DNA of 64,000 bases from positions 608,001-672,000 of the forward strand of contig CAWIIV010000006.1 in the NCBI GenBank assembly GCA_963836205.1, written 5' to 3'. Every line of letters begins with the position of its first letter. Position 1 is the stretch's first letter. The stretch is from an uncultured Acidimicrobiia bacterium. GTDB lineage: Bacteria; Actinomycetota; Acidimicrobiia; Acidimicrobiales; AC-14. A model generated the notes under the pieces. It was not told the DNA's origin. It searched no databases and saw only the letters and a list, made by a program, of their open reading frames with translations. The position numbers and the translations under genes are program-made. Below are positions 1-64,000 of this stretch, one piece after another.

Positions 1-180
1 GATGCGGTGCCGCTTGAAGACGGCGTTACTTTGGCCGAGCACCGCGACCCAATCCTCGAGTTCGACGCCATCTTGCCGAACCAGGTCCATCACGCCGCAC
101 ATGCCATGGCCGTTCATTCGCAGGTACGCAGCCGGGGAAAGGTGTTGCAAGGTGATGGCTATCGCCTCTTCCAGGCCCAT
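1..180 (-). CDS. Partial hypothetical ORF running off the left edge (MGLEEAIAITLQHLSPAAYLRMNGH...); either a separate gene or the frameshifted continuation of 159..992
   Basis: Minus-strand frame is open from the ATG at 180 to the window edge and reads as protein-like; it overlaps the end of 159..992. Confidence 0.4.
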   Translation of the reverse strand, partial: MGLEEAIAITLQHLSPAAYLRMNGHGMCGVMDLVRQDGVELEDWVAVLGQSNAVFKRHRI

Positions 181-992
181 CCGGGCCCGAACGGAACTCC
201 GATCTGGTCTCGCCCGGCCCAACGCCTCAGAGCGCGCTGAACGAGCTGCTCCCCGCTCGGGGAACTGCTGCCGACGCCCGAAGCCGGCAGCCCGGGGGGG
301 GCCTGTTGGGCTGTCGCAGGAGGCCGTGGCGCAGGCGCGGTAGGTTTCACCGGCCAGTCCTCCCCAGCAGCCGCATTTCGCCAGGTGCGGTCATTCTGGT
401 ATCGGGGCACGATCTCCTTGCCAGTGAAGCCAAGGACCTCCTCAAGGATCAGCCTGATCGGAGCAGGCCCGGGGAGGCGGGCGAGGGATTCGCTCAGTCC
501 GTCCTCACCGGGAGCGACGATGGCGACCTCCAGTTCGTCATACTCGAGTCGACAGGCAGCTGCCCGAGCTTCGATCCCAGCGGCAGCGAGCCGATCATTC
601 GCTGCATCGAGCGCCGCGGCGAGCCGCTGGACGGCCGACCCGCCGACCCGTTGGGCGGGCCTTTGCTCGGATTTCGGAGTAGCACGGCCGACTTCCCCCG
701 TTGGACGGGGTCTAGCTGGAGGCCCGCCCGATGAACTTCGGACCCTGATGTAGCTGGCGCTGGAGCGACCGTCGCCGTCTACCCCGACGACGGTCAGGCC
801 TTCCCGCTGAAGGCGTTCGACGGCGAGGTCGGTAAGAACATCCAACCGGTAGCGGATAGGGAAGTCAGTCGATCGCACCGCCACGACAAATTCTCCCTGC
901 CCGCCATTGGCAGCCTCGCGTGCCTGCCGGTCGATCTCAGCGAAGCCCCGTCCGAGCCCGTCCGAGCCGGTCAGCTTCGAAAACAGCCCCAC
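159..992 (-). CDS. Hypothetical protein
   Basis: 277-aa ORF, GTG start preceded by GGGAGG RBS; no family recognised. Confidence 0.65.
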   Translation of the reverse strand: MGLFSKLTGSDGLGRGFAEIDRQAREAANGGQGEFVVAVRSTDFPIRYRLDVLTDLAVERLQREGLTVVGVDGDGRSSASYIRVRSSSGGPPARPRPTGEVGRATPKSEQRPAQRVGGSAVQRLAAALDAANDRLAAAGIEARAAACRLEYDELEVAIVAPGEDGLSESLARLPGPAPIRLILEEVLGFTGKEIVPRYQNDRTWRNAAAGEDWPVKPTAPAPRPPATAQQAPPGLPASGVGSSSPSGEQLVQRALRRWAGRDQIGVPFGPGWAWKRR

Positions 993-1122
993 GTTTCCCT
1001 CCCAATTCAGTGCCCATCACGGTCGCCAGAGAACGCTGATACACCTCCGACAGGGTCCCCCACTCGCTTGAGCAGGGGTCCCAGCGTGGAGTCGGCAACC
1101 CCGACCTCACAGGAGGATTCCG

Positions 1123-2526
1123 ATGGCCCACGTTGGAGGACAGCTTCAAGCGCAGTTCATGGCCCGTATCCGCGGGCGTGACCCCGAGCGTTGCCTGGTG
1201 GTGCCCGTCGACGTCGGCAAGTCGTCGGCGATGGCGCTCGTCGCCGACCACTACGGCGAGATGGTCGTGGCGCCCTTCGAGTTCGTCCTCACCGAGACCG
1301 GGTTCGCGGTGCTGTCGGGAGCGATCGCCCGGGCCGAGGCGACGCGCTCGGCCGAGGTCGTGCGGGTCGGGGTGGAATCGGCCGGGCACTACCACCGCAC
1401 GCTCGTGGCCCGCCTGCGGGCCGGCGGCCACGAGGTCGTCGAGCTCAACCCGGCGGCGGTGAAGGAGGCCCGGTCCCAGCAGCTGCTGCGCCGCCTCAAG
1501 AGCGACGCCCGGGACCTGGGGGCGATGGCCGAGCTGATGATCCGTGGCGCCGGCCGCCCCCCGGCGGTGCGCACCGACGCCCTGGCCACCCAGGGCGCAT
1601 GGGTCGCCCACCGCCGGCGCAAGGTGTCGGCCCGGGTGGCGCTGGCCAACCAGGTCATCGGCCAGCTCGACCTGGTCTTCCCCGGCCTCGACGGCTGCTT
1701 CTCCGACCTGCTCGGCGCCCGCGCCGGGCGGGTGATCGTCACCCACATCTGCGACCCCGACCGCGTCCGGCGCCAGGGGATCGAGGGCCTGCGTCGCTTC
1801 GTGGCCCGACGAGGCGTGACGCTGTCGGGGCCCAAGGCCACCCAGGTTGTCGAGGCGGCCCGGGTGGCGCTGCGCCTGCCAGCCGCAGAGCGGGCCGTCC
1901 TGGGCAGGGTCTTAGCCGCTGACCTGGCTCTTCTCGCCAGCCTCGAGGCCGGGATCGTCGCCGCCGAGGTGTCCCTGGCCGAGGTCCTGGCGGACACCCC
2001 GGCGCGGATACTGACCTCCCTGCCCGGGGTGGCGGTGGTGCGGGCCTCGAACTACGGCGCCGGCATCGGCGACCCGGCCCGGTTCCCGAACGCGGCCGCC
2101 GCCTACCGGGCGGCGGGCCTGGTCCCGACGCTGTACGAGTCGGCCGGGAGATCCCGGTCCCGCCAGCACATCAGCCGGGAAGGCTCCGTCGAGCTGCGCC
2201 AGGCGATCATCGAGCTCGGCCGGGGCCTGGCCCAGCACGAGGCCGACTTCCGCCACTACCGCCGCCGGATCCTCGACTCGGGCAAGCCGGCCTCGGTGGC
2301 GGCCGTCGCCGTCGGCCATCGGGCCCACCGCCTGGCCTTCGCCATGCTGCGCGACCAGTTGCCCTACGACCCGGCCCGATGGACCGAGTCGGTGGCGGCG
2401 GGCATGACCGCCATGGCGAAGACCCGACGGGCCCACCAGAACGACGTGACGTGCCCGCCGCCGGCCACCAGCGTGCCCGAAGGGGGTGAGGCCGACAACA
2501 CCACCGCCAGACGCTCTCGGGGCTGA
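1123..2526 (+). CDS. IS110-family transposase (DEDD RuvC-like recombinase)
   Basis: Motifs VDVGK, VGVESAGHYH, KSDARD; C-terminal LTSLPGV...AGLVPTLYESAG...ISREGS; AGGAGG RBS. Confidence 0.95.
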   Translation: MAHVGGQLQAQFMARIRGRDPERCLVVPVDVGKSSAMALVADHYGEMVVAPFEFVLTETGFAVLSGAIARAEATRSAEVVRVGVESAGHYHRTLVARLRAGGHEVVELNPAAVKEARSQQLLRRLKSDARDLGAMAELMIRGAGRPPAVRTDALATQGAWVAHRRRKVSARVALANQVIGQLDLVFPGLDGCFSDLLGARAGRVIVTHICDPDRVRRQGIEGLRRFVARRGVTLSGPKATQVVEAARVALRLPAAERAVLGRVLAADLALLASLEAGIVAAEVSLAEVLADTPARILTSLPGVAVVRASNYGAGIGDPARFPNAAAAYRAAGLVPTLYESAGRSRSRQHISREGSVELRQAIIELGRGLAQHEADFRHYRRRILDSGKPASVAAVAVGHRAHRLAFAMLRDQLPYDPARWTESVAAGMTAMAKTRRAHQNDVTCPPPATSVPEGGEADNTTARRSRG

Positions 2527-2707
2527 AACGCCCCGAGATCGGCGGCGGGGGGCCCGGACCGATGTCGAGTGCGCTACGACGTCCTTCGGGAACGTCGCTT
2601 CTAGCATGACGCCGGGTCCCTCCCACTGAAGCGAGCGCGAACGTGGTTGCCTGACCCGCCCTCGGGCGAGGTCGCGTATGTCAGCGTGTGCCGCGAGGGA
2701 GGCCGCC
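2515..2707 (+). ncRNA. Putative IS110 bridge RNA (5' hairpin, target-binding loop, donor-binding loop)
   Basis: 9-bp hairpin at 2515-2538; stem 2547-2557/2612-2624 enclosing a cUUCGg-capped hairpin; second stem-loop at 2631-2694; loop segments match the element's own junctions. Confidence 0.65.
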
Positions 2708-2826
2708 GAACCGGAAATCACCCCGAACCGGATCGACGCGCCCCTCGACGGACGCCTACTTCACCGCGGCTCCACAAGACTGTTGACAAACCAGACGGTT
2801 GCTAGACCCGAGTGGTCAAAGGGTGC

Positions 2827-3106
2827 CTACGTGCTCTTCGTGCGGCTCCACTCCCAGTTGCCGGGGCCGCTGTCCCACCAAACATGCCACCCGGGGAAGC
2901 TGGAGCCGCTGGAGGGGAAGATCAACAGCTTGGTCACGGCTTTTCCGAAGTCGTAGAAGGCGCCGACGTCCGCCTTGCCGCCGTTGAAGTCACCGACCAC
3001 CGGCTTCGTGCGGCTCCACTCCCAGTTGCCGGGGCCGCTGTCCCCACCAAACCTGCCATCCTGGAAACCCACTGCCGCTGGAAATGAACACCAAGAGCTT
3101 GGTGTG
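2827..3106 (-). pseudogene. Remnant of an FG-GAP/VCBS-like repeat protein (GDFNGGKADVGAFYDFG...WWDSGPGNWEWSRTK)
   Basis: About two repeat units with a 168-bp period (2836 and 3004); no start of its own; fused to the IS fragment. Confidence 0.7.
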
Positions 3107-3480
3107 CCGCGCCACGAGCGTGCGGTGGTAGTGCCCGACCGACTCCACCCCGACCCGCACGATCTCGGCCGAGCGTGCCGCCTCGGCCCGGGCGATCGAG
3201 GCCGCCAGTACCGCGAAGCGGGTCTCGGTGAGGGCGAACTCGAACGGAGCCACAACCATCTCGCCGTAGTGGTCGGCGACCAACCCATCGCCGCCGACCT
3301 GCCGACCGGCACCACCAGGCAGCACTCGAGGTCCCGCCCGCGGATGCGTGCCATGAACTGCGCTTGGAGCTGTCCTCCAACATGGGCCATCGGATGTCCT
3401 CCTGTGAGAGTCGGTTGCCGACTCCACGCTGGGGGGGCCCTGCTCAGGTCGAGTGGGGGACCCTATCGAAGGTGCATCAG
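3107..3480 (-). mobile_element. Truncated, frameshifted second copy of the IS110 element (left end plus about 95 codons of transposase)
   Basis: MAHVGGQLQAQFMARIRGRD...VGVESVGHYHRTLVAR is near-identical to the start of 1123..2526; the upstream ~90 bp is homologous to 1034-1122. Confidence 0.9.
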
Positions 3481-3579
3481 CGGCGAGGGCCAAGGGGGGA
3501 CGAAACGGCGCCGCCGACGACGGAAGGGGCCGCCTCGACGACATCGTCGCTCGGGACGGCGGACGCCCCTTCGAGCGGC

Positions 3580-3904
3580 GTGCGCGGACAAGGAGGGGTG
3601 GGCCCGTTTCCAGCTCAACGACCACGAGCGCGCCGTCGAGAAGTTGCAAGAGTCGATTCGACTGGAGCCCACCGCCGAGGCCTACCTCCACCTCGCCCAG
3701 GTGCACGCAAACCGGGCGCTCGACACCACCGCACCGGCCAAACGCCTCCGCGACGAGTCCCGCGCCCGGCACTACGGCGAGTTCGCTCGGAGCCTGGGCC
3801 TGGGATCCCAACAGGCTGAGCCCCTCGATCGCCTCATCCGACGCCTCGATGTCGAAGGGCCCCCGCAACAGGACTCGTGCCCGGCGCTCCTCCACGTTCT
3901 CTAG
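3580..3904 (+). pseudogene. C-terminal fragment of a TPR-repeat protein
   Basis: GWARFQLNDHERAVEKLQESIRLEPTAEAYLHLAQVH is TPR-like; no clear start; lies next to the IS remnant. Confidence 0.55.
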
Positions 3905-4118
3905 CGGCCTGTGGCCCCCGGCGGACGGCAGGGTCCGCCTCGACGACCTCGCCACTCGGACGGGCGGGCGACCTTCGGCCCACGGACCGCCGTTAGTATC
4001 CGGATCGCCCCCGCCGCCCGTCGGCCGAACGTCCCGGAGCCGTCCCGCGCCCTCCCCCGCCAACCGCGCCGACACCCCCAGCCGGCTCCGGCAGTGGGCC
4101 CGGGCCTCGGAGGGCACG

Positions 4119-5393
4119 GTGGCCATCGCCGCCGGGCTGATGGTGCTCGGCCTCACCGCCTACGGCTTCCTGGTCATCGCCGCCCGGGCGCTGGGCCCCG
4201 AGGCCTACGCCCCCTTGTCAGCCCTGTGGGCGATCGTCTTCCTCGTCGGACCGGGTTGCTTCATCCCCATCGAGCAGGAGCTGGCTCGCAGCCTGGCTGC
4301 CCGGCGGGCCGCGGGCCTGGGCGGGGGGCCGGTGATCCGGCGGGCGGCGGCCCTCGGCGGCGGTGCCCTCCTGTTCCTCACCGTGGCCTGCACCGTGGCC
4401 GGCGTGGTCCTCCTCGACCAGCTGTTCGACGGCGAGGCCCTGCTCGTGGTGGGCCTGCTCCTGTCCCTGGCCGGGTACTACGCCGAGCACCTGGCCCGGG
4501 GCGTCCTCGCCGGCTACGGACGGTTCCGGCCCTACGGCATCGCCCTCGCCACCGAGGGCACCCTGCGCCTGGTGGGCTGCGCCGTCCTGGCCGTCCTCGG
4601 CGTGGCCACCGCCGGCGCCTACGGCATCGTCCTCGGCGCCGCACCCCTGGTCGCCACCGCCGTCGCCCTGCGGGGCCAGCACGACCTCGCACCCCCGGGC
4701 CCCGAGGCCGACCGGCGGGAGCTCACGGTGGCCCTGGGCTGGCTGCTGGCCGGATCGGTGCTGGCCCAGGCTCTGGCCAACGCCGGGCCGGTGGCGGTGA
4801 AACTCCTGGCCGACGACAACGAGCGGGCCGTGGCCGGACGCTTCCTGGCCGCCCTCATCGTGGCCCGGGTGCCCCTGTTCCTCTTCACCGCCGTCCTCGC
4901 CCCCGCCCTCCCCCGCCTGGCCCGGATGGCGGCCGCCGGCGACCGCCGGGGCTTCGACGCCGGCCTCCGCCGCCTGCTGGCGCTGGTGGCGGCCCTGAGC
5001 ACGGCCGGCATCCTCGGCGCCCTGGTCGCCGGCCCCACCGTCGTGCGCACACTCTTCGGGGCCGACTTCGAGCTGCCCGCCCACGACCTCGCCACCCTGG
5101 CCGTGGCCTGCGCCGCCTACCTGTTCGCCATGACGTTGGCCCAGGCCCTCATCGCCGTCTCCGGCCACGGCCGGGTGGCGATGGCCTGGCTGGCGGGCGT
5201 GGTGTCGTTCGGAATCGTCACCGCCCTCGGGTCCGACCTCCTCACCCGGGTCGAGCTGGGGATGGTGGCCGGCGGGGTGGTATCGGCGGTGGCCATGGCC
5301 GGGCTCCTCCTCCCCCTCCTCCACCACCGGGTGGGACCGACCCCGTCGGCGGCGGGGCTCCTCACCTCGCCGCCCCCGGGGATGACGCCGTGA
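4119..5393 (+). CDS. Polysaccharide biosynthesis membrane protein (Wzx/MOP-like flippase); start approximate
   Basis: About 12 hydrophobic segments; AARALGPEAYAPLSALW...EQELAR pattern; heads a glycosyltransferase operon. Confidence 0.75.
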   Translation: MAIAAGLMVLGLTAYGFLVIAARALGPEAYAPLSALWAIVFLVGPGCFIPIEQELARSLAARRAAGLGGGPVIRRAAALGGGALLFLTVACTVAGVVLLDQLFDGEALLVVGLLLSLAGYYAEHLARGVLAGYGRFRPYGIALATEGTLRLVGCAVLAVLGVATAGAYGIVLGAAPLVATAVALRGQHDLAPPGPEADRRELTVALGWLLAGSVLAQALANAGPVAVKLLADDNERAVAGRFLAALIVARVPLFLFTAVLAPALPRLARMAAAGDRRGFDAGLRRLLALVAALSTAGILGALVAGPTVVRTLFGADFELPAHDLATLAVACAAYLFAMTLAQALIAVSGHGRVAMAWLAGVVSFGIVTALGSDLLTRVELGMVAGGVVSAVAMAGLLLPLLHHRVGPTPSAAGLLTSPPPGMTP

Positions 5394-6431
5394 CCGGCAT
5401 CGACGTCGTCATCCCCGCCTGGGGCGACGACCCGTGGCTCGAACGCTCGGTGGACTCGATCCTGGGGTCCACCGGCGTCGAGGCGACCGCGGTCGTCGTC
5501 GACAACGGCAACGACCCGGCCACCATCGACCGCCTGGCCGCCCGCCCCCGTGTCACCGTCGTCCGCCCCGGGTCCAACCTCGGCTTCGCCGGCGGCTGCA
5601 ACGCGGGCGCGGGCGCCGCCGCCGCCACCGCCGACTTCGTCGCCTTCCTCAACCAGGACGCCGTCCTCGAACCCGACGCCCTGGCCGCCCTGGTCGAGGT
5701 GGCCTCGAGGCCCGGCGTGGGCATCGCCTCGGCCAGCGTCCGCCTGGCCGACGACCCCGAGCTGATGAACTCCGCCGGCAACCCGGTGCACTTCCTCGGC
5801 TTCTGCTGGGCCGGCGCCTACGGGGAGCCGGTCGCCGACCACCAGGTCGAGGTCGACGTCGTCGGCGCCGCGGGCACAGCCATGGCCATGCGCCGCGACG
5901 TCTGGGACGCCCTGGGCGGGTTTCGCCGACGAGTACTTCGCCTACCACGAGGACACCGAGCTCAGCGCGCGGGTCCGGCAGCGGGGGCTCCGCATCGTCT
6001 ACGTCCCGACCGCGGTCGTCACCCACCGCTACCACTTCTCCCGCAACGCCCAGAAGTGGTACCTGCTCGAGCGCAACCGGCTGGTGTTCGTCCTCACCAC
6101 CTACGAGCGCCGCACCCTCCTGCTCCTGGCCCCCGCCGCCCTGGGGGTGGAGATCGGCATGCTCCTGGTGGCGGCCCGGGCCGGCTGGCTGCGACCCAAG
6201 CTGCGGGGCTGGGGCTGGCTGGTGGGCCACCGCCGGTGGATCGCCGAGCGCCGCCGCCAGCTCCAATCGGACCGGGTGGTGGGTGACCGGGCCCTCGCGC
6301 CCCACCTCGCCACCCGCTTCGACGCGGCCAACATGGGCATCCCCGGATGGATCGGCCCCCTCGACGCCGGGCTCTCGGCCTACTGGTGGCTGGCCCGGAG
6401 GATGCTCCGCCGCGACCGCTCCCTCGCCTAG
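5390..6431 (+). CDS. GT2 glycosyltransferase, with a +1 frameshift at about 5921
   Basis: VVVDNG, NLGFAGGCN, FLNQD, then ALGGF/ADEYFAYHEDTELS continuing in the next frame. Confidence 0.85.
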
Positions 6432-6443
6432 GCTCTCGGTGCC

Positions 6444-6815
6444 TTGAGTTCCCGCGGCCACCTGCTCGTCCTGCTGGTGACGCTTTCGAGCGTCCTGTTC
6501 ATCGTCCGGCTCCTCCGACGCCACCACCTGCCGGCGCGCTACGCCCTGCTGTGGCTCTCGGTGGGCGCGGTGCTGATCTTCCTGGCCGCGTTCCCCGGCG
6601 TGCTCGATGCCACGTCCGACTTCCTGGGCATCTCCTACGGCCCCACCACCTTCTTCCTGGGCGCCATCACCCTGCTCCTGCTGGTGGTGGTGCACTTCTC
6701 CTGGGAGCTGTCCCGCCTGGAAGAACGCACCCGGCTGCTGGCCGAGGAGCTGGCCCTGCTGCGGACCGAACCACCGACACCCCCCGACCGGGAGGACGAG
6801 ACAGCCCGATGGTGA
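6444..6815 (+). CDS. DUF2304-like small membrane protein
   Basis: RYALLWL...LGISYGPTTFF...SRLEERTRLLAEELALL; typical neighbour of DPM-like glycosyltransferases. Confidence 0.85.
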   Translation: MSSRGHLLVLLVTLSSVLFIVRLLRRHHLPARYALLWLSVGAVLIFLAAFPGVLDATSDFLGISYGPTTFFLGAITLLLLVVVHFSWELSRLEERTRLLAEELALLRTEPPTPPDREDETARW

Positions 6816-8242
6816 ACCGCCCCTGGGGCGCACTGCCCTGTCCCCGGCGGCGGACGACAACCAGCGTGGCCCTGAGCCTGGCCCTGGCGCTGGCGTTCTC
6901 CGTCCTGGCCGCGCCCACGGCCACCGCCACCGGCCGGACGGCCCAGTCCGAGCCCACGCCCCACACCGAGTCCGACGCCTCCGAGGCCGGGGCCCAGGCC
7001 GAGAGCCAGGCCCCGGCCGAGATCCCGGTGCCCACCGGCTCGTTCGTCACCTACCGGGTCTTCACCACCCAGTACGCGTCCCACGACCCCGCCAGCGTCG
7101 AGGTGGCGGTGCCCGACAAGTGCGCCAAGTTCGCCGCCCTCAAGAACACCGGCGCCCTCAGCAGCCAGGGCTGCCCCGCCGGCTACAGCACCAGCCTCGA
7201 CTACCGGGTCATCGTCACCCTGGCCAACGGCCGCAGCGAGATCATCCCGGTGAAGGACGTCGGGCCGTGGAACGTCGACGACAACTACTGGAACCCGAGC
7301 GCCGCCGGCTCGCCCCGTCCCCGGCGCCTGTTCGGCAGCCTCCCCACCGGCAAGCCCGCGGCCACCGCCGCCTTCAGCGAGGGCTTCAACGTGCAGGCCA
7401 ACTGCAAGGACCTCGAACAGCAGCCCACCACCCGCACCGCCGGCGCCGACCAGTTCGGGCGCTGCGTGCTCAACCCGGCCGGGATCGACCTGTCGCTGGA
7501 GGCGGCCAAGAAGCTCGGCCTGCGCCCCGGCGAGAACGCCTTCGTCAACGTCACCTTCCTCTGGGAGCCGGTGACGCCCGGCACCAAGCCCGGCCTGAAC
7601 CGCCTGAACGTCCGTTACCTGCGCCAGACCCGCACCAGCGGACCGGCCGACTTCAGCTACACCTACGGCGACCCGGCCGACTTCCCGCTCATGGGCGACT
7701 GGGACGGCAATGGCACCAAGACCCCGGGCGTGTTCCGGGCCGGCACGTGGTTCCTGCGCAACTCCAACAGCACAGGAGTGGCCGACATCACGTTCGGCTA
7801 CGGCAGCCCCGGCGACTACCCGGTGGTCGGCGACTGGAACGGCGACGGCGTCGACACCATCGGGATCTTCCGGGCCGGCAACTGGTACTTCCGCAACGCC
7901 AACTCCACCGGCGTGGCCGACGCGGTGTGGCCCTTCGGCGACTTCGGCGACATCCCGGTGGTGGGCGACTGGAACGGCAACGGCACCGACACGTTCGGGG
8001 TCGTGCGCCGGGGCATCTGGTACATCGCCGACTACTTCGACGCCGGCCGGGCCGAGCAGGTCTTCGGCTACGGCAACCCCGAGGACACCCCCGTCGTCGG
8101 CGACTGGGACGACGACGGTGACACCACCGCCGGGATCTTCCGCGACGGGCAGTGGTACACCACCGACACCCTCGGCTCCAGCGCCGCCGACGACAACTTC
8201 CACTTCGGTGACCCCGCCGACCGTCTCGTCCCCTGGAGCTGA
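6809..8242 (+). CDS. Secreted protein with a double-psi beta-barrel (RlpA/expansin-like) domain and C-terminal GDWDGNG (FG-GAP-like) repeats
   Basis: Signal peptide; PVKDVGPWN...AGIDLS; about five repeats of WxLRNxNxxGxADxxFxYGxPxDxPxxGDW; GGAGG RBS. Confidence 0.8.
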   Translation: MVNRPWGALPCPRRRTTTSVALSLALALAFSVLAAPTATATGRTAQSEPTPHTESDASEAGAQAESQAPAEIPVPTGSFVTYRVFTTQYASHDPASVEVAVPDKCAKFAALKNTGALSSQGCPAGYSTSLDYRVIVTLANGRSEIIPVKDVGPWNVDDNYWNPSAAGSPRPRRLFGSLPTGKPAATAAFSEGFNVQANCKDLEQQPTTRTAGADQFGRCVLNPAGIDLSLEAAKKLGLRPGENAFVNVTFLWEPVTPGTKPGLNRLNVRYLRQTRTSGPADFSYTYGDPADFPLMGDWDGNGTKTPGVFRAGTWFLRNSNSTGVADITFGYGSPGDYPVVGDWNGDGVDTIGIFRAGNWYFRNANSTGVADAVWPFGDFGDIPVVGDWNGNGTDTFGVVRRGIWYIADYFDAGRAEQVFGYGNPEDTPVVGDWDDDGDTTAGIFRDGQWYTTDTLGSSAADDNFHFGDPADRLVPWS

Positions 8243-8274
8243 TCGGGGGGCGGTCCGGCGTAGACTCGGGGGTC

Positions 8275-9072
8275 GTGAGCCGGGCGGAGGTCAACGGGCC
8301 GGGCCCACCGGAGTCGCTCCTCGTGATCATCCCTGCCCTCAACGAGGAGGCGGCCCTCGGCGGGGTCATCAAGGAGCTGCGGGCGTGGTGGCCCCACGTC
8401 CACATCCTGGTGGTCGACGACGGCTCCACCGACACCACCGTCGAGGTGGCCCGGGCCGAGGGCGTCGCCGTCGCCCCCCTCGTCTTCAACCTCGGGGTGG
8501 GCGGGGCCCTACAGACCGGCTTCCGGTACGCGGTCCGTCACGGCTACACCCGGGCCATCCAGTTCGACGGCGACGGCCAGCACGACGCCTTCGAGATCCC
8601 CGCCCTCCTGGCCGCGCTCGACGACGGGGCCGACCTGGTCATCGGCAGCCGCTTCGCCGCCACCGCAAGCGCGAGCGCCGCCGCTGTCGGTGAGACCTAC
8701 GCGGTGGGCCGGATCCGGGGCGGGGCCATGCGGGGCCTGCAATTGGCGGTCCGCATCCTGGGCGGGCGCCCCTTCACCGACGCCTCGTCCGGGTTCCGGG
8801 CCTTCTCCGCCCCCCTGCTCGACTTCTTCGCCCAGCGCTACCCCAACGAGTTCCTGGGCGACACCGCCGAGGCCCTGCTCCTCGCCTGCCGGGCCGGCTT
8901 CGACGTGGTCGAGGTGCCGGTGCGGATGAGGCCCCGGGCCGGCGGCACCCCCTCGAACGGCCGGGTCAAGCTCGCCTATCACTACGTGCGGGTCCTGGTG
9001 AGCATGATCGGGACCTCGCCCACCTCGCGGCCGACGGTGCGCGACCCGCTCCCCGACGCCGGACCCAGGTGA
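8275..9072 (+). CDS. GT2 glycosyltransferase, DPM1/polyprenol-phosphate type
   Basis: IIPALNEE, VVDDGSTD, QFDGDGQH, DASSGFRAF. Confidence 0.9.
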   Translation: MSRAEVNGPGPPESLLVIIPALNEEAALGGVIKELRAWWPHVHILVVDDGSTDTTVEVARAEGVAVAPLVFNLGVGGALQTGFRYAVRHGYTRAIQFDGDGQHDAFEIPALLAALDDGADLVIGSRFAATASASAAAVGETYAVGRIRGGAMRGLQLAVRILGGRPFTDASSGFRAFSAPLLDFFAQRYPNEFLGDTAEALLLACRAGFDVVEVPVRMRPRAGGTPSNGRVKLAYHYVRVLVSMIGTSPTSRPTVRDPLPDAGPR

Positions 9073-10418
9073 CCCGCCGGGGCGTCCGGGTCGTCGTCGT
9101 CAACTACAACGGCGGCGGAACCACGCTGGCCTGCCTCGAAAGCCTGCTCGCCAGCGACTGGCCGGTCGACGACCTCGACGTGGTGATGGTCGACAACGCC
9201 TCCACCGACGGCGTGGTGGCTGCGGTCAAGGCGGGGATGCCGCGGGTGACGGTGATCGAGGCCGGGTCCAACCGGGGCTTCGCCGGCGGCTGCAACCTGG
9301 CCATGCACGACCTGTCGGAGGTCGACTACGTCGCCCTGGTCAACAACGACGCCATCGTCGAACCCAACTGGCTCCATCCCCTGGTGGCGGCCATCGACCG
9401 CGACCCCGGCATCGGCGCGGCCTGCCCCAAGATCCTCTTCACCGGCTCCTTCGTCGACATCCTGCTCGAGTCGTCGACCGCCGTCCGCGGCCTCGGCGAC
9501 CGCCGGCCCCTCGGCGTGCGCCTCAGCGGGGCCCGCCTCGACGGGCAGGACGCGTCCGACCGCATCCAGCTGGTCGACGGCTTCTGGGGACTCGAGCACG
9601 GCCACAACGGCGAGGGGGCCTTCCAGTGGAGCAACGGCGCCGCCCATCTGCGGGTGCCGGCCCGTCCCGACGGCACCCTCCCGCAGGTGGAGCTGCGCCT
9701 GGCGGCCGGCAGCCACCGCACGGTGGTGGTGCGGTCCGATCCCGAGGAGATCGAGCTGGCGGTGACGCCCAGCCCGGCGTGGTACGACGTCCCCGTCGCC
9801 GGCCTTCCCTACGCCGTGCTCAACAACGCCGGCAACGTGCTGCTGGCCGACGGCTACGGCGCCGACCGCGGCTACCAGCAACGCGACCGCGGCCAGTTCG
9901 ACCGATCCGACGAGGTCTTCGCCTGGTGCGGCGCGGCGGTGTTGCTCTCCCGCCGTTACCTGGAGTCGGTCGGGCTCCTCGAGGAACGCTTCTTCCTGTA
10001 CTACGAGGACACCGACCTCTCGTGGCGGGGCCGGGCCCAGGGGTGGCGCTACGTCTACGTGCCCGAGGCGGTCGTGCGCCACGAGCACTCGGCGTCGTCG
10101 GTGGAAGGGTCGCGGCTGTTCGCCCACTTCGTGGAGCGCAACCGGTTGCTCATGCTCGCCCGCAACGCCCCGTTGTCGCTGGCCGCCAAGGAGGCGGGCC
10201 GCCACCTGCTCATCACCGGCTCCTACGCCCGCCGCGACATCCTCAGCGCGGTGGCCCAGGCCCGCCGGCCGACAGTCGAGACCGTCCGGCGCCGGCTCCG
10301 GTCCCTCGGCGGCTATCTCCGCCTGCTGCCCGTCGCCCTCGCCGACCGCCGCCAACTCCGGCGCCTCCGCACCGTCAACGACCGCGAGCTCCTCGCGGAG
10401 TGGGTCACCAAGCCCTAG
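9069..10418 (+). CDS. GT2 glycosyltransferase with an inserted beta-sandwich domain
   Basis: VVVNYN, VDNASTD, NRGFAGGCN, LVNND, FFLYYEDTD; insert of about 125 aa at 9441-9815. Confidence 0.88.
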   Translation: MTRRGVRVVVVNYNGGGTTLACLESLLASDWPVDDLDVVMVDNASTDGVVAAVKAGMPRVTVIEAGSNRGFAGGCNLAMHDLSEVDYVALVNNDAIVEPNWLHPLVAAIDRDPGIGAACPKILFTGSFVDILLESSTAVRGLGDRRPLGVRLSGARLDGQDASDRIQLVDGFWGLEHGHNGEGAFQWSNGAAHLRVPARPDGTLPQVELRLAAGSHRTVVVRSDPEEIELAVTPSPAWYDVPVAGLPYAVLNNAGNVLLADGYGADRGYQQRDRGQFDRSDEVFAWCGAAVLLSRRYLESVGLLEERFFLYYEDTDLSWRGRAQGWRYVYVPEAVVRHEHSASSVEGSRLFAHFVERNRLLMLARNAPLSLAAKEAGRHLLITGSYARRDILSAVAQARRPTVETVRRRLRSLGGYLRLLPVALADRRQLRRLRTVNDRELLAEWVTKP

Positions 10419-10472
10419 TTCCGCCGGAGCACCGCTCTACCAACAGTCGAGCTCGCGGCGCCCGGCGCTCGG

Positions 10473-12350
10473 CTACGTCTGGGACTGGCTGCCGGGGAAC
10501 GGGCCTCGGACGTCGACGGTGCGCTTGAGAAGGGTGAGGCTGGGCAGGCCGCCGTCGGGGTTGAGCCGCTTCCAGATGAGCTCGAGCTCGGGGTCGTGGA
10601 GCTCGCCGGCGGCGGTGGCGAGGGCCTCGGCCAGCCAGTCGAAGCCCTGGGCCAGCTTGCACTCGGGCAGGCCCAGCTCGTCGGCCCGCTCGGTGAAGGT
10701 CTTGAAACGGGCCCGGGTCACCTGGTCCCACTTGGGGGTGACGGTGGGACTCATCACCGCCGCCGACCGGAGGAGGTTGGCGTAGCGGGGAAGGAGCTGG
10801 GCCTCGTCCATCTTCAGGCAGGCGTCGCCGATCTCCACCAGGGCGAGCTTGGCGTCGGTGTAGGTGACCGGTCCCATGCCGCGGATGTCGGCCATCGACA
10901 ACCCGGCCATGACGATGGTCTCCAGCAGGTGGCCCAGGGCGGCCTCGGCCAGGGCCATCTCGTACAGGTACGACCGGCCCATCCGGTCCCAGTCCTGCTT
11001 CATGACGTCGTCGGCGAACGACTTGCGCAGGATCGCCGACGCCTCCGCCGGCAGCCCGCTCATCCGGTAGGTGCGGGCCTGCAGCACCGAGAACAGGGAG
11101 AACTTCTCGCCCATGGCCGCCGCCGCCTCGTCGGCCACCACCCGGGCGATGCGGTCGGCCCGGTCGCGGGGGATGCCGAAGCGCTCGTAGCGCCCGGCCA
11201 GCACCGGTCCGGCCGTCATGATCGGCCCGTCGGACACCAGCGGACCGAGCTTGCGGCCCACCCGTCCGGTGGACTGCACCAACCGGCGCCAGATGTCGTC
11301 GAGGTCGCGGTCGCCGGCCCGGCCGGCGTCGACCAGCCGCACCGCGGCCTTGGCGATGGCCGGATGGCGGGTGCGCAACGAGCTCCCGCTTCCAGCGCCG
11401 AGGCCGGCGGCGATCAGCCGAGCCCGGATCGCCGGTGCGCCCGCCCGTTCGATGCGAGCCAGGTCGGCGATCACGGCCAGGTCGACGCCGTCGAAGTCGC
11501 ACGCCTCGGCCACGGCCACGGAGAGGAACGCCTCCAGATCGGCCGATCCGACATCGGCCACCAGTGCCGCCACGTGCTCGAGCAGGCCGTCGGGGCCGAA
11601 GCGCTGGTCGAGGATGCCGCCGAGCATGGTGGCGTCGCACATCCCCTGGCGGGACCCGACCGCGTCGAGCAGGTACTGGCCCCGCTCGTCGGCGGGGTCG
11701 GTTTCGAGCGCCCCCAGCGACCCGGCCCCGGCCCACACCTCCACCAGGCGGTCGGCGTCGGCGGGGGCCAGCTCGATCAGCTTGGTCCGCATCCCGAGCG
11801 TCGGCCACAGGCTGACGAACTTCTCCCACGGCGGCTCCGCGCTCCGCCCCTGGTGCTTGAACTTGGACTCCCAGTCGGGACTGCGCCCGACGAGCACCCA
11901 GTGGATGTCCTTGCGGCGCTTGGCCAGGGGCGTGACCGTGCTCTCCAGGTCGGCCGCGATCTCCTCGGCGTCGTCGCTGACCAGCACCCACGGCCCCTCG
12001 GGCAGGGCGGCCACGGCATCGTCGTCGAGGCGGGTGCCCGGGTCGCGGAACAGCACCTTGGTGCCGGCCCGCACCAGGTCGACCGCGATCTGGCGGACGG
12101 TGGTGCTCTTGCCCTGGCCCCGCGGCCCCACCAACAGCACCATGGCCGACTCGATGGTGCGCTCGAACGCCGCCACCGCGGGCGCCACCGCCTGGCGGCG
12201 CAGGACCTGGTCCTCCGGCGCCTGGGCGACGCGCCAGTCGGCCGGGCCACCGTCGTAGAAGCGAATGAGGTCGTCGGCCCCCAGCGGCCCGCCGTTGTCG
12301 GCAAGCAGCTCCGGGGTGACTTCGGTCCAACCTGGCAACAACTCGCTCAC
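10473..12350 (-). CDS. P-loop NTPase, STAND-like, with a helical C-terminal region
   Basis: Walker A GPRGQGKST, Walker B WVLVSDDA, and WVLVGRSPDW; GGAGG RBS; GTGA overlap with the upstream gene. Confidence 0.75.
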   Translation of the reverse strand: MSELLPGWTEVTPELLADNGGPLGADDLIRFYDGGPADWRVAQAPEDQVLRRQAVAPAVAAFERTIESAMVLLVGPRGQGKSTTVRQIAVDLVRAGTKVLFRDPGTRLDDDAVAALPEGPWVLVSDDAEEIAADLESTVTPLAKRRKDIHWVLVGRSPDWESKFKHQGRSAEPPWEKFVSLWPTLGMRTKLIELAPADADRLVEVWAGAGSLGALETDPADERGQYLLDAVGSRQGMCDATMLGGILDQRFGPDGLLEHVAALVADVGSADLEAFLSVAVAEACDFDGVDLAVIADLARIERAGAPAIRARLIAAGLGAGSGSSLRTRHPAIAKAAVRLVDAGRAGDRDLDDIWRRLVQSTGRVGRKLGPLVSDGPIMTAGPVLAGRYERFGIPRDRADRIARVVADEAAAAMGEKFSLFSVLQARTYRMSGLPAEASAILRKSFADDVMKQDWDRMGRSYLYEMALAEAALGHLLETIVMAGLSMADIRGMGPVTYTDAKLALVEIGDACLKMDEAQLLPRYANLLRSAAVMSPTVTPKWDQVTRARFKTFTERADELGLPECKLAQGFDWLAEALATAAGELHDPELELIWKRLNPDGGLPSLTLLKRTVDVRGPFPGSQSQT

Positions 12351-12601
12351 GTTCCTCCCTCGACACCTTCACCCAGCTGGCGCAGCGCTTCGGCCAGTGC
12401 TGCTCGTAGCCGGCGGGCGGACTGGGGCGTCAGGTGGGTGATGATCCCCGTGCCCCGCCGGTCCTCCTCCTCGACCGTGATCTCCACGCGAATGTCCTGG
12501 CACGCGTCGCAGTCGTCGGCGATGGCGACCGCCCACGACGCCGGGGGCCGCTCGCCACCCCGGGGGTGGTCGTCCATCCCGTAATCGATTGATTTCTTCA
12601 T
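12347..12601 (-). CDS. Small hypothetical protein with a CxxC motif
   Basis: 84 aa, DDCDAC motif; stop overlaps the NTPase start. Confidence 0.7.
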   Translation of the reverse strand: MKKSIDYGMDDHPRGGERPPASWAVAIADDCDACQDIRVEITVEEEDRRGTGIITHLTPQSARRLRAALAEALRQLGEGVEGGT

Positions 12602-12663
12602 GCCGACTTCTTCATTGCGACTTTTTCATGGCGACTTCTTCACACGACCTGCGGCTTCTTCAT
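12588..12663 (-). repeat. 14-bp tandem repeat (R)TGAAGAAGTCGNN, four copies plus one variant, encoding overlapping mini-ORFs
   Basis: Units begin at 12643, 12629, 12615 and 12601 on the minus strand; variant ATGAAGAAGCCG at 12663. Confidence 0.9.
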
Positions 12664-13230
12664 GGGGATGTCCTCGCCGCCGGCGGTGTTGGCGATCTTG
12701 GCGATCTCGCCCTCGACCACCTGGTCGAGGTTGGGCGTCTGCGAGTCGACCATCGGGTCCCAGCCGGGGCGGGCGCTCACGTCGTAGCCCGCCTCCAGGA
12801 TCAGCTTCTCGATGTGGAGCTGGGCCTCGGGTCGGAAGCGGCGGACGACACCGCCCGGCAGCATCGGCAGGGGGATGTTGAGCATCCCGCACGCAACCTC
12901 GAGGGTGGCGTCGTACTGGCGGATGTAGTCGGTCCACTCTCGAGTCTGGTCCTCGTACTCGATCCGGGTGAACTTCGAGTAGCCGGCCATGATCGTGTTG
13001 AGCCGGCGCAGCTGGGCCCCGATGATGACGATGTCGAGGTCGGCGCCGGGCGCCTCCAGCAACCACTCGTCGACCTCGTGGCGCTTGGCCAGCTGGGCCG
13101 CCTTCTTGTTGTAGACCTCGATCTCCTGCGGGTACGTGCTCGACTGCGCCTGGGCGAGCATGGCCCGGATCCGCACCACGATCTTCAGCCACTCGGCTTC
13201 GGCCCGCGCTTCTTCTTCGTCGTCAGTCAT
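12640..13230 (-). CDS. DUF2786-domain protein fused to an unknown helical domain
   Basis: IVVRIRAMLAQAQSSTYPQEIEVYNKKAAQLAKRHEVD matches the DUF2786 pattern. Confidence 0.7.
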   Translation of the reverse strand: MTDDEEEARAEAEWLKIVVRIRAMLAQAQSSTYPQEIEVYNKKAAQLAKRHEVDEWLLEAPGADLDIVIIGAQLRRLNTIMAGYSKFTRIEYEDQTREWTDYIRQYDATLEVACGMLNIPLPMLPGGVVRRFRPEAQLHIEKLILEAGYDVSARPGWDPMVDSQTPNLDQVVEGEIAKIANTAGGEDIPMKKPQVV

Positions 13231-13318
13231 GGGCCGTCAGCCTCGGGAAGGTTTTCGAGCTACTGGGCGTCATCGCAGGTGGGCGACGACATCTCCTTCC
13301 CGCATGATAGCCGGGGGG

Positions 13319-13747
13319 TCAGGAAAGGCTGCCCTCCACGTTGATCCTGACGCCGCCCCGCAGGGCATTCGACACCGGGCAAGACCCCTCGGCCGCGGTG
13401 AGGGCCTCCCGGAAGGCCCTCTCGTCGGCGCCGGGGACGGTGGCCACCACGACCAGGTCGATGGCGGTGATCGTCGGCGGCTCGAACGTGCAGGTGGCCT
13501 CCACCTCGAGCAGGGCGGGCGGGTTGCCCCGGGAGCTGAGCTCGTTGGACAGGGCCATGCAGAAGCAGGCCGCGTGGGCGGCCGCCAGCAGCTCCTCGGG
13601 GCTCGTCTTGCCGCCCGGCTGGTCCTCGGTGCGAGCCGGCCAGCTCACCGGCGCGTCGGTGAACAGCCCCGTGCTGGCGGCCGAGACCGTCCCGTTGCCC
13701 TCGAACAGGTCGCCTTCCCACTTCGCACTCGCCCTGCGCTGCGCCAC
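13319..13747 (-). CDS. osmC: OsmC-family peroxiredoxin
   Basis: TSPEELLAAAHAACFCMALS and CPVSNAL; AAGGAG RBS. Confidence 0.92.
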   Translation of the reverse strand: MAQRRASAKWEGDLFEGNGTVSAASTGLFTDAPVSWPARTEDQPGGKTSPEELLAAAHAACFCMALSNELSSRGNPPALLEVEATCTFEPPTITAIDLVVVATVPGADERAFREALTAAEGSCPVSNALRGGVRINVEGSLS

Positions 13748-13817
13748 GAGAGTCTCCTTGGTTGCCGTCCGGTGCCTCCAACGTATGCCGGGCGTTCGAT
13801 CGGGGCACACATGAGCC

Positions 13818-14105
13818 GTGGACAACGAAGCGATGCTCTGGAAGGGAGCCGGCGCCCTGAGCGGGGCGGCGTCGGGCGGGCTGACCCGGACGGCGATGAA
13901 GAAGGGCTGGACGAAGTGGAGGGGCTCCGACCCGCCCACCAACCCGGCCTCGCCGTCCACCAAGTGGTCGGAGGCTCTGGCGTGGGCCGCGGCCTGCGGG
14001 GTCGCCATCGCGATCGCCCGGCTGGTGGCCCAACGGGGAGTGGCCGAGGCCTGGAAGAAGGCCACCGGCTCGTACCCCAAGGGATTGGAAACCGTCAGCC
14101 CGTAG
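13818..14105 (+). CDS. DUF4235-like small protein
   Basis: GWTKWRGSDPPTNP...WSEALAWAA...ARLVAQRG. Confidence 0.8.
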   Translation: MDNEAMLWKGAGALSGAASGGLTRTAMKKGWTKWRGSDPPTNPASPSTKWSEALAWAAACGVAIAIARLVAQRGVAEAWKKATGSYPKGLETVSP

Positions 14106-14138
14106 CCGCGGCGGGCCCGGGCGGGTCGACGCCCGGCG

Positions 14139-14600
14139 TCACTCGCGGACGAGGAAGTCGACCGCGAGAAGCACGGGGCCGTCGACGGTCACCGCGTGGG
14201 GCACCGAGGGCGGGATGGGCTGGGTGTCGCCCGCACCGAGCTGCACGTGGATCGGAGGGTCGGTCTCCAGGGATATGCCGGCGGAGCCTTCGATGACGCG
14301 GAGGCGGCCCCACACGCCTTCGGCCACCCGGTGCGCCTTCCGGAGGGCGGCGGGCAGGGTCGTGGCGTCGAAGGGGCCGGCCGTGCGCGTCACGCGGAGC
14401 GAGCCGGGGAGCTCGGCCCGGTCGCACAGCGGGCAGTCCACGTCGGTGCCGAGGCGAGCCGTCCGCCCGGCCTCGGTCGTCACCCAGGGACGCTCCTGGA
14501 ACGGCGGCCGGTGCCGCATGTGCTGGCCGTGCAGGCACGACAGCTCCGCCACCCAGTCGCCGTGCTCGTCTTGGTGGAAGCCCGCAATCACCCGTCGCAC
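14139..14600 (-). CDS. DUF3565-DUF1971 (TehB N-terminal cupin-like) fusion protein
   Basis: FHQDEHGDWVAELSCLHGQHMRHRPPF...CPLCD followed by LPAALRKAH...GVWGRLRV...PPSVPH. Confidence 0.85.
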   Translation of the reverse strand: MRRVIAGFHQDEHGDWVAELSCLHGQHMRHRPPFQERPWVTTEAGRTARLGTDVDCPLCDRAELPGSLRVTRTAGPFDATTLPAALRKAHRVAEGVWGRLRVIEGSAGISLETDPPIHVQLGAGDTQPIPPSVPHAVTVDGPVLLAVDFLVRE

Positions 14601-14764
14601 GGGGCCCGTCCTCCCTGGTTGGCCTCGTCGATCACGGCGGGCGGCCGACGCCGCTGTTCGTGGGCATGAAAAGGTGCGTGCAGCACCCTTTTCCGACCCA
14701 AGAACTGTGCCGGGCACGGGAATGGCGAACGACGACCGGTTTGCCCGGTGGGGACGACGCCTCG

Positions 14765-15631
14765 TCACGACAGGCCGAGCGCGTCGGCGACCGAGGCGAG
14801 GTAGTCGACGTGGCCGTCGACGGAGTCCAACCCGAGGCCCATCGTGACCACCGAGAAATGGGTACCGCCTGCCTCGCGCCAGGCGTCGATCTCCGCGGTG
14901 AGGTCGCCCACGGTCCGACTCAGGGACACGTACTCGCCGCCGAACTCGTCGACCGGCCGGCCGAGGTCGCCCACCCGCTCACGCAGCCGGTTCCACGTGT
15001 CGACGGCGTGGTCGACACCACCGCCACCGAAGAAGATGAAGCCGTCCGCCAGCCGGGCGGCCCGGTCGAACGCCTTCTCGCCCGATCCACCGAGCCAGAT
15101 CGGGACGGGCCGCGTCGGCTTCGGGACGAGTGCGGCTCTGTTCACCCGGTCGAAGCGGCCCGCGAAGTCGACGACCGGTTCGGTGAACAACCGGCGCAGC
15201 AACTGGATCTGCTCCTCCTGCCGGGCGCCGCGGGTACGGAAGTCCTGCCCGAGGGCCTCGTACTCGACGTGGTTCCAGCCCACCCCCACACCCAGCCGCA
15301 GCCGCCCGCCGGAGAGGAGCTCGACATCGGCCGCCTGCCGAGCCACGAGCGCGGTCTGGCGCTGCGGGAGGATCAGGATCCCGGTGGCGAAGCCGATCCG
15401 CTCGGTGATGCCGGCCAGATAGGCGAATATCACGAACGGGTCGTGGAACGGGTCGTGCTCGGTGTACGGGCCCGTCAGCGGAGGCGTTCGATCGGCGTGA
15501 ACGGCGCCGAGCACGTGGTCGTAGGCGAGGAGATGGGAAAAACCCAGGTCCTCGACCGCGCTCCCGATCCGCCCGACCGCGGTCGGCTCTCCTCCAAGCT
15601 CGTTCTGGGGGTAGACGACTCCGATCTGCAC
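14765..15631 (-). CDS. LLM-class (probably F420-dependent) oxidoreductase
   Basis: AYDHVLG, DPFVIFAYLAG, LILPQRQTALVARQAA, SGGRLRLGVGVGWN. Confidence 0.92.
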   Translation of the reverse strand: MQIGVVYPQNELGGEPTAVGRIGSAVEDLGFSHLLAYDHVLGAVHADRTPPLTGPYTEHDPFHDPFVIFAYLAGITERIGFATGILILPQRQTALVARQAADVELLSGGRLRLGVGVGWNHVEYEALGQDFRTRGARQEEQIQLLRRLFTEPVVDFAGRFDRVNRAALVPKPTRPVPIWLGGSGEKAFDRAARLADGFIFFGGGGVDHAVDTWNRLRERVGDLGRPVDEFGGEYVSLSRTVGDLTAEIDAWREAGGTHFSVVTMGLGLDSVDGHVDYLASVADALGLS

Positions 15632-15945
15632 GGGCTTCAGCCTGGCACGGGATGAATCGGGTCAGCGTCGGGTCACGGCCACCCGACGCCGGGCGCGGGA
15701 GCGACGAGCACCCGCTCTACACGCCGCCGACGGACGCGGAGCTGACCGCGAGGTGCCCGTTCGACGGGAGGTCGCCGTGCAACGACCTCGCCCGAGAACT
15801 GCTCCAGAGCGGCGAGCTGCCCCTGACCCGGCGGCGCTGACAGCCCGCACCGCCCCGACCGGCGCTCAAGTGGGTTCCATCCCCTGCCGACAACGGGCCC
15901 GAGTGGGGTGCTCGGCGCGTGCCGGAGCCTGGAAAGGCAACCGGT

Positions 15946-18900
15946 ATGTACATCACCATCACGTCGATCCGGCTCGGCGCGGTCGTCCGACGGCTGGCGG
16001 GCCTGGTGGCCGTGGCGGTGGTAGCCAGCCTCCTCGCCGCGGTACCCGCCGCCGCCCTGGTGTCCGGCGTCCTCGACCCGACGTTCGGCACCGGTGGGAT
16101 CACCCGCGTCGACCTGGCCGGGCCCAGCATCGACGTCGCCAATGCCGGCGTGAGCAATCCGGGCGGCGCGGAGACCGTCCTCGTCGGATCGGCCAACGGC
16201 CACTTCGCCCTGGCCGGGTCGTCCGGGGTGTCGCCGTTCGGCAATGCCAGGCACCAGGTCGTCCTCGACTTCGGCCGCCCGTCGGCCGCCTACGCGGCGG
16301 CAGCTACCAACGACGTGGTCGCAGCCGGGCGGGCGGGCGACGACTTCGCGGTGGCCCGCCTGACCCGGTTCGGGAACCCGGTCCCCGGCTTCGGCGACCA
16401 GGGCCGGGTTACGACCTCGTTCGGACGCCCGGCGGTGGGCCGGGGGGTGGCGCTGCGGATCGACGACACGTTCGTCGTGGGGACGGTCGGCGTCGGCACC
16501 GACGCCGACGTGGCCCTGGCCCGCTACGACAGCCAGGGGCAACTGGTCCCGGAGTTCGGAGCCGGTGGGACCATGGTCGCCGACCTCTCCGGAGGCGCCG
16601 ACGCCGCCTACGCGGTGAGAAACGTGTCCCGCGGCGGCCCCGGAAACCTCGTCGTCGGGGGACGGGCCGGCGGTGCCGCCTTCGTCGGTCGCTACCTGCC
16701 CGACGGCACGTGGGACCCCAGGTTCGGTGATCGGCGGTCGGGTCCTCCTAGACCTCACGCCCGGCGACGACATCGCCTACGGCCTCGACATCTGGGCCGA
16801 CGGTCGCATCGTCGTGGCCGGCATCACCGCCTCGGGAGGCTTCGTCGCTCACCTGACACCGGCCGGAGCCCTGGACGCGACCTTCGGCACGGGCGGCCTG
16901 GTGACGGTCGACCTCGGCCCGGCCGGCGGCTTCAGCTCGGTGGTGTTCGGTGAGAACCCGGCTCGCCAAGCGGTGATCGTGGCCGGAGGGACGATGGTCA
17001 CACCGTCCGGGACCGACGGTGTGCTGGTCCGCCTCACGACCGCCGGCCAGATCGACACCGGCTGGGGCACCGGCGGCCGGACCGTCGTCGACTTCGGCGG
17101 CCCGACCGACAGGGGCAACGCCGTCCTGCGCCAGGGCGCATCTGCCGACAGCGCCTTCCTGATCGGCGGCGACGGCACCGACATGCGGCTGGGGGTGGTC
17201 GACACCGCCGGTCATCTGGTCCCGCCGTCGGACATCGTGTCCGGCCGGATCGACTTCTCCGTCTCGTCCGAGTGGGGCGAGGAGATGGTGGTGCAACCCG
17301 ACGGCGCCATCGTGGTCGTCGGTGGCGGCGACGCCGGGCTGGTGGTGACGCGCTTCCGCCCCGACGGTCGCCTCGACCCGACGTTCGGCCGCGGCGGCGT
17401 GGTCGTCGAGCCGCTCGGGGAGGGCACCGCGGTCGCGCTCCAGGCGGACGGGAAGATCCTGGTCGGCGGGCGGCGCGGCACCCGGGTGTGGGGCGTCTAC
17501 CGCCTCCTGGCCGACGGTCGGATCGACCAGGCCTTCGGCAACCTCGGGTTCGCCGGCTACGACCTCAGCGGCATCTCCACGGTGGGTGGTATCGCGGTAC
17601 GACCAGACGGCCGCATCGTGGTCGGCGCCACACGGCTCCTCGTCCTCAGCCCTTCGGGCCAGATCGAGACGTCCACCAGCCTGGGCATCACCGAAGCCGA
17701 TGTCGTCTCGGGGCTGGCGATGGAACAAGACGGCGTCGTGGTGGCCGTGCTCCGGAAACGCAACGAGATCCTCGGGTCGGGCGGACGGGCCGTGCGCCTC
17801 CTCCTCGACGGTACCCTTGACACGTCCTTCGGCACGACCGTCCGGGGCGCGGCCGGCGGCGTGGTGCGTCTCGCCGACGGCAGGTTCGTGTTCGCCGGCG
17901 AGATCGTCACCGGACGCTCGCCCGGGGGCCTGCCGACGGGTACCGACCTCGTCCTGACCGCCATGACCCACGACGGGTGGAACGACGAGACCTTCGGTGG
18001 ACCCGGGTCGGGCGGCATCGTCAAACTGGACATCGGGCAGTACGACCACGTTCCTGATCTCACCGTCACGCCCGACGGGAAGGTGCTCGTCTCGTTCTCC
18101 CACGGCGCCGACTCGATGCGCCGTGTGGGCCTGGCCCGCTTCCTGCCCGACGGCCGCCTCGACCGCAGCTTCGCGTCGCAGGGGACATGGATCGGCACCC
18201 TGGTGTCGTGGGGGACGGCCGTCGCCGTCGGAACCGACGGCCGGGTGCTCGTCGCGGGGCGGACCGACGGTCCGAATCTCGACGTGGCCCTGATGGCTAT
18301 GGCACCGGCGTCGGTGGCGAGCGGGCCTCCGCGGGCGTGGGGCTTCGGCGGGCTGGGCCAGTCGGGCGTCGGGACCGCCCCGGTCGTCGCGGTGGCCGGG
18401 GGCACCCATCACACCCTGACCGTGGCCGGGGACGGGTCCGTCCGGGCCTCGGGCTGGAACCTCACCGGACAGCTGGGGAACGGGACGACCGTCGACAGCA
18501 ACGTCCCGGTGAGGGTGACGGGCCTCACCGGGGTGGTCGCGGTGGCGGCCGGCACCTATCACAGCCTGGCCCTGAAGGCCGATGGAACCGTGTGGGCGTG
18601 GGGATGGAACCACTTCGGCCAACTGGGCAACGGGACGACCGTCGACAGCCGCGTCCCGGTGCGCGTGGCCGGGCTGACCCAGGTCACCGCAATCGCCGCC
18701 GGATCCCACCACAGCCTCGCCCTGCGGGCCGACGGAACCGCCTGGGCGTGGGGGTGGAACAGCCTCGGCCAGCTGGGCACCAGCACCCACCTCGTCAAAT
18801 CGACCGCCGACAGCGCCACGCCGGTGCCCGTGCGCGCCCCCGGTGCGATCACGGCGGTGGCGGCCGGCAGCTACCACAGCCTGTTCCTGTACGGCGACGG

Positions 18901-19360
18901 GACCATTTACTCGGCCGGCTGGAACGCCTTCGGCCAGCTCGGCCACGGGCCGGAGAACGGGCTCGCCCCCTCCGGGGTCCTCGACTCGGGCAGTTCCCGG
19001 GGCCGATACGTGGCGATCGCAGGAGGCGGGCTCCACAGCCTGGGCGTCAAGGCCGACGGGACGGTCGCGGCCTGGGGGTACAACCAGCTGGGCGAGCTGG
19101 GCGACGGATCGAGGACCGACAGCCAGGTTCCGGTGACGGTGAAAGGCGTCACCAATGCCCTGGCGGTGGCCGGCGGCGGGTACCACAGCCTGGTCCTGGG
19201 ACGGAACGGCGTCGTCCAGGGATGGGGCTCGAACGGCTACGGCCAACTCGGCACCGGCACGACGGCCGACCGCACCGAGCCCACGGTCGTGACGGTCATC
19301 CCGGCCGGCACGGTCGTCTCCGGCATGGCCGCCGGCACCCTCCACTCCCTGGCGTTCTGA
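15946..19360 (+). CDS. Large secreted protein with delta-60 beta-propeller repeats and RCC1 repeats; frameshift at about 16729
   Basis: Signal peptide; LDPTFG.GG and QPDGKIxVxG repeats; HSLALKADGTVWAWGWNxxGQLG repeats. Confidence 0.85.
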
Positions 19361-19471
19361 CCGACCCGGCGCGGCGAGGCCGTTGCGGCCCGCGCTCCCG
19401 GGGACGCGAGAGATAGGGTGCCCGGACACACAGCGGGCCACGCTCGGCGAAGACGAGGCGAGGAGATTCTC

Positions 19472-20011
19472 ATGGCGCGGAAATTCCGGACCGTCGTTTT
19501 CGCATCCTGCCTGCTCCTGACCTTGTTGGCGCCGAGACCCGCTTCGGCTGCCGCTCCCCGCCTTGTCGACCTGACGTGTCTTTTCAGCGCGACGATCAAT
19601 TTCAACCCCGGATTGACGCTCTCTTCCCAATCCGTGCAGATATCCGGCTCGGTTGCCGCCGGCTCATCGATGTCGCCGAAACTCCCCTGCTTCTCGGTGA
19701 CGGGTGTTCGCTACACCGGTGCGAGCGCCCCCGTGAGCGGTACTGGGACGCTCGGTTGTGTGACCACGGGCGCCTCGGCCAGCGTCAAAGGCACATTGCC
19801 GGTGACGTGGAACAACGGTGACACGTCCACGATCACGTGGAGCGTGACGGTGGGCGGACCACTGCCGACGGTTTCGGCGAAAGTCACTTCCGGTCAGCTC
19901 AACGGGACGAGCATCGTCGTCCTACCCTTACCGACCCGCCTGGATGGCAGCTGCCTGACTCCGCTCAAGAGCGTTTCCTTCATTGGCGTCCTGACGTTCC
20001 TCGGCCTGTAG
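19472..20011 (+). CDS. Secreted beta-rich hypothetical protein with Cys pairs
   Basis: Signal peptide ending PASAAA; GAGGAG RBS; lower-GC codon usage than neighbours. Confidence 0.8.
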   Translation: MARKFRTVVFASCLLLTLLAPRPASAAAPRLVDLTCLFSATINFNPGLTLSSQSVQISGSVAAGSSMSPKLPCFSVTGVRYTGASAPVSGTGTLGCVTTGASASVKGTLPVTWNNGDTSTITWSVTVGGPLPTVSAKVTSGQLNGTSIVVLPLPTRLDGSCLTPLKSVSFIGVLTFLGL

Positions 20012-20064
20012 GAGCTGCTCGAAGCCGACCTCGGCACGCAGGGTCCGCACGGGCCCGAGCACGG

Positions 20065-20250
20065 CTACTCGGCTCGTGACAGGCAGGTTCGGCCGGCGCG
20101 GCCCAGTGCCGCCCCGAGCACTCCGAACGGCATCCAGAAGAGTGGGAGCAGGACTAGGAGGACGGTGAAATTCAGGATGTTCTCGTCGACGGCGTCGAGC
20201 GGCACTCCGTCGCCGGCAAGGATCAGGCTGGAGTCGGCCCGGGTAAGTCC
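20065..20250 (-). pseudogene. Possible C-terminal remnant of a membrane protein
   Basis: ENILNFTVLLVLLPLFWMPFGVLGAALG hydrophobic stretch; no convincing start. Confidence 0.35.
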
Positions 20251-20432
20251 ACGTCGCGGGCCTTGGTCGGGGTGTCGACGGCATTGGCCCGGTCTGTGTC
20301 GGTCAGGACAGGAGTGGGAACGTCCTCGTCGCGTCGGAGAAGCGTCGACGGCAGGAAGCAGAGAGTCGAGCTCCGCCACACGCCCCGCCAGGGTGCCCTC
20401 ACGCGTTTGGGCCAATCCCCGTGATGGGCGAG

Positions 20433-21035
20433 CTACGGGCGGGGCAACACCTGGTCGACGAGGGCGGGAACGGCGGCGGGGTCGAAGGGCTCGTGCAGCA
20501 AGAGCCGGCGCACGATCAAGGGTCCGATGAGGCACTCGGCCAGGACCACGAGGTCGACGTTGGCCGAGATCTCACCCGCCGTCACCCCCTCGGCCAACAG
20601 GTTCACCAGGATCTGGCGCCTCTCGCGGGCGAGCCGGCAGTGGACGGCGAGTATCTCCGGGTCGCGCTCGGCGGCGTCGATGATGGCGGGCAGGCAGGAC
20701 GACCAGGTGGAGTCGGCCAGGCCGGTGGCGATCGCCTGGAGCAGGACGGTGACCCGCGCCCGCACCGACCCGCCCGGGGGGGCACCGACGATGGGCTTGA
20801 GGGTGCGGATGGCGTCCTCGATCAGCTCGAGCTTGCCCGGCCAGTGGCGGTAGACGGTGCTCTTGCCGACCCCGGCCTTGGCCGCCACCGCCTCCATGGT
20901 GAGGCCCCCGCACCCGACCTCGGCCATGAGGTCGAGGGCGGCGGCGAGGATGACGCGGCGGGACCGCTCGACCCGGGGGTCGACGGCACCGGCGCCGGCG
21001 GCGGCAGCGGCAGCAGGAGCGGCGGGGACGTTCAG
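20433..21035 (-). CDS. TetR/AcrR-family regulator; probable CTG start overlapping the MFS stop
   Basis: DPRVERSRRVILAAALDL...LTMEAVAAKAGVGKSTVYRHW helix-turn-helix. Confidence 0.9.
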   Translation of the reverse strand: MNVPAAPAAAAAAGAGAVDPRVERSRRVILAAALDLMAEVGCGGLTMEAVAAKAGVGKSTVYRHWPGKLELIEDAIRTLKPIVGAPPGGSVRARVTVLLQAIATGLADSTWSSCLPAIIDAAERDPEILAVHCRLARERRQILVNLLAEGVTAGEISANVDLVVLAECLIGPLIVRRLLLHEPFDPAAVPALVDQVLPRP

Positions 21036-22630
21036 GCCCCCACCGCCGTCCGCTCGGACTCGACCCGATCGCCGTCGGCGGTGGCCGCGTCCTCCGTCTG
21101 CCGGCTGAACACCACGAACACCACGACCGCCGCGGCCAGCGCCAAACCGGCCGCCACCGTGCTGGTGAGGTTGAAGGCGTCGGTGAAGGCGGTACCGGCC
21201 CGGGCCGCCAGCTCGGCGCCACCCCGTCCCGCCTGCTCGGCGATCACGGTGGCCGCGCCCACCGACTCGGTGGCGGCGTCACGCACCTGGGGCGGCAGGG
21301 AGAGGCCGTCGAGGTCGACCGAGGTCCGGTAGAAGGCGCTGGCGATGCTGCCCAGGACGGCGATGCCGAGGGCCCCGCCCACCTCCCGGGTGGTGTCGTT
21401 GACGGCCGAGCCCACGCCCGCCTTGGCCGGGGGGACGGCGCTCATGATGCTGCCGGTGGCCGGCGCCGCGGTGAGGCTCATGCCCGCCCCCAGCAGGACC
21501 AGGGCGAGGGCCAGCACCGCGTACGGGGTGTCGGGCCCGATCAGGCCCAGCACGCCGAAGCCGGCGGCGATGAGGACGAACCCGCCCGCCATGACCTTGC
21601 CCGTACCCACCTTCTCGGCCAGGGCCGCGCTGCGGGGGGCGATGGCGATCAGGGCCACCGCCAGGGGCAGGGTGGACAGGCCCGCGCTCAGCGGCGAGTA
21701 GCCCCGCACGAACTGCAGATAGAGGGTGAACAGGAAGAACAGGCCGAACATGATGAAGAAGGCCACGGTGACGACGGCGCTGCCCACGCTCATACGCCGG
21801 TCCTTGAACAGGCGCAGGGGCAGCATCGGGTAGCGGGTGCGCCGCTCCCAGGCCAGGAAGCCGACAAGGCCCACCGCGGCGAAGGCGAACGCGGCCAGCA
21901 CGACCGTGCTCGTCCAGCCCTTCTCCGGGCCCTCGATGATGCCGTAGACGAGCGCGCCCAGGCCGACCAGAGAGAGCCCGGCGCCGACCGGGTCGAGGGG
22001 GGTGGCCTCCGGGTCCTTCGACGTGGGTGAGAACACCGCCACCGCAAGTACCACCAGGGCCACGATGGGGATGTTCACCAGGAAGGCCGATCCCCACCAG
22101 AACTTCTCCAGCAGGGCGCCCGAGACGATGGGCCCCAGGGCGCCGCCGGCACCGGCGAACCCGGCCCACATGGCGATGGCCTTGCGCCGCTCGTGGGGCG
22201 GGAAGATGGTGGTGAGCAGCGACAACGTGGCCGGCATGACGAAGGCGGCACCGAGACCGGTGATGATCCGGCCCACGATGACCTGGCCCGCACCGGTGCC
22301 GAGACCGCCCACGAGGGAGCCGGCGGCGAACACCACCAGGCCGAAGATGAGCGCCCGCTTGCGCCCGAACCGGTCACCCAGGGCGCCGGCGGGCAGGAGC
22401 AGGGCGGCGAAGACCAGGGCGTAGGAGTCGACGATCCACTGGAGGGCGCTGGCGCCGGAGCCGAGCTCCCGCTGCATGCTGGGCAGGGCCACGTTGAGCC
22501 CCGACACCGACATGACCACCATCACCAGCGACAGGCACATGATGCCCAGCAGGAACCACCGCCGACGGTGGACCACCGGGTCCTCGTGGAGAAGTCCGGT
22601 TGGCGGGGTGGGCTCACGCAACTCGGTCAT
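21032..22630 (-). CDS. DHA2-family (14-TM) MFS efflux transporter
   Basis: LNVALPS, WIVDSYAL, GALGDRFGRKR, MPATLS. Confidence 0.93.
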   Translation of the reverse strand: MTELREPTPPTGLLHEDPVVHRRRWFLLGIMCLSLVMVVMSVSGLNVALPSMQRELGSGASALQWIVDSYALVFAALLLPAGALGDRFGRKRALIFGLVVFAAGSLVGGLGTGAGQVIVGRIITGLGAAFVMPATLSLLTTIFPPHERRKAIAMWAGFAGAGGALGPIVSGALLEKFWWGSAFLVNIPIVALVVLAVAVFSPTSKDPEATPLDPVGAGLSLVGLGALVYGIIEGPEKGWTSTVVLAAFAFAAVGLVGFLAWERRTRYPMLPLRLFKDRRMSVGSAVVTVAFFIMFGLFFLFTLYLQFVRGYSPLSAGLSTLPLAVALIAIAPRSAALAEKVGTGKVMAGGFVLIAAGFGVLGLIGPDTPYAVLALALVLLGAGMSLTAAPATGSIMSAVPPAKAGVGSAVNDTTREVGGALGIAVLGSIASAFYRTSVDLDGLSLPPQVRDAATESVGAATVIAEQAGRGGAELAARAGTAFTDAFNLTSTVAAGLALAAAVVVFVVFSRQTEDAATADGDRVESERTAVGA

Positions 22631-22642
22631 GGAGGGTCCTTT

Positions 22643-22681
22643 CGACACGCCAACGTCTCGCTACGAGACGCGAACGTATCA
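22643..22681. promoter_or_regulatory. Tandem palindromic operators, probably for the TetR regulator
   Basis: CGACACG-N4-CGTCTCG (22643-22660) and CGAGACG-N4-CGTATCA (22664-22681), immediately upstream of the MFS RBS. Confidence 0.7.
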
Positions 22682-22746
22682 GAAGTTCCCGATACCAGTG
22701 GCGGGCGCCGTCAGTCGCTGACGACGCCCGCCTCCGGCCCTGCTGT

Positions 22747-23919
22747 CTACGGCCGCCAGGTCAGCTGCTTGTCGCTGGCGTTGCCGTAGCTGAACGAGGC
22801 GTCGGCCACGCCCGTGGTGTTGGAGTTGCGGAGATACCAGGTGTTGCCGCGGACGACACCCGGTGTCACCGAGTCGTTCCCGTCCCAATCGCCGGGCACG
22901 GCCTTGTCGGTGGAGTTGCCGTAGGTGAAGTTGCTGTCGGCTGCGCCCTGGCTGTTGGAATTGCGGATGTACCAGACGCTCGCACGCACGACGCCGGGAG
23001 TGTCCGAACCGCTGCTGTCCCAGTCGCCCACGACCGGGACGTCACCCGGATTGCCGTAAATGAAGGAGATGTCGGCTGCGCCCTGGCTGTTGGTGTTGCG
23101 CAGGTAGAACGTGCCGTTGCGGACGACGCCGGGGGTGACGGTGCCGTTGCCGTCCCAGTCACCTGCGATGGGCGTATCGCCCGGGTTGCCGTAGATGAAC
23201 GTCACGTCGGCCGCGCCGGTGGAGTTGGCGTTGCGCAGGTACCAGGTGCCGGCCCGCACCACGCCCGGGGTCACCGAGCCGTTGCCGTCCCAGTCTCCGG
23301 TGATGGGGATGTCGCCGGTGGGGTTGCCGTAGACGAAGACGGTGTCGGCGTTGCCCGTGGTCTGGCTGTTGCGCAGGTACCAGGTGTCGGCCCGCACCAC
23401 GAGGGGCCGGTCGCGCTTGGGTCCCGCGGGCGGGATCGTCGAGGTCGTGGTCGAGCTGGTGCTGCTCGTGCTGCTGCTGCTGGTGGTCGTGGCGCCGACG
23501 ACGGTGGTGCTGGTGGTCGTGGTGGCGCCCGGCGTCGTGGTGGTCGTGGTGGTGGAGGTGCTCGACGTGGTGGTGGTGGCGTTGACGCAGGAGCTGAACA
23601 CGGCCGAGTCGACCTCTTGGCCCACGACCACGACGACGGCGTTGACGCTCTTGGGAACCGCCTTCTCGATGGAGCTGCTTGCGGGGACGGTGAACGCGAT
23701 CGGCGGCCCCGCTCCTTGGATGGTGCCCGTCACCGACGTGGTCCGCTGGTTGTTGAGGACGACGAAGTTGGTCGTCTCGGCACCGGTGCCACAGCGAGGC
23801 GTCACGGTCAGCTGGGCGATCGCCGCGTTCGCCATCGTCGGGAGAAGCAGGAACCCGACGGCGACCATTGTCGCCAGACACACTGCCCTCATAGTCCGAA
23901 ATCGAGTGGACCGATCCAT
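22747..23919 (-). CDS. Secreted protein: small beta domain, Thr/Ser linker, GDWDGNG repeat domain
   Basis: Signal peptide (ANA), poly-Thr/Ser tract, five WYLRN...GDWD repeats. Confidence 0.85.
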   Translation of the reverse strand: MDRSTRFRTMRAVCLATMVAVGFLLLPTMANAAIAQLTVTPRCGTGAETTNFVVLNNQRTTSVTGTIQGAGPPIAFTVPASSSIEKAVPKSVNAVVVVVGQEVDSAVFSSCVNATTTTSSTSTTTTTTTPGATTTTSTTVVGATTTSSSSTSSTSSTTTSTIPPAGPKRDRPLVVRADTWYLRNSQTTGNADTVFVYGNPTGDIPITGDWDGNGSVTPGVVRAGTWYLRNANSTGAADVTFIYGNPGDTPIAGDWDGNGTVTPGVVRNGTFYLRNTNSQGAADISFIYGNPGDVPVVGDWDSSGSDTPGVVRASVWYIRNSNSQGAADSNFTYGNSTDKAVPGDWDGNDSVTPGVVRGNTWYLRNSNTTGVADASFSYGNASDKQLTWRP

Positions 23920-23962
23920 CTTCACCCTGCCTTCCGCTTGTCCGATTCGATCGAATTCAACG

Positions 23963-25687
23963 TCATGCACTGCGCCACGTCAGTGGCTTGTCGCCGGAGT
24001 TGCCGTAGCCGAAGCTGACGTCGGCCGTGCCCGTGGTGTTGGAGTTGCGGACGAACCAGGTGCCGGCGCGCACGACGCCTGGGGTGGTGGCGCCGTTGCC
24101 GTCCCAGTCGCCCGGCAGCGGGATGTCGGTGGGGTTGCCGTAGCCGAAGGTGGCGTCGGCCGTCCCGGTGCTGTTGGAGTTGCGCAGGAACCAGGTGCCG
24201 TTGCGGACGACGCCCGGGGTGGCCGAGCCGGTGCTGTCCCAGTCGCCGACGACCGGGAGGTCGCCCGGGTTGCCATACGTGAAGGAGACGTCGGCCACGC
24301 CCGTCGTGTTGGCGTTGCGCAGGTACCAGGTGCTGCCCCGGACGACCCCGGGGGTGACGGTTCCGTTCCCGTCCCAATCGCCTGCGATCGGCGTGTCGCC
24401 CGGGTCGCCGTAGGTGAGGGTCACGTCGGCGACGCCGGTGGAGTTGGCGTTGCGCAGGTACCAGGTGTTGCCCCGCACCACGCCCGGTGTGGCCGAGCCG
24501 TTGCCGTCCCAGTCGCCGGTGACCGCCGTGTCACCGGTGGGGTTGCCGTAGTCGAACACGACGTCGGCGGTGCCGGCGGTGGCGGTGTTGCGCAGGTACC
24601 ACTTGCCCGACCGCACGACGAGGGGCCGGGCCTTCTTGTCGACCGTCCCCGGCACCGTGGTGGTGGTCGACGTGCTGGTGCTGGAGGTACTGGAGGTGCT
24701 GCTGGTGCTGCTGGTGCTGCTGGTGCTGGTGGTGGTGCTGGAGGTCACCGGCGACCCGCCCAGTGGCTGCCAGTCGGGCGAGGTGGCGCCGGCCCCGCTG
24801 ATCACCTTGGCCAAGGCGTTGCCCGGGATGTTGTAGCCGTAGAGGCCGTCGCCCTCGGGACCGCCGGTGAGCCGGAAGAAGATGATGTTGCCGTCGGGCG
24901 ACCACGTGGGCTCGGCCACCAGGCAGCCGCCGTCGGGCACGTCGTCGGGGCTGGCGCCGCTGGAGGAGATCCGGAAGATCCGGCTGTCGCACCCGGCCGC
25001 CTCGGCGGTGAAGACGATGCTCGACCCGTTGGGCGACCACTTGGGTGTGACCAGGTTGTCGTAGGGCTTGGCGTCGGGGGAGGTGGTGCCCGTGAGGGGG
25101 ATGACGTCGGTGCCGTCGGCCTTCATGCTGTAGATCCCCGAGCCGCCCTCGCCGTCGCCCCGCTGGAAGACGATCCGCTCGCCGTTGGGGGACCACTCGG
25201 GGGCGCGGTCGTCGGTGTCGGTGCCGAGGGCGTCGCCGTTGGTGAGCTGGGCCAGTCCGCCGGACCCGTCGGCGTTGATGACGAAGAGCCGGTACTCGCC
25301 GCCGACCCGGTCGCTGGAGAAGACGATGCGGTTGTTGTCGGGCGACCACGCGGGCTGGACGTCGTCGGCCGCGTTGCTGGTGAGGTTGGCGACGAAGGAG
25401 CCGTTGGCGGCCACCTTGAAGACGTCACCGTTGCTGTTGACCTGGCGGTCGAACGTCAGCCACGCCCCGTCCACCGACCACGCAGGGTGGTCGGCGTCGT
25501 CGAGAAACTTGGCCGGGCTGGTGCCGTTGGGCAGCGCGGTCCACAGGTCGCCGTCCTGGATCCAGGCGATGAGGCCGTTGGCGCCGGGGAAGGTGGCCTG
25601 GCTCTGGGGCACCACGACGCCCAGCGCGACGGCCACGACGACCCCCGCGGCGACCTTGATCCGAGTTGCTATTGCCCGCATGCGCAC
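23963..25687 (-). CDS. Secreted TolB-like (PD40/WD40-like) propeller protein with Thr/Ser linker and GDWDGNG repeat domain
   Basis: FPGANGLIA, repeated PxWSPDG, and the same C-terminal repeats as 22747..23919. Confidence 0.88.
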   Translation of the reverse strand: MRMRAIATRIKVAAGVVVAVALGVVVPQSQATFPGANGLIAWIQDGDLWTALPNGTSPAKFLDDADHPAWSVDGAWLTFDRQVNSNGDVFKVAANGSFVANLTSNAADDVQPAWSPDNNRIVFSSDRVGGEYRLFVINADGSGGLAQLTNGDALGTDTDDRAPEWSPNGERIVFQRGDGEGGSGIYSMKADGTDVIPLTGTTSPDAKPYDNLVTPKWSPNGSSIVFTAEAAGCDSRIFRISSSGASPDDVPDGGCLVAEPTWSPDGNIIFFRLTGGPEGDGLYGYNIPGNALAKVISGAGATSPDWQPLGGSPVTSSTTTSTSSTSSTSSTSSTSSTSTSTTTTVPGTVDKKARPLVVRSGKWYLRNTATAGTADVVFDYGNPTGDTAVTGDWDGNGSATPGVVRGNTWYLRNANSTGVADVTLTYGDPGDTPIAGDWDGNGTVTPGVVRGSTWYLRNANTTGVADVSFTYGNPGDLPVVGDWDSTGSATPGVVRNGTWFLRNSNSTGTADATFGYGNPTDIPLPGDWDGNGATTPGVVRAGTWFVRNSNTTGTADVSFGYGNSGDKPLTWRSA

Positions 25688-25839
25688 CCCCTGCGGCCCT
25701 GTCGGCCAGACCGCGGTCCGGCGAACCGATGGGCCACCCTAACGATCGAGTCTGGTTCCCGCCATCGCGACACCCACTGTCCCTAGACGCCCGGTCGCTG
25801 GGGATGGTTCCGAAGAGGCTGTGGACGTCCTGGGGGTAA

Positions 25840-26163
25840 CTAGGAATCGAAGTGGAAAGCCAGCCAACTGGTGCCTTCGTCGACGCTCATCAGGCGATGG
25901 GGCACGTGGGCCGGGAGGACAACCCAGTCGCCGGCTGCGAGCTCGACTGTCTGGCCGTCGACGTCGAGGGTGGCGTTGCCGGCGAGGATGGCCACCCATT
26001 CGTCGCGGTCTCCGAGGTAATCCACCGGCGTGTCCACCCGGCCGCTGAGGATCTGCTCGACGACGGGCCGGCCGTCGGTCGTGTCGACGAGGAGATCGAA
26101 CCGCTCGCCGTCGGTGGGAGCGTCCGAGGGCGGCCGCAGCCGACCCCGCCGGACCTCACTCAC
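25840..26163 (-). CDS. Cupin-domain protein
   Basis: VEQILSG...DEWVAILAGNATL...LAAGDWVVLPAHVPHR. Confidence 0.85.
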   Translation of the reverse strand: MSEVRRGRLRPPSDAPTDGERFDLLVDTTDGRPVVEQILSGRVDTPVDYLGDRDEWVAILAGNATLDVDGQTVELAAGDWVVLPAHVPHRLMSVDEGTSWLAFHFDS

Positions 26164-26171
26164 GGTGACGG

Positions 26172-26915
26172 TCAGCCCTTGTTGGCCCCGTGGGCCCGGA
26201 CGTAGTCGTTGACCTCGTAGTACGCGTCGATCGACTCGCCCGCGTCGCCCCAGAAACCGTCGAGGACGTCGTACTCGATGGCCTGCTGGTCGACGTACCA
26301 GTTGTTGACGTCGGTGATCTCCAACTCGCCCCGGCCGGAGGGGACGAGGGTGGTGATGATCTCGAACACCGACTGGTCGTAGAAGTAGATGCCGGTGACG
26401 GCGTAGTCGCTGGCGGGGGTGTCGGGCTTCTCGACGATGCGGAGGACGCGGCCGTCGAGGGCGAGCTCGGGGACGCCGAGGTGGCTGAGGTGGGCCGGGT
26501 CCTCGACCTTGGAGAGGAGGATGCGGGCGCCCTTGGGTTGGGCGCGGAAGTTGTCGACCGCCATGCGGATGGACCGGCCCACGATGTTGTCGGCCAACAT
26601 CACCACCACTTTGTCGCCGTCGACGAACCGCTCGGCGAGGGAAAGGGCCTCGGCGATGCCGCCGGCGCGCTCCTGGTAGGCGTAGGAAAGGCGCTGAATG
26701 CCCCACTCGTTGCCGTTGCCGAGGAGCCGGAGGAACTCCCCCGCGTGGGTGCCGCCGGTGACCATCATGATCTCGTCGACGCCGGCGGTGACGAGGGCCT
26801 CGATGGCGTAGGTGACCATCGGCCGGTCGTAAATCGGCAAAAGGTGCTTGTTGGTGATGCGGGTCAGGGGATGCATCCGGGTACCGGTCCCGCCCGCGAG
26901 GATCACGCCTTTCAC
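26172..26915 (-). CDS. rmlA: Glucose-1-phosphate thymidylyltransferase (short RmlA/SpsI-like form)
   Basis: GVILAGGTGTRMHPLT..TNKHLLPIYDRPM, IVEKP, RGELEITD. Confidence 0.9.
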   Translation of the reverse strand: MKGVILAGGTGTRMHPLTRITNKHLLPIYDRPMVTYAIEALVTAGVDEIMMVTGGTHAGEFLRLLGNGNEWGIQRLSYAYQERAGGIAEALSLAERFVDGDKVVVMLADNIVGRSIRMAVDNFRAQPKGARILLSKVEDPAHLSHLGVPELALDGRVLRIVEKPDTPASDYAVTGIYFYDQSVFEIITTLVPSGRGELEITDVNNWYVDQQAIEYDVLDGFWGDAGESIDAYYEVNDYVRAHGANKG

Positions 26916-26959
26916 GGAGCCGAGACGTTAGCCCGCCCGCCGGGCGGCCCAAGAGGCGC

Positions 26960-27450
26960 GGCGCGGGTGGGCGGGGGGCGAACGGGGGGCCGTCGGCGCC
27001 GTGCGCGGGGGGCCGGGCGAGCGGGGGCGCGGGGGCGTGAGGCGGGGGCGCCGTGTGCGGGGGCGTGAGGCGGGGGCGCAAGGCGGGGGCGCCGTCGGCG
27101 CCGTGCGGGGGCGTGAGGCGGGGGCGCCTTGTGCGGCGTCGTGAGGCGGGGGCGCAAGGCGGGGGCCGCGAGGGCGGCGCGGGCCGTCGTCCTCCTTCCC
27201 TCTACATCCACGAGCCGTACCACTCGGGATCACGGCCACCTCGCCGGGACCCCCTCGGCACCAAGGGTTCTCGGCCGCCCCGCCCACGGTCGCCCCGCCC
27301 ATGGTCGCCGCGCCCACGGTCGCCCCGCTCGCCCCTCCGCTCTCCCCCGCCGCTCCGCTCTCCCCGCTCGCCCGCTCGCCCGCTCCGCTCTCCCCGCTCG
27401 CCCGCTCCGCTCTCCCCGCCGCCCGGCCGCCCCGCTGACCCCGCCGCCCG
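26960..27450. repeat. Low-complexity repeats: G-rich GCGTGAGGCGGGGGCGC (about 4 copies), then C-rich CGCTCCGCTCTCCCCGC and CGCCCACGGTCGCC units
   Basis: Directly visible between rmlA and the HNH gene promoter. Confidence 0.85.
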
Positions 27451-27523
27451 GCCTGCAACCTCGCCGCCGGCGTGAATGGGCCCGCGACCGACCAATGCTG
27501 CTCAGAAATGCACCTCCACATTC

Positions 27524-27552
27524 TTGACAACCGAACATGTGTTCGATAGCAT
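27524..27552 (+). promoter_or_regulatory. Sigma70-type promoter with a LexA (SOS) box in the spacer
   Basis: TTGACA (27524) - 17 bp - TAGCAT (27547); CGAAC-ATGT-GTTCG at 27532-27545; the ATG lies 7 nt after the -10 box. Confidence 0.9.
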
Positions 27553-27558
27553 GAGGGT

Positions 27559-28729
27559 ATGTCGGAAGGGTCGACGGGGGGCAGGCTGGCAGAGGTTGTG
27601 ACGATGCTGCGCGAGATGGTGTCGGGCTTCGAGCCGGGTGCGCTCGACGGGCCGGCGGCGGTGGAGGCGCTGGGGCTGTTCGGCGAGGTCGAGCGGCTGG
27701 GGGCGGCGGGGGTGGCGCTGGCCGGGGGACGGGTGGAGGCGACCCGGGCCTGGCAGGGCTCGGGGACTCGTTCGGCGGCGCATTTCGTGGCGTTGCGCTG
27801 TGGTTCGTCGGTGCGCTCGGCGGTGGTGGCGCTGGAAACGGCCCGCCGGCTGGAGTCGCTGCCGGCGACGGAGGAGGCCCTGCGTTCCGGGAAGGATGTC
27901 CCTGGCCCAGGCGAAGGAGGTCGCCTCGGTCGCCGGGGAACGGCCCGAGCGCGAGGCCGAGCTGGTGGCGGCGGCGTCTTCGGCGACCTTGCCGGCGTTG
28001 CAGGAGCGGTGCCGGGCGGTGCGGGCCGAGGGAACGGCGGCTTCCGAGGGCTACCGACGAGTCCACCAGCAGCGCTTCCTGCGGCACTGGAGCGACGAGG
28101 AGGGGGCGTTTCGCCTGGAGGCCCGGCTCTGTCCCGACACCGGGGCCAAGCTGCTGGCCGCGCTGGAGGTCCACCAGCGGCGGATCTTCGCCACCGCCCG
28201 GGGCGAGGGCCGCCGAGAGCCCTACGAGGCCTACGCGGCCGACGCCCTGGTGGCGCTGGCCTGCGGGGAGGCGGAGCGAAGGGGCCCGGTGCCGGTGGTG
28301 CACGTCCGGGTCGACCACGCGGCGCTGGTCCGGGGCCACGTGGAGGAGGGTGAGGTGTGCGACATCCCGGGGCTGGGCCCCATCCCGGTGGCCACCGCCC
28401 GGGCCCTGGCCACCGACGGCGTGTTGAAGGTGCTGGTGACCAGGGGCGTCGACGTGGTGGCGGTGGCCCACGGGGGACGGACCGTCCCCGCCCACGTGCG
28501 CTCGGCGCTGGAGGCGAGAGACCCCAAGTGCGTCGTCCCCGGCTGCGACGTGGGGGAGCGCCTGGAGATCGACCACCTCGTCTCCTTCGCCGAGGGTGGT
28601 CCCACCACGCTGGAGAACCTGGCCCGGCTCTGCCACCGCCACCACGCCCTCAAGACCCACCAGGGCTGGGTCCTGGCCGGCCGCCCGGGAGCCTGGACAT
28701 GGGACCCACCACCGGAGATGCCACCGTGA
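27559..28729 (+). CDS. DUF222-HNH endonuclease (13E12/Rv1128c-like); +1 frameshift at about 27893
   Basis: N-terminal DUF222-like helices; RDPKCVVPGC...EIDHL...GGPTTLENLARLCHRHHALKT. Confidence 0.88.
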
Positions 28730-28959
28730 GGTGCCGGGTGAGGGCTGGCCGGAACGCCGGTTCCATGTCCATGGCTCCAACGCGCCTCAAAGCCGGTTGA
28801 CGGTGGACGAGCCCAGGTCGAGATCGGACGGGGCGGGGTCGGGCCGGGGCGGCGTTCGGCCGGGTCGTGGGGTGCAGGGGGTCGGGTCGGACCGTGGTTG
28901 GGCCGGGCCGGGGGCGTGGTCGGGGGTGGTCGGGCCGGACGGGTGGTGCCGGGGCGGGG

Positions 28960-29185
28960 GTGGTGCCCGGTCGTGGTGGCGCCGGTCGCGGTGGTGGCCG
29001 GTTGTGGTGATGCCCGATCACGGTGGCGCCCGGTCGTGGTGATGCCCGGTCGGGATGCCGGTCGGTGGTGGCCGGTTGTGGTGGCGCCGGTCGCGGTGGT
29101 GGCCGGTTGTGGTGATGCCCGATCACGGTGGTGGCCGGTTGTGGTGGCGCCGGTCGCGGTAGTGGCCGGTCGCGGTGGTGCCGGC
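28960..29185. repeat. Tandem repeat of about 16-bp units (GGTGGTGGCCGGTYGY) with a higher-order duplication
   Basis: GGTGGCGCCGGTCGCGGTGGTGGCCGGTTGTGGTGATGCCCGATCAC occurs twice, plus partial units. Confidence 0.85.
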
Positions 29186-29297
29186 GGCGGGGCCCGCGGG
29201 GGTGCGATGGGACCGAGGGATCGCGCCGCATCTGGGCCGCGGTGGGCCGGTAGCTTGGGAATCGTGGTTGATCGTCGTCGATGGAGACGGGGTCCCG

Positions 29298-29942
29298 GTG
29301 GATGACTCGGGTGGGCGAGGATCGTGGCGGCGCGTTCTGTTTGTGGGGTTGCCGGTCGTGGTGGTCTTGGCGGGGATCGTGGGGCTCGTCGCCGCGCTCA
29401 CCGGTGGGGACGATGACGCCACAGTCCGCACCAGTCAGTCGACCGTCACCACCGCCGCGACCTCGTCCACCGATGTCCCCGGCGGGCAGCCGGCGACAAC
29501 CGTCACGACGACGGCCGGATCGGTGGCAGCACCCACGACGGTGGGCACCGCACCGGAGCAGTCGGTGACGACCACTACGCCCGCGGCGACGCCCGGTGGC
29601 GCTCGGGTGCAGGTGAAGTTCGTGGACGGGTCGGGCGTCCGGCTCCGGGACGGGCGCCTGGTGAGTGAGACCGGGCAGGACCTGAGCGCTCTCGACGGCG
29701 TGCTCGCCGACTACCCGGGTGTGACCATCGAGCGCCTGTTCCAGCGTCCCGAGGAAGACCTGGCCGCGGAGCGGGCGGCGGCCGAGGCCCGTACCGGTCT
29801 CCCCCAGCCCGACCTGAACCTCTACTACCGCCTGACGGTGGCCGAGGGGGTCGACGCCAGCGGCTTCATCGGCGAGCTCGAGGGCGTGGCGGTTGTCGAC
29901 CGGGCCTACCTCGACCCGGGCGCGGCACCACCCCCGGGGTAA
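29298..29942 (+). CDS. Membrane-anchored protein consisting of a stand-alone S8 propeptide-like domain; start approximate
   Basis: TM helix, Thr-rich linker, and a C-terminal ~110 aa alignable to the prodomain of the next gene. Confidence 0.8.
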   Translation: MDDSGGRGSWRRVLFVGLPVVVVLAGIVGLVAALTGGDDDATVRTSQSTVTTAATSSTDVPGGQPATTVTTTAGSVAAPTTVGTAPEQSVTTTTPAATPGGARVQVKFVDGSGVRLRDGRLVSETGQDLSALDGVLADYPGVTIERLFQRPEEDLAAERAAAEARTGLPQPDLNLYYRLTVAEGVDASGFIGELEGVAVVDRAYLDPGAAPPPG

Positions 29943-29984
29943 ACGTTGGCTTCAGAGCGGCGGGACGACCAGAGGAGCGGAAGG

Positions 29985-31919
29985 ATGCAAGGCATGCGAC
30001 TTCACCGAGGGCGCCACCTCGCCGCACTGGCACTGGCGTTGGCTTTGGCGCTGGCCACGATCACGCCCGGGATGGCGTCGAGCGCGGGCGCGGGCACGCA
30101 GACTCCGCCCGGCCCGTCACAGGCGCTCGAGCCTCGGATCGACACGGCCAAGGCCGCCCTCGCGTCCCAGCCGGTCGACCCGTCGAACCGGTCGGTCATC
30201 GTCAAGTTCCGGGAGGGGACGGGCGTTCGCCTGAATGGGGGGTCGCTGACGTCCTCCACCGATGTCTCCGGCGTGACGGCGGTCCTGGCCAAGTACCCCG
30301 GAACCACGGTGGCCCGCCTGTTCCGGCGGCCGGCGGCCGATCTGGCCCAGGAGAAGGCGCGGGTGGAGAGCCGTACCCGCCGCCAGCAGGCCGATCTCAA
30401 CCTCTACTTCCGCCTCGTGGCGCCGGAAGGGGCCGACGTCGCTGCCCTCATCGCCGACCTCAACGCTCTACCTGTGGTCGAGGCCGCCTACAGCGAGCCC
30501 AAGGCGGTGGCACCCCCCGTGACGCCCGACTTCACCGGCCAGCAGGGCTACCGGCAGACGGCGCCGGGCGGGATCGGTGCCGACCTGGTGTCCGCCCTGC
30601 CCGGGGGCAAGGGCCAGAACATCACCATCGCCGACATCGAATACAGCTGGAACGTCGACCACGAGGACCTGGCCAAGGCCCGGTTGGCCGGCGCCCTCAT
30701 CGCCAACGGCACGCCCGACGACCCGTTCGACGACAACGATCACGGCACCGCCGTCCTGGGCGAGATCGTCGGCGACGAGAACGCGTTCGGGGTAACCGGC
30801 ATCGTCAGCGCAGCCACCCTCCGGCTGGTCAACGCCAACACCACCGGCGGCTACGACCTGGCCAACGCCATCAGCCTCGCCACCGGCGCCCTCGCCGCAG
30901 GCGACGTCATCCTCATCGAGCAGCAGACCACCGGTCCCAACGGTGGGTGCGACGCGGTGAGCCAGGTCGGGTGCGCACCAGTGGAGTGGGTGCAGGCTTT
31001 CTACGACGCCATCGTGCTGGCCACCGGCGCAGGCATCATCGTGGTGGAGGCAGCCGGTAACGGCACCCAGGACCTCGACTCCGCGCCGTACAACCCCCTG
31101 AACGCCAGGACCGACTCCGGCGCCATCATGGTGGGCGCCGGTGGTGCCCCCGGATGCACCGCCCCCGCCCGGGGTCGACTCGACTTCTCCAACTTCGGCG
31201 CCCGGGTCAACCTCCAGGGCTGGGGGGAATGCGTCGTCACCACCGGATACGGCGACCTCCAGGGCGGCGCCGACCCCAACGTCTGGTACACCGACACCTT
31301 CGGCGGCACGTCCAGCGCATCCCCGATCGTGGCCGGAGCGGCCGGCGTCGTGTCGAGCATCGCCCAGCAGCGAGGCGTCACCCTCACACCCCAGCAGGTC
31401 CGCACCCTCCTGCGGGACACAGGGACGCCCCAGGAGCTCGGCATGTCCGCCCTCACCGGCAACATCGGGCCCCTCCCCAACCTCTTCCGTGCCACCCAGA
31501 GCTTCAGCTGCTCGACGCCCCCGCCGGCCACCATCACCGCGGTGGCCGGGGTGATCACCATCGGCACCCCGGGCGACGACGTCATCATGGGGACCGGCGG
31601 CGCCGACCGGATGGCGGGTATGGGCGGGAACGACACCGTCATCGGCGGAGGCGGCGACGACGAGCTCCAGGGCGGGGAGGGCAACGACACCCTGTGCGGC
31701 GGCGCCGGAAACGACCGGATCACCGGTGGCAACGGCAACGACCACCTCCAGGGCGACGGGCAGAACGACGACCTGACCGGCGGGGCCAACGACGACGTCC
31801 TCCTCGGCGGGTCCGGGGTCGACCGCCTCACCGGCGACGCCGGTACCGACCGCTGCCTGGCCGGCGGTCAGGTCGGCGACGTTTCCGCGCCCGCGCCCTT
31901 GTGCGACATCCTCGTGTGA
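29985..31919 (+). CDS. Secreted S8 (subtilisin-like) serine peptidase with RTX/hemolysin-type Ca-binding repeats
   Basis: Catalytic triad motifs ADIEYSW, DHGTAVLG, GGTSSASP; oxyanion AAGNG; GGxGxD repeats. Confidence 0.93.
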   Translation: MQGMRLHRGRHLAALALALALALATITPGMASSAGAGTQTPPGPSQALEPRIDTAKAALASQPVDPSNRSVIVKFREGTGVRLNGGSLTSSTDVSGVTAVLAKYPGTTVARLFRRPAADLAQEKARVESRTRRQQADLNLYFRLVAPEGADVAALIADLNALPVVEAAYSEPKAVAPPVTPDFTGQQGYRQTAPGGIGADLVSALPGGKGQNITIADIEYSWNVDHEDLAKARLAGALIANGTPDDPFDDNDHGTAVLGEIVGDENAFGVTGIVSAATLRLVNANTTGGYDLANAISLATGALAAGDVILIEQQTTGPNGGCDAVSQVGCAPVEWVQAFYDAIVLATGAGIIVVEAAGNGTQDLDSAPYNPLNARTDSGAIMVGAGGAPGCTAPARGRLDFSNFGARVNLQGWGECVVTTGYGDLQGGADPNVWYTDTFGGTSSASPIVAGAAGVVSSIAQQRGVTLTPQQVRTLLRDTGTPQELGMSALTGNIGPLPNLFRATQSFSCSTPPPATITAVAGVITIGTPGDDVIMGTGGADRMAGMGGNDTVIGGGGDDELQGGEGNDTLCGGAGNDRITGGNGNDHLQGDGQNDDLTGGANDDVLLGGSGVDRLTGDAGTDRCLAGGQVGDVSAPAPLCDILV

Positions 31920-31966
31920 CGGCCGCCTCCCGGGTGCCCGGTGGGCGGCGCCGCTAGGCTCGGGGG

Positions 31967-32467
31967 ATGGACCTGCCGCCCCCGGTGCAGGACCCGGAAC
32001 GACGTGAAGACGGTGACGATCCGGACCGCCGGCTGGCGGCCGTGGAGGCCGGACTCATCGCCCTGGGCGCCCGCTTGGAACAGCTGGAGGCGTCGCTGCA
32101 ACAGGCGGTGCGGGAAGAAACCCGGCGGGCGTCGAACGAGATCCGCCACACGGTGAGCGAGCTCGGGCGCCGCCTGGCGCTCGATCTCCCCCAGTTCCTC
32201 GACCGCCACCGCCAGCTGATCGTGGGCGAGCTCCGGGGCGGCGGGTCGGCAGGGGGCGAGTCGGCAGCACCCGGGTCACCCGGGTCGGCCGGGGCGGCCG
32301 GGGCGACCGCGGCCTCCCCCTTCTCCGCCGCCGGCGGGCCGAACGCGTCCCCGTCGACGATCGGCGCAGAGGCCGGCGGTGACGCCGGGTCCGACGGTGA
32401 CGACGACCCGTCGTCCGACGACACCGGCGGTGGCCGTCGCAAGCGCCGGCGGCGCAAGGAAGGCTGA
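31967..32467 (+). CDS. Hypothetical coiled-coil protein
   Basis: LAAVEAGLIALGARLEQLEASLQQ; directly precedes the GT4 cluster. Confidence 0.6.
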   Translation: MDLPPPVQDPERREDGDDPDRRLAAVEAGLIALGARLEQLEASLQQAVREETRRASNEIRHTVSELGRRLALDLPQFLDRHRQLIVGELRGGGSAGGESAAPGSPGSAGAAGATAASPFSAAGGPNASPSTIGAEAGGDAGSDGDDDPSSDDTGGGRRKRRRRKEG

Positions 32468-32472
32468 CCGGG

Positions 32473-33579
32473 TTGCGGATCGGCTTCGACGGCACCCCCC
32501 TGCTCGGGCGCAAGACCGGCGTGGGGTGGTACACCCACGAGCTCATCGACGCCATCGCCCTCCTGGCGCCGGACGACGACATGGTCGTCTTCCCCATCTC
32601 CTGGCGCACCGCCCGCTACCTCAACCTCGACCCGCCCCACCGACCCAACGTCGGCGTGGAGCGCAAGCTGGCCCCGGCCCGCCCGCTGTGGGCGATGTGG
32701 GACCGGGTCCCGTTCCCGCCCGTCGAGTGGCTGGTCGACTGCGACGTCTTCCACGCCACCAACTTCATCGCCCCCCCGTCGCGGAAGGTGCCGGTGGTGG
32801 TCACCGTCCACGACATCGGCTTCGTCCATCACCCGGCCGACGTTTCGCCCGGCGTGCGGCGGATGGCCCGGCTCCTGCCCCAGATCCTGTCCCGGGCGGC
32901 GGCGGTGATCACCGTCTCCGAGTTCACCCGCGACGAGCTGCTCGAGTGGCAGCCCCACCTCGCCGACCGGATCACGGTCATCCCCAACGGGAGCCATCAC
33001 CGGGCCAAGGCCGTCGACGGGGTGTCGTCCACCGCCGTCGGCGCGCCCTACGCCCTCATGCTGGGCACGCTCGAGCCCCGCAAGAACCTCCCCCTCGCCC
33101 TCGACGCCCTCAGCATCCTCCGCCGGCGGGGCGTCGACCTGCGGCTGGTGTTGGCCGGCGGGCGCAGCACCCTCATCGACCTCCCGGCCATGCTGGCCGA
33201 GCGGGGGCTCGGCAGTCCCGAAGTCATCTGCACCGGCTACATCGACGACGCCCGGGTCGCCTCGCTGCTCGCCAACGCACGGATGCTCGTGTTTCCGTCC
33301 CTGTACGAGGGGTTCGGGATGCCGCTGCTGGAGGCGATGCAGGTGGGGGTGCCGGTGGTGGCCGCCCGGGCCGGGGCCTCGCCGGAGACGGTGGGCGACG
33401 CCGGGCTGCTGGTGGAGCCGGGCGACGCCGAGGGCTTTGCCGACGCCATGGCCCAGCTCGTCTTCGACGACGAGCTGCGCACCACGCTCATCAAGAAGGG
33501 CCTGGCCCGGGAGGCCGAGTTCACGTGGGAACGGGCCGCCGCCGCCTGCCTCCGCCTCTACCGACAGGTGGTCGCCTGA
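32473..33579 (+). CDS. GT4 glycosyltransferase
   Basis: TVHD, GTLEPRKN, PSLYEGFGMPLLEAM. Confidence 0.93.
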   Translation: MRIGFDGTPLLGRKTGVGWYTHELIDAIALLAPDDDMVVFPISWRTARYLNLDPPHRPNVGVERKLAPARPLWAMWDRVPFPPVEWLVDCDVFHATNFIAPPSRKVPVVVTVHDIGFVHHPADVSPGVRRMARLLPQILSRAAAVITVSEFTRDELLEWQPHLADRITVIPNGSHHRAKAVDGVSSTAVGAPYALMLGTLEPRKNLPLALDALSILRRRGVDLRLVLAGGRSTLIDLPAMLAERGLGSPEVICTGYIDDARVASLLANARMLVFPSLYEGFGMPLLEAMQVGVPVVAARAGASPETVGDAGLLVEPGDAEGFADAMAQLVFDDELRTTLIKKGLAREAEFTWERAAAACLRLYRQVVA

Positions 33580-34670
33580 CGCCGACGGGGCCGCTCGACG
33601 TCGTCCTGGTGGCCGACCAACTGCGGCGTCCGGTCCCAGGGGGGATCGGGACCTACGTCCGGGGACTGGTGGCGGGGCTCCGGGCGGCCGGTCCGGAGGC
33701 GGTCGACGTCACCCTGTGGACGGGACGCGCCCCCGCGGGTGTCGACCCCCTGGCCGACCTCGGGCGGGTCATGGCCTCGAACCTGCCCGGTCCCGCCTTG
33801 ACCCGTTTCTGGGACCGGGGGCTGTGCCGCCCGCCGGCGGGCGCCGACGTCGTGCACGCCACGTCGCTGGCCGTACCCCCGTCGGGACCGGCGCCGATGA
33901 CGGTGATGGTGCACGACCTGGCCTGGCGCCACGAGCCCGACGCCTTCCCCCGGCGGGGCCGGGAGTGGCACGAGGCCGCCCTGGCCCGGGCCCGGCAGCG
34001 GGCGGCCCTGCTGGTGGCCCCGTCTGCGGCCACGGCCGACGACCTGGCCGCGGCCGGCGTCCCCCAGGACAAAGTGGCGGTGATCGAGGAGGGATGTGAC
34101 CACCTGGCCCCGCCCGACCACGACGGGGCGGCCAAACTGCTGGCCGACCTGGGCGTCGGCGCCGGTGGTCGGTACCTGCTCACGGTGTCGACCCTCGAAC
34201 CGCGCAAGAACCTCGATCGCCTGCTCGCGGCCTACGCCCTGGCCCGGCCCCGCCTGCCCGAGCCCTGGCCCCTGGTCGTGGTCGGACCCGCCGGCTGGGG
34301 CCCGGCCCTGCTCCCCCAGCCATCCGTGTTGCTGGCGGGAGCGGTCGACGGGGGAGTGCTCTCCGCCCTGTATGCGGGGGCGCGACTGGTGGCGTACGTC
34401 CCCCGCCGGGAGGGATGGGGGCTGCCGGCGGTGGAGGCGATGGCCTGCGGGACGCCGGTGGTGGCCACGCCGATGCCGAGCACCGGGGGGGCCGCGTTCG
34501 AGGTCGCCCCCGGCGACATGGACGAGATCGCCGCGGGGCTGGTGGCGGTGGCGAGCGACGAGGGGCTGCGGGCGCGGCTGGTGGAGTCGGGGCGGCGGCG
34601 GGCAGCCGGGCTCACGTGGGCCGCCGCCGCCGCCCGCCACCTCGAGTTGTGGCGGGGCCTGGCCCGGTGA
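33576..34670 (+). CDS. GT4 glycosyltransferase; probable CTG start
   Basis: VVLVADQLRRPVPGGIGTY, STLEPRKN, EGWGLPAVEAMACG. Confidence 0.9.
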   Translation: MTPTGPLDVVLVADQLRRPVPGGIGTYVRGLVAGLRAAGPEAVDVTLWTGRAPAGVDPLADLGRVMASNLPGPALTRFWDRGLCRPPAGADVVHATSLAVPPSGPAPMTVMVHDLAWRHEPDAFPRRGREWHEAALARARQRAALLVAPSAATADDLAAAGVPQDKVAVIEEGCDHLAPPDHDGAAKLLADLGVGAGGRYLLTVSTLEPRKNLDRLLAAYALARPRLPEPWPLVVVGPAGWGPALLPQPSVLLAGAVDGGVLSALYAGARLVAYVPRREGWGLPAVEAMACGTPVVATPMPSTGGAAFEVAPGDMDEIAAGLVAVASDEGLRARLVESGRRRAAGLTWAAAAARHLELWRGLAR

Positions 34671-34758
34671 ACACCTCGTGCGGCCGGTGAGCGCACGTGG
34701 CGACCCGTTCGCGCCACTGTCGGCCGGAGCGGGGATGGACCCTGACCGGGACGGGGCG

Positions 34759-35907
34759 ATGACGGGGCCGGTGCGGGTGAGCATGGATGCCACTGCGGTC
34801 CCGGCCAAGCCGGGGGGCGCGGGACGGTACGTCCTCAACCTCGTGGCCGAACTCATCCGGCCTGAGATGCACGACGACGTCGAGGTCACCGTCGTCTGCC
34901 GCCACGGTGATCGGGCCCGGTGGGAGGCGCGGGCGGGGGCGGGCCGGGTGGTCGACACCGCACCCACCCGCCGTCCCGTCCGCCTGGCGTGGGAGCAGAC
35001 CGCGCTCCCCCGGCTGCTCAACCGCATGCCCGTCGACGTCCACCACGGTCCCCACTACACGATGCCCGTGGCGGCGCGAGGTCCGAGCGTGGTCACGGTC
35101 CACGACCTCTCGTTCTTCTCGCACCCCGAATGGCACCAGTCCACCAAGGTCGCCTTCTTCCGGGGGGCCATCCGGGTGGCGGCGGCTCGGGCGGCGGCCA
35201 TCGTCGCCGTGAGCCAGGCCACCGCCGACCGCCTTCAGGATCGGGCCCGCACCCGCGGGCCGGTGTACGTCATCCCCCACGGTGTCGACCACGACCGTTT
35301 CCGCCCGCCGGCTGGTCCCGAGGAGGTGGAGGCCGACATCGACGCCCGCCAGCGGCTGGGTATCGAGCCGCACCAGCCCTATATCGCCTTCGTCGGGACC
35401 CTCGAGCCCCGCAAGGACGTGCCCTCGCTCGTCCGGGCCTTCGACCTGATCGCGGCCGGCCACCCCGACACCGTTCTCGTGCTCGCCGGCCAACGCGGAT
35501 GGGGCGTCGACGCGGTGGAGGCGGCGATCGTCACCGCCCGCTCCCGCGCCCGCATCACGGTGGCCGGCTACGTGACCGAGGACGAGAACGTCGCCCTCCT
35601 GCGGGGGGCGGCGGTGGTGGCCTACCCGTCACTGGAGGAGGGCTTCGGGCTCCCTGCCCTCGAGACGATGGCGTGCGGCGCGCCCCTGGTGACGACGTCG
35701 GGCTCGGCCATGGAGGAGGTGGTAGGCACGGCCGCCCTCCTGGTCACCCCCGGCGACACCGTGGCCCTGGCCGAGGCCCTGGAGGCCAGCCTGGCCGGCG
35801 ACCCCGACGTCGCCCGCCGCCGGTCGGAGGGACTCGAGATCGCCGCCCGCCACACGTGGTCCGCGTGCGCCCGGCGCCATGTCGAGGTCTACCGGTGGGT
35901 TGGATAG
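34759..35907 (+). CDS. GT4 glycosyltransferase
   Basis: GGAGRY, GTLEPRKD, PSLEEGFGLPALE. Confidence 0.92.
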   Translation: MTGPVRVSMDATAVPAKPGGAGRYVLNLVAELIRPEMHDDVEVTVVCRHGDRARWEARAGAGRVVDTAPTRRPVRLAWEQTALPRLLNRMPVDVHHGPHYTMPVAARGPSVVTVHDLSFFSHPEWHQSTKVAFFRGAIRVAAARAAAIVAVSQATADRLQDRARTRGPVYVIPHGVDHDRFRPPAGPEEVEADIDARQRLGIEPHQPYIAFVGTLEPRKDVPSLVRAFDLIAAGHPDTVLVLAGQRGWGVDAVEAAIVTARSRARITVAGYVTEDENVALLRGAAVVAYPSLEEGFGLPALETMACGAPLVTTSGSAMEEVVGTAALLVTPGDTVALAEALEASLAGDPDVARRRSEGLEIAARHTWSACARRHVEVYRWVG

Positions 35908-36045
35908 GCCACCGCGGCCTGGCCCGACGGCTCAGACGGGACGAGGAGCGGGGTGCCGAGGAGAGGTTGAGGCGATCCCGGCTCCCGTTTCGGGAAAGCC
36001 GCCCGGCCGGGACCTCAACTCCCGTGGAGCCAGGTGGCTTCGGGA

Positions 36046-36861
36046 CTACCGGCTGCGGAGCTTGGACAGGAGGCGGAGCAGCTCCAGGTAGAGCCACACG
36101 ATGGTGACGACCAGGCCGAAGGCGCCGTACCACTCCATGTACTTGGGTGCGCCCTTGGCCGCGCCCTGCTCGATGAAGTCGAAGTCGAGGACCAGGTTGA
36201 GGGACGCGATCACCACCACCGCCAGGCTGAAGAGGATCCCGACAGGGCCGCTGTCGTGGATCATCGGCACGTCGACCCCGAACAGCCCCAACACCAGGCT
36301 GACCATGTAGACGACGAACACCGCGCCGGTGGCGGCCACGATGCCCATCCGCAGCTTGTCGGTGACCTTGATGACCCGGGTGGCGTAGAGGAACAGCAGC
36401 AGGCCGAACACGGCCAGCGTCAGCCCCACCGCCTGGACGACGATGCCGTCGTAGGCGAGGTTGTAGACGTGGGAGATGGCGCCCAGCAGGAAACCCTCGA
36501 CCAGGGCGTAGACGGGGGCGGTGAAGCGGGCCAGCTTGGGCTTGAAGACGGTGAGGATGGCGATCCCGAGGCCCACCAGCACCGCCGGCAGGAGCCAGCC
36601 GGGCACCTGGACGCCCTCGGGGGAGGGGCTCACCTGGGCCCATCCGACCCATCCCGCAGCCAGGAGGAGCACCAGCAGGACGCCGGCTGCGCTGACGGTA
36701 CCGCCGATGGTCATTGTCTCGAACGACGCCGGTGGGGTCCAGGGCGAGACCTGGTCGTCGACCGGCGGGCGGGTGCTGCGGCCCCCGGCGCCGGCGGCCC
36801 GCGCCTCCTCGATCTGGCGGTTGAAGACCTTTTCGTTCAGGGCCGGATTGCTCGTGCGCAT
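36046..36861 (-). CDS. Bax inhibitor-1/YccA-family membrane protein
   Basis: MRTSNPAL, LVLDFDFIEQG..GAPKYMEWYGAFGL..WLYLELLRLL. Confidence 0.92.
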   Translation of the reverse strand: MRTSNPALNEKVFNRQIEEARAAGAGGRSTRPPVDDQVSPWTPPASFETMTIGGTVSAAGVLLVLLLAAGWVGWAQVSPSPEGVQVPGWLLPAVLVGLGIAILTVFKPKLARFTAPVYALVEGFLLGAISHVYNLAYDGIVVQAVGLTLAVFGLLLFLYATRVIKVTDKLRMGIVAATGAVFVVYMVSLVLGLFGVDVPMIHDSGPVGILFSLAVVVIASLNLVLDFDFIEQGAAKGAPKYMEWYGAFGLVVTIVWLYLELLRLLSKLRSR

Positions 36862-36890
36862 GGCAGGAAGGATACCGCCGAAGGCCCTCG

Positions 36891-37103
36891 TCAGTGAGGG
36901 CGGCGGCTGCGCCAGGCGGTGATCAGCTGCTCCCGCCACACCAGGACGGCGATCAGCGAGATCGTGCCCGCAGCCACCGCGCTGAGGACGAGCGGCTCGT
37001 TGTCGACCACCAGGCCGATCAGGAGCAGGACCGTCCCGATCACGCCGAACACGACCGAGGTGATCAGCGCGGGCGGGGATCGTCGGGCTTCGCTGAGGTC
37101 CAC
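36891..37103 (-). CDS. Small two-TM hypothetical protein
   Basis: 70 aa with two hydrophobic helices, co-directional with the YccA gene. Confidence 0.65.
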   Translation of the reverse strand: MDLSEARRSPPALITSVVFGVIGTVLLLIGLVVDNEPLVLSAVAAGTISLIAVLVWREQLITAWRSRRPH

Positions 37104-37186
37104 CCGGTGATGGTCCCAGACCGGGTGGGCGGACGTCGACCCTCGGCCGGCGCACCGTGTTCCGCCGACTCCCTAGTGTCGCCCGG

Positions 37187-38986
37187 ATGAGTCCGAACCG
37201 GCCGGAGGGCCCGTCGAGCACGCCCGTCCTGGCGGTGCGCGACCTGGCCGTGGCCTACGGGGGGGACGGGTGCTGCGGGGGGTGACGATCGAGGTCGCCA
37301 CCGGGTCGGTGGTCGCCGTGGTCGGCGCCAGCGGGGCGGGCAAGACCACCCTCCTGCGGGCGGTCTCGGGCCTGCTCGGGTTCCACCGGGGGCGGATCGT
37401 GGCCGGGACGGTCGAGCTCGACGGGCGCCCGTCCACCGGCGACGACGCCGCCGGCATGGTCCGCCGGGGGGTGGCCCAGGTGATGGAAGGGGGCCGGGTC
37501 TTCCCCGGGCTCACGGTGGACGAGAACCTCCAGGCCGGTGCCGGGAGGGGTCGCGACAGGGAGGCGGCCGCCGCCACCCGCGCCCGGGTGCTGGAGCTGT
37601 TTCCCGTCCTCGCCACCCGGAGGCGGACGCCGGCCGGACGTCTCTCCGGCGGCGAGCGGCAGATGCTGGCGATCGGGCGCTCCCTCATGAGCTCGCCCCG
37701 CCTGCTGCTGCTCGACGAACCTTTCCTGGGGCTGGCGCCCCGGCTGGTGGAGCAGGTGCAGGCGTTCCTGGCCGAGATCAACGCCGGCGGCACCACCATC
37801 GTGGTCGCCGAGCAGAGCGCGGCGGCCGCCTTCGCCGTGGCCAGCCGGGCCTATGTCCTGGCCAACGGCACCATCGTGGCCGACGGACCCCCGGCCGAGC
37901 TCGGCGGACGGGACATCGGCCGCCTGTACCTGGGGGGCGACGCTCCCCTACCGGCCCCGGTGGGGGACGCCGGTCACCCGGCCGCCGTCGGGGACGCCGG
38001 GACAGTCGGGGCGCTCGGCGTCGGGCAGCCGGACGACCCGCCAACCGGTGACGGGTTCGGTCCCCTGGCGCCCGAAACCGTCACCAGTTCGCCACCCGTC
38101 GGAGCCTCCCGGGCGGACGAGCCGGACGACCCGGCAACCGGTGACGGGTTCGGTCCCCTGGCGCCCGAAACCGTCACCAGTTCGCCGCTGTTGAAGCTGG
38201 CCGGCGTCACGCTGCGCTTCGGCCCGGTGACCGCCCTCGACGACCTGTCCCTGCAGGTGGGGGCGGGTGAGATCGTCGCCGTCATCGGTCCCAACGGGGC
38301 GGGCAAGACGTCGGTGCTCAACTGCGTCAACCAGCTCTACCGGCCGGACCGGGGGAGCATCCGGCTCGACGGTGCCGAGTTGGTCGGGCGCCGGCCGTGG
38401 GACGTCGCCCGCCTGGGCGTCGCCCGCAGCTTCCAGCGGCCGGCCCTCTTCGGCCACCTCGACGTGGTCGGGAACCTCCTCGTCGGCCGCCACCGGCTGA
38501 TGGCGGGCGGCCTCATCGGCCCCGCCTTCGGGCTGCGCCGGTCACGGCGGGACGAGGCGAGCCACCGCCGCCGGTGCGAGGAGATCGTCGACCTCCTCGA
38601 GCTCGGCGCCTACCGGGTCCGGCCCGCAGGCGAGCTGCCCTACGGCATCGCCAAGGTGGTCGAACTGGGCCGGGCGCTGGCGATGGAGGCCCGACTGGTC
38701 CTGCTCGACGAGCCGTCGGCGGGACTGAACGAGGACGAGACCGACCACCTGGCCCGGTGCATCCTTTCCATGCGCCGGGACCGGGGCCTGGCCGTGCTCA
38801 TGGTGGAGCACCACGTGGGCCTGGTCGCCCGCCTCGCCGACCGGGTCGATCGTGCTCGACTCGGGCCGGACGGTGGCCGACGGCGTCCCGACGGAGGTGC
38901 TGGCCGACCCCGAGGTGGCCCGGGTCTACCTCGGCTCCCGCGCCGGCTCGGGCTCGGGCACAGCGGCGGGCGCAAGGCCCCGATGA
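37187..38986 (+). CDS. Fused LivF-LivG-type ABC ATPase with two NBDs; frameshifts at about 37262 and 38848
   Basis: GASGAGKT/LSGGE/LLLDEP and GPNGAGKT/LLDEP; the corrected C-terminus reads EVLADPEVARVYLG. Confidence 0.85.
38043..38182. repeat. REP-like palindrome family A, two copies in frame inside the ABC ATPase linker
   Basis: AACCGGTGACG...CGTCACCAGTT at 38043-38089 and 38136-38182 (93-bp period). Confidence 0.88.
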
Positions 38987-39044
38987 CTGGGGTGGCCCGG
39001 CTGCCCCGGCCGGACTCCGGCGCGGGCGCGGGCGTGGGTGCCCG

Positions 39045-39929
39045 GTGACCAGGCTGGCCCAGCTACTGGTGGCGGGGGTGGCGGTGGGGTCGCTCTACGG
39101 ACTCATCGCGCTCGGGTTCGTGGTGATCTACCGGGCCAGTCACGTGTTCAACTTCGCCCAGGGGAGCTTCCTGCTCCTCGGGGCCTACCTCACCTTTGGC
39201 TTCCACCAGCAGCTCGGGCTGCCGTTCTTCCCGGCCCTGGCCCTGGCCGCGGTGGCGGCGGCCGTGGTGGGGGTGGCCGTCGAGCGGCTCGCCCTGCGCC
39301 GGATGGTGGGCCAGCCCACGTTCGCGGTGATCATGATCACCATCGGCCTGGCGGTGGTGATGGACGCCCTCTTGGTGTGGGCGTGGGGGGCGGAGCGCCT
39401 CAGCGTGGGTGACCCGTGGGGGCTCACGACCTACCGCGTCGGCGGGGCCGGCGGCGTCCGGGTGGCGGCCATCGACATCGCCCGGCTCCTCGCCGCGGGG
39501 CTGGTGCTCGCCGCCTACTGGCTGTTCTGCCGATACTCGTCCCTCGGCGTCGCCGTGCGGGCCACCGCGGCCGACCAGGAGGCGGCGGTGGCCAGCGGGA
39601 TCGACGTCCGCCGGGTGTTCGCCGTGTGCTGGGCGATCGCGGCCGCCATCGCCACCGTGGCCGGCGTGCTGCTGGCCGCGGGGGCCCGCGGCATCGACCC
39701 GTCCCTCTCGGCAGTTGCCCTGGCCGCCTTCCCCGCTCTGGTCCTGGGTGGGGTCACCTCCCCGGCGGGGGCCATCCTCGGCGGGCTCGCGCTCGGGGTG
39801 GTGGAGGTCCTGGCCGCCGGGTACCTCGGCGCCAACGTCCACACCGTCGTCCCCTACGTCCTCCTGCTGGCCGTGCTCCTGGTACGCCCGTCGGGGATAT
39901 TCGGCGACCGCGAGCGGGCTCGGCTGTGA
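39045..39929 (+). CDS. livH: Branched-chain amino acid ABC permease
   Basis: GSLYGLIALGFVVIY...FNFAQG; AVRATAADQEAA. Confidence 0.88.
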   Translation: MTRLAQLLVAGVAVGSLYGLIALGFVVIYRASHVFNFAQGSFLLLGAYLTFGFHQQLGLPFFPALALAAVAAAVVGVAVERLALRRMVGQPTFAVIMITIGLAVVMDALLVWAWGAERLSVGDPWGLTTYRVGGAGGVRVAAIDIARLLAAGLVLAAYWLFCRYSSLGVAVRATAADQEAAVASGIDVRRVFAVCWAIAAAIATVAGVLLAAGARGIDPSLSAVALAAFPALVLGGVTSPAGAILGGLALGVVEVLAAGYLGANVHTVVPYVLLLAVLLVRPSGIFGDRERARL

Positions 39930-40981
39930 CCCCCCGGCGGATGGCCGCCGCCGCCCTGGCCGTCACCTTCCTCGTCCTTCCCCTCGCAGTGGGCGACTTC
40001 GGGCTGTCGGTGCTGACCTTCGCCGGGATCTTCGCGGTGGGCGCCATCGGCCTCGACCTGGCCGTGGGCCACGCCGGCCAGATATCGCTCGGCCAGGGCT
40101 TCTTCATGGGCGTGGGCGCCTACGTCGGCGTCAACCTGGCGGCCGAGTGGGGGCTGGCCCTGCCCCTGTGGCTGGTCGGGGCGGCGGTCGTGGGCGGCAC
40201 CCTGGGCGCACTGGTCGGACTGTGCGCCCTGCGCCTCCAGGGTGCCTACCTGGCCATCGTCACCGTCGGCGTGGTGTTCGTCGGCCTTTACATCTGGAAC
40301 AACGTGGCGTCGATCTCGGGCGGGGCGGCGGGCACCGGGGGGGAGGCGCCGGCCGCCCTCGGCCCCATCGACTTCAACCACCTGCGCCTTGCGGGCCAGG
40401 CGTACTCCCGGCAGCAGTCGTGGTTCTGGCTGGTGTGGGCGCTGGTGGCGGCGTCGGCCTGGATTGCCGCCAACCTGGTGCGCACCCGTACCGGCCGGGC
40501 CTGGCAGGCGGTGCACGACAACGAGCTGGCCGCGTCGGCCCTCGGCGTCGACGTGGGTCGGGCCAAGGTGTCGGCCTTCGCGGTGGCGGGAGCGCTGGGC
40601 GCGGTGGCGGGAGCCCTCTACTTCGGCTACGTCCAGTACGTCGGCCCCGACGAGTGGAGCCTCTTCCTCTCGGTGCAGTTCCTCGCCATCGTGATCGTGG
40701 GCGGGTCGGGACGGCTGGCCGGTCCGGTGGTCGGCGCCCTCGTCCTGGGCGGGGCGCCCCGCCTGGTGGAAGAGCTCAGCCCCCACCTCCCGATCGGCGG
40801 CCTCGGGCTGACGGTGGCCAATCTCAACCGATTACTGTTCGGCCTGCTCGTGGTCGGCTTCGTGGCCTACGCACCCCGGGGCCTGGCCGGCGCATGGGAC
40901 GACGTGCAGCGGCGGCGGCGGCGCTCCATCCGCCAGCCGACGCCGACGCCCGCGATGGTCGAGGACAAGGAGCTGCTGTGA
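39926..40981 (+). CDS. livM: Branched-chain amino acid ABC permease
   Basis: GHAGQISLGQG, LRLQGAYLAIVT, RTGRAWQAVHDNELAA. Confidence 0.88.
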   Translation: MTPRRMAAAALAVTFLVLPLAVGDFGLSVLTFAGIFAVGAIGLDLAVGHAGQISLGQGFFMGVGAYVGVNLAAEWGLALPLWLVGAAVVGGTLGALVGLCALRLQGAYLAIVTVGVVFVGLYIWNNVASISGGAAGTGGEAPAALGPIDFNHLRLAGQAYSRQQSWFWLVWALVAASAWIAANLVRTRTGRAWQAVHDNELAASALGVDVGRAKVSAFAVAGALGAVAGALYFGYVQYVGPDEWSLFLSVQFLAIVIVGGSGRLAGPVVGALVLGGAPRLVEELSPHLPIGGLGLTVANLNRLLFGLLVVGFVAYAPRGLAGAWDDVQRRRRRSIRQPTPTPAMVEDKELL

Positions 40982-42240
40982 ACCGACGTACGCCCCGGCG
41001 CCGCCCGGTCGGCGCCGCCCCCCTGGCCGTGGCCGTCGCCCTGGCCCTGGTGGCCGGTGCCTGCGGGCGGGGCGACTCGGCCCCGGAGGCACCCGGCATC
41101 GACGAGTCGGCGGCCACGATCAGCGTCGGCATCCTGACCCCGCTCTCGGGCCCGGTCCAGGTGATCGGCGAGCCCCTCCTCAACGGCTTCCGCACCCGGT
41201 TCGCAGGCGTCAACGCCAAGGGCGGAATCGGCGGGAAGTACCAGGTGGAGGTGGTCGCGGAGGACAACCAGTACGACGTGCCGACCTCGGTGCAGCTCTA
41301 CCAGAAGGTCAAGGACCGGGTGGCCGTGCTCGCCCTGGTGGGCACGCCCCACGTCAACGCGGTCCTGCCCCAACTGAAGGCCGACGGCATGGTCGCCATC
41401 CCCGGGTCCCTCGACGCCAACTGGATCCGGGAGGTCAACCTCCTCCCCTACGGCGGGCCGTACCAGATCCAGTTCCTGAACGGTGCCGACTGGTACCTCA
41501 ACCAGGCCGGCGGCCGGGGCAAGCGCATCTGCGGGATGGCCATCGAAGGCCCCTACGGCGACGCCGGGGTGGCGGGCCTGGCGGCGGCGGCCGAGGCCGA
41601 GGGCTTCACCGTCGAGGCCACCGAGCGCTACCGCTCGACCGACACCGAGTTCGCCGCCCCCGTGGGCCGGCTGGCCGACGCCAAGTGCGACGCCGTCTTC
41701 CTCACCGGGCTCCCCGCCACCACCGGCCCCATCCTGGGCGCGGGCGTGAAGCTCGAGTTCACCCCCCTGTGGCTGGGGCAGTCGCCCACCTGGAGCACCT
41801 CGTTCTCCCAGTCCCCCGAGCTGCTGCCCGTCCTCGAGCGGTATTTCGTCCTCCTCGGCGACGGGCCCGAGTGGGGGGACGAGACCGAACCGGGGATGAA
41901 GCAGATGATCGCCGACATCGGCCAGTACCGGCCCGACCAGAAGCCCGACGTCTACTTCCAGGTCGGGTACCTCGAAGCGGTGGCGATGGAGGCCCTTTTG
42001 GAGAAGGCGGCCGCGCTCGACGACCTCAGCCGGCCCGGCATCCTCGAAGCCCTGGCGCAGCTGGGCCACGTCGACTACGGCGGGCTCGCCGGGGACTGGA
42101 CCTACGGGCCGCCCGAGGAGCGGGAGCCCTCGCGGGTCACCACCGTCTTCCGGCCCAACGCGGCCAAGCCGGGCGGGCTGGAGGCGGTGGCCAAGAACAT
42201 CTCCGTCCCCGCGGCCCAGGCCTACCGGTTCGACCCGTGA
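40978..42240 (+). CDS. ABC substrate-binding lipoprotein (LivJ-like)
   Basis: Lipobox VAGAC; VGILTPLSGP, VNAKGGI..EDNQYD. Confidence 0.9.
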   Translation: MNRRTPRRRPVGAAPLAVAVALALVAGACGRGDSAPEAPGIDESAATISVGILTPLSGPVQVIGEPLLNGFRTRFAGVNAKGGIGGKYQVEVVAEDNQYDVPTSVQLYQKVKDRVAVLALVGTPHVNAVLPQLKADGMVAIPGSLDANWIREVNLLPYGGPYQIQFLNGADWYLNQAGGRGKRICGMAIEGPYGDAGVAGLAAAAEAEGFTVEATERYRSTDTEFAAPVGRLADAKCDAVFLTGLPATTGPILGAGVKLEFTPLWLGQSPTWSTSFSQSPELLPVLERYFVLLGDGPEWGDETEPGMKQMIADIGQYRPDQKPDVYFQVGYLEAVAMEALLEKAAALDDLSRPGILEALAQLGHVDYGGLAGDWTYGPPEEREPSRVTTVFRPNAAKPGGLEAVAKNISVPAAQAYRFDP

Positions 42241-42250
42241 CCGCCGGGCC

Positions 42251-42811
42251 TCAGTTCATCGACGGGTCGGGCGGGTAGTCGGCGAAGAGGGAGATGGTGC
42301 CCGGCTGGCGGCGGAGGACCTCCCGCCACAGATCCTCGGGCAGGGGCGAGAGGGCGTCGGACGGGTCGGCGTCGACCACGAACCACCCGCCCTCGGCGAT
42401 CTCGGCCTCCAGCTGCCGGGGCGCCCACCCGGCGTAGCCGGCGAAGATGCGGACCTCGGCCACCCCCGGCGCGGCCTGGCCGGGGTCGGCGCTGAGGTCG
42501 ACCGTGCCCACCTGGCCGACCAGGGGATTCCAGCCCCCCTCGGCGATGTCGGCGTCGACCCGGGCCAGGCACAGGGCGGCGTTGGGGGCGACCGGACCGC
42601 CGAGGAACACGACGGGCGGCGACACCACCACCCCGGTCCAGCCCGGGAGGTGCTCGGCGACGTGGACCTCGCTGGGCCGGTTGAGGACCACCCCCATGGC
42701 GCCCTCGTCGTTGTGCTCGAGGAGGAGGACGACCGTGCCCGCGAAGTTGGGATCGCCAACGGTGGGCGTGGCCACCAGCAGGCGTCCCCTGAGCCCTTCG
42801 TCGTCGTTCAC
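42251..42811 (-). CDS. yqgE: YqgE/AlgH-family protein
   Basis: LLVATP..DPNF, GAMGVVLNRP, GGPV, FAGYAGW..QLEAEI..GGW. Confidence 0.92.
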   Translation of the reverse strand: MNDDEGLRGRLLVATPTVGDPNFAGTVVLLLEHNDEGAMGVVLNRPSEVHVAEHLPGWTGVVVSPPVVFLGGPVAPNAALCLARVDADIAEGGWNPLVGQVGTVDLSADPGQAAPGVAEVRIFAGYAGWAPRQLEAEIAEGGWFVVDADPSDALSPLPEDLWREVLRRQPGTISLFADYPPDPSMN

Positions 42812-43014
42812 CCCGTCACCGCCGTGGTCGGACCAGCGGCCCGGGCCGGGCCTGAAACCCGGTCGTCGGCCGGCGGGTGAGCGGGCGAACCGGGCCGGGC
42901 GCTCAGGCGACGAGACCCCGACGCCGGTGGAGGCTCTGGTCGGACACCGGCTCCAGCAAACCACACCCGTTCCCAGGGGAGCACGAATCGAGGGCGGCTA
43001 GCCTCACCCCGAGC

Positions 43015-46000
43015 ATGGAACCGCAGCCTTCCGCCCCACCGGTGGTGGCGGTGGTCGTGGCCAACGAACCGGGTGACTGGTTCGAGGAAGCCTTGGTGGC
43101 GCTGGGCAGCCAGGACTACCCCAATCAGTCGGTGCTCGTGATGGACGCCGGAGGTGACGCCGATTCGGCCCGCCGGGTGGCGTCGATCCTGCCCGACGCG
43201 TACCTGCGGCGGGTCCCCACCCGACCGGGGTTCGCGGCCGCGGCCAACGACGTCCTCCAGACGGTGCAGGGGGCGTCGTTCCTGGTCTTCTGCCACGACG
43301 ACGTGGCCATGGAGCCCGACGCCATCCGCCTCCTGGTGGAGGAGGCCCTGCGCTCCAACGCCGGCATCGTGGCCCCCAAGGTGGTCGAGTGGGACCATCC
43401 CGACCGCCTGCTCGAGGTGGGCCTGGTGGTCGACAAGACGGGCGCCTGCGCGTCGGTGGTCGACCGGGGCGAGCTCGACCAGGAGCAGCACGACGCGGTC
43501 AAGGACGTGTTCGCCGTCTCCAGCACCTGCCTGCTCGTGCGCAGCGACCTGTTCAGCGAGCTGGGCGGCTTCGACCCCGAGATGGGCGACAACGGCGCCG
43601 ACGTCGACCTGTGCTGGCGGGCCCAGGTGGCGGGGGCCCGGGTGGTGGTCGCGCCCTCGGCCGTGGTCCGCCATCACTCGGGCGGCACCCGTCACCCCGA
43701 GGACCCCATCGACAAGGAGGCGGCCCAGACCCGCCACCACCTGCGCTCCATGTTCAAGAGCTACTCGTTCATCACCCTGCTGCGGGTGGTGCCACAGGCC
43801 ATGGTCGTCACCCTGGTGGAGACGATCGTCGCCCTCTTCTCCCGCCGGTGGGGCGAGGCCCGCCAGCTGGTGTCGGCGTGGTTCTGGAACCTGCGCCAGC
43901 TCAACCGGCTGCGGCCGCTGCGCCGGGCCGTCAGCCGCAGCCGCAACGTGCCCGACAGCGAGGTCCGCCGCCTCCAGGTGCGGGGCAGCGTGCGGCTCAC
44001 CAACTACCTCCAGCGCCGGCTGCACGCCGAGGAGCGGGCCCGGGCCCTGGTCTCCGCCGGCCAGGAGCTGGTGGAGTCGGTCTGGCAGGGGCCGGCCCGG
44101 GCCGCGGCCGCCCTCCTGGGCCTGGTCACGGTGGCGTTCCTGATCGGCAGCCGGGGCCTGCTCACGGGACGGATCCCGGCCGTGGGCCAGTTCGCCCCCT
44201 TTCCCGACCCCGCCACCCTCCTCACCCACTTCGTCGACGGCTGGCGCACGACGGGACTGGGCTCGTCGTCGTCGGCGCCACCGATGTTCGGCATCCTCGG
44301 CTTCCTCGGCACCCTGCTCCTGGGCGGTGTCGGGCTGCTCCAGAAGCTGCTGATCCTGGGGGCGTGGCCGGTCGCGGCGGTGGGCGCGTGGCGGGCCGGT
44401 CGCCACCTGGGCTCACCCCTCGCCCGGCTGGTGGGCGTGCTCGCCTACGTCACCGTCGCCCTCCCCTACAACTCCCTGGCCCGGGGCCAGTGGGGCGGAC
44501 TGCTGGCCTACGCCGCCGCCCCCTGGCTGCTGGGATCGCTGCTCCGCATGACCGGGCTGGGACCCTTCCGGCCCGACGACGACACCCACGCGGCCGCGGC
44601 CGGCGGGCGCGACATCCTCATCCTGGGGATGGGCCTGGCCCTGGTGACCGCCTTCGTCCCCGCCATCGCCGTGGCGCTTCTCGTCGCCGCCCTGGGACTG
44701 CTGCTGGGTTCGCTGCTGGTGGGCGAACCCACGGCCACATCGTCGTCCTTCGTCGGCGCGTTGGGGGCGGTGCTGGTCACCATCGTCCTCCTGGTGCCGT
44801 GGTCGGTCGAGCTGTTGCTCCCGGGCGGGTGGTCGACGGTCACCGGCGTGTCCCGCCTCCCGGCGGTGCAGCCGGGGCTGGGCCAGCTGCTGCGCTTCCA
44901 GGTCGGTCCCATGGGCGCCGCCCCCCTGGGCTGGGCCCTGCTGGTGGTGGCCGCCGTCCCCCTCGTGCTGGGCCGCGACTGGCGCTTCGCCTGGGCCGTG
45001 CGCCTGTGGATAACCGCCCTGACCTGCGTCCTCGTGGCCTGGGCCGGTGGCCAGGGATGGATCCCGTTGCAGTTCCAGGCCCCCGACGTCCTCCTCGCCT
45101 TCGCCGCCGCCGCCCTCGCCGGCTCGGTCGCCCTGGGCGCGGTGGCGTTCGAGACCGACCTCCGCTCCGAGCGCTTCGGCTGGCGCCAGGCCCTCTCCCT
45201 GGCCGCGGGCGCCACCATCGCCGCCATCGCCCTGCCCGTCATCGGTGGTGCCACCGACGGGACGTGGGACATGCCGGCGACCGACCTGGCCCGCTCGGTG
45301 GCGTGGATGGAGCCGGAGGGCGAGGAGGGTGCGTTCCGGGTGTTGTGGCTGGGCGACCCGGCGGTGCTCCCCCTCGACAGCTGGCGGTTCCAGGAGGGGG
45401 TGGGCTACGCCACGTCCCGCGACGGTGCCCCGGACGCCGCCGACCTCCTCCCCGGGCGACCCTCGGCCGCCACCGAGACCATCGCCGAGGTCCTGCGGGT
45501 GGCCCAGAACGGCGGCACCGCCCGTCTCGGACGCCTCCTCGCCCCCATGGCCGTGCGCTACATCGTGGTGCCGATCCAGACCGCGCCACGCGACGAGGTC
45601 GCGCCCACGCCCGGCATCCCCCCGGCGCTCACCCGCGCCCTCGGCTCCCAGCTCGACCTGCGCCTGCTCCCGGCCGACGCCACCCTGGCCGTGTACGAGA
45701 ACACCGCCTGGGGCCCGGGCCGGGCCCTGCTCCCCGAGGCCTTCGCCGGGGGGGTCCCCGAGGCCCAGGGTGGGGGCGCCGACCTCACCGGCGGCCAGCC
45801 GGTTCTCGACCAGGGCGGCCCGGTGCGATTCAGCGGGGCCGTCCCCGCCGCCGGCACCGCCCTTCTGGCCGAGACGCCGTCGGGCCGGTGGTCGCTCGAG
45901 GTCGGCGGGCGGGGTGCCGACCGGGCGGCCGCCTTCGGTGTGGCCAACGCCTTCGACGTCGAGCGCCCGGGCAGCGGCCGCCTGCGCTTCAACACCCCGA

Positions 46001-46113
46001 TCCTGCGCTACGGGCTGGTGCTCCTGCAGTTCGCCCTGTGGGTGGGCCTGGTCCGCTACCTCGTCGTCACCCGGCCCCAACACCCGGCCGCCGACCCCCC
46101 TGAGGACCGGTGA
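43015..46113 (+). CDS. Large GT2 glycosyltransferase with a multi-TM region and an extracellular domain
   Basis: FCHDD, LGGFDP..DVDLCWRA; many TM helices; coupled to the DUF5719 gene. Confidence 0.88.
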   Translation: MEPQPSAPPVVAVVVANEPGDWFEEALVALGSQDYPNQSVLVMDAGGDADSARRVASILPDAYLRRVPTRPGFAAAANDVLQTVQGASFLVFCHDDVAMEPDAIRLLVEEALRSNAGIVAPKVVEWDHPDRLLEVGLVVDKTGACASVVDRGELDQEQHDAVKDVFAVSSTCLLVRSDLFSELGGFDPEMGDNGADVDLCWRAQVAGARVVVAPSAVVRHHSGGTRHPEDPIDKEAAQTRHHLRSMFKSYSFITLLRVVPQAMVVTLVETIVALFSRRWGEARQLVSAWFWNLRQLNRLRPLRRAVSRSRNVPDSEVRRLQVRGSVRLTNYLQRRLHAEERARALVSAGQELVESVWQGPARAAAALLGLVTVAFLIGSRGLLTGRIPAVGQFAPFPDPATLLTHFVDGWRTTGLGSSSSAPPMFGILGFLGTLLLGGVGLLQKLLILGAWPVAAVGAWRAGRHLGSPLARLVGVLAYVTVALPYNSLARGQWGGLLAYAAAPWLLGSLLRMTGLGPFRPDDDTHAAAAGGRDILILGMGLALVTAFVPAIAVALLVAALGLLLGSLLVGEPTATSSSFVGALGAVLVTIVLLVPWSVELLLPGGWSTVTGVSRLPAVQPGLGQLLRFQVGPMGAAPLGWALLVVAAVPLVLGRDWRFAWAVRLWITALTCVLVAWAGGQGWIPLQFQAPDVLLAFAAAALAGSVALGAVAFETDLRSERFGWRQALSLAAGATIAAIALPVIGGATDGTWDMPATDLARSVAWMEPEGEEGAFRVLWLGDPAVLPLDSWRFQEGVGYATSRDGAPDAADLLPGRPSAATETIAEVLRVAQNGGTARLGRLLAPMAVRYIVVPIQTAPRDEVAPTPGIPPALTRALGSQLDLRLLPADATLAVYENTAWGPGRALLPEAFAGGVPEAQGGGADLTGGQPVLDQGGPVRFSGAVPAAGTALLAETPSGRWSLEVGGRGADRAAAFGVANAFDVERPGSGRLRFNTPILRYGLVLLQFALWVGLVRYLVVTRPQHPAADPPEDR

Positions 46114-47558
46114 GCGGCCGCCGTATCCCGGCCATCGTCGTCATCGTCCTGGTGCTGGTGGCCGGCGGGGCCATCGACCGGTGGGCGAGGTCGTCGTCGG
46201 ACTCCGTTCCCGACGACCCCGACGCCGCCATCGCCCTGGCCGGCCCCACCGCCGCGCCCGCCTCCGCCCGGTCGTCGGCCTGGTACTGCACGGGCAGCAC
46301 CGGCGCCCCCGACGCGGTGGCCGACGGCACCGTCGTCGTCGCCAACGCCGGCGCCCGGCGGCTGCGGGCCGACGTCACCGTCGCGCCCATCGGCGGCGCC
46401 CCTGGCCAGACCACGGTCGACGTGCCCGCCAACGGACGGGCAGCCGTCCACCTGGCCGACGTCGTGCAGGGCGACTACCTGTCGGCCGTGGTCGAGCTCG
46501 ACGGCGGCGAGGCGGTGGTGGAGCTGTCGACCAGCGGGCCCCTGGGCACCAGCGTCACCCCCTGCGCCTCGACCGCGTCACCCGACTGGTACTTCGCCGA
46601 GGGAGTCACCACCCGCGACGCCACCGAGGTGCTGCTCGTCTTCAACCCGTTCCCCGAGGACGCGGTCGTCGACTTCGCCTTCACCACCGAGGAGGGGCAG
46701 GTCACGCCCCAGGCCCTCACCGGCCTGTCGGTGCAGGGACGGGGCATGACCGCCGTCAACGTGGGCGACTTCGTGCAGCGCCGGGAGACAGTGGCGGCCC
46801 GCATCTCGGCCCGCACCGGCCGACTGGTGGTGTCCCGGCTGCAGATGTTCGACGGCAGCGTCGGCCGCAAGGGCGCTTCGGTGACGCTGGGCATCCCCGC
46901 CCCCGAGCCCCTCTGGTACTTCGCCGACGGTCTGGCCGCCGACGGGCTGGCCGAGCGCTTCCAGGTCTACAACCCCCTCCCCGCCGAGGCCCAGGTGGAG
47001 CTGGCCTTCGCCCTCGACGACGGCGACGCCGAGCCCCTGCGCATCACCGTCCCCCGGGAGTCGCGGGTGACCGTGGTCGCCAACGACGAGAGCCGGGTGC
47101 CCAAGGGCGTGGGCCACGCGGTGACGCTGCGCAGCACCAACGACGTGGCGGTGGTGGTGGAGCGCAGCATCGACGCCGCCGGGGCCGCGGGACGGGCCGG
47201 CGTGGGGTCGTCGCCCGGAGCGCGGTCGACGGCGCGGGCCTGGGTGTTCGCCGCCGGCCAGGCCGACACCGCCCTCGACGAGTTCCTGGCCGTCTTCAAC
47301 CCCGGCACCGGCCCGGTGCGGATCTCGGTGCACCTCCTGGCCGACGACGTCCGCCGCGACATCGCCGGGCTGAAGGACCTCGAGATCCCCGCCGGCGGGC
47401 GAACGGTGGTGCGGATGGCCGACCACGTCGCCGTCCCCGCGGCCGCCCTTCCGCTGCTGGTCACCGCCACCCAACCGGTGGTGGCCGAACGCCTGCTGCT
47501 GGCCCAAGGGGGCTCGCTCGGCATGTCGATCACCCCCGGGATCGCCCTCCGGGACTGA
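46110..47558 (+). CDS. DUF5719-like membrane-anchored secreted protein
   Basis: SSAWYC, PCA..WYFAEG.T, VFNPFP repeats. Confidence 0.8.
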   Translation: MSGRRIPAIVVIVLVLVAGGAIDRWARSSSDSVPDDPDAAIALAGPTAAPASARSSAWYCTGSTGAPDAVADGTVVVANAGARRLRADVTVAPIGGAPGQTTVDVPANGRAAVHLADVVQGDYLSAVVELDGGEAVVELSTSGPLGTSVTPCASTASPDWYFAEGVTTRDATEVLLVFNPFPEDAVVDFAFTTEEGQVTPQALTGLSVQGRGMTAVNVGDFVQRRETVAARISARTGRLVVSRLQMFDGSVGRKGASVTLGIPAPEPLWYFADGLAADGLAERFQVYNPLPAEAQVELAFALDDGDAEPLRITVPRESRVTVVANDESRVPKGVGHAVTLRSTNDVAVVVERSIDAAGAAGRAGVGSSPGARSTARAWVFAAGQADTALDEFLAVFNPGTGPVRISVHLLADDVRRDIAGLKDLEIPAGGRTVVRMADHVAVPAAALPLLVTATQPVVAERLLLAQGGSLGMSITPGIALRD

Positions 47559-47703
47559 GCGAACCGGCCCGCAGAATCGACGGAAGGGGGCCCCCAGGCC
47601 CCCCTCCGACAACGCCGCCCGGGCTTGTCAACTCGATGGTCCACTGTCCGCGGCGCCACCGTCAATAGAGTCCGTCGACAGCTACCGGCCCGCTCCGACG
47701 CCG

Positions 47704-47829
47704 AACTGGTGACGGATTCGGTGGTCCTGGCCACCGGATACGTCACCGGTTGGAGGGCGTGACCGCCCGCCGGCCGACCCGAACCGGTGACCGATCCGGT
47801 CGTCCTGGCCACCGGATACGTCACCAGCT
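47704..47829. repeat. REP-like palindrome family A, intergenic pair
   Basis: AACTGGTGACG...CGTCACCGGTT (47704-47751) and AACCGGTGACC...CGTCACCAGCT (47782-47829). Confidence 0.88.
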
Positions 47830-47865
47830 GCGAGGCCGCGGGCGCCGGTGGTCGATACTGGCGGG

Positions 47866-48354
47866 ATGGAGCGGCTCCTCGTGGTGGCGGTGGTCGTGGT
47901 CGCCGCCGTGGTCCTCGCCCTCGTGGTCGAACGGCGCCGGCCGGACGCCCCCACCCAGGGCGAATGGCCGGTGCCCCGCCAGCTCGACCGGGCCGATTTC
48001 GACCGGGCCGACGCCCCCTGGCTGGTGGCGGTCTTCTCGTCGGCCACCTGCGACTCGTGCGCGACAGTGGTGCGGAAATCGGCCGTGCTGGCCAGCGCCG
48101 ACGTCGTCGTCCAGAACGTCGAGGTGGGGGCCCAGGGCGACCTGCACAAGCGCTACGGCATCGAGGCCGTGCCCACCATCGTGGTGGCCGATGCCGAGGG
48201 CGTGGTGCGGGCCTCGTTCGTGGGACCACCGTCGGCCACCGACCTGTGGGCGGCGGTGGCCGAGGTCCGGGAGCCGGGATCGAGCCCCGAGCCCCAGCTG
48301 GGCCAGCCCGGCGGCCACGCCGGAGGCGCCCAAAGTGCCGAATCGGCGTCGTAG
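47866..48354 (+). CDS. Membrane-anchored thioredoxin-like protein
   Basis: N-terminal TM, FSSATCDSC, YGIEAVPT. Confidence 0.85.
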   Translation: MERLLVVAVVVVAAVVLALVVERRRPDAPTQGEWPVPRQLDRADFDRADAPWLVAVFSSATCDSCATVVRKSAVLASADVVVQNVEVGAQGDLHKRYGIEAVPTIVVADAEGVVRASFVGPPSATDLWAAVAEVREPGSSPEPQLGQPGGHAGGAQSAESAS

Positions 48355-48366
48355 TACCGTCCGTCC

Positions 48367-49185
48367 GTGACCATCGCAGGCGTCGAGGAGCTCTTTCGCG
48401 CTCGCGAGCTCACCGCCAACCTGGTCAAGCGCGACCTCAAGGTCCGCCACCGGGGCACGTTCCTGGGGATGCTGTGGTCGCTCACCACACCCCTGCTGTT
48501 CGTGGGCCTCTACTGGTTCATCTTCACGTTCATCTTCCGGGCGGGCGATATCCAGGACGCGACCCGATCCAACGGCACGGTCGTTCCCTTCGCCCTCTAC
48601 TTCTTCGGCGGGCTGGTGATATGGAACCTCTTCGCCACCGCCGTTGGAGGCTCGACCGGCAGCGTCATCGGCTCCGGCTACCTGCTGGGCAAGGTCTACT
48701 TCCCCCGTGCCATCCTGCCCCTGAGCACGGTGCTGTCGTCGGTGGTCACCTTCGGATTCGAGCTGGCGGTGCTGCTGGTGGCCACCCTGCTCTTCGCCGG
48801 GCTGCCGGGACTGCATCTCCTCTGGTTGCCGCTGATCCTGGTGGTGGTCACCGTCCTGTCGTTCGGACTGGCCCTGATCCTGTCGGCCGTCACCGTGTTC
48901 CTCCGGGACATGGCCCACTTCATCGGCGTGTTCCTCCAGCTCTGGTTCTGGGGGACGCCGATCATCTACTCCCTCCACATCCTCGACGACCGTCCCGGCC
49001 TGGTCCGCCTCATCGAGCTCAACCCCATGACGGGCATCGTGGTGTCGTTCCGGAACGTGGTCCTGCTCAACCGCCCGCCCGACTTCAAGCTGCTGGCCTA
49101 CGACGCGGCCGTGGCCGTGGTGTGCCTGGCGGTGGGCACCAAGCTCTTCGGCCGCTGGCAGCGGCAGTTCGCGGAGATCGTCTGA
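48367..49185 (+). CDS. wzm: ABC-2 polysaccharide exporter permease
   Basis: RDLKVRHRGTFLGMLWSL, KVYFPR, TPIIY, NPMT. Confidence 0.92.
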   Translation: MTIAGVEELFRARELTANLVKRDLKVRHRGTFLGMLWSLTTPLLFVGLYWFIFTFIFRAGDIQDATRSNGTVVPFALYFFGGLVIWNLFATAVGGSTGSVIGSGYLLGKVYFPRAILPLSTVLSSVVTFGFELAVLLVATLLFAGLPGLHLLWLPLILVVVTVLSFGLALILSAVTVFLRDMAHFIGVFLQLWFWGTPIIYSLHILDDRPGLVRLIELNPMTGIVVSFRNVVLLNRPPDFKLLAYDAAVAVVCLAVGTKLFGRWQRQFAEIV

Positions 49186-50457
49186 ATGGGTGACATCGCC
49201 ATCTCCTGTGACGGGGTGTGGAAGAGCTACCGGATCTACCACCAGCGGGCCCACACCCTGAAGGAGAAGGTCCTGTCGCGGGCCCACCGCTACGAGGACT
49301 TCTGGGCCCTCAAGGGCATCGACCTGGAGGTGGAGGCGGGCACCACCATCGGGATCATCGGCCCCAACGGGTCGGGCAAGTCGACCCTGCTCAAGACGCT
49401 GGCCAAGATCCTCACCCCCAACAAGGGCAGCCTCACGGTGAAGGGCACCATCTCCCCCCTGCTGGAGCTGGGCACCGGCTTCCACCCCGAGCTCACCGGG
49501 AAAGAGAACGTCTTCCTCGCCGGATCGTTGCTCGGCCAGCCCAAACGGGAGATCGAGAAGCGCTACGACGGCATCGTCGACTTCGCCGGCATCGAGACGT
49601 TCATGGACATCCCGGTCAAGAACTACTCGAGCGGGATGTACGCCCGGTTGGCCTTCGCGGTGGCGATCAGCGTCGACCCCGAGATCCTCATCGTCGACGA
49701 GGTCCTGTCGGTGGGCGACGAGGGCTTCCAGATGAAGTGCTGGGAGCGCATCGCCGAATTACGGGCCGAGGGCCGCACCATCGTGCTGGTGTCCCACAGC
49801 CTGCCGACGGTGCGGACGCTGTGCTCCAAGGCGGTGTGGCTGGACAAGGGCACGGTGCGGGAGGTGGGCAAGGCGGCCGACGTGGTCGCCGACTATTTGG
49901 CCGAGGTCCACCACGAGACCGCCGACCAGGAGGGCGGGGCCGGGGCCGGCTCCCACGGGCGGCGCTACGGGGCGGGACCGGCGGAGATCACCGAGATCGG
50001 GGTCCTCGACGGCGACGGCGGCCACACCGGCACGTTTCGCACGAGCGACCCGCTGACGATCCGGGTCTCGTACGACATCCCGACCGGGCTGGCCGACACC
50101 ATCTGCGGCATCGCCGTCATGCGGGGCGAGAACCTGGCCTACGTCTTCGGGCAGAACTCGGGCCAGGCCGGGATCACGTTGCCCACCGGCACGGGGACGG
50201 TCGAGTTCCGGGTGCCCTACCTCCCGCTGCTCCGGGGGCACTACGTGATCACCGCCGTCCTCCACGACGAGGCCGCCACCAAGATCTACGACTGCCACGA
50301 GCGCCGCCACTGGTTCTCGGTCTTCGACAACCCGTCGCTCCCCATCGAGGGCGGCATGGTCCACGTGACCACCGAGTGGAAGGCCCAGGCGTCGTCGGCG
50401 TCGACGGCGTCGGTGGCGGCGGCCACGCCGGCCGACGCCCTCCACCCGTCCGGCTGA
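49186..50457 (+). CDS. wzt: Polysaccharide exporter ATPase with a C-terminal carbohydrate-binding domain
   Basis: GPNGSGKST, YSSGMYARLAFA, DEVLSVGD; Wzt_C-like tail. Confidence 0.93.
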   Translation: MGDIAISCDGVWKSYRIYHQRAHTLKEKVLSRAHRYEDFWALKGIDLEVEAGTTIGIIGPNGSGKSTLLKTLAKILTPNKGSLTVKGTISPLLELGTGFHPELTGKENVFLAGSLLGQPKREIEKRYDGIVDFAGIETFMDIPVKNYSSGMYARLAFAVAISVDPEILIVDEVLSVGDEGFQMKCWERIAELRAEGRTIVLVSHSLPTVRTLCSKAVWLDKGTVREVGKAADVVADYLAEVHHETADQEGGAGAGSHGRRYGAGPAEITEIGVLDGDGGHTGTFRTSDPLTIRVSYDIPTGLADTICGIAVMRGENLAYVFGQNSGQAGITLPTGTGTVEFRVPYLPLLRGHYVITAVLHDEAATKIYDCHERRHWFSVFDNPSLPIEGGMVHVTTEWKAQASSASTASVAAATPADALHPSG

Positions 50458-50469
50458 CCGCCCGCGCGT

Positions 50470-50795
50470 CCCGAGCGAATGGGGCGAGAGGTGCTCCGGA
50501 GGGACCTCCTGTGGCATTCGCTCGGATCGGGCAGGGCGAGAACCACGGCGGACGGGGGCGTTCGTGGCGATCGCTCGTCGGCGGCGAGGTCGTCACCGGA
50601 GCGGGTGGTACGGGAGGCCCGGGCGTGTTCGTCGCGATCGCCTCGGTGGCGGCGGGGTCGTCATCGGAGCGAATGGCGCGGGAGCCCCCGTGGAGGGGGT
50701 GTTCGTGGCGATCGCTCGGGCGTCGGCCGGGCCTGACCGGAGCGAACGGCGCGGGAGCCCCCGTGGAGGGGGTGTTCGTGGCGATCGCTCGGCGA
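50470..50795. repeat. Tandem array of imperfect palindromes (family C), 67-74-bp period
   Basis: TTCGTSGCGATCGC at 50561, 50628, 50702 and 50775, alternating with GGAGCGAAYGGCGCGGGAG-like arms. Confidence 0.8.
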
Positions 50796-50845
50796 TCGGT
50801 CGGCGGCGTGGTCGGGGGTCCCCGGGGCTCGGTAGTGTGCCTCGG

Positions 50846-51259
50846 ATGCGTGGAACGTCGGTCCCGACGATGATGACCCGGGTGGAGACGGCCCTGGTGC
50901 GGGCCGCCCGCCAGCCGGGCGGCGTGAGCGCAGGGGGGCCGATCTTCGTGCACACCGAGGGCGACGACGAGCTGGGCATCGCCAACCTCCGCGACCCGGC
51001 CACCATCCGGGTCGAGTTCCTGTCCGGGTCCGACCGGCCGGTCGTCGGCGACGCCATCCGATTCGGCAAGAAGGCGGTCCGCCGCAGCCTGCGGTGGTAC
51101 ACCACCCCGCCGTGGGACCAGCAGAGCCGCTTCAACCACGCCCTCCTCGACCTGGTGGAGAAGCTCCGCCTGCAGAACGAGCGCCTGCGCAACGAGGTGG
51201 AGGAGCTCAACCGGCTCCTGCGGGAGGAACACAAGAAGTCCGCCGCCGATGACGGCTGA
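50846..51259 (+). CDS. Small coiled-coil protein associated with the glycan locus
   Basis: KKAVRRSLRWYTTPPWDQQSRFN followed by heptad repeats; overlaps the next glycosyltransferase start. Confidence 0.7.
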   Translation: MRGTSVPTMMTRVETALVRAARQPGGVSAGGPIFVHTEGDDELGIANLRDPATIRVEFLSGSDRPVVGDAIRFGKKAVRRSLRWYTTPPWDQQSRFNHALLDLVEKLRLQNERLRNEVEELNRLLREEHKKSAADDG

Positions 51260-53090
51260 GCCGCCGCCGCGCCCGGTCGCGGTCGTCATCCTCACGTGGA
51301 ACGCCATCGAGTTCTCCAAGAAGTGCCTGGCCGCCCTCAAGGAGATGACCGACCACCCCAGCTGGCGGCTGATCGTGGTCGACAACGGCAGCGTCGACGG
51401 CACCCCCGAGTGGCTGAGCACCCTCCCGTGGGTCACCCTCGTGCGCAACAGCCGCAACCTGGGCTTCACCAAGGGCTGCAACATCGGGATCACCGCCTGC
51501 CTGCCGGACGAGGACGTCGTCCTCATGAACAACGACGTCATCGTCACCGACCGCCACTGGCTCTCCAAGCTCCAGGCCTCCGCCTACGCCGACGTCGAGC
51601 CCGTCCGGGGCGTGGTCGGCGCCCGCCTGGTCGACGCCCAGGGGACGATCCTGCACCTGGGCGCCCTGATGATGCCGCTGACCCTCATGGGCCAGCAGAT
51701 GGGCGGCTTCGAGCTCGACGTCAACCAGTGCAACACCACCCGGTCGGTGGAGTCGGTGGTGTTCGCCCAGGTGTATGTCCGCCGCGACTGCCTGAACGCC
51801 ATCGGCCCCCTCGACGAGGACCTGTTCGCCTACTTCGACGACTCCGACTTCTGCCTGCGGGCCATCAGAGCCGGCTGGGACGTGGTGTGCGAAGGCAGCG
51901 TCACGAGCGTCCACCACCAGAGCACGTCGACCAAGGAGAACAAGGTCGACTTCTGGTCGGTCTACGGCAAGTCCCGCAAGGTGTTCACCCGCAAGTGGGC
52001 CCAGTACCTGGAGCACGACCGCTACGACCTGGAGATGGCGTGGCACTCGGTGGTGCACCAGCCCATGGGCTACGGGGTCCAGAGCCGCCACATCATGAAG
52101 GCGCTCCACTTCGCCGGCATCAAGGTCGCCTACAAGAACGCGTACAACCAGGAGGACGACCCCACCGAGGACTTCCTCCTCGACGACATCATGAAGCGGG
52201 CGATCCGCCCCGACGTCACCCAGGTGGCCCTGTGCCAGGCCGACTCCTTCTTCCCGGTCGAGGGCAAGCACACCGTGGGGTGGACGATGCTCGAAGTCAC
52301 CGGCCTGCCGCCGACGTGGGTGGCGGGGTGCAACTCGATGGACGAGGTCTGGGTGCCGGCGTCGTTCAACGTCGACACCTTCCGCAACTCGGGGGTGACG
52401 GTGCCGATCCACGTCATGCCCCTGGGTGTCGATGTCGACTACTTCCACCCCGAGATCACCGGTTACCGGCCGTCGACCCGGTTCACGTTCCTGTCGGTGT
52501 TCGAATGGGGCGAGCGCAAGGCGCCCGAGGTGCTGCTGCGGGCCTTCGCCGAGGAGTTCAAGGACTCGGAGGACGTGCTCCTGCTGCTCTCGGTGTTCAA
52601 CCGCGACCCCCAGGTCGACGTGCACCAGCAGATCGCCGACCTCGACCTGCCGCCGACGGCGCCGATCGTGGTCATGCTCAACCCCAAGTTCGCCGCCCAC
52701 CAGATGGGATCGCTCTACCGGTCGGCAGACGCGTTCGTGCTGCCCACGAGGGGTGAGGGCTGGGGGATGCCCGTGCTGGAAGCCATGGCGTGTGGGCTGC
52801 CCACCATCGCCACCCGGTGGAGCGGGCCGGCCGACTTCCTCCACGAGGGCGTGGGCTACCCGCTGGAGCCGTTGCGGCTGGTGCCGGCCGAGGCCCGCTG
52901 CGAGTACTACGCCGGATTCGACTGGGCCGATCCCGACGTCGAGCAGCTCCGCTCACTGATGCGCCAGGTGGCCGACAACCCCGAGGCGGCCCGGCTCAGG
53001 GGCCTGGCCGCGGCAGCCGAGGTGGCGGCCAACTGGACCTGGCACGACGTCGCCCGCAAGGTCAAGGCCCGCCTGGTCGAGATCGGCTGA
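51249..53090 (+). CDS. Bifunctional GT2-GT4 glycosyltransferase
   Basis: VDNGSVD/LMNND/YFDDSD, then ERKAPE and PTRGEGWGMPVLEAMACG. Confidence 0.92.
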   Translation: MTAEPPPRPVAVVILTWNAIEFSKKCLAALKEMTDHPSWRLIVVDNGSVDGTPEWLSTLPWVTLVRNSRNLGFTKGCNIGITACLPDEDVVLMNNDVIVTDRHWLSKLQASAYADVEPVRGVVGARLVDAQGTILHLGALMMPLTLMGQQMGGFELDVNQCNTTRSVESVVFAQVYVRRDCLNAIGPLDEDLFAYFDDSDFCLRAIRAGWDVVCEGSVTSVHHQSTSTKENKVDFWSVYGKSRKVFTRKWAQYLEHDRYDLEMAWHSVVHQPMGYGVQSRHIMKALHFAGIKVAYKNAYNQEDDPTEDFLLDDIMKRAIRPDVTQVALCQADSFFPVEGKHTVGWTMLEVTGLPPTWVAGCNSMDEVWVPASFNVDTFRNSGVTVPIHVMPLGVDVDYFHPEITGYRPSTRFTFLSVFEWGERKAPEVLLRAFAEEFKDSEDVLLLLSVFNRDPQVDVHQQIADLDLPPTAPIVVMLNPKFAAHQMGSLYRSADAFVLPTRGEGWGMPVLEAMACGLPTIATRWSGPADFLHEGVGYPLEPLRLVPAEARCEYYAGFDWADPDVEQLRSLMRQVADNPEAARLRGLAAAAEVAANWTWHDVARKVKARLVEIG

Positions 53091-53125
53091 CGCCTCCGAT
53101 CGGCCAAGGGGGCCAAAACCGGTCG

Positions 53126-54187
53126 ATGGTCGAGATCGGGTCGCGGCCTCCCGCTAGCGTCGGTTCCGTGGCCGAGGACGGGGTGGTCGTCGAGGCGGCG
53201 GGGCGGGAGATCGTGATCACCCACCCGGGCAAGGTCTTCTTCGCCGAGCGGGGCGACACCAAGCTCGACCTCGTCCGCTACTACCAGTCGGTGCAGGGAC
53301 CGCTCATGGCGGCCATGGGCGGACGACCGGTGCTGCTCCAGCGCTTCCCGAATGGGGCCGGCGGGTCGTCGTTCTTCCAGAAGCGGGTGCCCGAGGTGCG
53401 GCCCGACTGGCTGGAGACCAGCGTGGTGAGCACCCCCAACGGCACCACGTCGCAGGCGCTGGTGACGGCCGACCTGGCCCACGTGCTGTGGGCCGTCAAC
53501 ATGGGCTGCCTCGGCTTCCACGTGTGGCCGGCGAAGGCCGACGACCCCCAGCACGCCGACGAGCTGCGTATCGACCTCGACCCCAGCCCGGGGGTGGACT
53601 TCCCCATGTTGCGGGAGGCGGCCACCGAGGTTCGGGCGCTGTTCGACGAGCTGGGCGTGGTCGCCCTGCCCAAGACCACCGGCAACCGGGGCATCCACGT
53701 GTACGTCCGGCTGCAACCGCGGTGGACGTCGTACGAGGTGCGCTCGGCGGCGGTGGCGGTGGCCCGGGAGCTGGAGCGGCGGCGGCCCGACCTGGTCACC
53801 GCCGCCTGGTGGAAGGAGGAGCGGGGCAGCCGGGTGTTCGTCGACTTCAACCAGAACGCGCCCCACAAGACGATCTTCGGGGCGTGGTCGGTGCGGGCCC
53901 GTCCCGGAGCCCAGGTGTCGACGCCGTTCCAATGGGACGAGCTGGAGGCGGTGCACCCCGACGACTTCACCATCGCCACCGTCCCCCGAAGGGTGGAGGA
54001 GGCGGGGGACCCGTGGGCGCCGATGACCACCGACCCGCAGTCGTTGGAACCGATCCTGGCCCTCCACGAGCGGGACAAGGATGCCGGACTGCTCGACGCC
54101 CCGTGGCCCCCCGTCTACCCCAAGATGCCGGGTGAGCCGCCCCGGGTCGCCCCCAGCCGGGCCCGCAAGGTCACGGAGGAGGCATGA
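53126..54187 (+). CDS. Stand-alone primase-polymerase (LigD Pol domain, Prim-PolC-like)
   Basis: TKLDLVRYY, RFPNG..FFQKR, RIDLDP, KTTGNRGIH, VDFNQN; C-terminal WPPVYPKMPGEPPRVAPSRA. Confidence 0.9.
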   Translation: MVEIGSRPPASVGSVAEDGVVVEAAGREIVITHPGKVFFAERGDTKLDLVRYYQSVQGPLMAAMGGRPVLLQRFPNGAGGSSFFQKRVPEVRPDWLETSVVSTPNGTTSQALVTADLAHVLWAVNMGCLGFHVWPAKADDPQHADELRIDLDPSPGVDFPMLREAATEVRALFDELGVVALPKTTGNRGIHVYVRLQPRWTSYEVRSAAVAVARELERRRPDLVTAAWWKEERGSRVFVDFNQNAPHKTIFGAWSVRARPGAQVSTPFQWDELEAVHPDDFTIATVPRRVEEAGDPWAPMTTDPQSLEPILALHERDKDAGLLDAPWPPVYPKMPGEPPRVAPSRARKVTEEA

Positions 54188-55056
54188 CCGGCCGGAGGCC
54201 GTGGACGGCGATGGGCGCGGTGGCCGTGGTCGGTGCGCTCGGCCTGATGACCGCCGGCTGCGGTGGCGACTCCCCCACGTCGTCCACCCCCACCTCGGCC
54301 GTGGTGACCTCGTCCACGAGGGTGGCGGCCACCACCGTCGCGCCCGCGCCGTCGTCCACCGCCGCCACCAGCCCGCCGACCACCTCGCCGGCCCTCCCGA
54401 CCGTCGTCGACGACGTCCTCCGGGGTGGGAGCGAAGCCGACCGCTACACCTACGAACAGACCTTCCCCCGGTTGCAAGGCCTGGTCGACCTGTCCGTGCA
54501 GGACGCGATCAACGCCCAGATCCTCACCGAGGTCACCGCCATCGTCGACGATTTCGTGGCCGGGACCGATGGCTACCCGGACCCGTCGGGCCCGTCGGCC
54601 GACCAGCGCAGCGCGCTCAAGGGGTCGTACGAGGTGTCCCGCATCGACGACGCTCTGCTCAGCACGCGGGTGCACGCCAGTCCCTACTTTGCGGGCGCGG
54701 CCCACCCCGGGTCGGTGCAGGTCACCTTCAACTTCGACCTCCGGACGGGGAAACGCCTGGCCCTGGCCGACCTGTTCACGGCCGACGTTCCTTACCTGGC
54801 CACGCTGTCGGCGCATTCCCGGCTGCTGCTGGCGACCCAGCCGGGTATCGGCGGACTCCCTGAATTCGTCACGCCCGGTACCGAGCCCACGGCCGACAAC
54901 TTCGCCCACTGGACCCTCAGCGACCAGGACCTGGTGATCACCTTCGACCAGTACCAGGTGGCCCCGGGCGCGGCCGGGACACCTCACGTGAGCATCCCCT
55001 TCGCCTCCCTACGAACCATCCTCGACCCCACCGGCCCCCTCGCCATCCACAACTGA
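54184..55056 (+). CDS. Lipoprotein with a PdaC/RsiV-like (DUF3298) domain
   Basis: Lipobox TAGC; GAAHP, FNFDLRTGKRLALADLF, FDQYQVAPGAAG. Confidence 0.85.
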   Translation: MTGRRPWTAMGAVAVVGALGLMTAGCGGDSPTSSTPTSAVVTSSTRVAATTVAPAPSSTAATSPPTTSPALPTVVDDVLRGGSEADRYTYEQTFPRLQGLVDLSVQDAINAQILTEVTAIVDDFVAGTDGYPDPSGPSADQRSALKGSYEVSRIDDALLSTRVHASPYFAGAAHPGSVQVTFNFDLRTGKRLALADLFTADVPYLATLSAHSRLLLATQPGIGGLPEFVTPGTEPTADNFAHWTLSDQDLVITFDQYQVAPGAAGTPHVSIPFASLRTILDPTGPLAIHN

Positions 55057-55329
55057 GCCAGATCTTCCGAGGGCGGTTGGTACGATCGGCGACGTGCCAG
55101 ACGACTCGAGCTTCGGGCAGTGGGTGGCGGAGGAGGGTGGTCCGCAGCAGTCGTCGTGATCGTCGAGGACGTCCGACGACAGGTTGCGAAAGGCTTGCTT
55201 CCCGGGTTCACCGCCAAGGACGAGTTTCTCGACGGCGACCACGAGCGCATCCTGGTTGTCCGAATCCGCAAAGCCGCCCCGGGCGACTGAGACCTCGAGC
55301 CGCATATTGGGCGAAGGCCGCATCCTCAA

Positions 55330-55707
55330 CTAGCGAGCGGCGTCCTCGGCCTCGACCTGGCGGGCGAGGCGTTTGGGGGCGACCAGGACGAACGAGCTGC
55401 GGACCCATTCCTCGACCTGGAGCCAGCGGTCGTCGCCGGGGTCGGGGGGGAGGTCGAGGGACACCCACCCGTGGCGGCCCAGGCCGTAGCCGGCGGGGGT
55501 GACGTCGGGATCGGTGGCCACCACCGCCGCCGCCTCCTCCTTGGGGAGCTTGAGGCTGAGGTTCCGGGCCTCCTGGTCGGAGAAGACGAAGTTCTTCCCG
55601 CGGACACGGAACGTGGGGTGGTCGCCCCACTCGGCGATGTCGACCCGTTCCGCCTCCGGGAGGCGGGCGACGATCGCCTCCAGCCGGTCCATGTTGTCGC
55701 CGGCCAC
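55330..55707 (-). CDS. MmcQ/YjbR-family protein
   Basis: WGDHPTFRVRGKNF, YGLGRHGWV, SFVLVAPKRLA. Confidence 0.9.
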   Translation of the reverse strand: MAGDNMDRLEAIVARLPEAERVDIAEWGDHPTFRVRGKNFVFSDQEARNLSLKLPKEEAAAVVATDPDVTPAGYGLGRHGWVSLDLPPDPGDDRWLQVEEWVRSSFVLVAPKRLARQVEAEDAAR

Positions 55708-55714
55708 GCCCGCC

Positions 55715-56701
55715 TCAGCCCTTCAGCACACGCTTCAGGGCCTGGGCCTTGGTGATCACCGGATCGAAGCGGTTGCGGGCCTGGCGGAGGGGGGCGGTGA
55801 CCCGCCACGACAGCGTGCGCCGCATGGCCTCGGCCTCGGCCAGGGTGGCGGCGCCCCGGTAGGGGGCGTTGATGACGGCCGTGAGGTGGGAGTAGCGGCG
55901 GGTGACGGGCAGGTCGTCGAACGTGCACAGCATGTTGTCGGCCGGGCCGTGGATGCCGTTGTCGTAGAGGAACTCGTAGATCTCGTGGGGCGTCTCCAGC
56001 CGGCAGAGGGCCCCGTCGACCCGGTCCATCACGAAGACGTGGGGGAACAGCTCCTTGATCCGGGCCAGGGCCACCTGGGGCAGCACGCTCTGGTGGATCG
56101 TGAACCCGAACGTGTTGAACTCCAGCACGGTGGCCGGCCGGTAGGTGGCCAGGGTCTTCTCCGCCCCCGCCAGCACCGACAGCTCGGCACCCTCCACGTC
56201 GACCTTGACGAAGTCGACCCGGTCGAGCTGGCGATCGGCCACGAACTCGTCGATGGTGGTGGTGGCGGCCTCGAACGACTGCGACCCGTAGGACTCGGAC
56301 GACAGCAGCGACCCCTCGTCGGACGAGAAGCTGCCGGCGCTGAAGAACGAGAAGTCGTGGAAATGGACGGTGCCGGTGGTGTCGCTCACAGCCAGCTGGC
56401 AGGCGTCGACGTTGGCCGCCCCGTTCGTCTTCAGGTTCGACTGGAGGTGGCCGTAGGCGCTGGGCGACGGCTCGAAGGCGTAGATCTTGCCCTTCGGCGC
56501 CAGGCTCGACAGGCCCAGGCTGTAGAGGCCGATGTTGGCCCCCACGTCGAGGCAGACGGAGTCGGGCCGGATGTGGGGCTGGATGGCGGCCATGACCGAA
56601 TCGGTGATGTCACCGCCGTCGGGGATGTGCCGGTAGTAGTCGTCGCCCTCCCCGCCGGAGATGGTGAACGTGCGGCCGTAGATCTTGACTGTCTTGGACA
56701 T
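55715..56701 (-). CDS. FkbM-family methyltransferase
   Basis: LDVGANIG, AFEPSP, VKVDVEGAE; tail SWRVTAPLR. Confidence 0.92.
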   Translation of the reverse strand: MSKTVKIYGRTFTISGGEGDDYYRHIPDGGDITDSVMAAIQPHIRPDSVCLDVGANIGLYSLGLSSLAPKGKIYAFEPSPSAYGHLQSNLKTNGAANVDACQLAVSDTTGTVHFHDFSFFSAGSFSSDEGSLLSSESYGSQSFEAATTTIDEFVADRQLDRVDFVKVDVEGAELSVLAGAEKTLATYRPATVLEFNTFGFTIHQSVLPQVALARIKELFPHVFVMDRVDGALCRLETPHEIYEFLYDNGIHGPADNMLCTFDDLPVTRRYSHLTAVINAPYRGAATLAEAEAMRRTLSWRVTAPLRQARNRFDPVITKAQALKRVLKG

Positions 56702-56734
56702 GTGGACCTGTGTCTAGTCGAGGGGCCGTCTGTA

Positions 56735-58690
56735 TCAGCCGACGAGGCGGCGCAGGCGGCGGTAGAGGCGGACGATCGGTCTGCGTTCGAACGCCTGCCG
56801 GCGCTCGTCGGCCGCCTGGAGGCGGGCGTTGAGGTCGGCGGCGACGGCCTGCTCGTGGGCCAGGGCGACCCGCAGGGCGGCGCCGTCGCGGCCGAGCTGG
56901 TCGTAGCGAGCCTGGAGGTCCTCGACCGAGTGCCCGAGGGCGACCTGGACCTGGAGGGACTGCTCGAGCTGGCGGCATGTCTCGCCCAGGTGGTCGTAGG
57001 TGCGGGCGAGAGTGTGGCGGAGCGACGTGAACGGCAGGTACCGGCTGCTGCCGGGCGACACCTGGGAGACGCTGCCCACCCGTTCGAGCTCCTCCTGGGT
57101 GACGGCGGGGTCGATGCCCCGGACCTTGGCCTGGAGCTCGGCCTCGGCGTGGCGCCACCGGTCGAGCGCCCCCTCGCCGCCGGCGGTGCCGCACAGGCGG
57201 GCGAGGGCCTGGGCCAGCTCGTCGACGGTGGTGGAGAGGGGCCACGGGTGGCGGACGCCCCGGGCGACGACGTTGAAGGCGAAGCTCCACAAGGCCCGGA
57301 GGACGACGAGGTCGGCGTCGACGCCGCCGTCGGCCCGCCACTCGCGGTCGACGTAGGTACCGGCGACGAAGTTTCCCAGGTCGACGTCGAGGTGGTCGTC
57401 GGGGAGGAGGCGGCGGGTGGACGGGCCGGCGAAAGGGTGGTCGGGTGGTGGGTCGCCGGCGTCGGTGACGTCGGTCTCGAGCGCACGGAGGCCGTTCCGC
57501 CAGGCCTGGAGGACCTGGGCGACTGCCGCCGGTCCCTTTTCGAGGGCGGCCAGGGCGTCCTGCTCGACGGTGCGGCCCAGGATGCGGGGCTGGCGGGCGT
57601 CGCGGTGCTGGCTGAGCCACCCCCGCTGGAGGAGTCGGTCGGTGGGCGCGATGGGACTGGCGGTGACGTCGCCGGCCGTCGGGAACGTCTTCGACCCCAG
57701 CCACGTGCGCAGGCGGTCGCTGCCGAAGAACCAGGCGGCCACCTCGGGGTCGACCCGGCGGTCGATGGGGGCGGCGTCGTGGCCGGCGACCACCAGGAAG
57801 GAGTTGGCCACGTCGGGGCCGAGGCCGGCTTCGAGGAAGACCCGGTGGGCGAGGCGGTCGTCGCAGACCCGGGCCGGGTCGGACGCCAGCGGGCTGCACG
57901 GCCAGCGCACGATCTGGTCGACGAAGTCGGGGGCGTCGACCTCGGCGTAGGCGGCCTCGTCGACCACCACCGCCGGAAGCTTGTAGTCGGGGAACGGGAA
58001 CAGCCACCGCTGGGCGGGGAAACCGGCCTGGGCCAGGAGACCGCCCAGGCGCCGTCTGGACCAGGTGCGGGGACTCGTCCCCTGCGGCGGCGTCCGGTAG
58101 CCCTCCACGCCCGCCCACGGCTCGCCCAGGTGGTCCTCGCCGTAGCCGAGGAGGTACTTGAGGCCGAGCTGGTTCTCGATGGCCACCACGACCACCCCGT
58201 CGGGCCGGGTGAGGGTGCGGAGCTTGTCGAGCAGGCCCGGGCCGGCGTACTCGAGGACGCCGATGCAGAGGACAACGTCGAAACCGGCGTTGTCCTCGTA
58301 GGCGTCGATCGGTCCGCAGACCACCTCGACGTTGGCCAGACCGTCGCACCGGGCGGCGGCGGCCCGGGCTCGGGGAAGGGTGCCTTCGAGGGCGACCACG
58401 TCGGCTCCCGTCTCGGCCACATGGCGGGCGAGGGCCCCGGTGCCGGCCCCGACGTCGAGGACACGGGTGCCGGGGCCGAGGTTGAGGGGGCGGAGGAGGT
58501 TCGCCCGCTGGCGGGACAGGTGGTAGCGGGTGGGCCAGTCCGAGATGTGGCGGGCCAGCTCGTCGGACGCGGTGCTGCGGTCGTCGGCCTGCTCCAGGAT
58601 CTCGAGCACCGGGTCCTCCGAGCCGTCGGCGTAGTCGACCTCACCGCCGATCAGCCGCACGCCACTGCGGGCGTCCACCCCCTCGGTCAT
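56735..58690 (-). CDS. SAM methyltransferase with a kinase-like remnant and a C-terminal coiled coil (WbdD-like architecture)
   Basis: VLDVGAGTG, IGVLEY, IENQLGLKY, PFPDYKLP, DVDLGNF..VDREW, heptad-rich tail. Confidence 0.82.
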   Translation of the reverse strand: MTEGVDARSGVRLIGGEVDYADGSEDPVLEILEQADDRSTASDELARHISDWPTRYHLSRQRANLLRPLNLGPGTRVLDVGAGTGALARHVAETGADVVALEGTLPRARAAAARCDGLANVEVVCGPIDAYEDNAGFDVVLCIGVLEYAGPGLLDKLRTLTRPDGVVVVAIENQLGLKYLLGYGEDHLGEPWAGVEGYRTPPQGTSPRTWSRRRLGGLLAQAGFPAQRWLFPFPDYKLPAVVVDEAAYAEVDAPDFVDQIVRWPCSPLASDPARVCDDRLAHRVFLEAGLGPDVANSFLVVAGHDAAPIDRRVDPEVAAWFFGSDRLRTWLGSKTFPTAGDVTASPIAPTDRLLQRGWLSQHRDARQPRILGRTVEQDALAALEKGPAAVAQVLQAWRNGLRALETDVTDAGDPPPDHPFAGPSTRRLLPDDHLDVDLGNFVAGTYVDREWRADGGVDADLVVLRALWSFAFNVVARGVRHPWPLSTTVDELAQALARLCGTAGGEGALDRWRHAEAELQAKVRGIDPAVTQEELERVGSVSQVSPGSSRYLPFTSLRHTLARTYDHLGETCRQLEQSLQVQVALGHSVEDLQARYDQLGRDGAALRVALAHEQAVAADLNARLQAADERRQAFERRPIVRLYRRLRRLVG

Positions 58691-58714
58691 CGGAAGAACC
58701 CTACCGGTGCCCCG

Positions 58715-58823
58715 AACTGGTGACGGATGTGGTGGCTGGGGCAACCAATCGTGTCACCGGTTGGCAGCCCCCTCGAACCGGTGACGGATGTGGTGGCTGG
58801 AGCAACCAATCGTGTCACCGGTT
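58715..58823. repeat. REP-like palindrome family A, pair in a divergent intergenic region
   Basis: AACTGGTGAC...GTCACCGGTT (58715-58762) and AACCGGTGAC...GTCACCGGTT (58776-58823). Confidence 0.88.
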
Positions 58824-58866
58824 CGGAGAAGGGGGGCGGGGGGCGGGGCGTCCGTAGACTCCCCCC

Positions 58867-60696
58867 GTGCCGACGCCGGGGTCGAGGCCCGTGGCCGTGC
58901 TGTTCTGCGACGGCGACCCGGGGGCGTGGCTGCCGACGGTCGCCGCCCTGGGTCGGGCCGCGCCCGGCGTGCCAATCGTGGTGGCGGGGCCCGACCCGGC
59001 CGCCCTGGCCCCCCTCGTGGCCGCGGGGGCGACGGCGACGACGGCCACGTCGCTGGCGGCGGCAGTCAACCAGGCATGGCCGGCGCATGTGGTCGCGGTG
59101 ATGGCGCCCGTCACCCTTCCCGACGATCCCTTCACTCCCGCCCTCGCCATCGTCGACGGCGACCGGCGGGTGGCGACGGTCGGGTTCCTGGCCGACGTGG
59201 GCGACGACGACGGGCTCGTGACCCGACGGTTGCGCGCCACCGGATCGCCCCGCCCGGAGCCGGCACCGGTGCCCTACGCCACCGGGCCGGTGGTCGTGCT
59301 CTCCCGGCACGCCTTCTCCGCCGTCGGGCCGCTGCTCGAGGCGGGCCCGGCGGAGGCGGTGGCCGACTTCTCCCTCCGCGCCCGGCGCCGGGGCTTCCTC
59401 GACGTGGTCGACCCGTCGACCCAGGTCACCGGCCCCCCGACCCCTCCCGACCGGCGGTGGCTGCTCGAACGCCACCCGTTCGTGGCCGCCCTCCTCGACC
59501 ACGACGACGACGGCCCCGGCGCGGCCGGCGAATCGCCGATTGCCGTCGTCCGCTCGGCCGCCCGGGCCCGGGCCCGTGGCCTGCGCATCCTGGTGGACGG
59601 GTCGTGGCTGGGCTCGTGGGAGATGGGCACCCAGGTCCAGGCGGTGGCGATGGTGCAGGCCCTCGCCCGCCGCCCCGACGTGGCCCAGGTCACCATGGCC
59701 CTGCCCGCTGTCCTCCCGGCCGCCGCCCGGGCCCTCCTCGACGGACCAAAGGTCGACGCCCGGGCCGACACCGGCGGCAACCTGGCCGGCCTGGGCCCGG
59801 CCGACGTCGTCCACCGGCCGTTCCAACCCGATTGGCCCCTCGACATCGGTGCCTGGCGCCGGGAGGCGGCCCGCACCGTCGTCTCCATCCTCGACCTCAT
59901 CGCCTACACCGTGGGGTCGTACCACCCGTCGGGCGGGCACTGGGTGGCCCACCGGCGCACCGTCCGCCAGACCGTCGGCGCGGTCGACGGGGTGGTGGTC
60001 ATCTCCGACGACGTGGCCCTCCAGGTCCGCCGGGAGCGGCTGGCGGTGGAGAACGACCGCCTGTTCGTGGTCGGCCTGGGCACCGACCACCTCCAGTGGG
60101 ACGCCCCCGACTCGAAGCCGGCCGCCCTCGCAGACACCGGCCGGTTCGTCCTCGTCCTGGGCGCCGACTACGCCCACAAGAACCGCGACCTTGCCGTGGG
60201 CGCCCACGCCGACCTTGTCCGCCGGGGCCTCGACGTGGGGCTCGTCCTCGTCGGCCCGTCCGTCCTCCACGGGTCGTCGGCGGTGGCGGAGGCGGCCGCC
60301 GCCGGGCCGACCGTCGGCGCCGGAACCGTCCGCCTGCCCAACGTCCCCGCCGCCGAGCGCAACTGGCTCCTGCGCCACGCCGCCCTCGTCCTGTACCCGA
60401 CCTCGGCCGAGGGCTTCGGCCTCGTCCCCTACGAGGCCGCCCGCCTGGGGACGCCGACGGTGATGGTGCCGGTGGGACCCCTGGTGGACCTGGCCGCCCG
60501 CCTGCCGGTGTCCGCCGCCACGTGGTCGCCTGCGGCCCTCGCCGACGCGGCCGAGGCCCTCCTGTGGGACCCCACCCTGGCCGCAGCCCAGGTGCGGGCC
60601 ACGCTCGCCGCCGGCCGCGACCTCACGTGGGACGCCACCGCGGCCCGCCTGGTCGACGTCTACCGCTCGCTCCTGGCCCGCCCCGCAGTACGTTGA
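58867..60696 (+). CDS. GT4 glycosyltransferase with a degenerate GT2-like N-terminal domain
   Basis: YAHKN and YPTSAEGFGLVPYEAA; the N-terminus retains DFSLRARRRGF. Confidence 0.82.
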   Translation: MPTPGSRPVAVLFCDGDPGAWLPTVAALGRAAPGVPIVVAGPDPAALAPLVAAGATATTATSLAAAVNQAWPAHVVAVMAPVTLPDDPFTPALAIVDGDRRVATVGFLADVGDDDGLVTRRLRATGSPRPEPAPVPYATGPVVVLSRHAFSAVGPLLEAGPAEAVADFSLRARRRGFLDVVDPSTQVTGPPTPPDRRWLLERHPFVAALLDHDDDGPGAAGESPIAVVRSAARARARGLRILVDGSWLGSWEMGTQVQAVAMVQALARRPDVAQVTMALPAVLPAAARALLDGPKVDARADTGGNLAGLGPADVVHRPFQPDWPLDIGAWRREAARTVVSILDLIAYTVGSYHPSGGHWVAHRRTVRQTVGAVDGVVVISDDVALQVRRERLAVENDRLFVVGLGTDHLQWDAPDSKPAALADTGRFVLVLGADYAHKNRDLAVGAHADLVRRGLDVGLVLVGPSVLHGSSAVAEAAAAGPTVGAGTVRLPNVPAAERNWLLRHAALVLYPTSAEGFGLVPYEAARLGTPTVMVPVGPLVDLAARLPVSAATWSPAALADAAEALLWDPTLAAAQVRATLAAGRDLTWDATAARLVDVYRSLLARPAVR

Positions 60697-60700
60697 ACCG

Positions 60701-61801
60701 GTGACCCGCACCCACTCCGACGAGGCCGCCGACCTGGCCGTCCTGGCCGTCACCCCTGGCAGCCGGGTCGTGCTCGTCGGCGGCACGCCCGCCCTCACCG
60801 CCGCCCTCACCGACCGCGGCTGCCACCTCGACGACGAGGGCGACGCCGTCGACGCGGTGGTCGTCCACGGCGGGGCGACGACCGCCGAGGCCCTGGCCGA
60901 CGTCGCCACCCGCCTGGCCGCCGGGGGGCGGGTGGTCGTCACCGCCCCCAACGTCACCCACGGGGCGGTGCGCCTGGCCCTCCTCCAGGGCCGCTTCCCG
61001 TCCGCCGGCGACGGACCCGTGTTCGACCGGGACGCCCTCGACCGGCTCTTCTCCGACGCCGGCCTGGTGGTGCTCGACCGCATCGAGGTCCGCCGCCCCC
61101 TCGACGAAGCCGGGGTCGACGTCGACCCCGACGCCTTCAAGCCCGAACTGCTGGCCGCCATCGACGACGACCTCGACGCCCAGGTGGCCTCGCTCGTGTT
61201 CGTCGGCCGGCGGGCCACCGACGACAGCGTGGCGGTCGTGTCCGGTCCCGACGGGCTCTCGCTCGCCGAGGAGCTGCAGGACCGGCTGCGGCGGGCGGAG
61301 CTCGAGGCGGCCCGAGCGCGGTCCGACGCCGACGCCCGGGGCGAGCGGGTGCGGGAGCTCGAAGAGGCCCTCCGAGCCCGGCTGGCCGAGCTCGACGACC
61401 TCCACGGCGAGCTGGCCCACGCCCGCATGGACCTGGAGCTGAAGGACGCCTACTCGCTGGAGATGCGCACCCTCGCCGACGACCGCGAGATGCAGGCCCA
61501 CCTCACCCGGCTGGAGGCCCAGGCCCTCCAGCGATCGGTCGACCACCTCCAGGCCAACCTGCTGGAGGCCCACGCCCTCCTCGCCAGCCGCACCGGCGAG
61601 CTGGCCGTGGCCCGGGTGGAGATGAACCAGGTGGCCACCGAGCTCGACGCCGTCATCCACCGGGCCAGCTACCAGATCGTCGACGGCACCACCAAGGCGC
61701 TCGAACGGTTCCGGCCCGCGGCCCGCCTGGCGACGGGAGTGGCCCGCCGGCTGGCCCGCCTCGCGGGCCGGGGCCGACCGCCGGCCGCGCCGGGAGCCTG
61801 A
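60701..61801 (+). CDS. Degenerate methyltransferase-like domain with a long coiled coil
   Basis: LAAGGRVVVTAPNVTHGAVRLALLQGRF; SAM motif I eroded (SRVVLVGG); heptad repeats. Confidence 0.72.
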   Translation: MTRTHSDEAADLAVLAVTPGSRVVLVGGTPALTAALTDRGCHLDDEGDAVDAVVVHGGATTAEALADVATRLAAGGRVVVTAPNVTHGAVRLALLQGRFPSAGDGPVFDRDALDRLFSDAGLVVLDRIEVRRPLDEAGVDVDPDAFKPELLAAIDDDLDAQVASLVFVGRRATDDSVAVVSGPDGLSLAEELQDRLRRAELEAARARSDADARGERVRELEEALRARLAELDDLHGELAHARMDLELKDAYSLEMRTLADDREMQAHLTRLEAQALQRSVDHLQANLLEAHALLASRTGELAVARVEMNQVATELDAVIHRASYQIVDGTTKALERFRPAARLATGVARRLARLAGRGRPPAAPGA

Positions 61802-61846
61802 CCCTGGCCGTCCCGTCACTCCGCCAACGCCGGCGACGTCGGCCTG

Positions 61847-63664
61847 GTGACGATGCCGTCGCCCGCCCGGCCCCGGGCGTCGGTGGTGATCCTGGCCTAC
61901 CGCCACGCCCGCCTCGTCCACCGGGGCCTGGCCGCCCTCGCCCGCCACCGCACGCGGGTCGACTACGAGACGGTCATCGTCCTCAACGGCGCCGACGACC
62001 AGGTGTGCGACGTGATCCACCACGGGGTGCGGGGTGCGGTCGTGGTCCGCTCGTCGGTGAACCTGGGCTTCGGCGGGGGCTGCAACCGGGGCGTGCGGGC
62101 GGCCCAGGGCGAGTACATCGTCCTCCTCAACGACGACACCGAGGTGGAGGACGGGTGGCTCGACGCCCTGGTCGACACGGCCGACCGCCATCCGGAGGCG
62201 GGTGCGATCGGCAGCCGGGTACGCGACCCGTACGGGAAGCTGCAGGAGGCGGGCGGGATCCTCTGGCGGGACGGGTCGATCTGGCACGTGGGCCGGCTGG
62301 TGTCGGACACGACCACGCGGTACCGCCACGTGCGGCGGGTGGACTACTGCTCGGCCTGCTCGCTCCTGGTCCGCCGCTCGACGTGGGACTCGGTGGGCGG
62401 CTTCGACGAGGCGTTCTTCCCCGGGTACTACGAGGACCTCGACCTCTGCCTCAACATCGCCGGCCTGGGCCAGACCATCCTCTACCAGCCCCGGGCCCGG
62501 CTCATGCACCACGGCGGGGGCGACGTCGGCAGCCTCGACCTGCGGGTGAAGGCGTTCGTGGCCCGCCGCAGCCGGGACACGTTCCTGGCCAAGTGGGGCG
62601 ACAAGCTGGGCGGGTACCCGTCGCCGCCCGCGGCCACACCTCCCGATCCGCGGGCCATGCCGACCGTCGAGCGGGCCACCGAGGCGGCTCGCCACCTGCC
62701 GCTGCGGGCGCTGGTGATCGACTCGCGGGTCGGTGTGGAGCTGGAGGCCGTGCTCACGGAGATCGCGGGCTCGTCGTCGGGGTATGCGGTGACGCTGGGC
62801 GGGGCCGGGCGGCTGCCGGAGCCGGTGCGCGACCGGCTGGGCGACGCCGGTGTCGACATCGTGCGCGACCTCGACGTCACGTTGGCCGGGGCGGTGGCGT
62901 TCGACGTGGTGGTGATCGCCGGCCGGGCGTTGTGGGACCGGTGGGCCGGCGTGGTGCGGGCGGCGCAGCCCCAGGCGCCGGTGGTGTTCTGGGAGACCGG
63001 GCGTCGGCGACGTTGGTCCACCGGCGGACGCCGACCGGGTCGTGGTCCCGTCGGTTGTGCAGTTACGTCGGTATATCCACCACAACTGCACAACCGATGT
63101 GCTCGAGCCCCGCCGCCCGCCCGCCGACGGCCGTCCCCCGGCTTCGGGACCCGGCGCGACGTGCTCGCGGTCGGGAGCACCTGGCTGGCCGACGAGGTGA
63201 TGCCTCTCATACGGGACGGCGGTGCGCCCGAGGCCCGCCTCCGGGTTGCGGACGGTGTCGACGCCCCGCCGTACGTCGTCGCCGCCACCGCCGACGATCC
63301 CCCGCCGCGGGTGGTCGCCGCCACCGACCTCCTGGCCGCCGTGGCCGCCGTCGCCGACGGAGTCCCCGTCGTGATCACGCCCGACGTGGCCGCCCACCTC
63401 CCCGCCGATCTCGTGGCCGCGGTGGTGGTCGCCGACGACGCCGCCGCCTTCGCCGCCGAGCTGGTCCCCCTCCTCACCGACCGCGCCGCCTGGGAGCGCC
63501 GACGGCGGACGATCGACGACGTCCCCCCGCCCGACCCCGAAACCGCCGGCAGCTGGCCCGCCGTCCTCGACGCCACCCGCCACGCCCGCCTCTCGGCCGC
63601 CGCTCCGTCCGCTGCCGTCCCCGGCCCATCCGCCGCTCGGCCCGCGTCCGCCACCGCTTCCTAA
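61847..63664 (+). CDS. GT2 glycosyltransferase with a degenerate GT4-like C-terminus
   Basis: NLGFGGGCN, LLNDD, LQEAGG, GYYEDLDL. Confidence 0.85.
   Translation: MTMPSPARPRASVVILAYRHARLVHRGLAALARHRTRVDYETVIVLNGADDQVCDVIHHGVRGAVVVRSSVNLGFGGGCNRGVRAAQGEYIVLLNDDTEVEDGWLDALVDTADRHPEAGAIGSRVRDPYGKLQEAGGILWRDGSIWHVGRLVSDTTTRYRHVRRVDYCSACSLLVRRSTWDSVGGFDEAFFPGYYEDLDLCLNIAGLGQTILYQPRARLMHHGGGDVGSLDLRVKAFVARRSRDTFLAKWGDKLGGYPSPPAATPPDPRAMPTVERATEAARHLPLRALVIDSRVGVELEAVLTEIAGSSSGYAVTLGGAGRLPEPVRDRLGDAGVDIVRDLDVTLAGAVAFDVVVIAGRALWDRWAGVVRAAQPQAPVVFWETGRRRRWSTGGRRPGRGPVGCAVTSVYPPQLHNRCARAPPPARRRPSPGFGTRRDVLAVGSTWLADEVMPLIRDGGAPEARLRVADGVDAPPYVVAATADDPPPRVVAATDLLAAVAAVADGVPVVITPDVAAHLPADLVAAVVVADDAAAFAAELVPLLTDRAAWERRRRTIDDVPPPDPETAGSWPAVLDATRHARLSAAAPSAAVPGPSAARPASATAS
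63051..63097. repeat. REP-like palindrome family B, in frame inside the GT2 gene
   Basis: Perfect 14-bp inverted repeat TCGGTTGTGCAGTT / AACTGCACAACCGA with a 19-nt spacer. Confidence 0.88.
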
Positions 63665-63767
63665 CCAGCCGCCGCCCGATAGGTGCCGGCGCCGTCCTCT
63701 TCGCCGCCATCGCTCCGTCCGCTCGAAGCCACCACCCGGTGGCCCCGGCCCCGGCCCCGGCGGGGGC

Positions 63768-63968
63768 GGTCGTCCCGTTGGTTGTGCAGTTACGTCGGTA
63801 TATCCAACGCAACTGCACAACATCGTGCCTCGGTCGGGGGGCGACCTCGCTGGCCGACGAGGTGCTGCCCCTCGTGCGGGAAGGCGGTGCGCCCGAGGCC
63901 CGCCTCTGGGTTGCGGACGGCGTCGACGCCCCGCCGTACCTCGTCGTCGCCACCGCCGATGATCCCCC
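63768..63968 (+). repeat. Degenerate duplicate of part of the preceding gene, including a second family-B palindrome
   Basis: GTTGTGCAGTT...AACTGCACAAC at 63781-63821; 63850-63967 closely matches 63185-63302. Confidence 0.85.
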
Positions 63969-64000
63969 AGCCTGGGCGTTGACGCCATCGCTCCGTCCGT

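Follow-up and report, generated by a model that had tools for sequence, protein, structure and literature searches.

The stretch of DNA analysed here, called the window in what follows, is 64 kb long, and on its minus strand lies an operon that opens with a DUF2786-domain gene and runs on through a gene for an 84-aa protein into a STAND NTPase gene (Table 1). The GC3 values of these three genes (0.95, 0.82 and 0.95, in that order) indicate that they are the real frames and that the overlapping plus-strand and alternative-frame ORFs are spurious, the overlapping alternative ORFs of the DUF2786 gene having GC3 values of only 0.39-0.65. For the 84-aa protein, whose sequence follows the pattern MKKSID..DDHP..DDCDxCxDIRVE..SARRLRAALA, no Pfam, NCBIfam, PADLOC or PDB match above cut-off was found, and its Atlas match to DUF6295 at 0.87 is to be read as a lead only. 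The DUF2786 protein retrieved 19 homologues, all at least 79% identical to it, and a search of the literature on DUF2786 brought up nothing evidently relevant.

Table 1. Features of the locus, with positions as numbered in the window
Feature	Position	Strand	Description
DUF2786-domain gene, 196 aa	12640..13230	-	first gene of the operon; Pfam PF10979, E 6.1e-08
Repeat-unit look-alike	12650..12663	-	ATGAAGAAGCCGCA, in frame in the last DUF2786 codons (MKKPQ), 20 nt before unit 1
Mini-ORF 1	12626..12643	-	GTG-K-K-S-P-stop (GTG AAG AAG TCG CCA TGA); unit 1, 12643-12630
Mini-ORF 2	12612..12629	-	M-K-K-S-Q-stop (ATG AAA AAG TCG CAA TGA); unit 2, 12629-12616
Mini-ORF 3	12598..12615	-	M-K-K-S-A-stop (ATG AAG AAG TCG GCA TGA); unit 3, 12615-12602
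84-aa gene	12347..12601	-	no known family; starts MKKSIDYGMDDHP; template of the repeat unit in its first 12 nt
GGGAGG, SD-like core	12354..12359	-	inside the 3' end of the 84-aa gene, 3 nt before the NTPase GTG at 12350
STAND NTPase gene, 625 aa	10473..12350	-	Pfam PF25199 nSTAND_NTPase5, E 2.9e-23

Between the first two genes lie three very short reading frames. Read along the minus strand, the DUF2786 gene ends ATG AAG AAG CCG CAG GTC GTG TGA, with the TGA at 12642-12640, and this stop overlaps the GTG at 12643 that opens mini-ORF 1. Each mini-ORF in turn ends on the start of the next frame, until the TGA of mini-ORF 3 overlaps the ATG at 12601 of the 84-aa gene, and the four junctions in series read GTGA, ATGA, ATGA and ATGA, i.e., a 4-nt RTGA overlap each time. 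The first-pass annotation of this DNA, made from the sequence alone, had described three overlapping five-codon mini-ORFs with RTGA at every junction, and this description is confirmed to the base, both by reading the sequence and by a script tracing the chain stop by stop through the overlapping starts. If a termination-reinitiation pair is taken to be a stop and a start that overlap by 4 nt or 1 nt, the tract thus holds four such pairs in a row, all of the RTGA type. One gene further on, the GTG of the NTPase gene overlaps the TGA of the 84-aa gene as GTGA.

The tail of the DUF2786 protein deserves a note of its own. Its last ~20 residues are variable, with V or L at the very end in 15 of 16 aligned tails, and a tail that ends in Val or Leu supplies the G ahead of the TGA, making the GTGA. 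The look-alike of the repeat unit in this tail, ATGAAGAAGCCGCA, differs from the unit pattern by 1 mismatch and is a part of the DUF2786 gene with no separate ORF; its counterpart codons in relatives encode L/M-K/R/P-K-P-Q.

The 14-nt tandem repeat

Tandem Repeats Finder reports the tract as a repeat at 12594-12642 with a period of 14, 3.5 copies, 85% matches and a score of 77. The repeat unit, RTGAAGAAGTCGxx, is equal to the first 12 nt of the 84-aa gene plus two bases, which identifies the array as a tandem duplication of that gene's start region. Since the unit is 14 nt long (3n+2) and starts with RTGA, each copy makes a five-codon ORF whose stop is the TGA in the next RTGA, and the earlier statement that coupling would be kept at any copy number is arithmetically right (14 = 15 - 1). 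The companion statement, that the substitutions among the units leave the overlaps intact, holds to the extent that the start and stop letters are indeed spared, although with some five differences spread over 14 positions this sparing is not significant alone (~0.3).

When the 64-kb window was scanned with a degenerate 14-mer, 0 mismatches were found only at the three units and 1 mismatch at the look-alike, and no exact or 1-mismatch copy of the unit turned up elsewhere in the window. At up to 2 mismatches there were 12 matches against 1.94 expected, a number that none of 100 shuffles reached. The tract from 12598 to 12663 has 48% GC (lowest 60-nt bin, 0.417) in a window of 72.5% GC, which bears out its description as an AT-rich tract in a high-GC region. 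Chains as such are not rare, however, as first-order Markov copies of the window contain ~1 three-link chain and 0.085 chains of at least four links per 64 kb. With three-link chains arising about once per 64 kb by chance, the chain by itself is weak evidence, and it is the tandem repetition, the precise way in which it fits between two real genes and the comparative picture described below that stand above chance.

We would like to note two candidate signals within the tract that were considered and set aside. The AAGAAG of the unit is not expected to act as an SD sequence for the next start, to judge by the 16S 3' tail, and GAAAAAG was rejected as a -1 slippery site, being without the seventh A of an A-AAA-AAG heptamer.

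Junctions in relatives

A scan of one genome per species gave 220 relatives of the 84-aa gene (the small gene hereafter), of which the best 80 loci, all in Acidimicrobiia-type MAGs, were kept; the window and all of its relatives are metagenome assemblies. The arrangement of DUF2786 gene, small gene and NTPase gene is common only to L001-L008, i.e., 8 of these best 80 of 220 loci, and the other 72 of the 80 differ. An OsmC gene was matched upstream in seven of the eight syntenic loci (all but L004) and glycosyltransferases downstream in six of the eight, and from these shared neighbours we take L001-L008 to be orthologous chromosomal loci.

The junction between the DUF2786 gene and the small gene varies among them. 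While the window has units of 14, 14 and 14 nt, L001 has units of 8, 8, 17 and 14 nt, L002 has a single two-codon ORF in a 5-nt unit, L003 has one 14-nt unit encoding MRKSP, L007 has units of 29 and 14 nt, and the three contigs of one MAG, L005, L006 and L008, have one 14-nt unit each, encoding MNQSP. L004 has no unit, its DUF2786 stop overlapping the GTG of the small gene directly as GTGA. The number of mini-ORFs across the eight syntenic relatives thus runs from 0 to 4, and the unit lengths of 5, 8, 14, 17 and 29 nt are all 2 mod 3. The indels at this junction are confined between the DUF2786 stop and the small-gene start, and the chain from the one to the other is unbroken in all nine loci, which comprise 7 distinct junction sequences. 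The first-pass annotation had held that relatives without the repeat or its phase would speak against a relay; what we find is that the number and the sequence of the units vary, the latter drifting among relatives as in ATGAACCAGTCGCC, and that the phase is kept in 9/9 loci.

The 17-nt unit may have come from the slip of an AAG triplet, a mechanism that by itself changes length by 3n. The middle unit of L007 can be aligned with unit 2 of the window, but its ATG is gone and its length is 15 nt, not 14; the first mini-ORF therefore reads through 14+15 = 29 nt and closes on the next ATGA, which it would not do at 28 nt. In a tree of the NTPase, L003 (one unit) groups with L004 (none) and the window (three units) with L007 and L005 (one unit), and since tree neighbours differ in unit count, the junction has changed repeatedly.

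The relatives also settle where the 84-aa gene begins. Among 49 candidates, 46 homologues of its protein were found at E <=0.001, and in a 47-sequence alignment D6 does not vary, while M1, K2 and S4 each show a conservation of 90% or more. The conserved MKKSID N-terminus places the true start at ATG 12601 and not at the internal methionine of MDDHP, and so contradicts the independent initiation at that ATG that had been named as one case against a relay. No SD core lies upstream of ATG 12601. The next junction, that between the 84-aa gene and the NTPase gene, has the GGGAGG core listed in Table 1, and the same junction in the relatives has an SD-like GGGAGGA or GGGAGAA, with an RTGA overlap in 8/9 loci and an 8-nt overlap in L002.

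The neighbours of the small gene in the distant loci (72 of the best 80 of 220) are heterogeneous, and an SD-like core was found before the small gene in only 5/72 of them. In 46 of these 72 loci, from the best 80 of 220, the small-gene start is preceded by a T[AT]NNNT hexamer whose end lies 6-9 nt ahead of it, and 32 of the 46 hexamers end exactly at -7, with 0-1 at any other offset. We take a T[AT]NNNT ending ~7 nt before the start to be the pattern of leaderless actinobacterial mRNAs, and by this pattern the small gene seems to be leaderless in 46/72 of the distant relatives among the best 80 of 220. No such leaderless-type -10 hexamer is present before ATG 12601, where positions -12..-7 read GAAGAA. 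A start made for SD-independent initiation would fit reinitiation once it came to lie inside an operon.

Further relays were sought as chains of at least three links in the fetched loci (best 80 of 220), and two were found at junctions unrelated to the one under study. In L056, an Alpha-E gene (PF04168, E 1.2e-68) is separated from a transglutaminase gene by four copies of GTGAAGCG, and in L027, a 352-aa ORF is followed by units of 14, 14 and 17 nt and then by a NifU-like gene; these independent relays encode VKR and VTVEA. Other RTGA-bearing repeats (in L077, L079, L065, L035 and L074, and at 27029 of the window) were inspected and are no relays between same-strand genes.

We then examined the orthologues of the L056 and L027 junctions, a set taken without regard to the presence of a chain. 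From the Alpha-E gene to the transglutaminase gene, 12/12 loci are continuous, two by direct overlap (GTGA in L071 and TAATG in L043) and ten by bridging ORFs, with bridges of 5, 11, 17, 8x3, 50, 101+8, 113, 116 and 134 nt plus a 17-nt six-codon ORF that is entered via a 1-nt TGATG overlap. The junctions of L042, L068, L069, L039 and L043 were settled by reading the sequence, and an independent tracer found four of these five again. The 113-, 116- and 134-nt inserts have a 25-nt core in common, which occurs only at its own junction in 3/80 loci (best 80 of 220); in L022 this core has the opposite orientation to that in L021 and L050, and the junction is bridged both ways. Several indels set the three inserts apart, and although the individual indel lengths do not divide by three, each of the inserts closes. 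From the 352-aa ORF to the NifU-like gene, 3/3 junctions are bridged (by 14, 14 and 17 nt; 65 nt; and 116 nt), the 116-nt bridging ORF containing a perfect internal duplication of 57 nt (3n).

As a null, we simulated phase-random spacers of the observed lengths +/-1 nt with the upstream RTGA kept. An unbroken chain arose in 0.20-0.33 of the simulated spacers, and in 0.01-0.05 if the upstream stop was CTGA. Leaving out L056 and L027 as the picks of the chain search, 11/11 spacer-bearing orthologous junctions are bridged against a chance of at most 0.33 each, and as these represent at least nine distinct spacers, simple arithmetic puts the chance of such an outcome at ~1e-4 to 1e-5. The junction under study itself offers about four independent phase-keeping events (the 14-nt duplication, the 5-nt unit, the 8-nt unit and the net +1 of L007), for which 0.33^4 = ~0.01 is suggestive only.

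Crude surveys, in contrast to these junctions, show no global rule. The periods of TRF arrays taken genome-wide have no 3n+2 bias (49 are 1 mod 3 and 47 are 2 mod 3), and among 47 co-directional gene pairs with spacers of 1-150 nt, taken from a crude gene model, there was no 3n+2 excess (classes 1/2/0 = 23/19/5). Tandem RTGA-to-RTGA pairs in 860 kb had periods of 0, 1 and 2 mod 3 in 9, 3 and 4 cases, which are small counts. A survey of junctions gave 75 direct overlaps and 23 bridged cases and is descriptive, without a null of its own; a count of ORFs ending on the small-gene start in the best 80 of 220 loci was dropped, being confounded by the long alternative frames of high-GC DNA. The 3n+2 rule is thus not universal and seems to belong to junctions with an SD-poor NTGA downstream start.

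A putative termination-reinitiation relay and its alternatives

The reading that we favour, with a probability of roughly 0.6, is that the tract acts as a termination-reinitiation relay leading from the DUF2786 gene to the SD-less 84-aa gene. Replication slippage would have made the array by duplicating the junction of the two genes locally and in tandem, such that each unit carries the start codon and first three codons of the 84-aa gene plus two bases. A ribosome that ends the DUF2786 gene would then reinitiate at GTG 12643, translate five codons and terminate on the next start, and this cycle of termination and reinitiation would be repeated until the start of the 84-aa gene at 12601 is reached. 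Four hops of -4 nt would in this way replace one untranslated gap of 38 nt, and each hop should lose some ribosomes. In the reporter experiments described in PMC10666635, termination-reinitiation coupling is almost lost at an untranslated spacer of ~20 nt, and with such a limit a 38-nt gap would need stepping stones. PMC12548453 takes the view that ribosomes can be brought to a coupled start by short ORFs.

From the comparison of junctions, we infer that the mini-ORFs are translated and that what selection maintains is an unbroken chain, and neither the peptides nor any particular copy number. We see this selection as one on closure since the peptides differ freely (MKKSP, MNQSP, MRKSP, MKP, MT and VKR), and the peptides themselves are most likely by-products. 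The relay had been part of the first-pass annotation, and of that proposal the comparative side stands up well, given the conserved phase, the two unrelated junctions and the SD-less start, with no relative found that goes against it; a function for the relay in the cell is a prediction drawn from these sequences. A further suggestion in the same annotation, that the relay might be sensitive to the supply of Lys-tRNA, finds no support. The lysine codons are copied from the MKKS start of the 84-aa gene, and sensing of lysine is not what one would read from mini-ORFs that encode MNQSP, MT and MKP (as well as MRKSP) in the relatives, nor from the VKR and VTVEA of the independent relays.

One could also suppose that the array is the neutral debris of slippage, a harmless microsatellite with mini-ORFs that are never used, in front of a small gene that is initiated de novo, the chain being a by-product of the 14-nt unit. 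We consider this explanation unlikely. In its favour, the relatives do not agree in copy number (0 to 4), high-GC sequence often contains chains by chance, and the crude surveys show no global 3n+2 bias. The start region is moreover AT-rich and predicted to be rather open, so that de novo initiation is possible: in an in silico comparison of seven related sequences, the probability that the start is unpaired was 0.54 in the window and 0.44-0.57 in the arrays (0.54, 0.57 and 0.44), as opposed to 0.37-0.38 at loci with 0 or 1 unit, i.e., the start is predicted to be more open with more units. That the gene is seemingly leaderless in so many of its distant relatives implies as well that its start can work without an SD. 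Debris, however, does not explain why non-homologous indels of 5, 8, 14 and 29 nt at this junction and of 5-134 nt at the other junctions should all be 3n+2, why continuity should be 9/9, 12/12 and 3/3 where 0.20-0.33 is expected, or why the length change in L007 should restore closure after the loss of a start.

A stronger version of the relay, in which a selected copy number sets the ratio of the small protein, and perhaps of the NTPase, to the DUF2786 protein and is adjusted by slippage on short time scales, strikes us as quite improbable. Sister lineages do differ in unit number, and for the MIRU-VNTR upstream of fpg1 the account in PMC2734929 reports an mRNA level that varies with repeat length. 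Against such an adaptive rheostat, the three contigs of one MAG (L005, L006 and L008) carry an identical single unit, and no copy number is conserved. Tuning of downstream expression by copy number, which the first-pass annotation had inferred as well, might go in either direction, since every added hop should cost ribosomes while the predicted openness of the start increases with the number of units.

It is very improbable that the tract works as a nucleic-acid element and not through ORFs, be it as a set of regulator binding sites, a structured RNA, or an AU-rich site for cleavage by RNase or for standby. A tract of direct repeats that is AT-rich amid GC-rich DNA would suit such an element, but no Rfam match was found at E up to 1 in 12000-13600, and the predicted fold of 12520-12720 has a z of -1.51, with 16 of 200 shuffles folding as well and the tract itself mostly unpaired. 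The unit is furthermore absent from the rest of the 64-kb window, L004 has no unit and L002 only a 5-nt one, the unit sequence drifts, and a binding-site model does not predict the 3n+2 rule. No promoter-like site was detected at the locus, and the one terminator-like site is on the other strand, with none on the minus strand. Lastly, an assembly or sequencing artefact, which one has to consider where every sequence comes from an assembly, is scarcely credible, as related arrays occur in independent MAGs from different projects and random indel errors would break the chain, not keep it.

Known systems and biological meaning

The relay that we propose most resembles the MIRU-VNTR of mycobacteria. 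Supply et al. are said to have described in 1997 that each 77- or 53-bp MIRU unit carries an ORF overlapping the next, and both of these lengths are 3n+2. PMC2734929 gives the MIRU-VNTR repeats a size of 40-100 bp; they occupy 41 sites in H37Rv and their number varies (PMC2734929 and PMC4213456), and MIRU ORFs are given in PMC12548453 as coupled at -4 nt to the downstream gene. The tract studied here is likewise a tandem repeat between co-oriented operon genes, its repeat ORF is likewise coupled to the downstream gene at -4 nt, and in both cases the copy number varies between lineages. In contrast to the 40-100 bp of a MIRU, however, its unit has 14 nt (five codons), and whereas a MIRU is a dispersed and possibly mobile element, the present unit is copied from the downstream gene's own start and occurs at this locus alone within the 64-kb window; the host, too, belongs to the Acidimicrobiia and not to Mycobacterium. 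The inserts between the Alpha-E and transglutaminase genes (50-134 nt, in either orientation) look more MIRU-like than the tract itself. Compared by the published descriptions of MIRU and not by sequence, the tract works like a MIRU array but is none. In the open literature, no account of a relay built from short self-chaining repeats was found beyond the MIRU case, and subscription papers and preprint supplements may hold precedents.

Several other systems have single traits in common with the tract. Each of its hops is a standard 4-nt overlap as in ordinary ATGA/GTGA coupling, also with respect to the SD-less downstream start, and the preprint bioRxiv 10.1101/2022.06.01.494293 describes many M. 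tuberculosis NUGA pairs whose downstream start is without an SD, as well as uORFs that overlap further uORFs by 4 nt. Ordinary coupling differs in that the tract strings several hops together by means of a repeat, with five-codon intermediates that have no likely product function. In uORF-mediated delivery of ribosomes and in synthetic bicistronic designs, a short ORF similarly serves only to bring the ribosome to a coupled start, as set out in PMC12548453, but these are single ORFs in 5' leaders with their own SD, whereas the tract is internal, multi-step and built from a repeat.

Simple-sequence contingency loci resemble the tract in having a slippage-prone short repeat beside a start codon. 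They differ in that gaining or losing copies here cannot turn the gene off through a frameshift, as the whole array is located ahead of the start and its frame closes whatever the number of copies; neither a frame switch nor a promoter-spacing switch of the phase-variable kind was found at the locus. Alternative terminator and antiterminator hairpins, as in attenuation by a leader peptide, were not found at the locus either, where there is no significant structure, no minus-strand terminator and no Rfam leader.

Coupling by 4-nt overlaps is common, and whether the ribosome does pass from stop to start, and over what distance, is treated as still debated in PMC12548453 and PMC10666635. The junctions compared in this work bear on that debate in that the spacers between coupled genes have repeatedly been made anew from unrelated sequence, and bridging ORFs close them in all versions. 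Such closure is what would be expected if ribosomes could be handed over only where each step has an overlap and if translation includes the intermediates. The present array is the smallest case of this kind, with five-codon units derived from the gene's own start, and the natural series of 0, 1, 2, 3 and 4 mini-ORFs among the relatives is a test bed for the efficiency of reinitiation over a single hop.

Self-chaining microsatellites, i.e., those with 3n+2 units that start with RTGA, could conceivably offer high-GC actinobacteria a general means, open to evolution, to resize intercistronic sequence while keeping the hand-over of ribosomes, with the copy number at this locus acting as a heritable, slippage-driven dial, although we regard this broader idea as speculative and rather unlikely. 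If it were true, the dial would set how much of the 84-aa protein, and perhaps of the STAND NTPase, is made per DUF2786 protein, and it would be a translational analogue of contingency loci that operates through the number of reinitiation hops and not through frameshifts. For annotators, the locus is a reminder that short repeats at high-GC gene junctions may be functional ORFs, and for the biology of the group it suggests that MIRU-like behaviour is not confined to mycobacteria.

Bridged junctions between other gene pairs

Spacers closed by one or more ORFs that overlap both the upstream stop and the downstream start, as in the proposed relay between the DUF2786 gene and the 84-aa gene, were also found between other genes at the collected loci. 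The Alpha-E to transglutaminase junction retained continuity in 12/12 loci, i.e., in L056 and at the orthologous junctions that we counted in 11 others (L021, L022, L031, L039, L042, L043, L050, L068, L069, L070, and L071). Bridging ORFs were present at 10 of these 12 junctions, ranging in length from 5 to 134 nt and each of a 3n+2 length; among the bridges are an 8-nt repeat in four copies and a 113–134-nt insert with a 25-nt core that was found in both orientations. The junction between a 352-aa ORF and a NifU-like gene was bridged in 3/3 loci (L027, L014, and L015), and within the bridging ORF of L015 a 57-nt sequence is perfectly duplicated in tandem (2.0 copies).

Short tandem repeats were also observed directly 3' of the small-gene stop in three distant loci (L035, L074, and L077); none of these is a relay joining genes on the same strand.

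Coordinates of bridged junctions and tandem repeats at individual loci
Feature	Locus	Position	Unit or bridge
Alpha-E/transglutaminase junction	L056	9840–9881	
352-aa ORF/NifU-like junction	L027	10693–10740	units of 14, 14, and 17 nt
352-aa ORF/NifU-like junction	L014	~10982–11046	bridge of 65 nt
352-aa ORF/NifU-like junction	L015	7540–7657	bridge of 116 nt
Tandem repeat 3' of small gene	L035	2222–2283	8 nt x7.8
Tandem repeat 3' of small gene	L074	6238–6278	13 nt x3.3
Tandem repeat 3' of small gene	L077	659–688	10 nt x3

Repeats beside the proposed relay and across the window

The final codons of the focal DUF2786 gene (ATGAAGAAGCCGCA, 12650–12663, minus strand) share 13 of 14 positions with the repeat unit and lie 20 nt, likewise a 3n+2 length, upstream of the first relay unit. 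Chance, an older duplication, and conversion are all candidate origins. Further upstream, at 13260–13300 (minus strand), the region separating the OsmC-like and DUF2786 genes contains GGAAGGAG, followed directly by a 10-codon ORF (MSSPTCDDAQ-stop).

Our junction survey also returned a TTG-started, two-codon bridging ORF (an 8-nt unit) between two coding-like ORFs at 60694–60701 on the plus strand of the window, which may be due to chance. Tandem repeats of 135 nt (and 270 nt) with 72–77% identity at 7662–8055, 22780–23401, and 23989–24620 are probably repeated protein domains, and long GC-rich arrays with short periods of 8–30 nt and up to 16 copies lie at 27029–27453 and 28933–29184.

The 84-aa protein family and its start region

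Homologues of the 84-aa protein (12347–12601, minus strand) share, among others, invariant D6, D10, D11, H12, W23, D29, D30, C31, C34, R38, E44, H56, and R63 in our alignment. The family is widespread in the Acidimicrobiia, its neighboring genes are heterogeneous, and neither an assignable family nor a solved relative was found for the protein. The DUF2786/small-gene/NTPase locus occurs on three contigs (L005, L006, and L008) of a single MAG, CAWHIC01; these copies are near-identical in sequence, each with the identical single relay unit, and may represent strain variants or a duplicated region.

Among the 72 distant loci (L009–L080) within the best 80 of 220 with relatives of the small gene, 46 have a T[AT]NNNT hexamer ending 6–9 nt 5' of its start codon (around −12 to −7), frequently TTGACT within TGGTTGACT. 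An SD-like core precedes the gene in just 5/72 loci, and together these start regions suggest that a leaderless message is the usual template for translation of the 84-aa gene.
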